Made by a program: the position numbers and the translations under genes | Assembly: GCA_964304625.1 (NCBI GenBank) | Contig: OZ199839.1 | Location: 11,252,847-11,316,846 of the forward strand | Origin: Kudoa neothunni | Lineage: Eukaryota; Animalia; Cnidaria | DNA: 64,000 nucleotides | Reading direction: 5' to 3' | Notes under the pieces: generated by a model | The model's input: the letters and a program-made list of their open reading frames with translations, nothing else | Databases searched by the model: none | Told to the model about the DNA's origin: nothing | Shown: piece by piece, positions 1 through 64,000 of the stretch | Position numbering within the stretch: the stretch's first letter is position 1 | Layout: every line of letters begins with the position of its first letter

Positions 1-2620
1 ATGGTTTGACTGTATTTTCTGCAAGCACAAAATATGTGGAGATTTTCCATGGAGATAATCAAGATTTGGTTGCCGCGAAAACCAATGACGGAAATGTATA
101 TGGATTTCAGCCGCGTAAATACATTGGCATAGATTAATAATAATGTTATTATTAGAATTGTTGGTGGATCCAATTGTGAAAGTATCTAATTCAAATAATC
201 AATTAAAATTTGTCACAAAAACATGCCCAGCTGTTAACTGTCCCGTTTATCATAACAACGTGAAGTATGAGGATGGCACAGCAGCGCCTGGCGGATGCAT
301 GTCGGAGAGCGCGGGTAGCGAGGTTGAATTCGATATGTTTATTGTTGATTACGAAATACAATGCGAAGAATATCCAAGCTTCTTCTATTATTTACACAAT
401 AAATACACGTTAGAGAATACCGAGTTTTTTAAGCCACACTATTACGTGAGTTACAAGCAGACTGAGCGTAACAAACTAATTCTGAAGTTTAACAAAATAT
501 TTTCCTCTGATATATGTCTTTTCAGTGTTAAACATGGGGAAACTGCAATAACGGCACATTCATCTAACGATTACGAATCGAAATGCGGTGGTACTAGTGA
601 TGAGAGTTGTTATGCACCATGTAAAAATGTTGTATTGAACATAGCGAGTTTTAAACCATTCGTCGAAATACTGATTCAAACCAGGTATCACTCTTTAGTT
701 AAAGATGAACGGAAGTCTTCTAACTTTTACGAAGGATATGTATCGAAAAAATTCGGTATTATTAATTACATTAACTAGTTTTAATAACTGTTCACTTAGC
801 CGTTGCTGGAGCTGACGATGGCACCGATGATTTAGTGAGAAATGAAGTGGCTGAAGGTTTTGAACTAAATGTACCTTTGTTTAAACCATTATGGTCCGTT
901 AATCCTAAATTTGGAACTTGTGTGGTCAAATACTATGAAGCAAACAAGTTAAACCCTGATAAAATTAGAGCTCAGTGTGGAGCGTCACCAGCTAATTGCG
1001 TTACTGATTGTGAGGATCCGTTAGCTATAAAAACAACTAACAGAAGGAAAATCATATATATTTGAAATAGAGACAGATGGCACAGGTAGTTTGCCTGATC
1101 AATTCTATGAGAAGATATTCTATAGATGGTGTAATTATTTTAAAGTTTGATCAATAGATTAATTCTTTTATCACAAGCGGAACAATCGATTACTGCTAGT
1201 ATAAGTAAAACGGCAACACAAAGGGGTATAAATCTAGCTGCCTCTTCTGGTGCTCCTATAACAAAGACAAGCGTTAAATGTGCCATATATATAAGTCGAG
1301 CTGAAGAGGACACATATAGACTTGCCACGTGTGGTACACATCCCTGCATAGGTTTTCTCGAACAAGAATTTGGGATCACTGAATTAATTCCTGGAAACCC
1401 ATATAAAATTAAAATTTTCCCTGAAAACCAGTTCGAGATAACAGATGTCGCTTCCACTGAAACTGGTACTTTAATTTTATTCTTATGAGTAAAATAAGTG
1501 TACGAATAGAATATTACACAATTAGTCTCGCTAAGACAGCCGTTGAAGGGGGGTTTACTTTGGCTGCTACTTTCCAACCGAATGACGCATATAGCAGCAA
1601 GGCGCTCTGCTATTACGACATTAAAGTTAAACTAGCAGGTGGAAACAAATTATTATATAAGTGTCCATCACCATTCGTACAAACTGATGATTTAAAAGAC
1701 GAACCCATTACTCCTCCTACCTCGGAAGTAGAAACCCTTGATAACCTACTTGATGTGAAAGCTGCGTCATTATATTCTGCAGAGCCATGCGATTCACCAT
1801 CACTCTGCTCTAATATACCATTTATAGACTTTTATGATTATCTGTACGATTATCAAGTAACTGTTACTGGGTTCCTTATGTCTCAAGCGACACAAATCGA
1901 TATTCCGAAAGGTACCCTTTTTGAGATCGTGTTAGCATTTTATAAATAAATTTTATATTCGTATTTTGGATAAATTATATAAAATTAGAAGCAACTATTA
2001 CTGTCGCTACCACCCCAGATAAGATTATTACAGTAACATTAAGACGTGAAACTAGTAAGCTGTTAGTCACGTCCGTGCTTCCGGCGATTTCTATTGGCGA
2101 AAAGAAATGCAAATGGGAACTACGAATCTTAACCACTGATTCCCATAAACTACTTGATCGAAAATGTTTAGGTATAGCTGGAAGTGACTGTACGGAGCTT
2201 CCAACATGCACATCATTTGAAATTGGATCCATCAATGATTACAGTTATGAGTTAACTGTTTACTTGAGTGACGACCATACCACCAACGGTGTCACTTCAC
2301 TGGTAAAAGGTACCAAATATTTATCAGTTAAAGTGATAAAATTATGGTTAATGCAGAAAATAATGACCCGGGCGTAGTTCAAGGGGACGAAGATGGCACT
2401 GGAACCGGATCAACTGAAAAAGCGAAGTATTTATTTGTATGGTTTACTTCGTTTTTAAAGTGTTCGTAGATGGAAAACGCCTGTGTAATAATTATGAGGT
2501 CTGTTTTTGATATAATGAGTATTTAGAATAATCACGTTGGTGGTAGTGGGGTTAGGCATAATTGGCGTCGTTGTTTTTGTTGTGGTGCGCGCAAAGAATA
2601 ACAAAAGAAGGAATATTTAG
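1..2620 (+). CDS. Type-I membrane surface protein, Cys-stapled FN3-like repeat family, copy A (5' end outside window)
   Basis: GT-AG introns at 115-155, 756-799, 1131-1177, 1466-1509, 1912-1988, 2310-2356, 2427-2469 and 2485-2526 join the ORF fragments into one frame. 15-nt microexon 2470-2484 (WKTPV), then TM IITLVVVGLGIIGVVVFVVV and basic tail RAKNNKRRNI*. One extra A in the run at 1029-1033 breaks the frame relative to copy B. FN3-like signature ITELIPGNPYKIKI. Confidence 0.85.
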
Positions 2621-2980
2621 CTTCTTTCACATCATCTCATAGGTTAAAAATTCGTCTAAATAAACTACATGATTATTATTATTTTATCGTTACCGAATTT
2701 GTTTTTTTCAAAGATTGACCGCGCTAAGTCTAGTAATATTCAAATGAATTATATTAACTGTAAGTATAAAATTATACATAATTCTGTGTATGACAACTAT
2801 AGAAACATCACAAGAAAATGTCTTAGTAATATTAAGTTTATACAAATTAGATTGTTTAATTGTAGAAATAAGAATTTTATACAAATATATAGATGACTTG
2901 AATAATTTTATTGAATTACATTTTTTGTAAAAAGTATTTTAAATTATAGTTATTATTATTTTTACAGAATAAAATTTTAA

Positions 2981-3700
2981 CACTTACGGGGCAGAGTGGG
3001 ATGCCTGGGGAGCCAAAAAGTATATTCATTAATTTTAATTATTAAATTAGCTTTTTGTATTATGTGTAATCTTCCAACAAGATTAGAATTTGTCCTTTAT
3101 AAAATTTATATTGTTATTAATTGAAAAATATAATTAAATATGACACTTTTAAATAATAATTTTAATTATTTTTGATTCCTATCAATTCCCTGAGATTCAA
3201 TATACATCATAAACATATTTAGGCTATATTCTAAATCATTTCAAAAATTAAAGCTGAATATAGCCAACAGTGTTTTATTTTGAACTCTCCACGACAAAAT
3301 CAGATGAATTACAGGATTATTCAGAGATTATTCAAGAAGTTTAGCGAGTAATACGCTAATAACTTGGTTTTGTAATTATCTACGATTTATAACTAGATTT
3401 TCCGAAAACTTTTAAAAATCCTTTAAAAAGAAATTTTTTACGAAGAAGATTTAAATGATAATATCTATGATTTCATCAGTGGAGGATTTTTGTTGAATGT
3501 GACAGAATTTGATGGTCATTTTTCAAATGAATCAAATCTTATGTATATGTCGAAAACCATGTAGATATAGATAGCTAAGAAATTAATGATGACGAAACTA
3601 ACAAAATGTCAAGGAAAGTGCCTATGTTTAAATCCTTTTTTTAATTGAGACTATGTGTACATCAAAAAAGTGTGAATAATTCACAAGTTTGTTACTGTCG
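2981..3700. mobile_element. Degenerate piggyBac-like end/remnant
   Basis: TTAA followed by cacttacggggc, resembling the reverse complement of the end of element 31641-32564. Right boundary uncertain. Confidence 0.3.
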
Positions 3701-3719
3701 AGTCTGACTCTATAACGAT

Positions 3720-4450
3720 AAAAAATTGTGTTTGATATATTTCCTCTGCGTTCATGTTCTACTTTCCTAATTTTGTGCTACAAAAAGCCTATTTTTCAAT
3801 AAAAATCACGGCAATCTACTGATTACTATAAAAATATAAGCACAGTAGCAATGACGGAATTAAATAGCTTTTCTCTGAATTTTAATTGCGCCAGGTCTTT
3901 TTTGTGGATCTAGGCTACTGATGTAAAACATTTGGTAAATGCATCCTTTATTTTAACAGCCGTACTTTCAACTGCAATTTTAAGAGCCCGACTACTCATG
4001 CTTATTTACCGAATCATTCGTTTTCGATAATAGGTCAACAAGAGAATCAAGAGTTAAAAATTCCCAATATAAATTTGATTAAACTATTTAGGAATCTGAA
4101 AAATATAATTCATCCAATTTACATATAACAATTTACGAATTATGAAGGAATGGTAAGATTCCATGTTAGATGTACTTTTCATGAAATTATGAGTTTCCGC
4201 GGACGTAAATACCTCATACTTCTTGAAAGTTTAACTATGTGGAGGAGAAATCGATAAGATTAAAAATGCAAGCAATATGAGAAGGTTGTAAAAGATCTCG
4301 TGAGTCCTCATTTTATGACACTGGACGAGGATACGTCATCGATAACTTTCTCAGCTCGGTTCCTTCAGCATTATTCTTGTCAGGAAAAAATATTACGATT
4401 ATTTTGAAACTGAGAAAAAATAACTAATTATAACAAAAATTCTTCGAAAC
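3720..4450 (+). pseudogene. Possible highly decayed hAT transposase remnant
   Basis: Broken fragments resembling the hAT FS..LDESTD motif (around 3895-3945, ...VD/ATDVKHL...). Many stops and frameshifts. Confidence 0.25.
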
Positions 4451-4550
4451 AACACCAACCAAAATGAGCTATCTTCAATTTTTTTTGGATTCTCACATTA
4501 CCTGATGACAATAGTATCATATATTCCAAATCAGAATGATGATGCTATTA

Positions 4551-5210
4551 CAGTAGTTAACCGATAATACATAATCCCCTAGAGGCCATCAAAAAAAGTG
4601 CGTATTAAACATTGCAACTGATAATACGCATTGTGGATGCGTGCGCATTTATGTTTTATTTATTTAAATAGAATAACAAATAAACATTATTAAGATTATT
4701 TGACTGAAAAATAATATATCCTTTTACACCGTGATAAAATTTTGTGAATGGCCAGTTCTAAAAAATTATAAATACTATATTTTATTTCTTGTTCATCATT
4801 TAAGGCAATAAGAAAATTTTATTTTTACTTTTACTTTAAAATCTGTATTTATGTGCTGCTATAACATACTTTAATTGACATCTAGCATCGTCTTGAAATA
4901 AAATTTATTCTATTTTCATTTTCATTTTGATGGGAATGATCATTATTTGATAGATATCTCAAAAAAATTTTTCTATTCGTTCAAAAATTCAACCGTCAGA
5001 ATTAAAATTCTCCCCTCGTTTTCAACAAAAACAATTTAATCTACGTGGCTTGGCCAAAAAAGTACTTATATACGTTAGTCACGTGATAAAATAGATTGGA
5101 AATTACCTAGTTTAATTCAAAAATATACAACGTTTCATCTAACATAAACTTTAAATACGTCGTATCGAGGAAAATATATATTATCGGATGTGCGTAATAT
5201 CGATCGAATT
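4551..5210 (+). mobile_element. pogo/Tigger-type non-autonomous element (MITE family 1), copy 1
   Basis: TA|CAGTAGTTAACCGATAATAC terminus. The interior is the reverse complement of 24323-25042 (e.g. aaaattcaaccgtcagaattaaaatt, ctacgtgg, gtcacgtga). Right end degenerate. Confidence 0.75.
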
Positions 5211-7610
5211 TCATAATAGCTTGAATGAATAGTAAAGGGGACAAATTTCTGCGTTGAAATATTTGATAGATTAAAAATAGATCCTAATCGTATGTAACAA
5301 CGTTTAAAACATTTTCCACTATTATTGGCATTAGTTGTAAAAATCTTTTCTTAAAATGGTGTAAAAACGTCAACCACAAGATCAAGTGCGAATCCCAGTT
5401 AAAAATCAATAGCCTGAAGAAAGGTAATATTACGTTGTAAATCATATTCTATTATTGTAGTATCGTTAATATATTCTAAAATGAATATTCATTTATACGA
5501 AGATATGAGGCGAACATTTCACGGACTGAATCGTGACCAGACAAATATATTGTAAATTTTGTACGTTGTGTAAAATTTTTAGAAATATTTTGAGAAAAGG
5601 AGCAATAATATATATTAGAATACTTCGCGTTAAAGTTCGTTAGTTTAAATCAAAGTTATAATACAAAATTCGAATTCCGCCTAGCCCGGCGTATTTTGGT
5701 TAATCCGCCACTCGATCAATTCTCCTATTAAATTTGAAATTTTATGACTTGCAATAGTAATATATATTTTATGACAAGGTTTAAAAAATAAAGATTAAAT
5801 AAAGGATTTTAATTTCAAGGGTGCTTTAATTGGCCTCATTTTTCCGTATTCGTGAACGTCATGGAATTAATCTTTTACGGTGCTGGAGTGTTATTATTAT
5901 TATTGTTGTATCTATCTTTTGTGCTAAGCGAAAGAAATCTTTTTTAAATACACTTAGTGACTATTAATTATCGTTTATTTGTAATATTATCAATATTTCG
6001 ACTCGGTGATCTCGACTATATATATATATTTAATCATAAATTGAAAAATAACTTCTTTTAGGATAAGACAATATAAAATAAAAGTAGAAAAATTGTAATT
6101 TTTTAATTTGATAAAGATAAATTAAAAGTTATGGTTTAAAGAATTTAACGGCTGTTCACTTTACACGGAATATATAGATATCTTGAATCTTAATATTTTT
6201 TAACTTATCAGTTAACAGAATTTAGAGAAAAACATTGTTAATGCTCAGAAAATTGAAATGCTGCGTTTCTAGAGATATTGACTAATAATTGTGAAATCTT
6301 CTGAAAAACAGTCTTTCATTTCCGAGATTTTGTTAAATATGGAATTCAATTATAACAAACACAAAAACTTAATTCCTATCGATAATAAAATATATTAATA
6401 TTAAAAATAATCAGCGTCTATATAAATATAAAATAAACATTTTTAATGGAATAAAAATATCAAAATATATATATTCTTTAATTGTGTTTCAATCAGTTTG
6501 ATAAACCAATTTATAAATAAAAAATATAAGAATTTTTTACTGTGGAAACGCCACATTCTTTAAAATTAAAATTTAATATCCGGGATTGTATCGTATTATA
6601 AGGAAATTCTTTTCTAGTCGTTTATTTGTAAATAATGATGAATCTTAAAAAGAATGAGATCTATGTGAGACCGCATTATCCTGAGTATAGTGATCAACGC
6701 AATTGGATTGTCTCCGAAAATTTAAAACTGTAATTTTTCGGAGAATTCAACTATTCGGTAACCATGAATTAAAATTAATTAACAAATTTCTGGGAATGTC
6801 TTTAATTAGTAATGGTAACAATCGTAGCATTCAACTTGATTAGTCTTGTTATTTTGTTATATTTACGGCTCCTAACTTTGGTGCGAAAAAACCTCATCTT
6901 CAATGTACACTCCACCTCCAACATACAATGTTTTTCTTTACAATTTTTGTTCGCTTATCGATTTTGATACGAATTCAAAAGATTAATACAGTTGAACTTT
7001 GAATTAATCTTCAACAGTTTCCTATGGTTTATTGGGGTCATTAGTCATGAATCCCTTAAGCATCAGTGTTGCTAAAATTAAGATTTACGATGATAGAAAG
7101 AATTCAATTAATTTTTCAATGACGACTCTATTCGGTCATGTTATATCGATCAAATCATCCAACGTATATATTGATACTTCTAATAGATTTTTATAAGAGA
7201 TGAGGGTAATAAGCATTCTTATGAATTTAAACCTATAAAGAACACATACATAATATTCTACAAAAATAACAATGAAGATATTTAGTTATAAAAATGTTTC
7301 CCATGGTACCAAATATCCTAAGTAATCACATATTTTGTGGTTAAGTCCATAATTTAATATTAATGTAAAACCTTAATGAGGTGTAAGCAACAGTGATAGA
7401 TACGTTTCGGAAATTTTTTAAAAATATACATTAAACGACCGATCCAGTAGAGTTTACTTGGCTATTTATTCGTCTATATAAGGTATATATTATATATTGA
7501 AGCGTAAAAAAATGTCTCAATTTTAGATTAATTATACCGAAAATTAATTATTTTTATAATTTATGTGATTAAAAATCGAAAATTAATTACGCAGGAGTTG
7601 GCTTTTGGCA

Positions 7611-10600
7611 ATGAATTATTTATCTGGAATCTTTTTAATCCTATGTTGTAAATTTGAATAGCATAAATAGATTTGTGTATGTGTCATAGGGGCGACAAAG
7701 TTAAATGTTTTAGAGATTAACAGACAAGAAGCTCACGTAGCTACCTACAGAATCTCTAGAAAACCTAATGTGATGCCAAGAATTTATTTTGCGTTGTATG
7801 GCTCCGAATACGATGGAAAATATTGCAATATCGAGATACGAAATGAAATTAGTAATATGTATGAGATGATTAGGCCATGCTCGAGGTCTGGCGAAAAAAT
7901 AAAAACAAAATGCATCAGGCTGTGTACAACTGAATTCTTCACTGATTTCCCAAAATTTTCGCCAAGATCAAAATATGTTTCAGTTTTCACCGGATCAAAT
8001 AAAAAACAAGTTGCAGATTTATCCAATTCAGGAAAGGTATATGGATTCCAAAAACGTAATTAAATTTTCCGAAATTACCATTTAATTAAACAATAATAGC
8101 ATTGTTGGTGGACCCATATGTGATAATGTCAGTGATAGGTAATAGTATCAGATTTAAAACAAGTACATGTCCACCTGTCGACTGTCCCATACATCATGAT
8201 GCTTTGTTACTTGCAAGGGGCACAGCCACAATTGGCGACTGTAAATCTTTTAATTCTGATAACTCGGTTGAGTTTGATTTGTACTTGTATGCCTATGAAA
8301 TGAAATGTCATAATTATCCAACTTTTTATTATCATCTAAGAAATCATTACACATTAAAGAGATCTGAGTTCAATGAACCTCAGTACTACGTAAGTTACAG
8401 ACCGCCAGACAAAACCAAGCTATTACTAAAATTCCAAAAAATATTTTCCTCTGATATATGCCTTTACAATGTGAGAGATGCTGAATTGGAAATATCAGCA
8501 ACATCAGAAAACGACTATGAATCAAATTGTGGTGGCGGTATGGATCATAAATGCTATGCACCGTGTACGCACGTATGGTTGAAGATGAAACAACCAAAGC
8601 ACTTCGTTGAAATATTAATTCAGACCAGACATCATTCTATAATGAAAAATATAAGTAACCCCTCTCAATTATATGAAGGATATGTGACTAAAAAATTTGG
8701 TATTGTTCAACTATTTCTGGTTTCGTTAATATTCGCTTAGCTGTTGCTGAGACTGGTTATAGAGATAATTTGTTGCAAAATAAAGTTTTGGGTGGGATTA
8801 CCTTAAATTTGCTGCTATTTATAGAAAAATCATTATCCCCACAATTCTCAATGTGTGATGTCAAATTTTATGAGGCTAACAAAGTGGAACCAGTATTTGG
8901 CTCTTATTGTGCATGGGGAAGTTCTAACTGCATTAGCCTATGCGATTTGAAATTAAATATAACTGGCCTTTCCTATGGAAAATCATATATATTGGAAATC
9001 GAAACAGGTGATTCAGACGGATTACTTACTTGGTTCAAGGAGAGAATATTTTTTAGAGCAGGTAAGTTAATAAAATATGATTTATACATTAATTTTTTTT
9101 GAAAAAGTGGGACTACCATTTACTCTTCCCATAAATTTATATCCAAGCAGAAGATATATAATCGTGAGCATTAATCCAAACAGTGTTCTAGGGATAACAA
9201 GCATCAAGTGTGCTTTGTATATAAGTCGCGCTGATGAGGATTCTTATAGACTTGCCACATGTGGTCTATATCCTTGCATTGGTTTCCTCGGGAAAGAACA
9301 CAATATCACTGAACTCATTCCTGGAACCAACTATGACATTAAGATTGTCCCCGAACACACCTATGAGATAAGAAACATTCTGTCAGTTCAAACTAGTAAT
9401 TAAAATATATTACTGAGAATGAGATAAATAAACGGCTAGAACATTACAATATGGGGGTTTACAAAGCAGCGGTCGAAGGAGGATATAATCTGAGTTTATG
9501 CATCCAGCCAAGAGATGAATACGCCCAGCAAGCCGTCTGTTATTATCAAATTAAAATTAAATTATCCAGTGGAAGCAAATTAATATACAAATGCCCATCA
9601 CCGTTAGTGGTTCCTGGCAGATTAATGGCGAATCTTTCTGCCCAATCTACCTCACTGTTAGAAACACTCGATAATCTTCTTGTTATAAAATCAGCATCAA
9701 TACAAAATTCTTATCCTTGCAATCCATACCAACCCTGTTCTAATATTTCTTTTGTTGACTTTTATGACCCTATGTATCAATATCAAGTAATTGTCACTGG
9801 ATTTCTTTTGACTGATAAGAGAAAAATCAATATTCCGAAAGGTACATATTTCATAGATTAGGATGTTCAATTTTTAATTGTATTTCATAAATTAAAAAAA
9901 TTAGGAATTGCGTTATCCCTCGCTACTTCCCAAGAAAAGATTATTTCTGTAACATTAAATCGTGCGGCAAGTAAGCTTGTAGTCACATCGGTATTACCTC
10001 CAAACGTTGCTTACGATACAAAATGCAAATGGGAACTACGAATATTAAGCTCTGATGGCCACAATATTCTTGATAGAAAATGTTTGGGTATATCGGGAAG
10101 TATGTGTCCCGATCTTCCTCCTTGCAGATCATTTGAAATCACTATCACTACCACTACTGATTATGATTATGAATTAATTGTATATTCGAGTAATGATAAA
10201 TCAATTAATGGTATAGCTGTATTGAAAAAAAGTAACAAATATCAATCTACTATGTGGTTAAAACTTCTGTTGTAGTGAGAGACGTTGTATCAAATGGTGG
10301 TAGAGATGTTGATCAATCGGCGAGTGATGGAGACGTTGACCGATCTGTGAGTGATGGAGACGTTGATCGATCTGTGAGTGATGGAGATGTTGATCGATCT
10401 GTGAGTGATGGAGACGTTGATCGATCGGAGGAAGATGGAGACGTTGATCGATCTGTGAGTGATGGAGATGGTGTTCGATCGGAGGAAGATGGGGATGATG
10501 TTCTTTCGGAGAATAATGGAGTTGATACTCAATCGGAGGATGATGGAGATGAAAATCAGGTGGAGGTTGATGGGGAAGATAATCAATCGGAGGAAGATGA

Positions 10601-10871
10601 AGACAGAGGCTCTTCGGTTAGTGACGAAGAAACAGAAGACACCGGAAAGTCAAAGTATATTGGTTTATACATTTTTGTTCTAAGTTTTTTTAGTTGGAAG
10701 AAGCCGGTGTAATATTTATTTGATTCTTTTTATCATATATGTATATTTAGATTAATAACCTCGTTGTTAGTAGGGTTGTTAACGGTAGGTGTTGTAATTT
10801 TTATCGTGGTGCGCTCAAAAATTAAAAGATCAAATGGAAAATGGCCAATATTACAAAATCCATTAAAATAG
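7611..10871 (+). CDS. Type-I membrane surface protein, Cys-stapled FN3-like repeat family, copy B (complete)
   Basis: Signal-peptide-like exon MNYLSGIFLILC|W. Introns 7648-7689, 8056-8099, about 8700-8740, 9062-9107, 9396-9439, 9842-9904, 10232-10275, 10655-10693 and 10709-10750, at positions matching copy A where both are in the window. 15-nt microexon 10694-10708 (WKKPV), TM LITSLLVGLLTVGVVIFIVV, tail RSKIKRSNGKWPILQNPLK*. Clearly paralogous to copy A (KIFSSDICL, YISRA.ED.YRLATCG, ETLDNLL, KCKWELRIL). Confidence 0.9.
10300..10605 (+). repeat. Coding 27-nt tandem repeat (9-aa unit DGDVDRSVS) forming an acidic stalk
   Basis: Unit gtgagtgatggagacgttgatcgatct is near-perfect in the 5' copies and degenerates toward the 3' end. 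Absent from copy A. Confidence 0.9.
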
Positions 10872-11923
10872 TAATTTTAACAATTAAATTTCTTAGATTA
10901 TTTCTATCCACCTGTTTAAATTTTTTTCTTTGCTAAATAAATGCTAGGTCGCACCGAAAACAAGTTTTTGAGTGTACTCGGTCCTTGCCTAAATTGTGGA
11001 TATCATGAAAACTAGATTTTTTCGAAAAGTAATAAACTAACATAAATTACCTTCAAAGTCTGCCCTAAACTTATTAAAATTCAATATTATTAATTTTCAA
11101 CTTAATCATTTCAGTTTATTATTGTTCTCACGCGTACTTAATAGGATAAAAAAGTGGAAATTTATAAAAAAACTAGGATTCTTACTTCAAAATTAATCTA
11201 TACCTCTCAAAAAATTATTTATCTGAATTAGAGATTTTAAAAGAACGAGTATTATTGCAATCGCGCTTATTTCAAGAAATATGCTGTTGGATGATACATG
11301 ATGCATGTAATGGCATAGTAAATTATTTTTTGATATTTGATTTTCTGTATATATTTAAACTTCGTATGGAAGCTATCACAATGGAAGCCATTGGTCTCTA
11401 AATTCAAATGACGTTAATTTTTTTAGTTCCTTCTCACAGACAGAGATAATTTTTTCGACCGAGTTTAAAGATGAGAATACGATGAAAAGAAAATTAATTT
11501 ATGTTAGAATAAATAAATAAATAAATAATGTTGTTAGATACGTTGAAGTGTTGAATATGTGTTGTTTCGAGAAAAAAGTCTTTCGTTTATATATTTGAAT
11601 ATGCAGGCATGCTCTCTTTCAATGACATTTTTTAAGCTTTCATCAATGACCACCTAAACGTGAATTTTAAATATATCATCCCGTATTAATTTTCTGCAGG
11701 CACAAACTAAATATTTATATTTTATTTTTGGCAGTTTTTACAAAGTCATGGCCATACATTTTAGTTAAACGTTCTCTTTTTTATCTCCTCTATAAATGTT
11801 AGGTTTTTATCTTATGTCCCCAGTTTAAATTCCTAGCCTTTGGCATATTTTGATTTAATTTCTATAGTAGATTCACAGTTTCTTCTCGTAAGAATTTGGA
11901 AATAAGTTTTTATCGTGTAAAAG

Positions 11924-12177
11924 CAGTGTTTCCTAACCTGGGATGCGTGATATCCAGGGGTCCGGTCTACGCACTGATTTTAATGAGTCCGAAAGAACTC
12001 TTCTATCCTTAAACAATTAGTCATTCGAGGATGATCAGCTATAATAAAAGCAGACTTTAAAAACATAATATCGGAGAAGTAATATTACAAATGTACGCTG
12101 TTAATATCCTTAGAGGTTCTTTTTCAGTTATCTCAGTTAACCCGTGGTCCGTGAGCTAAAAGATTTAGGAAACACTG
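11924..12177. mobile_element. hAT (Charlie-like) MITE
   Basis: Perfect 13-bp TIRs CAGTGTTTCCTAA / TTAGGAAACACTG. Flanks gtgtaaaag and gtgtaaag match an 8-bp TSD with one extra A on the left. Confidence 0.85.
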
Positions 12178-13159
12178 GTGTAAAGGAATCTCCGGATAAT
12201 CCCATAAAATGCACTTACACTGAGTGAAATTCCATATTTTTCTTTTATTGTTCCGTCACAATAAATACTGAAGTTAACTTCAGATAGAATATCTAATTTT
12301 TGATCGTTTAAATATCACTACAACGGCCGTTTGATTATAATTTATTGAAAGCATTCCAGAAATACGTTTTATTGAGATTTCTTCAAACGATTTTGCTTGG
12401 ATTTTTATTCTAGTTTCATAGCTAATATTTTCTAATTACATTTAGTTTACTGCTCGCAAAATTTAATATCATACTAAAATTGCGAATCTATAATAAATAC
12501 TAACAATATTGTTTAAATAATAAACAATTTTTGTAGTTTATTTTATATATATTAATAGTGAATAAATGTTTAATAACTTATTCGCTATTAAAGTATTTCG
12601 CTTGACCTAACTTGAATGCAAAAAAATTTAACAATTAATTAAACTCAGGCGGCTTTGTTTGGTGCTCATTTTAACTGACGAATACCAAATTTAAAAATGA
12701 ATCTCAAATTTATTGGGAAAACTCATTATTTGATCGAGAAACCATAGAGTAAAACTAGAAGAATTATTTAATTTTTATTTAGACTGAGGATATTGACACG
12801 GGAAATTTTAATCCTAAGCGTCACATTCGCATGCGCGGTGTGATCTCACCACTCTTGCTTACAATTTAAACACAAATTTAACTTTAAGATTCTGGCATAT
12901 TTTATTATTCCTGGATCTAGAATGCAGAGCGACGACCCATAAATTATTACATATAGTTAAAACTATAACACCTGAATATTATTTACCGCGGGAATAGTCA
13001 TTTTCTTTTATTTAAGAATAACGAGAGATAAAATTCCAACAAGTTTACATACTGATTTATTTTCTATAATCAGCTTGTATTTAATAAATAATTTTATCAA
13101 ATTGAAAAATTTTTAATTTTTTTTTAATTCAAAGAAATTAATTTAATTTTCCGAGCGTC

Positions 13160-13930
13160 TTTGAGGTCCATTGGACCCCAACGGATGTTTAAATCTATTT
13201 TAGAGAATCTTATATTAAATCAGTGAATTTAATGACAATTATTCTCCTACAAATATAAGTTCTATTAAAATATAAGTTCTATTAAAATATTGCAGAAAAT
13301 TTTAATTTATACATTCAGGTCACGAAATAATCAAAATACTTACACATTCCTCCTTTTGGGATCCAATGGACCCCACGTTTTTTTTCTACCAAATTGTTTT
13401 AAAGAAAAATAATTCAAAGCAATTTTGAGAATTAAATAAAATTTTATCCAGAGAAAGCAGAGATAAATTTAAAAAACTATGCATACGTTAAATACCGATC
13501 ATTGCCGAGGAGTGAAATGCTGCTATAAATGATTCTTAATGTAATATTTTGAGTGAAATTGAATCCGATATCAATAAATTTTATGATAACTTTTTATAAT
13601 TTTTGTATTAACGCGATCCGAATATTTCTGAAAATAAATTCTATTGAAATATCCACGAAGATAAACATGATGTTAATTGGTTTTCTGAGAAACTTCAACT
13701 AACTAAAAGCTCCAAACGAAATATTTTTCAAAACCTCAACGTTCACCTTCCGACACTTCAAACAGAATAAACCCCCTAGCGGATACATTCCTCATATTTT
13801 ATGGCTATTCTTTTTCTCAGTTGTTTTTTTTTCAAATACTAACAAGTTTGACAATTATAATTATCAGAATTATTTGAAGACTTGGGAAACCAACAGTTTT
13901 TGGATTATATTGGAATCATTGTATATATAT
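13160..13930 (+). mobile_element. Truncated piggyBac-like remnant
   Basis: Two copies of the palindromic gg(g/a)tcca(t/a)tggacccc subterminal motif (about 13163-13180 and 13358-13374), like that at 62343, followed by decayed sequence resembling a transposase N-terminus. Confidence 0.45.
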
Positions 13931-15189
13931 ATATATATTAATTTTCAGATCTAAATTACAATCACTCAAATTTCTTTGTCGCGAGTGATGCTGTCATTGT
14001 TCAAGATCTCGAGATAGAGAAGCGAGGGCTTTTTTTATGTTGGTAGAATCAGTTGTAATAAAAGCAATTTAAAAGGTTTTTCGTGGTATATTGTAACATA
14101 AAAAACTAAAATAATATAAATATCTCGCATTTTATCTATTTTTAAATAATATGTATTATGGGTTTTGTTGGGCGTGATAATTAAGAAATTAATCATAAAG
14201 GAAACAAATTTTAAGACTTTTTTAATGTAGAATGACATATATTTTAATGAAAACCAATTAAATTATAAAATAAGGTTAAAATTGTTAAATTAGATGTCTA
14301 ATTTAACCTTTTACATGTTTCGGCAAGCCTCGTTAATAACCGGCGATGTTATAATTGTGACATTCTTCAATATTTTATCGATAGTTTTCTCTCATAATTT
14401 AGTAAATTACTTATTACATTTTTTCCATAATTCACCATAAAAAAATGTGAGATCTATTGCACCTCAAAATAAGAAATGTATAAAGTGGATTAGTAGGCGC
14501 TCGAAAGTTAATTCATATAATTTTTTCAACTATTCAAAACATATTTATTAGTTCTTGAAATTTTGAGAGATTATGAAGTACTCTTAAATTTTCTCGAGTC
14601 AGAAGTCACAATTAAATTATTAGGAATTAGTTCATGTAATAGCTGTTTATTATCTTAAGTTAATTTATTTTCAATTTAAATTTTCTTGTTGAAATATAAT
14701 TGTAAATATTACCTAAAAACTTGATCATTTTTAATAATTTTATTCATTTTAAAAGATTAAAAGATGCTTTTATTGGTTGGTTTTAGACTTAATGAAGGAT
14801 GAAGGATGTATTGATAAATTTTTCCGTCAAAATTACAAACTTAAAACGTTCAACTCCAAAAAATTTTATTATACTTTTATCGTTCAATAATAATTTAACA
14901 TTGACAATATTAATAATGGAGAAATAATCAAATAAAGTGTCATAATTTTGATAGATAATAGAAAATTATTTTATATTTATAAATTTGGCTAATTACTAAA
15001 AACGTTACTTTTCAGAAATAATTCAAGCCCTGAATTACAAACGATATCTAGCGTTTTATCTTCCCCTAAAAATGAAATTGAATTTCAATGAATTGAGTTG
15101 AATTAAAATTAATTTTATTGCAACTTATGAGTGTAATTTGTGAAAATAAAATTTCTAAAGATATCAATATCAAATTTATTCTGAAACAA

Positions 15190-15202
15190 GCGTGCGTGCG
15201 CA
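15190..15202. promoter_or_regulatory. NRF1-like GC motif upstream of the TUBGCP6 ATG
   Basis: gcgtgcgtgcgca ends 9 nt before the ATG in otherwise AT-rich DNA. Confidence 0.45.
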
Positions 15203-15211
15203 AACAAAACT

Positions 15212-18200
15212 ATGTGGAAATTAGAACGTTTGTTTGAGTTTAATTTCACGCCTAATAACGCCCAAAAAGGGCATAATAAAATTTCTGAAGACAAACTTTT
15301 GAATCATGGCGAATTTCTTGTTAGATTGGCAAAAGAACGGAATAACCAACCATTAAACAGCGAAATCTCTCAACCATATAATTCTAACCTAATCGGCACT
15401 AACATTTTTAGTTGTATAAATACAGAAAAAAATATTTCAGATATTTCAAAAAATGTATTTAATTATCTGTTTACATAAAAACCATTTGAATATTCTAGAT
15501 GTGGAATCAAACCGAATTTGACATTGAAGATTCAATCAGGCTGAGAATTGATCAGCTTTATGATATGAAGACAAACATTGATTTTCAAACGGAGGCACAT
15601 CCAAAAGATTCTGGTGCATTATTGTTGGCAATATCAAATTGTTTAGTAGGAATATCCTCTTCGTATTTCTCGTACGATAAAGTAACCTGGTGATATTAAG
15701 TTATGGATTATTTCATTATTTGGTTGTTTTTTTAGAAAACAAATAATATGGTAATACAAAATTCCGGCGATAGCGTCAAAAGTCAAATATTCGATTTATT
15801 TGTTAATTGTGGAACCAATTATGTTCGTTTAAGAAATGTTACGGCCAACAAACTCCTGGTTGTTATGTATCATAGCAACTATCCAACAATTCACAATTTT
15901 TACTATTTTATAAATGTGTACCTTCAATGGTATCAGGAGTTTTTCGAACAATACATAAATCAAAGTAGATTTTTTGTTTGTTGGCTCATAGAAATTAATC
16001 CATCTGATTTTTATTTTAATATGAACAGAATCTAAATAAATCAACTGATTTTATAAAAATTAAAATGGAAATAAAATTTATTTTAATTTTTTTATACGCG
16101 TGAATAAAAGTTGACTATTGTTTATGTACTTGGGATTAAATTTCCACTGGCCAACAGGAACTCTCATCTTAAAAGCTTCAAATCATAATTAACATAATAT
16201 GGCGAATTTTTAGAGGTGAAATCCAGCTGGACTTTATTAATGCTGTACCATTCGATAAAAAAAGCATTACAAGAATTTTTGTATGATTCTGTTGTAATAT
16301 TTGAGTTACTTTCATTCGCATATATTTTTTTAATAACTATTAAAGTTAATTTTTTTATTTTTAATGTAATCTTATGTGTATGGATATTAATATTATGAAA
16401 ATGAAAGTGGCTGTTTCTTATAATAATTATATTTCTGTGATTGGATAAATATGAATAGATATATAACGGAAAAATTGCTTGAGATCGATTTACAGCTGTC
16501 CCAGTTTGAAGATGCAAAACAAATATGCTCAATAATTATAGACCGTTTGGATATCATTAATTGTGCGAATGAGTTTGGATTTGAGTCGTCATATTTGTTT
16601 TCTGTACTCTACAGATTTGTTATCCAACCCACTTACAAGTCAGCGATTTAGTAATAATAAAAATAACAATTATCTACCTTCATTGTAGACAAATATATCT
16701 ATGGATTAAAAAAGGTAAACTTCAATACAATATCAAAGATTTTTTTATTGTCTCCGTGGAGAACACAAGTGACACGTCTAAAGAGTGTTGTTGGAATAGT
16801 TTATTTTCCATTGATCGTTGTTGTTTGCCAAAATGTTTCCAAGCACTTGCCACCGACATATTGGAATGTGGGAAATGGGTGTATTTTTTGGAGAAAAGTT
16901 TTTCTCAAACAGATTTGGATCACATTTTCAAATGTGTACCCCCACAGTCTGATTCTTTTAAAACAAAATATTCGTTTGAGTCAATATCAACTGGTTCCAA
17001 CCCATCAAAATCTTGTTTTCAAAGTATTAACAGCGCCATATTCGATTTGGATCCCAGCTGTGAAACATCTCTAGCCCACTTATCGAGAAGGTATCACAAT
17101 AGGATATATATCTATATTTTATACATTCTACAACCATCTTCCAATATACTCATTTAATTAAATATTTTTTTATCTGTAGAGTTTCTACACTGTTGAGTTA
17201 CTATGTGAAAGTGCTTCTCGATAGACTTAACATCCGCAGTTATTTGGAAATATTCGGTCGACTTTGTTTGATGTGTGATAGTGTTGATTTTGAGAAGCTC
17301 TTCAAAGAAAATATTCAATATATATTTGATTACGACTATTTGTTTAATGAGATTAAAATTTTCTACAAAGTGTTCGATGAACAGACTGCTAATGAACATC
17401 GTTCCTTACTTGAAAATAACAAAAAACTAATGATTAAACGTAGAACACTTGAAATAAAATTTAAGGTATTTTTATTAAAATAAATTTCAATGTTAAAATA
17501 GTCGCTTTTACGTTATTTATTGTTTCATTAAATATTTTGTTTATATAAAAAAATTATATATTAAAGTTAATTTAATTTATGTTGCGATTATACGATGATC
17601 TATCTATACTGAATGATTGTTTCCAATAAAAATAATTCTCTGTCTAGATTCCCAGTCTCTCCCAGACCGTTTTATCAGAAAACATTCTCGACAAATATCA
17701 ACAAATTTTCCATCTTATTTCTAGAATTAATATGACCGTCTTTGAAATCAACCTCATCTATAAAACCACATTTTCCTTGGTTGATAAACTGAATCCATTT
17801 CATAGAAAACTATTTTTTGTACTAACCAAATATTGGAATTTTATGCAGAATTTCTCTGAAATTCTTATCAAACAATATTACAACACCGATGCGCTGGTGA
17901 ATTCATTTTACAATGTATAGGAATTTTTATTTGTGCGTGTTGAATTAAAAATTTTAGTGCAAATCTACAGGAGATATTGAAAAAATTTTTGAGGATTTTA
18001 TGGACAGTCTTTGTGAAAAGTAACTACGTTGAAACTGTTATTAATGTTTTATTACCATTTAGACTTTTCGTCACATTCCATCATGACTCCACTCTGTACA
18101 GCTTATATTCGTGTGTTGTTGATACAGCCGCCATCTCGGAATGTCTTATCAATAAAATATTCAATAAGAATCCCTTAGTTTCCGCAGTTTTCGCTGGCAC

Positions 18201-18390
18201 CGTGCACCGCTTTTCGGAGAGGAATTCCGAACAAGACGACGTTTTTACTACCGACATTGATCCTCGAGAAAATAACATTCGCGATCTTATTCTACTATAC
18301 AACTCCTCGATTCAAGAGTGCCACAAAAGTAATAATGATTTCGAGCAATTTATCCAATTTTGCTATAGCTATCTCTCAATTTCCCCATAG
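15212..18390 (+). CDS. TUBGCP6: Gamma-tubulin complex component (Spc97/Spc98 family), most similar to GCP6
   Basis: Multi-exon. GCP motifs LLAISNCLVGISSSYF, NCGTNYVRL, YLQWYQ, WIKKGKLQYNIKDFFI, CLPKCFQALATDILECGK (GCP6-like CVP.FL..IA.DI..CGK), LNIRSYLEIFGRLCLM, LDKYQQIFHLI. Family assignment is strong; paralog assignment is from recalled motifs. Confidence 0.75.
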
Positions 18391-19079
18391 TGATAGCCAA
18401 CAATATCTCCTACTTCTTCTCGACGAATATCATAATACATTTTGTTCTTTTGTTTTCTAATGTGTTTATTTGGAATTATTTTTTGTTTCGCGTACTTTGT
18501 AAGACAAATTTTCATTTGAAATTAGTTGGTGGATCTCAGCACAAAACACGATTTAACGTACCACCTGATCGATTTAATTTTTTCCCCATTGTTGAGAAAC
18601 CAAAAATTTGAATGAGATATGGATTTTTAGCACGGTGTAATTATGTTACACCAAGATTTTATTCATAGGATAAAACTTCGAGAATAGCTTGATAGGCTAG
18701 AGAGTTTTAGGTGATCAAATTAGACCCATATACCCCGCTTTAGATACCAGAGAGACCCAGTCACATGTAACCTATAGCTTTATCTTATTGACGTAGCGTT
18801 GGAATTCAACCTACTAAAAATAATTGAACTATAGGTAAATACCAAATTAATACTTAATAATCCGTTTAAGTTAACTTTAATGAATTTGTCTGTGCGAAGA
18901 CTACAGGGTTTTTATTACTCAATCCATTCTTATGATTAAATATTAAAAAGTGTATTCTTTCTCTCGTTATGGGACAAAAAACTTAAATAGAAAATATATC
19001 ACGCAAAATATTTTAATTGCATTTTAAACACGGTTTCCACTAAAAAATGAGGACATCCAACATAGACTAAGCTAAGCAG

Positions 19080-19145
19080 TTTTGCCTGGACCGGTGTTCG
19101 AACTCGCGCCCTCCCAATTTTTCAGGCCAATCGCCAGACACCTGT
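19080..19145 (-). other. tRNA-like fragment (possible SINE head or tRNA pseudogene)
   Basis: Minus strand gggagggcgcgaGTTCGAacaccggtccaggca contains a B-box/T-loop-like motif in a GC-rich island. No complete cloverleaf can be folded by eye. Confidence 0.3.
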
Positions 19146-20957
19146 AAAAAAATTAATCGAAATCGCCTCAATAATACCAATTCTATAAATGAGCTTCTAA
19201 ATAATTTAACACTTTATTATAATGTGTAGTCGGTTTTTCTGAAATCCCCTCAGAAACCAGGAAAAATGGCGAAAATTAATTAGTCGGCCACATGATCGCA
19301 CATGGTGGAATTTGGATGTTGATCATTTTATTTAGATCAAAAAGTTCCAGTAAATATTATAACGGAAGTTGGAATCAGGTTATTTAAAAAGAACTATAAT
19401 CTAATAATTTAGAGTAGTATTATTTTTATCAATATACTGAAATAAGATTTTCTTATAATACATTTAACGATTCATATTTTTATTCTCTTAACTACGTAAA
19501 AATGATAAACTATAGTATATAGTTTATATAATCAATAATGGTTACGACAAAAATTACTTTCGCTATCGATTTTTTACCATTTTTGAGTATCATTTATTTT
19601 TAATGTCTATTGAGTTTGAAGTCATATTGAAATTTGTTTCTTTTATACAGAATTATTTCAAACTACTAAAAAATTAAGATTGAGCACTTTATTTTTATTA
19701 TATAACAATTGTTGAAGTATTAAATTTGACATTCCTCCAAAATCTCGGCGTATTATTATTATTATATGGAGACTTTTATTTTTAAATAATAAATAGAAAT
19801 TAAATTGTTTACAACGATTCTCTATTTTTTTACAAAAAATGATTCGAAATTAATTTATTAAAAATTTAATTATGAATATATATGGAAATCATATCTTTTT
19901 GTAAATCTAAATACAATTCGCATTCATAAATTTGTTAAAATCTATTTCTTTACATGTTTTTCTTTATATATTAGATGTGTTCATAATAAACGGTAAGAGT
20001 TGGCTTTGTACATAAATCAAAAAATTATTATGATGACCTATCATTTGGAAGCTTTTGCTATTTTAATTCATTTTAGGGTACAATTTAATCCAATATATTC
20101 CGTAAATTATATAAAAAATACGAAATAATTTTGTATCGATATTGAATATAATTTTTGGCCAAATACAAAAATTTTGAACGGTAATTAAAAAAGAATTTTT
20201 ATTATATTTGTTATAACTACTACAAATTGATAATGCTGATATTATGGGTGCTACTGAAATAATATTTTTAAAAAAATGTGATTTAAATTTTTTAAATAAA
20301 ACGTGAGTCCTGTTATAAATATACCATTGTGAGCAAATATGTATTTGTTAAATTGAAGATATATACAAACTACGTGATCGGGTGGTCATATAAAATAAAA
20401 TCTGATCAACAACAATCAATTTGAATTAATTAAATTATTCTCTCTATCCGTTAAGTAAATCAAATAAAATCAATATTTCTTCAATTATAATAACAAAGAA
20501 TATTCATTTTAAAATTTATCAACAGTCTATTATATAATGTAATAACTTGATGAAATAATTGTCATTAAACTATTTGTAAATTAAAAAAATAATACATAAA
20601 TTAAAAAATTATAATTTATAACATTTTATTGTTAAAAGATTTATACGCTATATAAATATCGAAATATTGCTAACGTTTTTTATGTCTGCGCCATCTATAA
20701 ACTATATGGAACAGAATGTATATTTATTCTCTTTTAATTACTCAAAAGAGTGCATTATTTGTGACCTTCCAATACGATGTTGCTTTGTAAATAATGGTTC
20801 ACGTAAACAAGACATTTATTAAAGGAGTCGTTAAAATTGTATTTTTAAATTGGCGTAAGGTTATAGCAATTTCATTCTTCTAAAATTACAAATATTTTTC
20901 TTAATGGTTAAAGGTCATAATACTGAATTGTTAAACATGATTAAACAATTCGTTTAA

Positions 20958-21842
20958 CCCTCTAAACTAGCGAAAAATTCCATCCTATAACGTGCTTGGG
21001 GTGAAAAACACCTCAAGTTTTTTTTTGCTTAAATTTACTCAAAAAATAAATTTGAATTTACTTGAGAATTTTTGGTAGATTCCATCGATAGAATTTGGAG
21101 TATATTTACATCTCTTAAAAAACTTAATCTGGTTCGGCTCAATCATCGTGGGTTAATTTCAACGAATAATAAGACTTTGCGTTAAGTAGTGTAAAAAACA
21201 AATTATCTAACTCATCATTAAGAGGGGAGTATCGTCAAAAGATTCACTCAAAGCGCTCATATTAATTCACCTACTGAAATGGCCAAACTGGTCCAAGCTT
21301 CTTGCTCAAATAATCCCATTTTTCTACATAACCCAAATTGGCGCATAATTAAAAAACAATCTCCGAGGACGTAGTATTCAACATTATAATTCAAAAATAA
21401 GCTTTTTTAGTTATTAAAACCCAATATATTTGAAAAATCGATGTTTTTCCATCCATCTGATAGGAGAACCTCAAAATTATGCCAACGGAAACTTCCGAGA
21501 GATCGACGAAGAATGCCGCATTGGATTAGGTGGGATATTAATTGCAGATTTTCTTGGAAATTTGTCAATGGAATTTTACAGGAATTTCTCAATTAATTAT
21601 TTATAATTTTTCAAGTTAATATAATCAAAAAAAACTTGGGGTGTTTTTCATCCCAAATCCGTCAGAGGATGGAATTTTTTTTGGTTGACCTGAACTTATA
21701 TTTTAGCCAAGTTTTTGATATGTGGTACGTTTAAAAAACAAAGGATAATAACGTAAGTATCAATTTTTTATGAGAAAGTTGAACAATTTTATGCCCACAT
21801 TAAATGTGGTTTGGCGTAACATGCCCCAAATCCGTTAGAGCG
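20958..21842. mobile_element. Non-autonomous piggyBac element
   Basis: TTAA|CCCTCTAA ... TTAGAGCG|TTAA, plus subterminal inverted repeats (about 20974-21028 versus 21628-21680). Confidence 0.85.
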
Positions 21843-22482
21843 TTAATCTGGGGACTGATTCCATCGATAACCATTACAATATATATATATATAACTAAAT
21901 AAAATTCAATCTAAAAATGAAATCAAGTAAATATGGTGTTTTTGGACGTATATAATGAAAATGTGTGTTTTCTAGTTCAATTAGTGTAATTTTTAAACAA
22001 TTTTATTGATGGCATAATATTCTTTATTAAAATTGACCCGGTGAAATATGTTATAAATACGATGACACTAAAGAAAGTCCTCTCAGAAATACAACTATCG
22101 TTTTACTTTAAAATGAAACTGGTTTCTACCCAATGATGGATAGGCTATCTAGAATTATATAGGGGCAATACACACTTATAACAATTATTTAAAAAATAAT
22201 TATTTATTAACATATTTAAAGAATAATAATTAAATTTTCGTTACCACAAGTACGTAATTAAGTTGATATTGCGCAGTTATTATGTAAGTGTATTGAGTCC
22301 TCTTCCGCCATTCCCCCCTAAAAGTGCACAATAACCATTGCTGACTTTACGCATAAATAAAATCCTGAACTTTTTGATTTAAATTACATCTACAATTTAA
22401 AATGTAAATTCTATCAGTGGTTTCTAAAAATAATGTAAATACGGGTGAAAAATAAATAAGAACCACACATGGCTTTTGCTCA

Positions 22483-22495
22483 TACGCACGCGCAT
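22483..22495. promoter_or_regulatory. NRF1-like GC motif upstream of the GTF2H3 ATG
   Basis: tacgcacgcgcat ends 13 nt before the ATG. Confidence 0.45.
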
Positions 22496-22508
22496 CACAT
22501 AGTTGTAA

Positions 22509-23754
22509 ATGGCCCCTTTGACTTTAGCTATTGATTGTACCGCGTTCTACTGGTGCAATTATAATAAAAATAAATCAGTTAAATTTAAAACTACATATTT
22601 ATCGTATATGCCAATTTTTAGAATGTTTTAAATGAACTAATCAGGGATGTGATATCATTTATCAAAATGTATCAACTTAAGGACGATTCTAATCATGTTT
22701 CTATTTTGTTATACGATTGTGCCAAAAATAAACAGTATTATTATGATTATTACTGGATAAATAATATGAGGACGACTGATTCAAATATCTCTAATTAGAG
22801 AATATGTGTATTCTTCGTGTTCAGAAGGTAACCCAATAGTTGCCAAAGAAATTTCAATAAAGATTATCGATAAAATTATCGCTTTCGTCAAAGAGAATAC
22901 TAAAAAAATAGCTGAAAATTTGAAACCCTTAAATCTATCTCTCGTCCTTTCAATGTGTCTTCTCCGTAGGGTTTTTATTGTACGTTTGTATTAATAATGT
23001 TAATGAAGATAATAATCGATGGAATCCCAAACTTCTGCCATCCAAAATTTCGGTTTATTATCACATATATTAGTCTATTTATCATTTTATCTGTTTAGCT
23101 GATAAAGATCACACCAGATGTCCCTCACCATTTCAGTCATGTTATCTCTTGTGCAATGGTAGCGAAAAATCATGTATGAAAATAAATTGAAAATACCGTT
23201 TATCGAATAATTGGATTATATGCGATAATACTTTAATTCTAGAATTGTGTAATTGACTCTATTTGTCTAATGCATGAATCCGACCAGTTGACACAAGCAA
23301 TTAATTTAAGAAAATTTCGTACATATTTTTAATATGAGTTTAGGTTTGTAATCTAACTGGCGGTAAAATTGCGAACAATTTTAATATGGAACATGAGTTG
23401 AGTGTTTTCTCTTGGCTATCTGTAATTTTTTAATGTTATATTGCAAGCTAAATAATAACAGAGTAACATTGTGTTCAATACCGAAAAAAAATTGTTTGGC
23501 AGCTTGGAAGATTGTGATTCAATGGAAAAGTCCTCGAATAATATTAAAACCTCTTGTATCTGTCATAGAACAGCTGTTGATGTGGGTTTTGTTTGTAGCT
23601 CGTGTCTATCAAGTACATTTATACCAATACTTTTTCATCTCACTTCTTTTTAGTTTACTGTCAAAATGTTGATCAATGTCTCCATTGCAAGTTTATATAC
23701 TATATATTTGAGAATTTCGTTTTTATAATATTTAGATCAAAATTTGCTCCATAA
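22509..23754 (+). CDS. GTF2H3: TFIIH subunit p34/Tfb4
   Basis: Spliced product MAPLTLAIDCTAFYW...LSLVLSMCLL...NCVIDSICL...LTQ|VCNLTGG...KTSCICHRTAVDVGFVCSSCLS|IYCQNVDQCLHC|KSKFAP*: a vWA-like domain plus the C-terminal zinc finger typical of Tfb4. One GC-AG intron at 23297-23343. Confidence 0.92.
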
Positions 23755-24322
23755 TTCAGTTAAATCTGATTTCCATCTATTACAAATCTAGAATTTTTGT
23801 ATATTTGTCCAAAAAATATTTATATTGATTTGCATGCGTGTATTTTTATGTTGATTCACTATTCATATCAGAGTCTGAACGACTTTTCTTCTGGTTTATT
23901 ACAGAGCTGTTGCGTGAATATTTTAAATAATTATGGAAGTTTATACCAATATTTTCTTTATATGCGCAAATATTAACTCTTTTTTTCTCTGGTCATTAAT
24001 ACGCGAATTTTTATTTTATCCTAATTAATAATGACTTAGATAGGACTATAATCCTGAAGTGTAGCGTAGAAAATTGCGTTAACGGTCTATATACCATTAA
24101 TTTGAATAAAGAAATCAAAACTTTGACCGTTATTGGGTTAACGTTAGCTTTTTAATGCAAAAAATTATTCTCATGAAAATAATATAAAAATGTGACGTTT
24201 TTACAATTTCCATGAAATTTCAGATATAGCCGGTTAAATTTGATTTATTTCCAGGTGGCTTAATAATTAGACCCAACGAGCCTTTTCCTTTGTGGTTTAT
24301 TAACTGTTTATGATTTTTTATA

Positions 24323-25042
24323 CAATAGATAACCGATATTACGAACATTCTTCGATGCGATGTATTCAAAGTTTTTAGTAGGTAAAACGTTTTATAATAT
24401 TTTTTTAATTTTAATTTAACTGGGAAATTATCAATCGGTTATGTCACGTGACCAACATATATTACGTTATTTTTCGACCAACCACGTAGATTTTATTTTT
24501 TCACGTTGAACTGAAGGAAAAATTTTAATTCAGACGGTTGAATTTTGTAATTAACAGAAAATGTTGTTTGAGATATTTATTAAAAATGATTATTTCCGTG
24601 TAAATGAAAATAGAATAACTTTTATTTCTAGACAATTTTAATTGCTAATTAAAGAATGTTATAGATGCATATAAATTAAAATTTTAGGACCAAAATATAA
24701 AAAACTTTTTTCATACTGTGTTAAAAAATAAATACGAAATAAAATAGTATTTATAATTTTCATGAACTGATCATTCATAAAATTTTATCCCAACGCAAAA
24801 GAATATCAATATTATATCAATAAATATAATTAAAACAAAAATTAAAATTTTTGTTCAGCCAAATAACCTTAATTATTATTTTTGGTATTTTATTTTAATA
24901 AAAGATGTAATGCCATGTTTTAAAAATAAAAAAAACCAAATAATTTCACACTCATTTTAGCACATATTATCGGTTTCAACGTGTTATACACACTTTTTGG
25001 ATGGTCCCTGAGGGGATTACGCGTAGTATCGGTTTCCTACTG
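24323..25042 (-). mobile_element. pogo/Tigger-type MITE family 1, complete copy
   Basis: TA|CAATAGATAACCGATATTAC ... GTAGTATCGGTTTCCTACTG|TA: imperfect TIRs with TA TSD. Homologous to 4551-5210. Confidence 0.8.
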
Positions 25043-25339
25043 TATGACGAAATTCCGAAAAATTATTTTTTGGATATATTTGAATTAGAAATTTAATAAA
25101 TTATTTATCAATGTTAAACTGTCTATTATTTTCTTCGATTCAAACATAGTTGTGCTTCGATACTGCGTAATTTAACTTAATTAGCATCATGTGCTTAATT
25201 CACTGAATAAAAACATATAAATCATATTCAGTATGCTTAAATAGATAATTATACAAAAAACCTGAACAAGCGGATATAAATCACATTTGGAAAAACCTAA
25301 GGTCTCGCCATTGCATAATTCATTTTTGAATTTAAACTG

Positions 25340-26480
25340 TTTAATCGGATGGATGCCGCTACAAAAAAGGCATTGTAAATTCTCAAATAACTAATGAAAA
25401 TATACAAAAAAATAACTGATTACTATAATTTTTTAAGTTTGTACGCGGTGTTAATGAAATTACCCGTAAAACATTTTGGTTTAACAAATTATATTAACCT
25501 CAATATTGTTCGATAATTTAAAATAGGTTATTTAAATCTTTATTGAGATTTTTCTAAACAAGACGAAACCATAGATTCAAACACTATGAAATCACGAAAA
25601 ATATTGACACCCGGAATATATAGATATTAAAATAATCTTTACAATTGGACAGTATCAAATGGGATAAAAAAACTATTATCTAGTTTTTTTAATAATCGAA
25701 AAATCTTGTGTTACCGCCAAATATATTTGAACAACAGATTTTAATGGAATCGAGGGTTAGTTTAATAATTGCAGAAGGTATTATGGTCTGAAAAACTCAA
25801 ATCGCACAGATAAGAAGAACGCTGATTTTAAATATATTTATTTGTGGATGGGAAATTTTCCCGAGATTTTTTCAAGATACAATCCGGAATACTTATTAAA
25901 TTCGGATGAGGCGGCTCATTTTTATGAACAGTTGATAGAACGTACGTTCACTATTAACAAATTAGCACAATGTAAGAGTGCAAAACAATTCAAAAGCGTG
26001 CTACGATGTTTATCACTGCATCAGTGACCGCATAAAAATTTCATTTAAACGAAATTTTAATAGAATTAGTTGTTTTTTGGGGGAATTAAAGAACTTTCAG
26101 TTTAATGTCATTCGCAAATGAATGGGTGATTATCTTTATCGATATTTTACCAGATCCAATAAGATATGAACTAGAGGTTCATTAAAGAAAACAGAAAGTT
26201 TTTAATTTTATTAGAACAGTGCTCATACCGTACTTAATTGATCGACTATTTCGAAAACATCCAGCTCCTATTTCTATCAAAAACACTGCTTGTGTGATGC
26301 GACCAATTGATCTGGGAATAATTTATCGCTTAAAGGGTAATTAGAGAAAAATATTATGCTTAAATATGCTATTCGGAGAGGAGGACCTAGAAATATTTAA
26401 ATATGACGTTTTTGATTACTTTGATAAGATAAAATTGGCTCGGCTAATAGTTACGGTTCAAAAATTAGTAATTGAGTTAA
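25340..26480 (+). pseudogene. Decayed pogo/Tigger (DDE_1) transposase
   Basis: GWM...KRH (CENP-B HTH end), YNPEYLLNSDEAAHFYEQLIERT (NxDETGLFY-like), ENIQLLFL and NTACVMRPIDLGII (QPxDxGII-like), interrupted by stops and frameshifts. A possible terminus gactg|ta lies near 27058-27064. Confidence 0.8.
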
Positions 26481-27181
26481 TAAATCACCTATTTTCAAAC
26501 AAAAATAATAGATTTTTTTCTCATTTTTATTGAAAGGTTAAGAAGGTAAAGCTTTAACGTAATTTAGTAATGTAGTGATGTAATTAAGTTATAAAGTAAC
26601 TAACAGACAAACTTTAATATTTATATGTGTAGCTAACAATGTTAATGATATTATTTTGTTGTAGGAAAATAAAATTATTATACATGTAATTGTAAATGAA
26701 AATTAAAATTAGAATGATCAGGGTAGATTTATTTGTTGTAATGAAGATCATGGTCTCAAACAGAACAATGAAATCGTTACAACGTTTCCAGCAAAAATCT
26801 TATAAATCAGCAAACAAAACTTATGTTATTGAGAATCCCACTGAATTATTTTCTATCCATCAAGTTAAGAATGACTTAAGCGAAATATGTCTACATTGAT
26901 AATTCGCTTTTAATTTATGAAATTAATTATTTTATGCTTTAAAATAATGACCATCATATTTAAAAATTTTATTTTTTATCTTCGGATATAAGGAGTTTAT
27001 TTTTTAAACTCATAAATCCATAAAGGTTCTTATTATTACAAGGGGGGATTCGAAGAAGACTGTATAATGGCTCCAAAACCTAGGAACTACTGATATAAGT
27101 TTTTTCGTGTTTATAATAAATTTATCTTTTAGAAAGTTAAAAAAATATAATAACATGAATTAATTTTAAATTTCGCAGGAA

Positions 27182-27193
27182 ATGCGTGCGCAT
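27182..27193. promoter_or_regulatory. NRF1-like GC motif upstream of the 27219 ORF
   Basis: atgcgtgcgcat ends 25 nt before the ATG. Confidence 0.4.
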
Positions 27194-27218
27194 ATAACAC
27201 ACCCGAACAGTTATCGAC

Positions 27219-27947
27219 ATGCCTTGCCGTGGACCTAAAACATATAAAGTTTCCGAACTATATCTACGAAATAAGAAAATTTTTGATCATGTTAACATTT
27301 TTGAAAGAACTCAAATTAACTTAAATGAAAAAGTGCATTACTTGGAGGGTTCATCCGAAAAAAATATCCTTAGAAAACAATTTGAGCAAAAACTTAATAA
27401 TTGTCCCTTTTTCACCTCTAACACAATTCGAAATATTGTGGTTTCTAGCAAAGTTGTTGAGTCAAATGAAATGAACACATATTTTGATCTTGGATGGAAA
27501 TTTTTTGCTATGACACCAACAAAGTTTTTTTTAGGATGTTCTTTGCACGAAATATTATTTGAAATTTTTAGTCGTTTCAACAAATACATCAAAGATCAAA
27601 AAGTTCTACTTTATCTTATGGATTCAGAAATTTTTTGGCAACAACCCGATCAACCTTGGATCTCTGCTTGTTTGTGTGAGGTTGTGCCTATTAAGGTTTC
27701 TGCTAAGCTTCCTCCTAAACCTCCCGTTAAAATTAATGATAATGAAATAACTCAAGCCTCAAATAATGAGATATTTGCTCAGGAAAATAATTTGGAGGGT
27801 TAATATTTGTATTGATGACATTTGGGATTTATGTTTGGTTTAGCTGCACCCTCTATAGCATCAGATGATATCGGATTTTACGATGATGAAGACAGCGATT
27901 CCATTGTGGCAGATGACGCCGTTAATGCTGAAAATAAAATTAAATAG
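27219..27947 (+). CDS. Hypothetical protein with a Pro-rich linker and acidic C-terminus
   Basis: 194-codon ORF extended by a GT-AG intron at 27799-27843 into exon APSIASDDIGFYDDEDSDSIVADDAVNAENKIK*. No family recognised. Confidence 0.7.
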
Positions 27948-30197
27948 AATTTTTTAATATTCCATTGTTTGTATTACAATTATAAATTGTTATTTTATGG
28001 TAGCCTAGTTCGCTTTAATGATTAGTTCGTTATCAGTTAAAAATCCAAAATTTTTTGATTTACCTTAAATTACGAAATTTAATCGTGTTAATAAAACACT
28101 CTTGTTAATTCTAATGAATTTACCTTATCTATGATACGCTTGCTCTTGAGTTGTTATGTTTTAAAATCCTGAGTCGCCGCTTAGAATGGTAAAATTATTT
28201 ATGATCTTTGTAATATTTTATCTTTTCTTATGTTGATTATTACTTTTTTTACAGTGGGGAGCGAGAATAATTATAATCTTTCAAAATTTGAGGTTATTTG
28301 TAATGATGATTAATATTAATTTAGGAAAATTATGCGTATCCTAGGTTGAATCGATTAAAACGGAATTTGTCGCATAAAATCAGTTTTTGGAATACCAAGG
28401 GAGAATGTTGCGTCCGTATGATACAAAATATAGTCGTGGATTTTAGAATATGTTTTTAGCAATAATCATTCATCCAAAACTTCTCAATCTTTGGTCTAAT
28501 GACTAGTATGTGGGTCGTGGCTAACGTTATCACCACAAAGCGGGGACCTCCGGGAAAATTTTTGTTGGACAAAATCAGATTATTTTATAAAACAAAATTA
28601 ATATATAATTATATGCATTTGAATTTATAATTTACTCAGAAATTTCAGAGTTGTGGCATCACATGGTCGACGTGTCGAAACATTTTCGCATCCGTATAAG
28701 ACTATTATTGTAGAACACGACATTCTACTTCTTCCGAATGTTTGGGTAAATTCATCGGAATAAAATATTCATTTTTGAAAAGCGATACTCATAGTTAGTT
28801 AAAGTAGAGATGTGAAATATTTTTTAATGGAATATAAAGTATTTCAATTGATAAACGACGCTTTAAAATGAGACTGAATTTAATTTTGTGACGTAATCAC
28901 ATTTTGGATATTTATATCATTCAATTTCGATTAATATGCGTATTTATTAAGAATTTGCAGTTTTGAATGAGTTCATTGAAAGCATCCAGAATGACGATTT
29001 CAAATTTGGATCTAATCAAAACTTATGTTTAAGTAACCTAATTCTTTTAATTAATTCGTATAAATTTATAACTCTAGCTTTCGATTTATTCAAACAATTT
29101 TTTATTTACTTCCTAGCTCAGAATTCGACAACCTGCGGCTCCCCACATTACTGCATAATATACGTTATAATATCTAGGGTTAAAATATGGAGAAATTATA
29201 TATTTTCTAGTCGCCGAACTCATCATTATGTTCAAATTTTATATTAACAGCAGACATAAATCAATTTTTAATTGAAATATATGGGTATGAAAGAATGTAT
29301 GGTACTCCAACATCACCGACTTGAAATAATATTCTTAATTTGCAACTTACTAGATAAATATAGAAATATAGAAGGAAAGGATTCAGCAAAAACAATAACT
29401 TATAAAAATTACGAATTTCGCATAGAACATTGCCCTATACAGCTAAAATTATTAACAAGACACGATAACTCTAAATGTTCTTAATTTTTCCTTTTTTAAA
29501 TTAAAAAATGTTTTTTATCATTATTTCAAAATTCTTATTAATGAAATGATTAATATTAAATTGAAACTACTTAAAAATAAACCTTCTGAATATTATACAA
29601 AATACATCTTATTTGTTTATATGCATAACTTTGTTTAAATCTTTAAATTAGACCGAAGGTAGTGTTTATAGTTTACAAATTGTTCTTAGTAAACTTTCTT
29701 ATATAAAATGCAGTTATACATACATTTTTATTAAATGTTATACATTAAAAATAATAATCTTGTAATATTAAAAGTTCCTTAGTTTTGATAAAGAGAAAAC
29801 ACAATATAAAATGCCGTTGAAATAAATAAATTGATGAAAATACACTAGAAATTAAATTAGTGATTCAATCTTAAAAGATTAAATTATATAGTTGAAATTT
29901 TCTTTTTGTTGACAATAATATTCATGAAAGTTAAATTTTTATGGTGTATTCGTTGTATAGAAGTTAATGGTAGAATTTCTAATTCATCATAATGGAAATC
30001 ATTGAAAACGAAATTACATTATTATTTGTAGTAATCAGAAAAATTCAATTGTTAAATTGTTTAGTTTTATTATTTTCTCCTACATTAAATATACTTATAA
30101 TGAAAATAATGGGTTTATTAGTTATAGAAAAACGCATGGATATACCAGTAGATAATTTTCCCCAGACTTCCCTAAAATATATGTTTTCAAGGTTTAA

Positions 30198-32760
30198 CAC
30201 ACGTACTGAGTCGACAATTTTCACCTTTAAATGATTTTGGGGTCGTTTTTGACCCCAGGATAGAAATATCAGTCTTACGAATAGATTGCTCCACCAACAA
30301 CGACAAAAATATTAAAATTAATTAGTAAAATATAATTAACTAATAATTTTGGTTGCAATTTTCACACAATATTGGTATATGAGGGTTAAACATAGGTTTC
30401 ATATAATCAATCTTAATGGTAAGTTGAATGTTTGTTATTATGCTCTCTCGGGAAAATCGAACATCTTATCCTTTAGTTTAAATCTCAGTTTCGCGAAATT
30501 TGATTCTGGTAGGCTACATTGTCAATGCCGTATTCATTCGTTATTTCTTCAATTATGCTAACATTATATTTTCTTTTTGCTCATGTGTGGATAATCATAA
30601 TTTTATTGGGACGGATTTTTATAAAAATATTTGATCACAGGGTTGAAAGCAATTATTTTAAAAGAATTTAATATTAATTGAATTGCATTTTAAATAAAAT
30701 TTAATAAAAGATCTAAATTTGATTTTTTAATTACTGCACAGATATAGTGATAAAAAAGATAATCAACGTTGGGCCAGTATGTACGAATAAATACACTTCA
30801 ACCAAACCTTTGTTAGAAACAAGGTACCCGTTATCAATTTTTCGCTTTTCAGTATCCGATGTGGTTAAAATTAAACATCTTGAAAAGGGATAACGTGTTT
30901 AATTGGTTTAGCAATTATTTTTGGAAGTATAGTAGAAATAGGAAAAATAGATATCGAATTTGTTGCTAAAAATCAAATTCGATAAATTAAATGGCTCATT
31001 TTTCAATAAATTTTCTTTAGATTATTGAATAAGGTAATTTGTAGCAGAGTAATTTTATTATTGAAAGTAGGGCTAATCTGTTTATAATAAGCGTCATTAC
31101 AAAAAATATAAATAAGGAAGTTTCCCTCTATAATTTTATTGATTTTTTAGTTTGCGTAATTTTTGTGACGCCACATATTTTGGTTAATTCATATGATTTA
31201 TTCCTACAAATTTTCGAAATATTGTTAGCCATATATAATTATTCATGTTTCTAATTGTAAATCTAAAAAAAACAGTTATTAAACTTGAGCATAAAAAAAT
31301 ATGACAATTTTATATTTACGGATGAATTAATATTAGTCTACCTTTTAAAATATCTTAAAGAGGAACTAAATCCCAAATCTATCAAAATTAGATAAATTCT
31401 ATAATAAACTCGCTATCGCTCCCGCCGACCGAATGGAACATCATGGGGCAAGATCTGGCCTATGGGTCATGCTATGCCTACCGCTCTTCAGGATCGTTCT
31501 AGAAAATCTTGGAAGGGTCTAAAACGCTGAAAAGATTTTGATGTCAAAGACAATGTTAAAATTTATTTATTATGTCAAATTATTAATGTTATAATATAAT
31601 TATTTATTCTGAGGTCAAAAATGACCCTAAACTCATTTAACCCTAGGAAGACGGAACTCGAAAAACTTATGCGTGTGCCAAAGGGGGTACCTAAGGTGTC
31701 CAGAGATTTTTCAACTTAATTCGCTCGCAGTAATAAAAAATTTGTTTTATGTAGTTATTACTTAATTTAAAACAAAAGTAACTGCCCACTATGTAAAAAT
31801 ACTTAACCAGCTAGAAAAAAATACAAGAAATTCGTAGCCGTCACTTTAAGAAAAAAGCGAGAATAATCAAGAAATTCCTCAAAAATATATGTTAACTTGT
31901 ATGAAGCTATAAACTAATTATTGGAAAACTCAAGGTAGATTTTCAAGTGAATTTGTCATATGAAAGGAACAACCGACAAAACCGCCACATCAAAGATATC
32001 CGAATGTTTTCATTAATCTCATTTTGCGATTGCGGTATTAAAAGGTAGGAATATTTCTTTCCCATTAAACAACTACTTTTTCTATTATAATTTTTATTCT
32101 ATGGTATGAATCATTGCTGATATAAAAAGAAAAACCCAGTTGGGACAAAATTAATTATTAATGTACCCGTATTTTCAAAATTAATATACTACCAAGAGCA
32201 CTCGTGTCTTACAATAATCTCAGGGTAATCTCAAAGCTTGTCAGGTTCTTCCGATAGAAAATAAAATCAAAACTTAGTCATACTCTTATTGCTTTTATTC
32301 TTTTGAAAATTAATTTTTAGTTAAACTTAAATAAATATAATAGATTCAAAGGCCTTTAAACACTAAGTACCTTTGGTTGGGGTTTGAAAAATAGTCTATT
32401 ATTTTATATCCATAAGAAAACCATTGTTTATCGGTTTAATTTAAAGTTTATTTGATATTAAAGGATTACATTGAAAATTCTAGAGAAAATAAAAAGGCAA
32501 AGGTAGTAATTTCGAAAAATAAAATAATTAGGCTTCTTAAAATACCCCGTAAGCCCCGTAGGGGTTAAAGGTGAATTTAAGTTAATACGTGAATAAAAAC
32601 GGAATGGGATCTAACATAATAACAATATCTTATCACATAAAATGACATATATAGAGGTGAATGTACTACGATAAATTTGAATTTTTAATGCTGATCAATA
32701 TAGCTTTTAAGAAGTGAACTTTTTTCTGGGGTCATTTTTACCCCAAACTCAGTATGAGTG
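30198..32760. mobile_element. Non-autonomous piggyBac-type element A (host of a nested insertion)
   Basis: TTAA|cacacgtactgagt ... actcagtatgagtg|TAAA. Subterminal repeat cacctttaaatgattttggggtcgtttttgacccc (30222-30257) is inverted at 31609-31640 plus 32569-32573. Confidence 0.75.
31641..32564. mobile_element. Non-autonomous piggyBac element B, nested in A
   Basis: TTAA|CCCTAGG ... CGTAGGGG|TTAA. Removing it restores A's subterminal inverted repeat. Confidence 0.8.
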
Positions 32761-33144
32761 TAAATGGATAAATATTTTGATTTTCGAGCCTATATTTAAT
32801 GTTGCAGCTCCGGAAGTAGGAAAATTTTATCAGCCATCAATAATTGGCTCTTACGGTCATATCGGTTGCCGACTCCTGATTTGACGTTTACTTTGGTCCC
32901 AAACGTAGTTACTAAATATTTAAATCAAATGATATTGACGGGATAAAAATATAAGAAAGCAAGTAGATGGAATTAGGTGACACCGAGATTATGAATCGCT
33001 GATTTTAATTTCTCGTGAAATTATAATACTGTCAATGACCGGTTTTACGTACTTTTCACGCACGCATTATAGAAATTTATTAAATAACATAATTAAAATG
33101 CGCGAATTCAGGTAAAAACGTTAAATCTTTTTTAAATGAAAGCA

Positions 33145-33856
33145 CAGTCGTCAATCGGGTTTAAACAATCCCTTCGGGATCGCATATATATGTGTGTGAA
33201 ATTGGTAACGTCCAGTTTTACACATTTATTATCGCGCGTGTACAATAATATACATAGCTATTTAATGCAATTGAATTGCATACATTTAAAAAACAAATAA
33301 TTTTTTTTCACTTAGAAATTAAATATTTAGTTGTTTTGGTCATCCAAAATTCTTCCAAATATTTGAAATAAAGCTTTCACCATTGCAATCAAGATCGGTC
33401 GAACTTTTTTGTCAAATTTGGATAGTTTTTTAAACTCATTTTAATAAATTCGCAAATAAATACAATAATCGATTTGTGTTCAATCATTTTAAAAGATTTT
33501 ATTTGTGGTTTTTAAGCAGTCATAGGGGTTGGATACGGAGGATATGCCTGGTGTTTCATAATAACATAATTGACTACTTTGGGGAAATATTATTGACGTA
33601 TCTTATTATTTCATGTTTTGATATTATTTTTTTTAATTCTTTCGAACATTAAACAAAATTCATCTATTTTTTTCAAAAACGTTCCAAAAAAATGAGTAAA
33701 CTGTTGGGTCACGTGGTCAACAATCTAGAAATTTTGCAATCTCATTATATTATTTAGATCCAAATTCTTTAATAAAAAAATAATATATATTGATTGTATA
33801 TTTGATTGTTCAAATTGTTTTTCTTTTAAAATGTGCGTAAAATTTGTCACTGACTG
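33145..33856 (+). mobile_element. pogo/Tigger-type MITE family 2, uninterrupted copy
   Basis: CAGTCG ... GTCACTGACTG|TA termini. The interior is the reverse complement of 48385-48985 plus 49926-50170. Confidence 0.75.
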
Positions 33857-34262
33857 TATAATAATTAATTGGAGTAGAGAATTATTAAATTATCTCAATG
33901 CCCAATAAATAGACGTACGCATATACGTTAATTTTTAAGTTTACAAATTTTTATAAACAAAAAGTAATATATAATAGCTATAAATTAGTCTTATTAAAAT
34001 AAAACTTCCTTCACCATACTAACTAATATTTTACGCATAAAAAAATAATTATTATATAGAAAGAAACCTCACAATAAATATAAACACGAAATAATTTAAA
34101 GAATTCAAATATCGAATGTCAAAAATTTCCAGTCATTCCTCAGTGAATTATTTTTTGTTTATCAAATTATTCATCATGATGAAAACAATATTGATAACTG
34201 AGCGGTTATGAAAATCAAATAATATTGAGAGATTGGTTGTTTTTCTAATCACTGTGAAATTT

Positions 34263-35984
34263 TCAAGTTGCTCTATTACAGTATTCGTCGAAAAGATGTT
34301 GATCGATAGCAAACTTCTCAAAACAAGATTTAAAGGAATCCCAAGTGCATAAATTCGAAGATATTCCTTGATTTATGTTGGATTTAGACGTCACAGAACA
34401 ACATTCCATTGGCGTTGCTATTTCGTTCACATAAAGTGATATATATTTCTACAACCGAATGAGAACTTTTCAATGCTAGTAAGTTAATTAATTAATTACC
34501 TGTTGAGTTACTTTGTGTTTCAACATAAGGAAAATGACATTGTTGTTCATTGGCGCGATTTTACCGTATCTTCTAAGTCGTTGAACATGGAGGGATTTAT
34601 CGATAGAGCTTACATTCATTGGAAAATCAATGTATATTTCGCCATTACCATTGAGCTGATTCATGTAAGAAGGTATAGCTTTCAGCAATCCCTATCATAG
34701 GTTGCAATAATTTAGGGTACCACATACAATCGCATGGTAGAATACAATCAACGGGAGGGTGGTTTCAGCGTGGGCAAAATCAGCATAAAAATTAATGTAA
34801 TGTTCATCTTTGTTGTTAGCTGCTTGGCTCATCCGTTTGTAGATATGCCCAAATAGAGGGACAGACATTATGGAGTTGGATTGAAACGAATGACCCAGTT
34901 TGTAATCAGATAAAACGTCGAACAAAAATTCCATCAACAACAGATCGTTACGAGAAAATAATTTACAAAACGGACTTTTCTGAGGATTTCGATCAAATAA
35001 CAACACTTGAAATCGACATATATCATACAGCGAACGAATATTTGTCATAGTTAAATTGATTGTTTTATCGTATGTGTGTGGACTATTCAGGCGAGATCTG
35101 ATGCGGTAGATCATCTCTTGATATGCTTCACTTTGATTAAATTGTTTTTCCACATTAGTGAGAATTTCTTTGTGTGATTGGTACGCATTACAATAGTTAA
35201 AAAATTTCAATTGTTTTCCATCGTTACAACTTCCATCAATGGTCATGTCGATGCCGAGGAAATTGCTGTAAAATCCTTGTTGAAATAATGCCATACTCTG
35301 TTTGCATCTTTGTGCACAGGTGGTACTGAAATGTAGATGATTTGATAGTGGAGATTTATCGTGATGGGTTGAGTTTTGTAGCGTGTCTTTCAGCAACTGT
35401 CCTATATCAATAAATTTTATTGTATTAAATGCCGCTTCAAGATGGCTAATTGTTCTAGTGATTTTTAATAAAAAATACGTTTCTGTTATTTACACAATAT
35501 CATCTTTAATTAACCCACATACCATTGATGACAATTAATAAATAGACGAATATGGAAAATTATAAATTTTTCAACAACTTTCTAAATATTCAATAAGTTA
35601 ACTACCTATTCGTTTCCCAAAGAGATACTGATCCACAAACCCAGGATAAGCTAATTCACTTGTAGCCCCGTTTTTAACGAATTGGTCAATGTCAATTAAG
35701 CTAGCTAATGGGTGTTTTAGGTGCGACAACAGGTCACTTAGTTGTCTCATGTATCCGATAGTTTTGCTGCCTGGATACCGTGCCCCATGTCTACTCAACA
35801 AATACACCATCTCAACTTGATAACCAGCTGGAAGATGGATTTGTTGAGGAACTTTTGATTGAATATCCTTTAACTTTCTATAAGAACTCTTGGTGCCGTA
35901 GAATATATCATTAAATTGATGATCAACCGATCCTCTCACACCCAGCACATAATTTAGTAAAATTGTTAAACAAATCCACATCAT
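34263..35984 (-). CDS. MINPP1: Multiple inositol polyphosphate phosphatase 1 (histidine phosphatase, branch 2)
   Basis: Signal peptide, FYGTKSSY, RHGARYP catalytic motif, LYDICRF, SPFCKLFS, FAHAETTLP, IAPMNNNVIF, LYVNE. The exon junctions at about 35400-35600 and the exact C-terminus are not fully resolved. Confidence 0.9.
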
Positions 35985-37875
35985 TGATCCCTAAATTTGA
36001 TAGTTGTCAAAAAATTATTATCCCCAAACATGAAACTACTGTACTTAGTAACCGATCTGCAATTATACCAAATCACACCACCAATTTAATGAATAATTAA
36101 TAAATGTTGGATAATCCTATTAAATGTTAGATTCAAACCAACAAGATTTTAATACAAATAGATCGAAAAATAAATTTCTCATCAGTATGATAACTATTAA
36201 TATTGTCGTCAAGTCGTTTCTGTCATGTTTAGAGAATAATTATACTTGTTTATCGCAATTTCCTTCCTCTCTAATATCCTTAAGTTTATAGGATTAGCAG
36301 TTCTCTTTATTCTTTTATTATCGTGTATGATTTATTGTCAAACATGAAAGTATTCGCTTGTTCCGATCAATTCATAAATAACTCTTTTTTCACACCTCGT
36401 CATAATAACACGAGAAATGATTAAATTTGGATTATTTTAAGGCGTCATAAATCAGATAACATTGTGTTTTGTTGGATTGGACCAACTAAATCTTGGATAT
36501 AATACGCAGTAAGGTTATTACCCTTATATATAAAGGATTAAGATGGCGGCCGACATCTTAGTTCGATCGGTTAAGTTGAGCAAATGTACAAACCGTTTAA
36601 CCTTAGCACCTTTATATGTTGGAACATAAAGTTATCATTATTTATTGATTTCAGATATATCATGAAAGTTTAATTTATGATTTTATTGTTTTCTCATTAT
36701 TGATATATGATTTGGGGTATAATTTGAATAGATTATTCCCTCATTATACGAATATGTTTTTAAATCGTTAGTGTTGTTCTGATAGCCATTTTTTCGTTTA
36801 TACGTGTCAAGCTCCTAATTATATCATCGTCATCATCATCATCATCATCGAATTATAACATATAATTAATCTGTTTCCAAGTACTAATAATTCCAGGATA
36901 TTGATGTTGTATTTTTTTAATGGAATTTAATAACAAAGAGTTGATAAGCTTAGTTATGTCTTACTTGTGGATATAACAATAAAATAAAACGTGATATTGG
37001 ATACTTTAGAAAAGATTTTACATCTGTAATAGAATAAATTCTAATAGAGAAATTAAAAAGGAGGTTAATTCATTTTTGTATATTTATAACAAACCAACAA
37101 CGTGGCTTGGTCGTTAACAGCAGTTGTCTCGGATGTCCCGTCTGTTGTAGGAGTGTCGATTGCTTGTTGAAGCTTCGCCTACTATTTCCGTCGACACAGG
37201 CCAAAATGTAATAAAATATGAACGTATAGTAATGTGAAGAAATATATTAATAGAAGTATTGGTTTTTATTATTGCAAAAGTTTGTTTAATAAGTTAATTT
37301 AATAATAATTAAATCTTTTCTATTATAATATATTCGAACCGACTGTTTAGTTACACGTAAGAAGAAGATAATTAATAAAATTTTTTTAATAAAAGATAAA
37401 TAATTTAGATTAATCATTAAAATATGGCGAATTCTATAATAACTTTAGTTTTGATCGCTCTTATTCATAAACATAATTTTTACCGTAATGAACTACATTA
37501 GCAGAGATATGACCAAAAATTAATTTTTTAAGCAAATTTACCACGTAAGCGGGAACAATAAAAACTTATAAATCGTCATTCAGAATGTTTAATTAGTAAA
37601 TATTGAAAAAAACATTCATAATAAAATTAAAAAAATATGTTGTTTATTTAAAAATGAATTGTTTTTTTAATTCCGCTACATAGATAAACCCAGCGCCTTC
37701 CGAAACTAAATTATTCCTTCCCAAGAGGTTATCATATATTTCAAAATAGCCTACTGAAATAGATAACTTTGGCTAGTCAATAGATGAATATTTTTTGGGA
37801 TTCAGAAAACACCATATTCGCCAACAACGTATGAGATATGGATTGAGGTTGAGTAGGGTAGAAATTCACCATTAA

Positions 37876-39980
37876 CCTTCTAAATCACTTGAAAATTTAC
37901 GCCCTCCGAGTAAATTTAGGGCATTTTTCACCGAATATTTTTTTGGATCAAACAATTTAGAATATAAAAATAATTATTTTTGAAAACTTTGAAAATTTTA
38001 TATCGATTAAATTTGAAATTATAGACCAACATTTCTAGCTAAGCTTGCATGAACGTACGTGCGCACAAATCAAAATTTATCGTCTGGTGTAGAATGTGTT
38101 GGCAATACATTTACAAGATTCTATTTTCTAATTTAGGAAAGCTTTTAAGTAGCATTAGAATTATTTTATTAAATATAAGAACAAAATAATAATAATAAAG
38201 ACAACATTGACAAAGTTATCCGTTAAAACAATTAAAACAAACATGATTGGAATGGAATTTGCAGAAAGATGAAGCACGAATATCGCATTTTATTTTGGTG
38301 CTTCTGTCATATTTCCTATCGTAAAATCGACATATCCCATAACTAATTTGTATAGTTATAACAGAGAAGTCTTCACTAGCTATCATATTTTGTTTCCGCC
38401 TCAAAGGTAGTCGATGCGTCAATTGGGTTGCCATCCTTTTCAAAAATTCCCTCCTGAGTAATTTTGAAGAAAGTAGGAAATTTTTGTATATATAAAACGT
38501 ATTAATCAGACTGATATCAACCATGTTAAAGAAAACAATTAACTGCCAACGAAAAGTTATTCGTCTAACATTTATTGCTGCCAGTAATCTGGGAATCGTA
38601 TCGACTCCATGTCATACTGCATTATAATGCATTATGACATCGGGTTTAAATGGCTCTTCTTTTGATATTTGGGTGTTTATTGAGGAGAAACAAAGCATAT
38701 AAACAAGGCTATCTCTCCGAGGCAGATATCTTAATATCATGTTTTTGTTATTAAAAACAAAAAGAGATGAATGAAGAGGAGTCGTTCTATTTGGTCTCAA
38801 ATATGGCGGTATCTCCCTCCTATTTGAATACATCTTTCGAACAATCTTAGTTTTTTTTTGTAACAATTCATCTGATAATTCAATTGACGTGAAAAAATTA
38901 TCGCCTACTACATTTCGACGAGAACGTTCAAATGGTTCGGCTAATTTTAAAGCAATATTCCACCCAACATTTACAGTCCTTGTATCATTTCGAGATCGCT
39001 TCCCCAAATAGCCAATCGCGTTGCAAACAAATGTTAACGTTGGGTCAATTATTGAAAAAAACTTAAGGCAATGTTTTGAAAGCATTTTTGTCATATATTG
39101 TTTGAATTTACAACGACTTCTAAAAGCCACTAGTTGCTCGTCGATGCAAAAATTCTCGAAAGGTCGAAAACTCTGGATAAGCGAGTCAACCCGGATATCC
39201 CTGAGTTCACGAATGTGGCAAAATTTATCTAATGTTTTTCTTGTCTCTCGTGTTTCAAAATCGTCGAAATGAAGAGCTCTCTTGATTTGTCGGAATCTAA
39301 TTAAAGAAAATAGATCACGATAAACTTGTCTTCCCTCTTCTAACCCAAACAATTCTTTGACTGGTTGTTGATTACCGTCAAATATCCCCATTAACAAGAA
39401 ATATCGGATGAATCCATCGAATTTTACAGTATCTAATTGTTTCCAAGCATCACCCAAAAAATTTTTTTTGCTATATTAATTTGTATATTTTAAAATTAAA
39501 TCAAATATTTCCTGGCGAAAAAACACTTTAAACGTGTCAATAATTTCATTTGCATTCTACAAAACAAAAGGTGAAACACCAGTACGACTGGTCAAAATAT
39601 TTTCGGCTGTCATTCTAGAAATCGAGGGTCTTTCAATTGTCCACAAGATTCCATTCTTATCTATTAGAGAATCAGATGGATGATTGATTTCAACTTCCGA
39701 GTTATCTGATGACGTATCACGCAAACAGCAATGATCCATGTCTGAAGAATCAGTATCGGAGCAGCTGCCGCTATATTCACTCGAGCTCATGCCCATTTTA
39801 CCAATGACCGACTGACGCGTGCACACTGGAATATTCCCAGTAATATTTGTTGATTTGAACAATAATTCGTCGACGTAAGTGTATCAAATATACCAGAAAA
39901 ATATTATTTTTTATTCGGGACAATTTAGTCAAAAAAAATATTGGGTGGAAAAATCTCCTAATTTTACTCGTAGGGTATTT
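37876..39980 (-). mobile_element. Near full-length piggyBac transposon
   Basis: TTAA|CCTTCTAAAT end at 37872-37885. Subterminal repeat at about 37891-37944 is inverted at about 39932-39980. Contains a transposase pseudogene. The other terminus was not clearly identified. Confidence 0.85.
38216..39790 (-). pseudogene. piggyBac (PGBD4-like) transposase with nonsense mutations
   Basis: IDEQLVAFRSRC, GDNFFTSIEL, HYNAV*HGVD and a C-terminal Cys/His-rich domain. The three ORF pieces share one frame and are separated only by stop codons. Confidence 0.92.
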
Positions 39981-40747
39981 TTGTATTATATTTAAATTTG
40001 TCAATCTAATCACTTTTTGCGCTAGCTATGTATTTTTGTTTTAACAAATGTTTCAGTAGAAAGAAATACAAAAATAAAATTAAGACTTAATTTTTAAACA
40101 AAAAAATGGAATTACTTGTTGAATCGTTAGTAAAACATAATAAAAAGAAGATAAAATTCAACCATTAGGTTGAACAGTTTATATATGCGTTATAATTTAG
40201 ATTAAAAAATATTTAATTGAAGATTATAATCTAAATAAAATTTATTGATAAGTTATATGGATTAATTATTAATGCTAATAATTTATTATAACGATTTTAT
40301 TATATTTTAATCCATATTAAATATTCACTTATGATGCTATATTTAATTTTTTTACTTCGTTTAGATATAATATAAACAAATATAGTTATTGCGAGTGAAA
40401 TTACTTTCGTGATTTAAATTATTTTAACGACTCTCTATAATTGAATTTAATCATATTAAAATTATAACAATAACGGAAAATAAACAAAACTTGTTTTAAT
40501 TATTACAGAGTAATTATTAGATAGTAAAAAATTAATTCTAATTATGTCTATGGAGTTAACTTCCTAGCGAAAAAATTTATATACATTGCAGCTATAATAA
40601 GAAGTAAAAATCCGAACGACATCGGTATGTTACCGCTGCGTAATAATAAAACTTTATTAGATTATAATTAGTAATCTTTATACTTCACTTATAACATACT
40701 TTGGAGAATATAAAATACTAATAGTTATAAAATTATAATAATAAGTT

Positions 40748-41584
40748 ATGAGATTTATGATAGCAAAACTTTGGTTGGCTTATAGTATATATTATAGTGT
40801 ATATCGTTGTAATCTCGTTTAGATGTGTTTATGCTGGTGGTAGAAGCTAATATACACAAAGCAATATAAAATTTATAATAATTTTTTCATATATTTTTTT
40901 ATTTTAATCTATTTAGTTATGGTTATCAAGGAATGCCACCCTCCAAATCTATGTGTCCTTGCTATACTTACCATCCAGTAGCCTATTTGATTCTACTAAA
41001 GTATTTCGTGTATTATCACTGTGATCATAATCACCATAAAGAATGCAGTTATTTCCAAAGCGTTTACTAATAAAGAACTATTGATTGATAGCTATCCATA
41101 TCCACAGAAAATCTGTTCAGAATTTGCAAAATGTGAAGGGCATTTTAGTATTGATTACAACTAATTTTTATGATAATTAATCCCAATAAAAGTTAAGAAT
41201 TTTAAAATTCCAATATTTTGTTGGCCTTGTATCGTAATTAATACATTATATGAATATAGTTTGATTTATTTTAAGAGTGTCCTCTACTTGGATTGTGTTG
41301 GTATAGAAACGCCAACTAATTCTATTATTCGTGATGTAAGGATTAAATGTTAATGAAATAAAACCAACGCTCTATCGTAGATGCAAGAAAAATGTCATAA
41401 AGATTCATTCTCCAAATGTATGGGATCAAAATTTTGTAAAGGTTTCCAAACAACCATGGATCATGGTATTTTATGTTATATTTTAATTATTTTCGTTTTT
41501 ATTTCAAATAGAGTTAAAATATTTTAATTCAATCAAAATTTAGAGGAACTCGATGATTATCACGCCATGATTTATGCAGGCTGA
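40748..41584 (+). CDS. Small secreted 8-cysteine protein, paralog 1 (absent from ORF track)
   Basis: Exons 40748-40784, 40823-40860, 40917-41000, 41042-41147, 41193-41233, 41276-41335, 41381-41465 and 41544-41584 (alternative last exon 41512-41543) give an open frame MRFMIAKLWLAYNVFMLVVEA...YPYPQKICSEFAKC...FCWPCISVLYLDC...QEKCHKDSFSKCMGSKFC. Confidence 0.85.
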
Positions 41585-43182
41585 AAGAGATGATGGCACC
41601 ACATCGCTAACTCATTATCATTAAGGGGAGAAAAAATAAATATCCTATTTTAAAAAAATACTAATACATACAATAAACATAAATATTTTGGCAATTATAC
41701 AATAATTTACCTATTTGTTCGTTCTGATTGAATTTCTAAAATTCATAACCTATTCTTGGAAGCTATTGAATTTCTATATAATTACCTGATAAAATGATAC
41801 ATCCATTAGCATTAATGTTTCTATGAAAAATTGCCGAAAACGCGCATTTTAATCACTTGAGAACAGTATGTTCATAGATTTTTCTACTAAAATTAATAAT
41901 TCAATTTTTCTTGAGCATTCTTCTACTAAAGTGGGAAAGTCTGATATTTTAAAAAAATATTCCTTAAATATCACACGATAACAAATAACTTAAAAATATG
42001 AAGAGGGCAACGCATATTTATTTTCGATCTTCAATAATCGTTCATGGAAAATATTCCCATGATCAATTTCTCGTATTAAATAAATTTTTGATATATTTAT
42101 ATTTACCTCCTTACCTATTCTATTATATATTTAATAAAAATATGTAAAATTATGCGTTGAATCTCGATTATATGAACGATTCGCTATTCAGAAATTTCTT
42201 TCCGGGTGATGAAATTCTCGTTTTAGACCTATCCATGTAGATGCGCTAATGTAATTTTTATAAAGTAATGCTCTTTTTATTACATATAATAAGTATATAA
42301 TATATTTTCAATAATTATTTCATGCTCTAAAGATAAAATTACGAATTAAGTCATGGTGTTTTCGAATGAATTCCTCAGTCCATTCAATAGCAATATTGAC
42401 AAATCTAACCACATAATATTAACTAATTAAAGTTCAAGGAGAGTGAAAATGAAATAAACTTCTTGAATTTATTAATGCATTTTATATTTGATGTTTGAAT
42501 GCAAAACATCAGTCGTCTTAATCTCGCATGAGCGATTTTGATTTGAATTGTTTTTTTTGTTTCAATTGAAAATTAAAACATATAAATATAAAATGAGTAT
42601 GTAACAAAATTTTTAATATAATGTTTTAGTTTATATATTTTTATAATGTGAATTGATCTTAATATGGAGTACATAATTTAAATTAAAAGGAGGGTAACAA
42701 CTAATTTATGATTTTTTAATTAAGTTTGCATACAAAACGTCTATCAAAACAACTTTGTGGAATTCAAAAACATTTTAATACACTGTCTAAAACGGTATAT
42801 ATTATCAACTAAAAATTTAATTTGAAACATACGTTATGTGTGATTGTTTGACATCAATATATTAAATCTGCCAATTTGTTTCTGTATAAAAATGAATACA
42901 CAACAACATACTGGTTTTACATTTATATAAATAGAAAAGAATGTGCTGAAAACGCAAACTGAGGAAAAGTCAAATTCATCGAATTACTTAGTTGTTTACC
43001 AGACTTATTTTATATTTGATTGCACACGAATTGCGTAATTTATTCTTGGAGCAGATTCAAATTACCTAGAGTCAGCGTATTAGGTACAAAACATTTTCGA
43101 TCGTAAAATTGTTTCCTCAGTCACATTTATGAGACATGCAACCTCTATCCGGGATGCCCTCCACTAGAAGAATGTTGGCTAA

Positions 43183-44253
43183 CCCTCTAACGATATTGAG
43201 GTCGAATCGACCCCCAGTTTAGTTGAACACCGTATAATTTTTTCTTCCTTAGTTCCAGTGTTCTTAAATTCAACATATTCTTTATAAATATATTTTTTTT
43301 GCACCTGAGGGAAAATTGGATAATTAAGGTTTTTTATGTAGTCAAAATTCAAAGGATACCCTCCAACGATAATTTGGGATCGATTCGACCCTATCTTTTT
43401 ATTTCGTCATTTTATACATTAATTTCATTAAATTTATTATGTGAGATATTAAAAAGATTTACCGGCAGAATTCTAAGGAAAATCCAAATTAATCCTTGAA
43501 CCAATCTTACACAACCTAATCGAACACTGCTCGTGCACACTTCCGGCTATTGATTGCATTAGGTAATATAAAATAGTTTTTTTCTTCAATAGTAATTTAG
43601 TATCGGGAGAATGTCTACGGATTCTGAATTTAATTTTTTATTTCATAACGATGAGTCTTCTGGTAGTGAATGTGAGGATGTTTCTCGAAAAACTGATGAC
43701 GACGATCTGGGAATATACGATACTTCATTGACTGGCAAATATGGATTAGTTTAGAATCTTACAAAAGAATCTACATCAAAAACACGCGCAAAAAATATTT
43801 TTTTAGCCCTCCCCACTGAGCTCAGCAATCTATACGACGTTGAGAGTAAAATCGATTTTTGATTGGTGTTATTTGTGGATTGTGCGAACGCCATTTTTGC
43901 AGTTACCATTCAGGTTGATGTTACATTAAATGTTTCCAAATTGAAAAAAATTAAACCAAGGGAAACAATATATTTCGTAAAGGCAGTTGCTATTACCACA
44001 CTAGCGTATAGTCCCATGTCAGGGCTGTCTATTGCCACGAAAACGAATTTCTCCATAACCATAGAATATTATATATCTCTGTTCAGATATTTTTTGAGAA
44101 CTTTTTATACCATTAAAATTCTAATTTTCATATGAAAATTCATTCGCCTAATTTTTGGCATTTGCAGCATATAACCGCGTATTTTTCACACTTGTTGTAA
44201 TAGTTACCTAGTTATTATTAAATATTTTATGATAAAATTATTTACTTAAAGAG
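43183..44253 (+). mobile_element. Internally deleted piggyBac derivative
   Basis: CCCTCTAACGAT...ggtcgaatcgacccc end with an internal repeat at about 43339-43373, a decayed acidic N-terminal fragment, and a C-terminal Cys-rich remnant ICGLCERHFCSYH (about 43870-43910). Right end tentative. Confidence 0.6.
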
Positions 44254-44549
44254 TTAAAAAATAACTAATGGATATCTTAATCACAACGTCGACTTCGCAA
44301 GTCATAATTGGGATCATATAATCATTGATTGAACTTCGAATATCTTAAGATATTACGATAAATAGAAAAAATTACGCACGGATGATTGACAGAAAACGAA
44401 TAAGCTTTATTATAATTCATGAATTTATAATTCAATTATGTAGTTTATTATTTTCCCTTTTCTTCCTCTGTTTGCGGTCACTCTAAACCCCCTTAGTCAT
44501 CATCTGCTTTAAACTTTTTAAAAAGTGTAAAATCCGCAAAAAATGTAGA

Positions 44550-45500
44550 TACACACACTGAAACTAAAACCTTAGTATTCCAGTAGATTTGGTTAATTTT
44601 AGATTGCCTGATAAATTAATTCACTGTGATTTAATTGGATCCCAATTCTTTTAAAATACAAATTAATATCCTCAGCGTTTAGCTGTCAACTCCAGTACGC
44701 ATTTTCTGATAATCCTCTTAATTTTTAACGATGATTATTTATTGAAAAATTTTTAGTATCAAATCTGTTAATTGTCGTGTGACATTGTATATAGAAAACA
44801 ATATCTCCCACTCAACAATTTGAAAACGTAATATTTACACATAAATAGTTTAGAATTCGGAGAATTATTTTTAAAGACTTTCAAATCTTTGCTGGTGATT
44901 GCAGAAAGTACCTTCTCCTTTATCGGTGACAGTCTAGATATTAATTCATTAATATACTAGGTTAAAATAACTTCTTTTTTATAAATAATACACGCACTAT
45001 TTATGACTCTCTTAATGGAAAATCGTTAACTGTTAGGTATTGGGGAACACTGAAGAAAGTTTAATGTAATTGAGAGTTTAAAAAATGAATAAAATATGAA
45101 TAGTGAGTTTTTATCGTGATCCCATAAATTTTAGGTTGCATCTACACAAAATAATTCTAGAAAAAAAGGAAGAAACCTTCATCTCATCATCTATAAATAT
45201 CATTGCACAACGATGATTCGCATCCCCAGTAAGAATTTTAACATCACAATTATGATCCAGAGTTAAAATCTTATAAAAATGGTTTATTTCATTACGTTAG
45301 GAAGATATATTTTTCGTATATTTATGGCCTTGGGCGTATTCATTTCACCTGTTTCTTGCTGAATTTTAGACTGCAACATTTTTTCACTAACAAATATATA
45401 AATTAATCCTTATGTTAATTTATTATTGCGTTCAAATTCACGTTGTGGCTGTACACTTGAAGTAAACCTGATTTGTTCTATGGTTACCTTGTAGGTGTAA
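44550..45500 (-). pseudogene. Decayed MULE (Mutator-like) transposase
   Basis: Minus-strand fragments FLELFCVDAT*NL (FPE.L.VDATY-like) and ITSKDLKVFKNNSPNSKLFMCKYYVFK (TDKD...FP.....C.FH-like). Confidence 0.5.
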
Positions 45501-47184
45501 ACATTTTACTTCATTTTTTTTCCATTTGAGCTGACTCCTACCTTAATGTGAGCCTGGTAGGTGCCTCACAAAGTTTTAGCCTCTCTTACACCCTTTGATC
45601 TATTACAACAATAGTCGCCAAAATAACAAATGAATTAAATAAAATAGTATCTAATCTTCCCATTAAATTATTCGTTTGAGTTCGTCTCTGCATGGTTGTA
45701 AATTAAATAATTTACCTAAGGAATGATACAAATTTTCGTTTCAGTTATCAATATTCTAGGTACTAACGTTTAACTAATTGTATTACTTATACGATTTCGC
45801 GATCTTATAATCTACCATGATAAAATTATTTAATGACTGTTTTCGTATTCTTTAAATCAGAGAAAAATATTTTTTGATAAATCACCATCAAAATAATTTA
45901 AATATTTAATCTCAATTAAGCAGGGTGAGAGATATTTTATTCTACTGCGTGTGTCGATTGAAATTTGATGTTGAAATACTGTATATAACTAGTGTTGGAG
46001 AAAATATGATTAAAGTTGGTATTTATTTAAATGGATTTTCTGGAAAGTTCATTAGATTTAAAATTATGACGATTATGATAATGAAGCATGGTTATTTGAA
46101 TTTCTCTAACGCCATATGCCGTAACGACAGGAAAATACTTCGAAAATATAAATTGTTGAATTTAAACGTTAAATAAAAAATAATTGAACCTAACTAATGG
46201 CCATATAGATTATTTTGATACAGTAATTACATCTTTACTTATCAACATGGGTTTACCAAATAATGTATATTATTATTATTATTATTATTATTCTATAATT
46301 ATGGTTGTAATAATTGATAATTTTGGCAAGTCATAAAAACCAAAAAGAAAATTTCTACAATTTAATCAATGCAGAAACCCTTTTTAGAAAGACCTTAACT
46401 TTAAATAATTTTTGAGAATATTAATAATTTTATATACAAATAAAAAATTTTATTCAACGATATAATATACATTCTACAAATGTGAAAAGAAAAGGATCGA
46501 GTAAATTTGATATGGCTTTTATTTCTACATAAACTTTTTCATTATAATTTTTTGTATTTATAAATCCTTAAAATAAGAAAATGATTGTTTCTAAAATTAA
46601 ATACAATCCTCAAATTTTTCTGCTTTACGCCAAAACTAATTTTTATCCAGGGTTCTGTTGTGAAGGAAATTATAGTCCGAGATTACATACGATTTCTGTC
46701 TAGACAATACACACAATTGTCACCAGACATCTTTATTTAAATGATTATGTAATATTTATTGAATATTTTTCATTATCTATGATTAAAATAGTGCAAACCA
46801 TACACAACAAGCATCAGAAAAATGGTCTATACATGTTTGCGTTGGGAAATAATTTTTAAAAGATAATTTATTAGTCAAATAAAACTATTATATATTAAAT
46901 TGTCTAATTGTGAATTTATTTTTAAAGCAGAAATAATCATTTGATTACAACAAAAATTATCATTAAAAAGGAAATAAAATGACAGTGAATATCAATACTT
47001 TAATCGTTTTTAATGGTTTAACAACAAAAATTTATATTGAATAAAATTAAAATTATATCTCCTCATTATCTGAAAATAATTATTTTATATAATTAATAAT
47101 AAATATAATCAAATAAGTTATCGAAAGATAACAAATATAAAAAAGTAAGATCGGATAATTAGCTCAGGTAATAAATAAATATAA

Positions 47185-48064
47185 ATGGTTTTGTTAGAAG
47201 CATATATTATTCTGGCCATTAGTAAGTTTATGAATCAAAAACTATTCCACCATTTTTTAGATGTCATTTTCATGACCAGCACACAAGAAACTTCCGTAAA
47301 TGTTATTTAGTAATGCTAAGTCGTTCTTAATTAGAAACAACTGTATTCAGTTACTACTATCAGTAAATTCCACAAATCAAATCACAACTTCCTTGACGTA
47401 TATCTCTAGAAAATCTATGCTAAAATCATCGGAAGTAATAAATGAATAAATTCATGAAATAGACAATAAAATAGAGAAAAATCATTGCAATGGCATTGAA
47501 AAATAAAACGCGTTTTGTTGGTGAATATCCGTATCAAGGTCATATTTGCTCAAGATTCGCCGTTTGTAATGGATCATTGAGTAAAAGTTTAACGTATTTA
47601 TTTATATTTTCACCAAATGTCAAATTATAGTCGAAAAAATCAAGTCACCATCACACTGTCTTCCATGTTATGTATAATCTAATAGATTGAAAATACATCA
47701 TTTAATTTCCCTAGATTGTGAAATTTTTGGATTGTATTGCAATCAGTACCTCAATTAATTCAACAAATACTCATGTAAGACGAATAACTGTTTGTTTTAT
47801 AAAATAAATTGCTGTTTTAAAAAAACCGATTCGTAATTTTGACTCAGGAACAATCCCGATGCTATCATGAATCAGAACGTAAGTGTATGAGATCCGAATT
47901 TTGCGGAAATCTGCATAGAAGTATCCTTCTTTAAACCCCCAAAAATCCAACTACTTATAATAATTATTATTATACAATGCAATATTTTAGTTATGGATCT
48001 TATTTACTCAGAATTGAACCAGATCGATGGTGTAGCAGAATCCACCGATAATAACACTGAATAA
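47185..48064 (+). CDS. Small secreted 8-cysteine protein, paralog 2 (absent from ORF track)
   Basis: Exons 47185-47221, 47261-47295, 47351-47434, 47475-47580, 47631-47671, 47715-47774, 47848-47920 and 47991-48064. Frame MVLLEAYIILAINVIFMTST...YPYQGHICSRFAVC...HCLPCYIVKFLDC...QSRCYHESERKCMRSEFC...NNTE*. Exons 1, 3, 4, 5 and 6 have the same lengths as in paralog 1. Confidence 0.88.
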
Positions 48065-48384
48065 AATAAATAATAAAACATGATTAAAATTATCGCAAAA
48101 TCGTCATTTACTCTACTCTACTCTACTTGAGTTGATTTCATTTTTTTTACAAATATACTTATAACAAATATTTATTGGATCTATACTTTCTATACCAACC
48201 TTAGGTGCCTACAAATTGTTTAATGCGTATCCAATAACATCATTAAATTCTACAAAAACTTTTTTAATAATCGTAATATTTATAAATATATCATTTAATT
48301 GAAAAAACTACTATTATCTGTGAGTTGAGACGTTAGTATTAAATTTTATAATATAAATTCTAATCATTCTCACATTAAAATATA

Positions 48385-50170
48385 CGGTCGGTGACCGGCT
48401 GGCTCTACGCACTTTTTAAAAGGCAACACAATTTGAATAATCAAATGTACAATTGATACATAATATTTTTTTGAATGTTTTTATTAAAAAATTAAGGTCT
48501 AAATAATATCATAAGATTGAGAAAATTCCGGACTGTAGATCACGTGAATGTCAATTTTACCCATTTTTGGATTTTTTTTGAAAAAAATGGTGAATTTTGT
48601 TTAATGTTCAAAGGAATTAAATGATACGATAAAAAATCAAATCGAAACATAAATTCATAAATTATGTCCACAATATCTCCCCAACGGATGCCAAATTTGT
48701 GAACATAAAACACCAAACGTGACCTTTATATCCAACCTCTATGGCATCTTAAAAAACAAAAATAAAATTGTTTAAATGATTTAACACAAACCTTTTATTG
48801 TTTTCGTTTTATAATTTGTTAAAATGATTCTAAAAAATGATCCAAGTTTGACAAAAAAGGATCGATCGATCATGTTCGCGATGGAAAAAGCTATATTTTC
48901 TTTAAATATAGCTTTTTCGAATTTTTTTGTGATAAAAATGACAAATTATTTTATTTCTACGAGAAAGAAATTATTCGTTTCTTAACCTTCTAAATAAAAT
49001 GGGATAGATTCCCATCACAAGTGAATTTTGCGAACAATATTACAGTGTATAAATGGAACATAACTCCTCTCCACCTTTTGTAATCTTCTATCTTTATAAA
49101 AGCTTTCAGAAAAATGAGTTGAAATTTTTTTTTGTCATATATTAATAAAGTTAATATAAAAACACCTTCCAAATAAAATTGAGGTAGAAATCTACCCCAC
49201 ATTTTTCGTTCATAAAATTATTGAAAATATTGATAACTGTGATTTTTAAAATTGACGGAAATTCCATTGAGTAAATATTGAATAAATAACGAAACATTGT
49301 ACACGCCGATTATATGCGCGTGCGCGATGTCGATATAAGCATGCTGTTCCCTCCAGAATATGACGATAACTCCTCATTCTCTCATTATTTTTAAACTAGT
49401 TATTCAAAATACGATGACTTTTCATCAGTTTTCTTATTTCTAGGTTGTAGTGAGCATCCAAAAACATATGTGAAAATTGTTAATCAATATTCTTAGTTTC
49501 GTATTATAGAGAGCATTAAAAAAAATATGATATATTTTTTCGAGACTTTGACAAATATTGTGTTTGAGAAAGTGTTTAGAAACATGTATGATAACTTTTT
49601 TTGAAATAAGCACTGTTTTCCATCATTTTATGTTTTTCTGCGCATTTTAACACTGCGTTGTTTAAAATAAGATAAATTGACTGACAGCTGTTATAACATT
49701 TGAATTAAATGTTAAAACTAAAAAACCACAGAAATACACCTATAAATACAATCATACTCCATACCATAGAAATGTAGCAACATTAGTGTGTGCGCGTGCG
49801 TATATAGAATATAACTTTTATAATTGGTCATTTATTCAAAATTTACTCGTTGAATTTTCCTCATATTGTGTAAATTAATGCCGGATTTTATTAGGAGGGT
49901 GTAAATATTTCAGCTAATTAGAGGGTGAAATATATGCAATTCAATTATATTAAATAGCTACGTATATTGTTGTATACGGGCGCAAATAACAGCGTAAAAC
50001 TTGACGTTACCAATTTCGCGCACCTTTTTTCCAAAATTTTCGTATTTTAATTATATTATTTAAAAAATAATTGATTAGTCTTTGTGGTAGGTGCGTACAA
50101 CCGAACGTGACCCTTTCACACACTTTGGGGATGGTCCCCTAGGGGATTACTTAAAATCGGTCACTAACTG
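48385..50170 (-). mobile_element. pogo/Tigger-type MITE family 2 copy, interrupted by a piggyBac insertion
   Basis: TA|CGGTCGGTGACC ... GGTCACTAACTG|TA. Homologous to 33145-33856. Confidence 0.75.
48986..49925. mobile_element. Non-autonomous piggyBac element nested in MITE family 2
   Basis: TTAA|CCTTCTAAAT (same terminus as 37876) ... ATTAGAGGG|TGAA. The corresponding empty TTAA is at 33286-33289 in the other MITE copy. Confidence 0.8.
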
Positions 50171-51639
50171 TAAATATAATTAATAGGTATCTGAACTAAA
50201 AACATGGCGCCAGAGTATGAAATGTATACCCTGGAGGGTACAAAAAGAAGTAAAATTTTCTTATAAACATATTGTATATTTTGTTTAGAATTGTTATATT
50301 CATTTTTTTCCTTATTTTGCATAAAATAGTAAAATTTTGATAATTTTTTGATAGCATAAGCATAACCTGGCGTTGCTTCCAGAAAGCCCTATTAATTCAA
50401 AGGGAGTGCCTCAAATTAGGAAGTGCCACATGTGCCGGTTAACACACGGTCTTTCATTTGTAACATAAAGCAGAATCTTCCTCGCGTCTTTTCGCTTCGT
50501 TATTCAAAAATAAAATTTTTGTACACTTGTTTAGACACCTTATGATATTATGTCAGTTTCAAAATAGTAAAAAAATTATTTTATTTGTAAGAACAAGAAA
50601 CATTACAATTTATTGAGTAAATCAATTTCCATTTTTTTACTATAACAATGCCATCTCAATCATGAATAACAACGACGACCTTAAAATATATTCAAAAGTT
50701 TCGTATGCAAAAATATTAAGATTATTATTGATTCTAGATCTATCCCGGAGCTTCTAAAATTACAGAAAAAGTTGAATAAAATTGCCATAACATTCCAACA
50801 TGTCGGGCACGACAAAAAAGAATTGTTGTGTGGTTGTATTATAACAAAGCAACTTTTTTACGTAGAATTCAAGAGAGGAGCCTTAGGTTGTTTTATTTAT
50901 TTTTTAATAATTTAATTCTTTACATATTCTCAAAGTCCAACATTTTTTAAATTTTTTAATCACAAATATTTTTCGCAGCTTCGAAATTTGTGGTAATCTA
51001 ATGCTGAGGTAAAATCATTGAGTCTTTACCCAAAGCAAATACTCACGACGCCCATCTGATTTAATCGAATTAAAGAAGCAATAGGTTGAATAGCGATGAA
51101 CGCGTTTTTCACTTTGAAATAATATATTTGGTCGGATGGCTGGAAAAAATTATAACAAGAGAATGATGATATTAAAATATTTTTTTGAGTATATAATTAT
51201 AATTTAATTATTTTTAATTTATTTGTATGAAAATTATACAGTAGAGTGATGAATATTTGACGATCATCCTTGAGGGTTATACTTATGGTAAATATTTATT
51301 TTTAAGAAGGACAAAATTATTATATAATTGAAGCAAAACAAGCATGATTCAAATGGGCTATGAAATCAATTCAATGCCAACAAGAAGATTAGAAGACAAT
51401 ATGATTTGGTGATAATGATTTTTAGTTTACATTATTTTTACGAATAATATCTTTAACTTATTCACTTTTCAAAAGATACCAATTTTAAAATATTTCCGAT
51501 CATTGACATCATTCAAAACTTCCAGAATCTCTAAATAAATATGAGATATAATCGACTCAATAAATATTGGAATACACAATCAATTCGTATAATCCATCGA
51601 TCTATTCAACAATAGTAAACGATTTCATTTATACTTTAA

Positions 51640-54600
51640 ATGATTTCAATGATTGGATGTATATGGGTATTTCTGCTTTTTACATCAAGTAAAATTAAAT
51701 CATATAAAAATATGTCTTATCCATTTTTAGCTGAATGTTTAAAATATATTTATACAAACTTTGATCATCTTGCTGACAGCCGTCTGATGTTTACCGATCT
51801 TCCAGGAAATGTGTCTGCAGGCACCTTCATTACCGCTATTGAAGGTGTCCTAAGCAGGAAAGAAATAATTAAAGAAGATTGTAGGAGCATTAATCGTCAT
51901 CGTGAATGTGAATTTGGCACAACTCATGTGGATGTACATGGAACTGGTGATTTATTTTTAAAAGTTAATGAAAATGGAAAGAAAAGAGTATACAGAATAA
52001 ACTCTCGTAAAAAATTTTAAAAATTCATATATCTTTAAATTTAATCATAGAACCCATTCAAAATAATAAAAAGGTGATAATTTCGGTCAAGGATCACTTT
52101 ATCCAAATTAATAAAACTGATGACACTATGAAAGGAAATCCATATTTAGAAATTTTAATGAACAATAAAGTTTTGAAATCTACAAAACATGGAAGCGTAT
52201 CTACAGTGGATACACAAAAAAAGTCTATTTCTTTTGAAATAGGAAAGATTGGAACGGAAGATGCAATTTATGAGGTTATACACGATCCAGCATTACCAAC
52301 GTATCAATTTAGTTCTGTATTCTCCTACTCGGATCAAACTAATGGTTATAAAGTTGAGGGCATTTTAAGAGACGATGGAAATGATGAAATTTTTTTTAAT
52401 TACTATCCATATAAAAGTGATTTATGTTTATATGAGATGAAAGGTGGGATACGTTCTTCTTCATATACTAATGTATGTGGGAGATATAAATGTATCAATT
52501 TCTGTAGTGATTTTCACTTCGGAAAAGTTCTTCCGGATGGTTCTCGTATGACAAAAATGAGAGTAACACTTTCAAGAACAGGGAGAAAAAATGAAATTAC
52601 TTTTCCAAGTAAAAATAATATATTTAACATGATGTAGTTTTAATTTTTTAGCTCATAAAAGTTTTTACTCCGTTTGTGGTGATGTTGGTTTAATTCTTTC
52701 AACTGAAGGAAAAATAGAACAATGGATAAATACAGAAAATAATTGCGAAAAAATTAAAGTCAAACCATTTGACTACAGAAGTACGCAATTGTCCTTCAAA
52801 GAATCCCAACAACTCTGTTCTAGCGGGAAGGTTGTCCCTGGAAATTTTATCATTGAGTATCAGCCCAAGTCAGATAAATTCGTTTATATTTGTGACCTAA
52901 GTATTTTATTACAATGATTCAATTTTATTATTACTTTGATAGAAAAAAGACGGTTTCATTATGAGATAATAGAAGGTGTGAATATGATTCACATTTTTCA
53001 TCACGACGTGCATTTTATTAGTAGTCAAGCAAAATCGAAAGAATCAATTGCGTCAGGAGAAGAAACTATGTGTAGAGTGATGATTTCATCACACGCAAAT
53101 TTGAATTATGTGCCTGCGAATTGTGACTCATACGGATCACTGTGTTACGATCGTTGTGATGGTACCTTTGATGTGATCGGATTAAAATCAAATATGAACT
53201 ATTTCATAAAAATTGAATCATTGGGATATTATTCCGATTTTAGATTTACTGGAACTAAATCTTTGAAAAGTATAATATATTGTTGAAAATAATTAATAAT
53301 TTTTTTAGACGATCTTAGTCCAGAAATAAGATTTAATCAAAGTAACGGCTTGAGACAAATAGTTTTGCAATTCAAACACCATGTGAGACAGTCTGAAGTA
53401 ACCAATGGATTATCTTGCCTGATTGTAATGAGAGAAATGATTTCCACTTCAAGCACCAAATATTTCAAAATATGTGGAGAAAATATTTACTGCGTTCTAC
53501 CCTGCAACGATATGGTTCATCAATTTCCGTCAAACAAAGATTACATCATATATTCGTTAAAAGTTCTAGGAATGATGAATGAATTCATCGATCATCAAAA
53601 TGTTTGTAAGGCTCACCAAATTATTATAAATCATGAGTTTAATCATCAATTTTTTAGATTATTCACATAAAAATATCCAGCATAGCGCAGTTAAAAATAA
53701 AAATATTATGGCGTTCAACAAATCCAAATATACTACGTCACCTAAAGCCGTCGAGCAAGTAATTCGTGAGGCAGTCGAAGAATATAATGAAATAAGCTTC
53801 AAAAAAAAATTCCCGTATAAACAATACAATAAGAATTTGGATCCAATTGCTTCTAACAACAATAAGAAAATACAATATTCAACAACTGGATATATTAAGA
53901 AGATGCAGCAGAAAGGATTCCTTGTAGCTGAAAAGGAAGCTGCCCTACCCCCTGCACCACCTTCCAAACCAGATTCACCCTCTACACCTGATTTCTCACG
54001 TAAATTTATTTTAACGATTGAATAAAGGAATATTTTATTTATGGTGATGATTTTCTATATTACTTTTTTAAATTTATTTCTAATTTAACTATATTTTATA
54101 TATTATGTTTTTCTAAATGAAAGTTTATCAATATATGGCTAGATAAATTATATCTAGTTAATTTCTAAAGTAATTAATGTACTTAATTCAAGAATCTTTA
54201 TTTGAAAACATTGGAATTATTTTATTATTATAGAAAAACCATATTATTTTACTATATTTTTGCATAGCTATTAATTATTAAATATTCGGTATAATATTCA
54301 TAAATACGGTTTTAGCGGATAACAACTCAGCCGACGAACCATCTCCAAATATCACTGAAAGCCCCACTCCACCCGATTCAGGTTGATACACCCATATCTA
54401 TTATAAACAAATTTTTATTTCATCCATATTATATTAAATGTAATAAAATTAAATTATAAAAGAATCAAATGAAGTTTTAACCCAACCACCCGACGAAAAA
54501 TCAACCACACCTTCATCAAGCACTGCCAATACCGAAAATTCTGTAACTCACGTTCCCCCAGGTGATATTTATTGTTTTAGTTTTTTCTTAATATTTTCAT

Positions 54601-54892
54601 ATAGATAATTATGGTATCTATTAAATTTATATCCAACCTTAGGCGATTTAAATTATTACCTAGATAACAAAAACGAAAATTCAAAAAGGAATGTTGGGTA
54701 CCTAAAATACAAGTTAATTTATGGTAAATATTTTTAGGTCGGCCAATATGTATGTTGGAATGTAAGTTAAAGGGTTGAATTTGTCTCTTAGTCTCATTTA
54801 GAATTGCAACCATCGTTATTCTAGTCGGTATAGTAATAGGTGTATGGACTATTTATAGAAGGCGACAATGGAAAATTATTCATGAAATTTAG
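51640..54892 (+). CDS. Type-I membrane surface protein, divergent copy C of the Cys-stapled FN3-like family
   Basis: Signal exon MISMIGCIWVFLLFTS (intron 51689-51730). Modules SDLCLY...VCGRYKCINFC, MCRVMI...NCDSYGSLCYDRC...GLKSNMNYFIKI and SCLIV...ICGENIYCVLPC. Pro/Ser/Thr stalk exons, 24-nt microexon 54738-54761, TM IIATIVILVGIVIGVWTIY, tail RRRQWKIIHEI*. Confidence 0.82.
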
Positions 54893-56207
54893 AAAAATGA
54901 GCCATCACGAATAACTTATTTTATTAATTTTAATTTATAGATTTTTTATTAGTATTCGACATATTTTAGTTTCAAAGGCTTTTTTTGCAGAAGTATTTTT
55001 TCATAATAAAATCTCTTTAATTATATTATATTGGATAATCATAATCAGTCATATTAGGGTAGTTGGTGATACTGTAAATTAGCTTTTTGTATAGATACAC
55101 TCACGAATATAATAAAGCATCAAATTAAGGATAAGGTTGTTTAATTCTTCTCTCAGAATTTTCATAAAAATTATGAAATTCCCTTAAATTTGAAAAATAT
55201 TTATACAATATCACGGAAAAAATTGTCCGCATTTTACTAGTAAAAGCGTTCAATTTCCAGCTATTTAGGTTATAAACGATAAATTTAAGTCTATATTTCA
55301 GTAATTATTTTTCAATATATGACACTAATAGTATAATTGATATACATTAATTTAAACCATTTTAAATTAATAAAAATAATTAAATATTGTTTTGAACGAA
55401 TTTTATCAATTTGTATTGTTATGAATGGTGAAAAGCTTTACGATACTCTAATATAATTCAAAATTTATTTACATGAATGTACAATAAAGCTCAGACGAAA
55501 AAATATTTAATGGATAAATTTATTAATGTCTTACTTCATTTTGTAATATTTTCCATTAACATTATAGAATTTTAATTATATGTCCAATAAAATATGGCTT
55601 AAAATTTTGTGTATATGAGAAAAATTTGGAAAATCAATAAATGAAAAAACTAAATTTTTTGAAGTCAATATGTTTGATTCATTATGGTGATTCTAGCGTA
55701 AAAATTACTTTTTTTACTCTGTTTGTTCTAAGTAAAGTGAGAAGAGGTCCTAAATTGTTAGGTTTGCAGTTTTGTTCACTTGGAGGAACGCAGGGAACAT
55801 CTACCAATTTAATTTTAAGAATTTTAATTATTTTTCATATAAAAAGAGGGATGAGATACTGGTCGGTGATTTTACTTTTTTGTAACATTTTCCATCTGTG
55901 ATACAAGCTATTTTAGCCATATTCAAGCAACGCTTATGTTCCTATGATAAATTACTATTATTAGATACATAATAATAGAAGAAAGCAAGAAGATGAATAT
56001 ATTTTGTTAGCATTATGTTTATACATTGGGATCATTATGTTCATTTGTATTCGTCGGCTCCACACACCAATTATAAGTTACTCCCTATTATATATTATTT
56101 TATTTTAAAATATAGTTACGAAAATATGGACATTACCAAACAAGCAGTGCAAGGTAAAGGTGGTTTGAAGGATTGTACTAAATTGAATTTGTAGATAAAT
56201 TGAAAAA

Positions 56208-56340
56208 TTCACTACTAATTATACTTGTGTGATCGTCACAATAAGCTAAGACTGGACAAAATAAACTTCGATCGGTTCACTACTAATTATATCTTTTGAT
56301 TCTCACTATAAGCTAAGCTGACAAAATAAACTTCGTTCGG
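56208..56340. repeat. Two-copy imperfect tandem duplication (about 66 bp)
   Basis: ttcactactaattata...ataagctaag...gacaaaataaacttcg.tcgg occurs at 56208-56275 and 56276-56340. Confidence 0.85.
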
Positions 56341-57974
56341 GAAATGTTGGTGAAACAAGTGGACGTCCGAAATAGCTTCTTGTACATTTCGTTGCTAAAT
56401 GAGATTTATTGAAACAATTTTTATAGTCTATATACCAATCTAGCAAACATTTTTTCGTTTATAACCCTTGTAAAGTTGTATTAATTCTAAGATGCTCTAG
56501 GAGACAGCTCGGGCTAAATGAATAATGTTTATAGTATAATTAAATTTTATAATTAATAATTACGTTGTCATCGGATTTTACTAACTTTATGAACAAGTCT
56601 ACTACATATGAATACAGTAAAATATTCGAATAACTTAGTGCAATCCGCTGTAGCTGTACATTACTACCAACCTCGAGTTAATTTATTCCTCCGATTAAAG
56701 ATTAATTCGGTTTCCTATATTTATATCTGATGATAATAATAAGATAAAATTTATACAATATCAATATTAATAATAGATTTTGATTAGTTTTATTCTTTGC
56801 ATTTACCCAATCAGAGAATTTTGAGTAGATACTGATTATCAGAATAATAATGATATAATTTTATTAATTAATATAATTTATATTTAGATAGTTTCGATAA
56901 AACAATAATCTTATTTCTCATTTTACAGAATAAAATATTCAATAATGTTTAAAAATTACCTATCAATTTAAATTATTGAATGATTAAAAAAATTATAATA
57001 AATTATATTATATTGCTAAAATATATCTCAATATTTTAATCTGTGGTAATTATTATCCTTTGATAAAAAATGAAATGATTTTTATTGATAATATTAACTC
57101 TTAAGAGTTTCTAAATAATTAATATAAGTACACTTTTAATATCACTACTATCCATAATCTTTATTCAATATCTTATAATCATTGTATATAATATTGATTT
57201 TTTGTTAATCTGATTTTAATTTAATTTACTACGTCACTGCAATATGTGAGAGAGGAAGTTAATTAAAATCCGTTAAAGCGTTGAGTTTGCATTCTTAAAA
57301 AGTAAAGAGAGTTTTCAATGATCTTTTTTACTTTTGTAAATCAATCCACACACTAAAAATAAAAATTTAATTTCAACATAACGTTCAAGTTTTGTAATTC
57401 CAACTAAAAAATATAAAAATACCGTTTCAAATATATTGTTCTAGTTTTAAATATAACTTTTTTCGTCGTAAATATATATTTTTCATAAAATTACAAAATA
57501 CACAAAATAAAATTTGATAGTATTAAAGGAAGTGATAAATAAAATTAATTATCTCAATTTAATAACGATATACAATTTTATAGTATTTATTGATGCGCAA
57601 ATAAATTTAAAATAATTATAAAATCCAAGCTTAATAAATTCTATTAAACGTAATAGAAACAATATTTACCTACAAAAAGCCTCAAATTTTTATATCCTGA
57701 CTTAAATTCAATTGATTGTATTATTAAAATACGAATTCATAAAAATACATATTTTATAATCAATTGCTATTTGAATAATATCGACAAAATTATTCAAAGG
57801 GGCGTAACACCAGACTCCCATTTATATTCGATTATATTGATATAAAAAAAAATAGATATTAAATAGTGAAAGTTAAATGCACATTTTTTGTAATAGATCA
57901 GACAAATAAAGCTAATTTGGATATCAGATCGTGCGAGGCAATCTTCGGGGAATGGATGGGATTCTCGTCAAGCC

Positions 57975-59441
57975 ATGTGTGCCACGACAATGAGGGAAGT
58001 GATAAGTGTTGGGGTTGGAAATGTGGGTTGTGACTACCTCGCTGAATATTTCAACCGCTTAAACGACTATTTACCACTTGAAAGCTTTAATAAAAATCTC
58101 CAGTTCGATAACGATCAACCAAGAGTTATATTTGTCGATCATATTGATGGTTTCAATAACACGAACGAGACCAACTCTGTGAACATCACCCCAATACAAT
58201 TTTCAGATGTATTTACCACAAAACCTCCTAATCAAAACCTCAAACTTTGGCGCAAAAATTATTGTTTCGACAAACAAATCAAACACGACAATTGTGTTCC
58301 CATTGTAGAATATCCAATAATGAAAATGCGGCAGGCGAGCATCAACAAATTATTAACAATATTATGTTGTGCGAGCAACTCATCAGCAACTCAAAATACA
58401 CTGAAACAATGGAAGAATGTTTGCGAACAAATGTGGAAAAATGTGATAGTTTATCAGATTTGAATTGATCACCGATACCACATCCCCTTATCACATGATG
58501 AAATGTGACCTAATAGAACGTCTGAATGACGATTATAGTTCCAAAGTGATATTGGATTTTACGTTGGAAACAGACAACACATCTCTTCCGTTAATGACAA
58601 AAGGATTTCTATCAATCACTAAGTTGGTATCATCGAGTCGATTTTTTCAAAATCATCCAAACTGTTTTATACCCGTTAATTTGGCTAATGTTGATAGGTC
58701 CTCATTCGTAGATTGTATTCATCAACTCAACTCACTATGGACACTGCCTAACAATCAGTGCACCACATCGATAGGTCTAATCTCTCATTGAATCAGTTTG
58801 TGTACGATATTACTAACACACCTTTTGGGGTATCGAGTGGGGGACTGATTGGGTGTGCATTCGATCGAAACACCCATAAATCCGACTCATTAGTAGCTCA
58901 GTTGGATAATTGGTCACAGTTGGAGAATGGGCTTGGTTCGCACCTCCATCCAACTCATCCTCTTGTACCACATTCGAACGAATTGCACACTCAATACATG
59001 TGTGTGGTGAATGTCGAATGGGATTGTTCAAAGATTTCTCATCGAAATTACCGAATTGTAAATGGCGCCAAGCTGTAAATTTACATATTCCAAGTGGTTG
59101 TCTTTCGACTAGAGATATTTTGGATGGTTTCCTCAAATACAACTATTATGGTGTAAAATCCTTCAGTTTTATCCTACCCAAAGTGTGTGCTACCTCTAAA
59201 AATAATGTGGTTTCCTTCTTCAATGGAAAACAATCCTACAATTACGTGTATGACATGTACAAAAACGCGGAAAAATATTTAGCCTCCTTCCTCAAAAGAA
59301 ATCCTTCGATGGAACAATACGAACCATCTATAATAAGATACTCTCGGGGATCTCCTAAGTAACACAACTAAAATAATGAAGCTGTATGATCCCACTAGAG
59401 CATTTGAGGATTTTGGGGATGAGATCGACTATGATGATTGA
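57975..59441 (+). CDS. MSTO1: Misato/DML1 tubulin-like protein (frameshifted in this assembly)
   Basis: MREVISVGVGNVG, PRVIFVD, LKLWRKNY and MEECLRTNVEKCDSLSDLN/LITD match Misato (EDRLHFYVEECDYLQG-like). Five frame switches, no introns. Confidence 0.75.
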
Positions 59442-59569
59442 TAATCTCATTACGCTTCCAAATTATATAATATATATTTAATAATTTTTTATGTTTATTT
59501 TATACATAAATTTGTTTATACGCGCACTCATTTCTCAAATAGAAACCGCATATTTAAATACAGCAGAAA

Positions 59570-60901
59570 ACTATAGTTGATTCTATTATGTTCATATACA
59601 GTAACAAGCTAAGTGGTATTAGTTTCTCTTTTTGGTAGCGGATATGCGAATTTTTCTCAGCGGTAGAAGCCGAGGGCCATTGTCCGTATTTGTAAAAGGT
59701 TCTTACGTCATAAGAATTGTTTAGAATTTTCCTTGTAGGAGGCCAGGCATTTAGATAGATAGAATCGCCACTTTTCGATTCTATATTAGTGAATAATAAC
59801 GTAAAAAGAAGAAAAAATCAATGGCGAAAACCTTGTTGGTTATCTTGGACTGATAGCTCCTAAAGAAAACTCATGAAATTATTGTTATTCGATGCGTTGG
59901 AGGAAACCTTTTACGTTGAGATGAAGAATGTTTGGTTGAGGTGGATGGGGGATTATCGCTCTAACATTTGCGTTAAATAAACCACAACAAGAATCAAATA
60001 CTTCAGGGCCATTCTCACAAACTCCATCACTTCAAGAGTATTAAATTAAATCAACGAAAAACCTACTCTATTACTTCCTATGGATTTTATCAAAATCAAC
60101 AAAACAAACAGTATCATGAGTGTCCGCATAATAAAATCTAAACCTTCTTTAACAATAGAGAGCGGTTTCTTTTCACAACTATCGAATAGAATGGCAATTC
60201 TATTCTTCCAAACACATCATATACCTAAATCGTCATATTATCACCACTATAACTTAATCTAATGTAAACCTCTCCAATGTGAGTTTATCCGGTAGAAACA
60301 CAGAGGTTCCTATGTCAACAACCTTGGTATTTGGATCAGCCTTTACAACCACTAAATATGCAATTGTTTAGAGTAGATCGATGTGAAAGTTGCAATTGTT
60401 ACTGGTGTTCTCTATGACATTTAAAAACACTCCCAAACAAATAGCATTAGTGCTGGTTATTAGATGAACGTCTTTAATGTGTGAATCGTCAACCATCATA
60501 TTATGGTTATTTGTCTGTTATTCAAAAATACATTCTCAAATTCATGATAGTCATTAAAAGCATTATACATTATTATCCATGTGGTAATCATTCTCAGATG
60601 AAAGCTCACCATCCTCTAATGGTGTTAGAGAGGGGTTGAGAAATATGATTTAAGTTTGAAATCGAAGTGGGTTGGTTGGAGCTAGTTTGAATAGTAGTAA
60701 CAACCTCCTCATTCTCCGATGTGTCAGAGGAAGATGTGAGGTCTGAATCTAACTGAAAGCAAACTTTGATATTACATCTGTTGGTATTTTGGGCAATAGT
60801 TTGCTAGAGTCATAACAGTCGGATTTTTCATTCGTAACTACATTGGCCGAGATATATTCCAAATCCGACACCTTATTTTCATCATCTGTATCTCGTTCCA
60901 T
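59570..60901 (-). CDS. NAF1: H/ACA RNP assembly factor NAF1 (absent from ORF track)
   Basis: Acidic N-terminus MERDTDDENK... and Gar1/Naf1 core ICLGVFLNVIENT|VVVKADPNTKVVDIGTSVFLPDKLTLGE|VYDVFGRIELPFYSIVV across short introns. The 3' end is approximate and the N-terminus contains apparent indels. Confidence 0.8.
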
Positions 60902-61087
60902 TATGTTTCGAGACTAATCTCGTTTGTTAGTAGTTTAGAAGATTTTAACAATTTAATAATCAGTTATAGTGTGAAAATAAGAATGTTGGAATGTGTGAAT
61001 ATCGCGTCTAATCGTGTATCATCGGTGTAAAAATAAACCAAATATTTCAGTGTGTTTGGTCTGAGAGTGTTAACGATAACGATCATT

Positions 61088-62220
61088 ATGTCGAAGAAAC
61101 GAGTTAAATTTTCAGATAAGTTAGTAAGCGACGTGTTTGAATCGAGAAAGATGACCCTTATACAATAAGTCATGTTACAATTTTTCCAGCGTGATTAAAC
61201 GTTCAACCACTGATTCCGGTTCCAGTCAAGATAACATTAATGAAAAAATCGGGGAACACTATTCCAACTTAGAGAGGGATGAGATGGGCGATAAAAATGT
61301 CGATTTTATTGGATGTTTATTGGATGACAAATCTCGCACTGATCGCCTCGATATAAGCAAAGTCACAGGGCAGGAAAATTCCACTATCACCCAAGATGGT
61401 GACATCAAAATTACACCATTAATTTAAACGTAATTATCATCAGTTGGATATGGATATACGCCTACACAATGTTGAATTTTATTCATCTAAAATTGAAAAA
61501 TTTAGGATGAAATGGAATATGGACATTTCGATGGAACTGGTTGTTTCGTTTTTAGAAAAGAGAATGAAGATTTACAAGATAATTGGTTGGATAGTGTGGA
61601 TTGGGATCAAATAAAACAACCCTCAACTATCTCCAAATCTCAACCAATAGAATCCATTTCAACTAATGAATATGATGCATTGGATGTTGTTGAGATGTAT
61701 AGACAAATAATGGATATGTTGAATGATCATGAAACAATACTGAAAGCAATTATAAGATATGGCAAGGATAAAACTCAAAAAGCCAACCTCGAAAAACTCA
61801 CCGAACTAGCCGACCAACTTCTAACTAATGGAGAGGTGAATGTGTATGAATTTTCCAAAGCTATGCTACAACACAAGCTAACTAAAACGACGTCGAATGA
61901 TTTGAACGATTTGAATGAATCGGATAATGAAGATGACGATCTTGAAAATGCATTCAATCACAAAACTCCACAGTCAACTTCGAACTCAACCCCAAACGAT
62001 GGGTTGCCTCAGTCGACTGCTCCTCTTTGGAATACAAATGGGAAGACAACAAAGCAGCTCAAATATACGGTCCATTTTCCACAGAACAAATGGCCGAATG
62101 GAAGAATAATGGTTTCTTCCAAGCATGTATTTATGTCGAAAAGTGGCGGAACCTGACTCATTTGGAAATGAATCGGATTTCCATTCGAGTGAACGAATCG
62201 ATTTTGATTTGTATCTTTAG
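61088..62220 (+). CDS. CD2BP2: CD2BP2/U5-52K (Lin1) GYF-domain protein (frameshifted in this assembly)
   Basis: GQENSTITQDGDIKITP(F)NL|DEMEYGHFDGTGCFVF, DNWLDSVDW, ETILKAI, LTELADQLL, WEYKWE...IYGPFSTEQMAEWKNNGFF and ERIDFDLYL*. Intron at about 61430-61505. Confidence 0.92.
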
Positions 62221-62328
62221 TTTGGTGATAATTTGACCATTTTTGTATATTTTGTTTTCGTTATTTAATATTTCTATTTTTCTTATATAGCTTGTGAATT
62301 TTGTATATCTTAAGTTGTTTGAAATTTA

Positions 62329-63306
62329 CCCTCTAAGGACTTTTGGGGTCCAATGAACTCCACAAGTTTTATGGTCAATATGCATTAAAAATAAATAAAA
62401 ATAGCTACACGAGTATTATTCATTTTTGTCACATAAGAATTAGAAATATTCTATGAAATTAATAAATTAATGTTTATTTTTCGTAAGGATTTAATTGTTC
62501 ACACGTGAGCGTTAATTAAAATAGATAGGGTAAACCTTCATTTATACGCAAAAATTAAATTATAAAATCATAAAAGTAAATATTATCTAATTAAATGGAT
62601 TAATAACTAAATTCAGTCTAGTTGAAATGGAATCTTCCAAAAATTAATATATTTAATTATTTTATCGAAAATTGTGTTTGTGAAAAGATGAAAAGCAATC
62701 CAACATTCTTTTGACGCGCTGAGAATAATCGGTTATTGCGCCAGCGGGTTTTCGTGGTATTTCTACGTCGATTCTTGATGTTATCGGCTTATTAAAACCC
62801 CACATAATACCACCTTCACTGTTTATTGAGTCTTCAGTAATTCCATATTCCATCGATTCAGTTGACGTCTCAGATGATTCTGTATAGTTTCACTCAAACT
62901 CACTTCCTAAAGATTGAAATCCATCAATTTGCTCATCGGTTTCACTCATGTTTAGCGCGGGAAACGAGAGGTCGCGCGTCATTAGTTGAGCAGAATAACA
63001 ATACGCTCTTGAACAATAATTTAGAATATTAATCTTCTATTCAGTTCACTTGAATTATTTGTTCTCAAAACTTAAGACCGTCCAACAACCAACGGTTTTA
63101 TATGACGATTATGTGCGATCCGGCCCGACATAATGCCGACGAGATTATAACAGATTAATTACATAAATGATCGACCGTTTTTTTCAAGTTTAGTTGGCAG
63201 AATTTTTTTAAACTGAACTAAATGGTAGATCTATATTTATTAAGTTAATTCATCAAATAAAAACTGGGGTCTTTTGAGGGTGGTCGTTGTTGCTGACCTT
63301 TGAAGG
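62329..63306 (-). mobile_element. Internally deleted piggyBac derivative retaining the transposase N-terminus
   Basis: TTTA|CCCTCTAAGG...ggggtccaatgaactcc at one end and CTTTGAAGG|TTAA at the other. Minus-strand acidic N-terminal remnant MSETDEQ...GGIMWG...MLDCFSSF. Confidence 0.7.
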
Positions 63307-64000
63307 TTAATTGTGATATAAATTAAGCGACATTAACCATCCTAGCGTATTTTTGAATGATGTGGATTGCTGTATTATGTGTTTTGAATATAGTGATATA
63401 ATTATATTCTCTTTCAAAATTTATTTTTCTCTTCAAAATAAGTTTTTTCTATGACAATGAAAATTTTGAACGTAGTGAATAGTTAGTTTACTATATAACG
63501 AAGATACTGGTAATTATAAAGCCTGACATCTGAAAAACAACCTTTTGCGCATCTTTATTATCGCCAACCTTTTACGATTCTTTTTAACAAAATAAATAAA
63601 TAAATATGAGGAGAAAAAGTTCAGCTTCAAAAACTAACTTCTAAATCTTAACCAAATCGTACTTCGAGTGATATCGTCCACGCGTGTAATCTTCTTTATG
63701 TTTACAAAAACTTGTCAGTTTCATTATTCGTCACATATTTGATGACATTAGTTATATAAAATCACTTCAATTATTTTTCAAGATAATTATTTACCTAATG
63801 GGAGTTTAAATGCTCTATTTAATTTTGTTACATTTTACAAATTGAGCAAATCAATTTGTTCATATCCGATCGGTGAAATGTAAATCTCATTGAGATTTCT
63901 TATCTTAAAACAAGATTTTTAGTTTATAATTTTTTTTTGTAAATTTATATTCACTGGATAAAGTTATATGACTGAATTGCTTTGAAAATGCGATCATGAA

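Follow-up and report, generated by a model that had tools for sequence, protein, structure and literature searches.

Two hidden eight-exon genes of Kudoa neothunni and a candidate family of small, probably secreted cysteine-rich proteins

The capsule walls of cnidarians are made of small, cysteine-rich secreted proteins, such as the minicollagens and NOWA, and insect chemosensory proteins of the OS-D type are marked by the spacing C-x6-C-x18-C-x2-C. VSP-like cysteine-rich surface proteins have been reported from Sphaerospora molnari (bioRxiv 10.64898/2026.02.11.705288), and the genome paper of Kudoa neothunni makes no mention of families of cysteine-rich or secreted proteins (PMC12239612). Here we compare with these systems two genes from a 64,000-nucleotide stretch of K. 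neothunni DNA, referred to below as the window, which appear to belong to a family that has not been described before; its roughly 50 members are small and probably secreted proteins of this myxozoan parasite of tuna muscle.

Gene models of the pair

Because myxozoan annotation proceeds mainly via protein hints, lineage-specific genes built from exons of 17-106 nt are invisible to it. An earlier note had proposed two hidden eight-exon genes at 40748-41584 and 47185-48064, and both models, g1 and g2, could be rebuilt from the window, intact and with exactly the same coordinates:

40748-41584, plus strand: g1, eight exons, 156 aa, eight-cysteine branch; intact from ATG to TGA
40748-40784, plus strand: g1 exon 1, 37 nt, ending in phase 1; hydrophobic N-terminus
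40823-40839, plus strand: g1 exon 2, 17 nt; most doubtful of the g1 exons
40917-41000, plus strand: g1 exon 3, 84 nt; NAT sequon and helix-like segment, aligning with paralogue exons 3 of 84-90 nt
41042-41147, plus strand: g1 exon 4, 106 nt; signature II..A..N...F.N.YP.....C.....C (Cys1, Cys2)
41193-41233, plus strand: g1 exon 5, 41 nt; CWPC (Cys3, Cys4)
41276-41335, plus strand: g1 exon 6, 60 nt; Cys5, limited to the eight-cysteine branch
41381-41465, plus strand: g1 exon 7, 85 nt; C-x7-C-x5-C (Cys6-8)
41544-41584, plus strand: g1 exon 8, 41 nt, TGA stop; short tail, top last exon in the enumeration
47185-48064, plus strand: g2, eight exons, 169 aa; sister of g1
47185-47221, plus strand: g2 exon 1, 37 nt; hydrophobic N-terminus, top-scoring chain
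47261-47295, plus strand: g2 exon 2, 35 nt
47351-47434, plus strand: g2 exon 3, 84 nt; NST sequon
47475-47580, plus strand: g2 exon 4, 106 nt; family signature (Cys1, Cys2), best family-profile match
47631-47671, plus strand: g2 exon 5, 41 nt; CLPC (Cys3, Cys4)
47715-47774, plus strand: g2 exon 6, 60 nt; Cys5
47848-47920, plus strand: g2 exon 7, 73 nt; C-x7-C-x5-C (Cys6-8)
47991-48064, plus strand: g2 exon 8, 74 nt, TAA stop; acidic tail

As first described, exons 1, 3, 4, 5 and 6 have common lengths in the two genes (37, 84, 106, 41 and 60 nt) with identical phases, both N-termini are hydrophobic by hydropathy, and a sequon (NAT or NST), YPY and the spacing C-x5-C-x13-C-x2-C-x7-C-x17-C-x7-C-x5-C occupy aligned positions in both. 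All 14 introns run from GT to AG with GTA at every donor. Their sizes of 38-78 nt agree with the genome paper of K. neothunni, which gives a median intron of 49 bp in a 40.2 Mb assembly and more GC in exons than in introns (PMC12239612); GC content was 34% in the exons of g1 and g2 versus 20-24% in their introns. An AATAAA lies 51 nt past the g1 stop, and another begins 1 nt past the g2 stop. At the 5' end of g1, the donor of exon 2 is the sole frame-compatible GTA, the exon measures 17 nt versus mostly 35-44 nt in paralogues, and enumeration by splice score (PWM) alone favoured a different first-exon chain. The last exons of g1 (41 nt) and g2 (74 nt) are shorter than the usual family exon 8 of about 120 nt. 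Paralogue lengths lend no support to exon 2 of g1 or to the last exon of either gene.

When the two proteins were aligned by blastp we observed 38.5% identity over 148 aa (E 7e-35), and Smith-Waterman comparison gave a z of 47, or 34 with the cysteines masked. The similarity is thus far above chance, and the initial statement that most other residues had diverged was too strong. The family tree places g1 and g2 as sisters (support 90/82). Between them pN (0.43) was lower than pS (0.71), and eight other family pairs behaved similarly; dS is saturated, which renders selection estimates crude. This nominal excess of pS over pN shows constraint, not diversifying selection. By tree and pN/pS, all family pairs are old and under constraint, without recent bursts. 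Judged from their sequence, g1 and g2 are real-looking and, it appears, intact and anciently duplicated protein-coding paralogues.

The wider family and a second organism

A scan of the genome for relatives had also been suggested, and an exon-4 profile run against the 40.3 Mb genome recovered 48 loci at E<=1e-3, with family-profile scores of 65.6 bits for g2 and 57.8 bits for g1; the pair, at first taken to define a family, is instead one small branch of it. Of the 48 loci, 33 are grouped on contig C3 (5.05-5.47 Mb) in a pair of opposed arrays, with three more on C3 near 9.2 Mb, nine on C1 and three on C2; g1 and g2 lie on chromosome C2, apart from the large C3 arrays. Gene structures were compared across 30 loci, each taken as a 3-kb piece. 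The 106-nt exon 4 retains the same AG/GT borders in 29 of these 30, lending independent support to the gene models, and a 41-nt CxPC exon 5 is present in 25 of 29 (donor GTA in 98%, acceptor of the TAG type), with the Pro of CxPC invariant in 25 of 25 regular loci. Exon 4 of both g1 and g2 carries the signature A7, F14, P19, C25, C31 and runs from phase 0 to phase 1 as in the family. Some dozen paralogues and a metagenome homologue likewise start with an exon of 37 nt. Chains of eight exons were assembled at 22 loci, and their N-termini are hydrophobic, the highest value of a 10-residue Kyte-Doolittle window within residues 1-30 falling between 1.7 and 3.3. Family proteins measure 150-195 aa. 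Many family members end in a strand-like, alternating-hydrophobic C-terminus, a motif absent from g1 and g2, and the loci L029, L036, L039 and L042 are irregular or broken.

Candidate intron-less paralogues at L008, L023 and L049-L051 were rejected, their long open frames being only in-frame intron read-through. Two long ORFs with weak profile matches were also dismissed as intron-less relatives: they belong to another multi-copy family with only an 18-residue motif in common. On that motif hhalign gave 88%, whereas the joined family alignment gave 56% and could not be extended with confidence. An AlphaFold model of that ORF family was useless (pLDDT 35).

The metagenome homologue, contig L052, has exons of 37/44/87/106/41/51 nt, GTA at all donors and the eight-cysteine pattern, and finds no DNA match in the Kudoa genome; it represents a different, AT-rich organism with the same exon plan. 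Retention of this plan in a second species supports the gene models. Family members were found only in the Kudoa genome and in this one metagenome contig.

For the window stretch 41420-47419, which covers g1 intron 7 and g2 introns 1-2, three raw-read RNA runs and one contig set, the only runs bearing the species label, returned 0, 2, 0 and 0 reads, and these runs are without parasite reads; the genome paper notes the same RNA shortage (PMC12239612). This lack of RNA support (0-2 reads on 6 kb), the absence of g1 and g2 from public protein sets, the ambiguity of the first g1 exons under splice-score-only enumeration and the irregular or broken loci listed above would all suit silent relics, or models over-fitted through stop-avoiding splice sites in AT-rich DNA, with no functional product. 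Such an origin is very improbable in our judgement: although synonymous divergence is saturated, both copies retain the eight cysteines, every phase, the lengths of five exons and canonical ends at all 14 introns; 29 of 30 paralogues, as well as the contig from the other organism, have exon borders in the same places; and the exons are 10-14 points richer in GC than the introns.

Within the family, 11 loci have eight cysteines and 14 have six. The conserved core amounts to six cysteines (Cys1-4 and the last C-x5-C), all present in g1 and g2, so that the eight of the original description are not the family pattern; neither the sequon nor the last Y of YPY, both offered there as shared marks, is a family feature. 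The two extra cysteines, one in exon 6 and the other the first of exon 7, always occur together and therefore probably form one extra disulfide; paired with each other, they would probably make a fourth. On the tree, a single change accounts for the eight-cysteine label, and the g1/g2 branch appears to have gained its two cysteines on top of the six-cysteine core. What the window adds is a distinct eight-cysteine branch with a likely extra disulfide and an exon plan conserved in a second organism.

Candidate structure and role of the proteins

Pfam was searched exon by exon with 14 exon-4 sequences and with exons 3, 6, 7 and 8 of g1 and g2, and returned no credible family, single exon-4 members giving chance-level rows only (YlaH, E 0.032; DUF3983, E 0.14). 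A PDB profile search likewise yielded no relative (best E-value 0.12); these family and structure searches used exon pieces of 20-35 aa and had little power, and exon 5, at 14 aa, was too short for a scan. A word search with five read-through pieces of 68-93 aa gave no matches, and the ESM Atlas returned nothing usable for exon 4. Among 1.84 billion proteins, a 30-sequence exon-4 profile found no named relative, only one 35-aa exon-4 fragment (P0001); a low-complexity repeat protein from the same search was rejected. The spacing also fits none of the cysteine patterns considered, namely those of the thioredoxin fold, chemosensory proteins, Kazal, WAP, TNFR, PSI and saposin. Within the limits of exon-by-exon searching, then, Pfam, PDB and the protein databases claim neither gene, in line with the original remark that the cysteine pattern was not recognised from any known family.

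The product of g1 or g2, about 160 aa long, would consist of four parts. Exons 1-2 are predicted to encode a short hydrophobic N-terminal signal, and hydropathy suggests entry into the secretory pathway; the hydrophobic run of g1 is about 19-20 aa by hydropathy windows and inspection, and its N-terminus could be a signal anchor rather than a cleaved signal. Two helix-like segments, in exon 3 and in the first half of exon 4, would come next, followed by a putative compact cysteine framework that comprises Cys1-x5-Cys2 in exon 4, CxPC between hydrophobic strand-like runs in exons 5-6 and the terminal C-x5-C in exon 7, and a variable tail would close both proteins. The family cysteines are presumed to be disulfide-bonded, and an extracellular binding role may be played on the surface of the parasite or where parasite and host meet. 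We infer that g1 and g2 could act as effectors. Overall, we consider it probable that they are intact paralogues of a large family of disulfide-braced extracellular binders that pass through the secretory pathway, forming an eight-cysteine branch with an extra disulfide.

The CxPC raises the idea of a redox-active dithiol, with the family acting as small secreted thiol-disulfide exchange factors like CxPC proteins of the thioredoxin type. Its Pro is invariant in the 25 regular loci and follows a hydrophobic strand-like run, much as in thioredoxins, and a DsbF chain appears among the weakest PDB rows, but at a chance-level E=1. What follows the CxPC is a second strongly hydrophobic strand-like run (LVLY...), where the thioredoxin fold has an amphipathic helix, no exon scanned has a Pfam match, and the other cysteines stand in neighbouring pairs typical of structural disulfides. 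We accordingly hold a redox function to be highly doubtful.

Rather than host-facing binders, these proteins might be structural, making up the valve, the polar-capsule wall or the matrix of the spore, with cysteines that would cross-link or harden them. The cnidarian precedent of minicollagens and NOWA speaks for this, as does the strand-like, alternating-hydrophobic C-terminus common to many members, and old, constrained pairs free of recent bursts suit housekeeping structural genes as well as effectors. However, repeats of the collagen-like, Pro-rich or minicollagen CxxxC type are absent from every model, some 50 copies with so much divergence exceed structural need, and g1 and g2 are without the common C-terminal strand motif. 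We regard a structural role as unlikely, though less so than a redox one.

This family of about 50 small, secretory-type members is a plausible lead on how Kudoa stays unnoticed in muscle fibres, and it could also provide antigens with which to diagnose the parasite, which spoils commercial tuna. More tentatively, and with doubt prevailing, the family may represent a new extracellular fold, make up roughly 1% of all genes in the parasite and work where it meets its host, inside the muscle fibres of tuna; if so, the g1/g2 branch would show how a six-cysteine scaffold evolves through the addition of a fourth disulfide.

Comparison with described cysteine-rich proteins

OS-D chemosensory proteins are likewise small and secreted, with helix-like N-terminal parts and neighbouring cysteine pairs that include C-x2-C, whereas the Kudoa family has spacings of x5, x13 and x2, further cysteines and strand-like segments. 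Exon 4 has no credible Pfam match in 14 members, and the resemblance is of kind only. The pair falls outside the Giardia-type VSP-like proteins of myxozoans: g1 and g2 have a single CxxC, a length of 156-169 aa and no hydrophobic C-terminal span. The VSP-like proteins of S. molnari resemble the Kudoa family in being lineage-specific, multi-copy, cysteine-rich myxozoan proteins; they bear signal peptides, as the Kudoa proteins may, and have a proposed host-facing role (bioRxiv 10.64898/2026.02.11.705288).

Two eight-exon gene models in the window

The window consists of AT-rich DNA from a eukaryote (24-36% GC) and lies at G000:C2:11252847-11316846 in the source genome, which totals 40,260,978 bases in 4 contigs. 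The published K. neothunni assembly, built from yellowfin tuna data, comprises 40.2 Mb in three chromosomes and a mitochondrion, with a median intron of 49 bp and exons higher in GC than introns (PMC12239612); that paper makes no mention of cysteine-rich, secreted or expanded families. We examined two predicted genes:

Window 40748-41584 (+): g1, eight exons
Window 47185-48064 (+): g2, eight exons

Both models proposed in the earlier note held up. Splicing yielded complete reading frames of 156 aa (g1) and 169 aa (g2), with identical intron phases and common lengths for exons 1, 3, 4, 5 and 6 (37, 84, 106, 41 and 60 nt). Every one of the 14 introns runs GT..AG, has a GTA donor and measures 38-78 nt; GC is 20-24% in introns versus 34% in exons. 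Both products also have the sequon, YPY and spacing of the eight Cys that had been described. The claim that most other residues had diverged overstated the distance, since g1 and g2 are 38.5% identical across 148 aa, at E 7e-35 and a z of 47 (34 with Cys masked). Their last exons are short and atypical for the family to which they belong, and their 60-nt exon 6 matches that of its six-Cys type.

The family across the genome

Using exon 4 of g1 or g2 as query gave weak matches on three chromosomes, while a profile of 14 exon-4 sequences identified 59 places, of which 48 reached E<=1e-3. We therefore reject the proposal that the pair itself defines the family.

Genomic matches to the 14-sequence exon-4 profile at E<=1e-3
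C3, opposed arrays at 5.05-5.17 Mb (-) and 5.32-5.47 Mb (+): 33
C3, near 9.2 Mb: 3
C1: 9
C2: 3 (g1, g2 and a third 82 kb further on)

The two C3 arrays point away from each other. Among 30 fetched loci, 29 have an exon 4 of exactly 106 nt bordered by AG and GT at identical positions, and in 25 of these 29 a 41-nt CxPC exon 5 comes 39-64 nt later. The remaining four, which lack a regular exon 5 where expected, may be broken copies or variants:

L029, G000 C1:11457848: irregular exon 5
L036, G000 C3:5059110: irregular exon 5
L039, G000 C3:5071271: irregular exon 5
L042, G000 C1:14790066: irregular exon 5

Across the family the donor is GTA in 98% of cases and acceptor position -3 is T in 79%. 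For 22 loci, enumeration by splice score yielded chains of eight exons, all with hydrophobic N-termini; lengths were mostly 28 or 37 nt for exon 1, 35-44 nt for exon 2 and 84-90 nt for exon 3. Paralogue pairs gave pN of 0.25-0.43 against pS of 0.55-0.76, with synonymous sites saturated. That copies this diverged have retained the exon plan is the chief reason to regard the exons as genuine and constrained, and we consider it very improbable that g1 and g2 are silent relics or over-fitted models without a functional product. RNA reads were compared with window 41420-47419, spanning g1 intron 7 and g2 introns 1-2; three raw-read runs under this species label contributed 0, 2 and 0 reads and a contig set 0. 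These libraries are evidently host-dominated, as is also stated for K. neothunni in PMC12239612.

Two subtypes were distinguished. The six-Cys type (14 loci) follows C-x5-C, x13, CxPC, about x33, C-x5-C, and the eight-Cys type (11 loci, including g1 and g2) adds one Cys at exon 6 codon 7 and another in exon 7, seven residues ahead of the last pair. Because the two always co-occur, they probably form one additional disulfide. On the maximum-likelihood tree g1 and g2 are long-branched sisters (90/82), and the eight-Cys label requires a single change (77% support). As far as sampled, the C3 arrays are sorted by subtype: every minus-strand member examined is eight-Cys, and the plus-strand array, like the C1 cluster, is six-Cys.

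Neighbouring features

Window 38612-39457 (-): piggyBac-type transposase ORF (Pfam DDE_Tnp_1_7, E 3.8e-38)
Window 38216-39883 (-): region containing this transposase plus more open frames (38216-38524; 39557-39862), some 0.9-1.3 kb upstream of g1
Window 34695-35396 (-): histidine phosphatase branch-2 domain in an open frame (Pfam His_Phos_2, E 6.6e-12)
Window ~2165 and ~10081 (+): another Cys-containing module (…DRKCLGI.GS.C..LP.C…), two copies 8 kb apart
Window 51640-54025 (+): larger gene, 4 kb downstream of g2

Within the larger gene, the ORF at 51640 has a signal-like start. A second, of 187 aa at 52074-52637 (+), has at least nine genomic relatives at 28-59% identity, and Cys-containing open frames follow it. 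This gene carries an 18-residue F.N.YPYK..LC motif common to family exon 4 (hhalign 88%), beyond which it showed no confident similarity to the family; it had no Pfam match, and its AlphaFold model reached pLDDT 35.

Relatives and possible function

A word search with read-through pieces returned no match. When 1.84 billion representatives were searched exhaustively with a 30-sequence exon-4 profile, one true match emerged, a 35-aa fragment from L052, an ENA metagenome contig of 1,978 bases and 26% GC (sample SAMEA5316497). The gene there (L052:1265-1978; the contig ends within exon 7) has exons of 37, 44, 87, 106, 41 and 51 nt, GTA at all donors and the eight-Cys pattern. The contig's DNA has no match in this genome, indicating that the family and its plan are present in at least one other organism, which is AT-rich.

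Comparison with known families, made with query pieces of just 20-35 aa and thus weak as a test, gave no credible Pfam match for 14 exon-4 sequences or for exons 3, 6, 7 and 8 of g1 and g2. The sole rows, YlaH (E 0.032) and DUF3983 (E 0.14), each involved one exon-4 member and were at chance level. The best PDB profile hit had E 0.12, and the Atlas look-up gave unnamed clusters only.

The proteins are predicted to enter the secretory pathway through a short N-terminal signal. The mature domain of ~130 aa would begin with two helix-like segments, and crude periodicity across the alignment favours helix throughout exon 3 and as far as the middle of exon 4. Neighbouring-pair cysteines would then brace the domain, with a putative fourth disulfide as a further brace in the g1/g2 branch. 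CxPC would sit between two hydrophobic, strand-like runs; that it has a redox function seems highly doubtful. The fixed framework with a varied remainder, the many old tandem copies and the secretory signal together suggest that these are extracellular binding proteins of the parasite surface or host interface, and structural proteins of the spore are an unlikely alternative reading of the family. Cys-rich VSP-like surface proteins have been described in Sphaerospora molnari (bioRxiv 10.64898/2026.02.11.705288); g1 and g2 fall outside the definition of that group.
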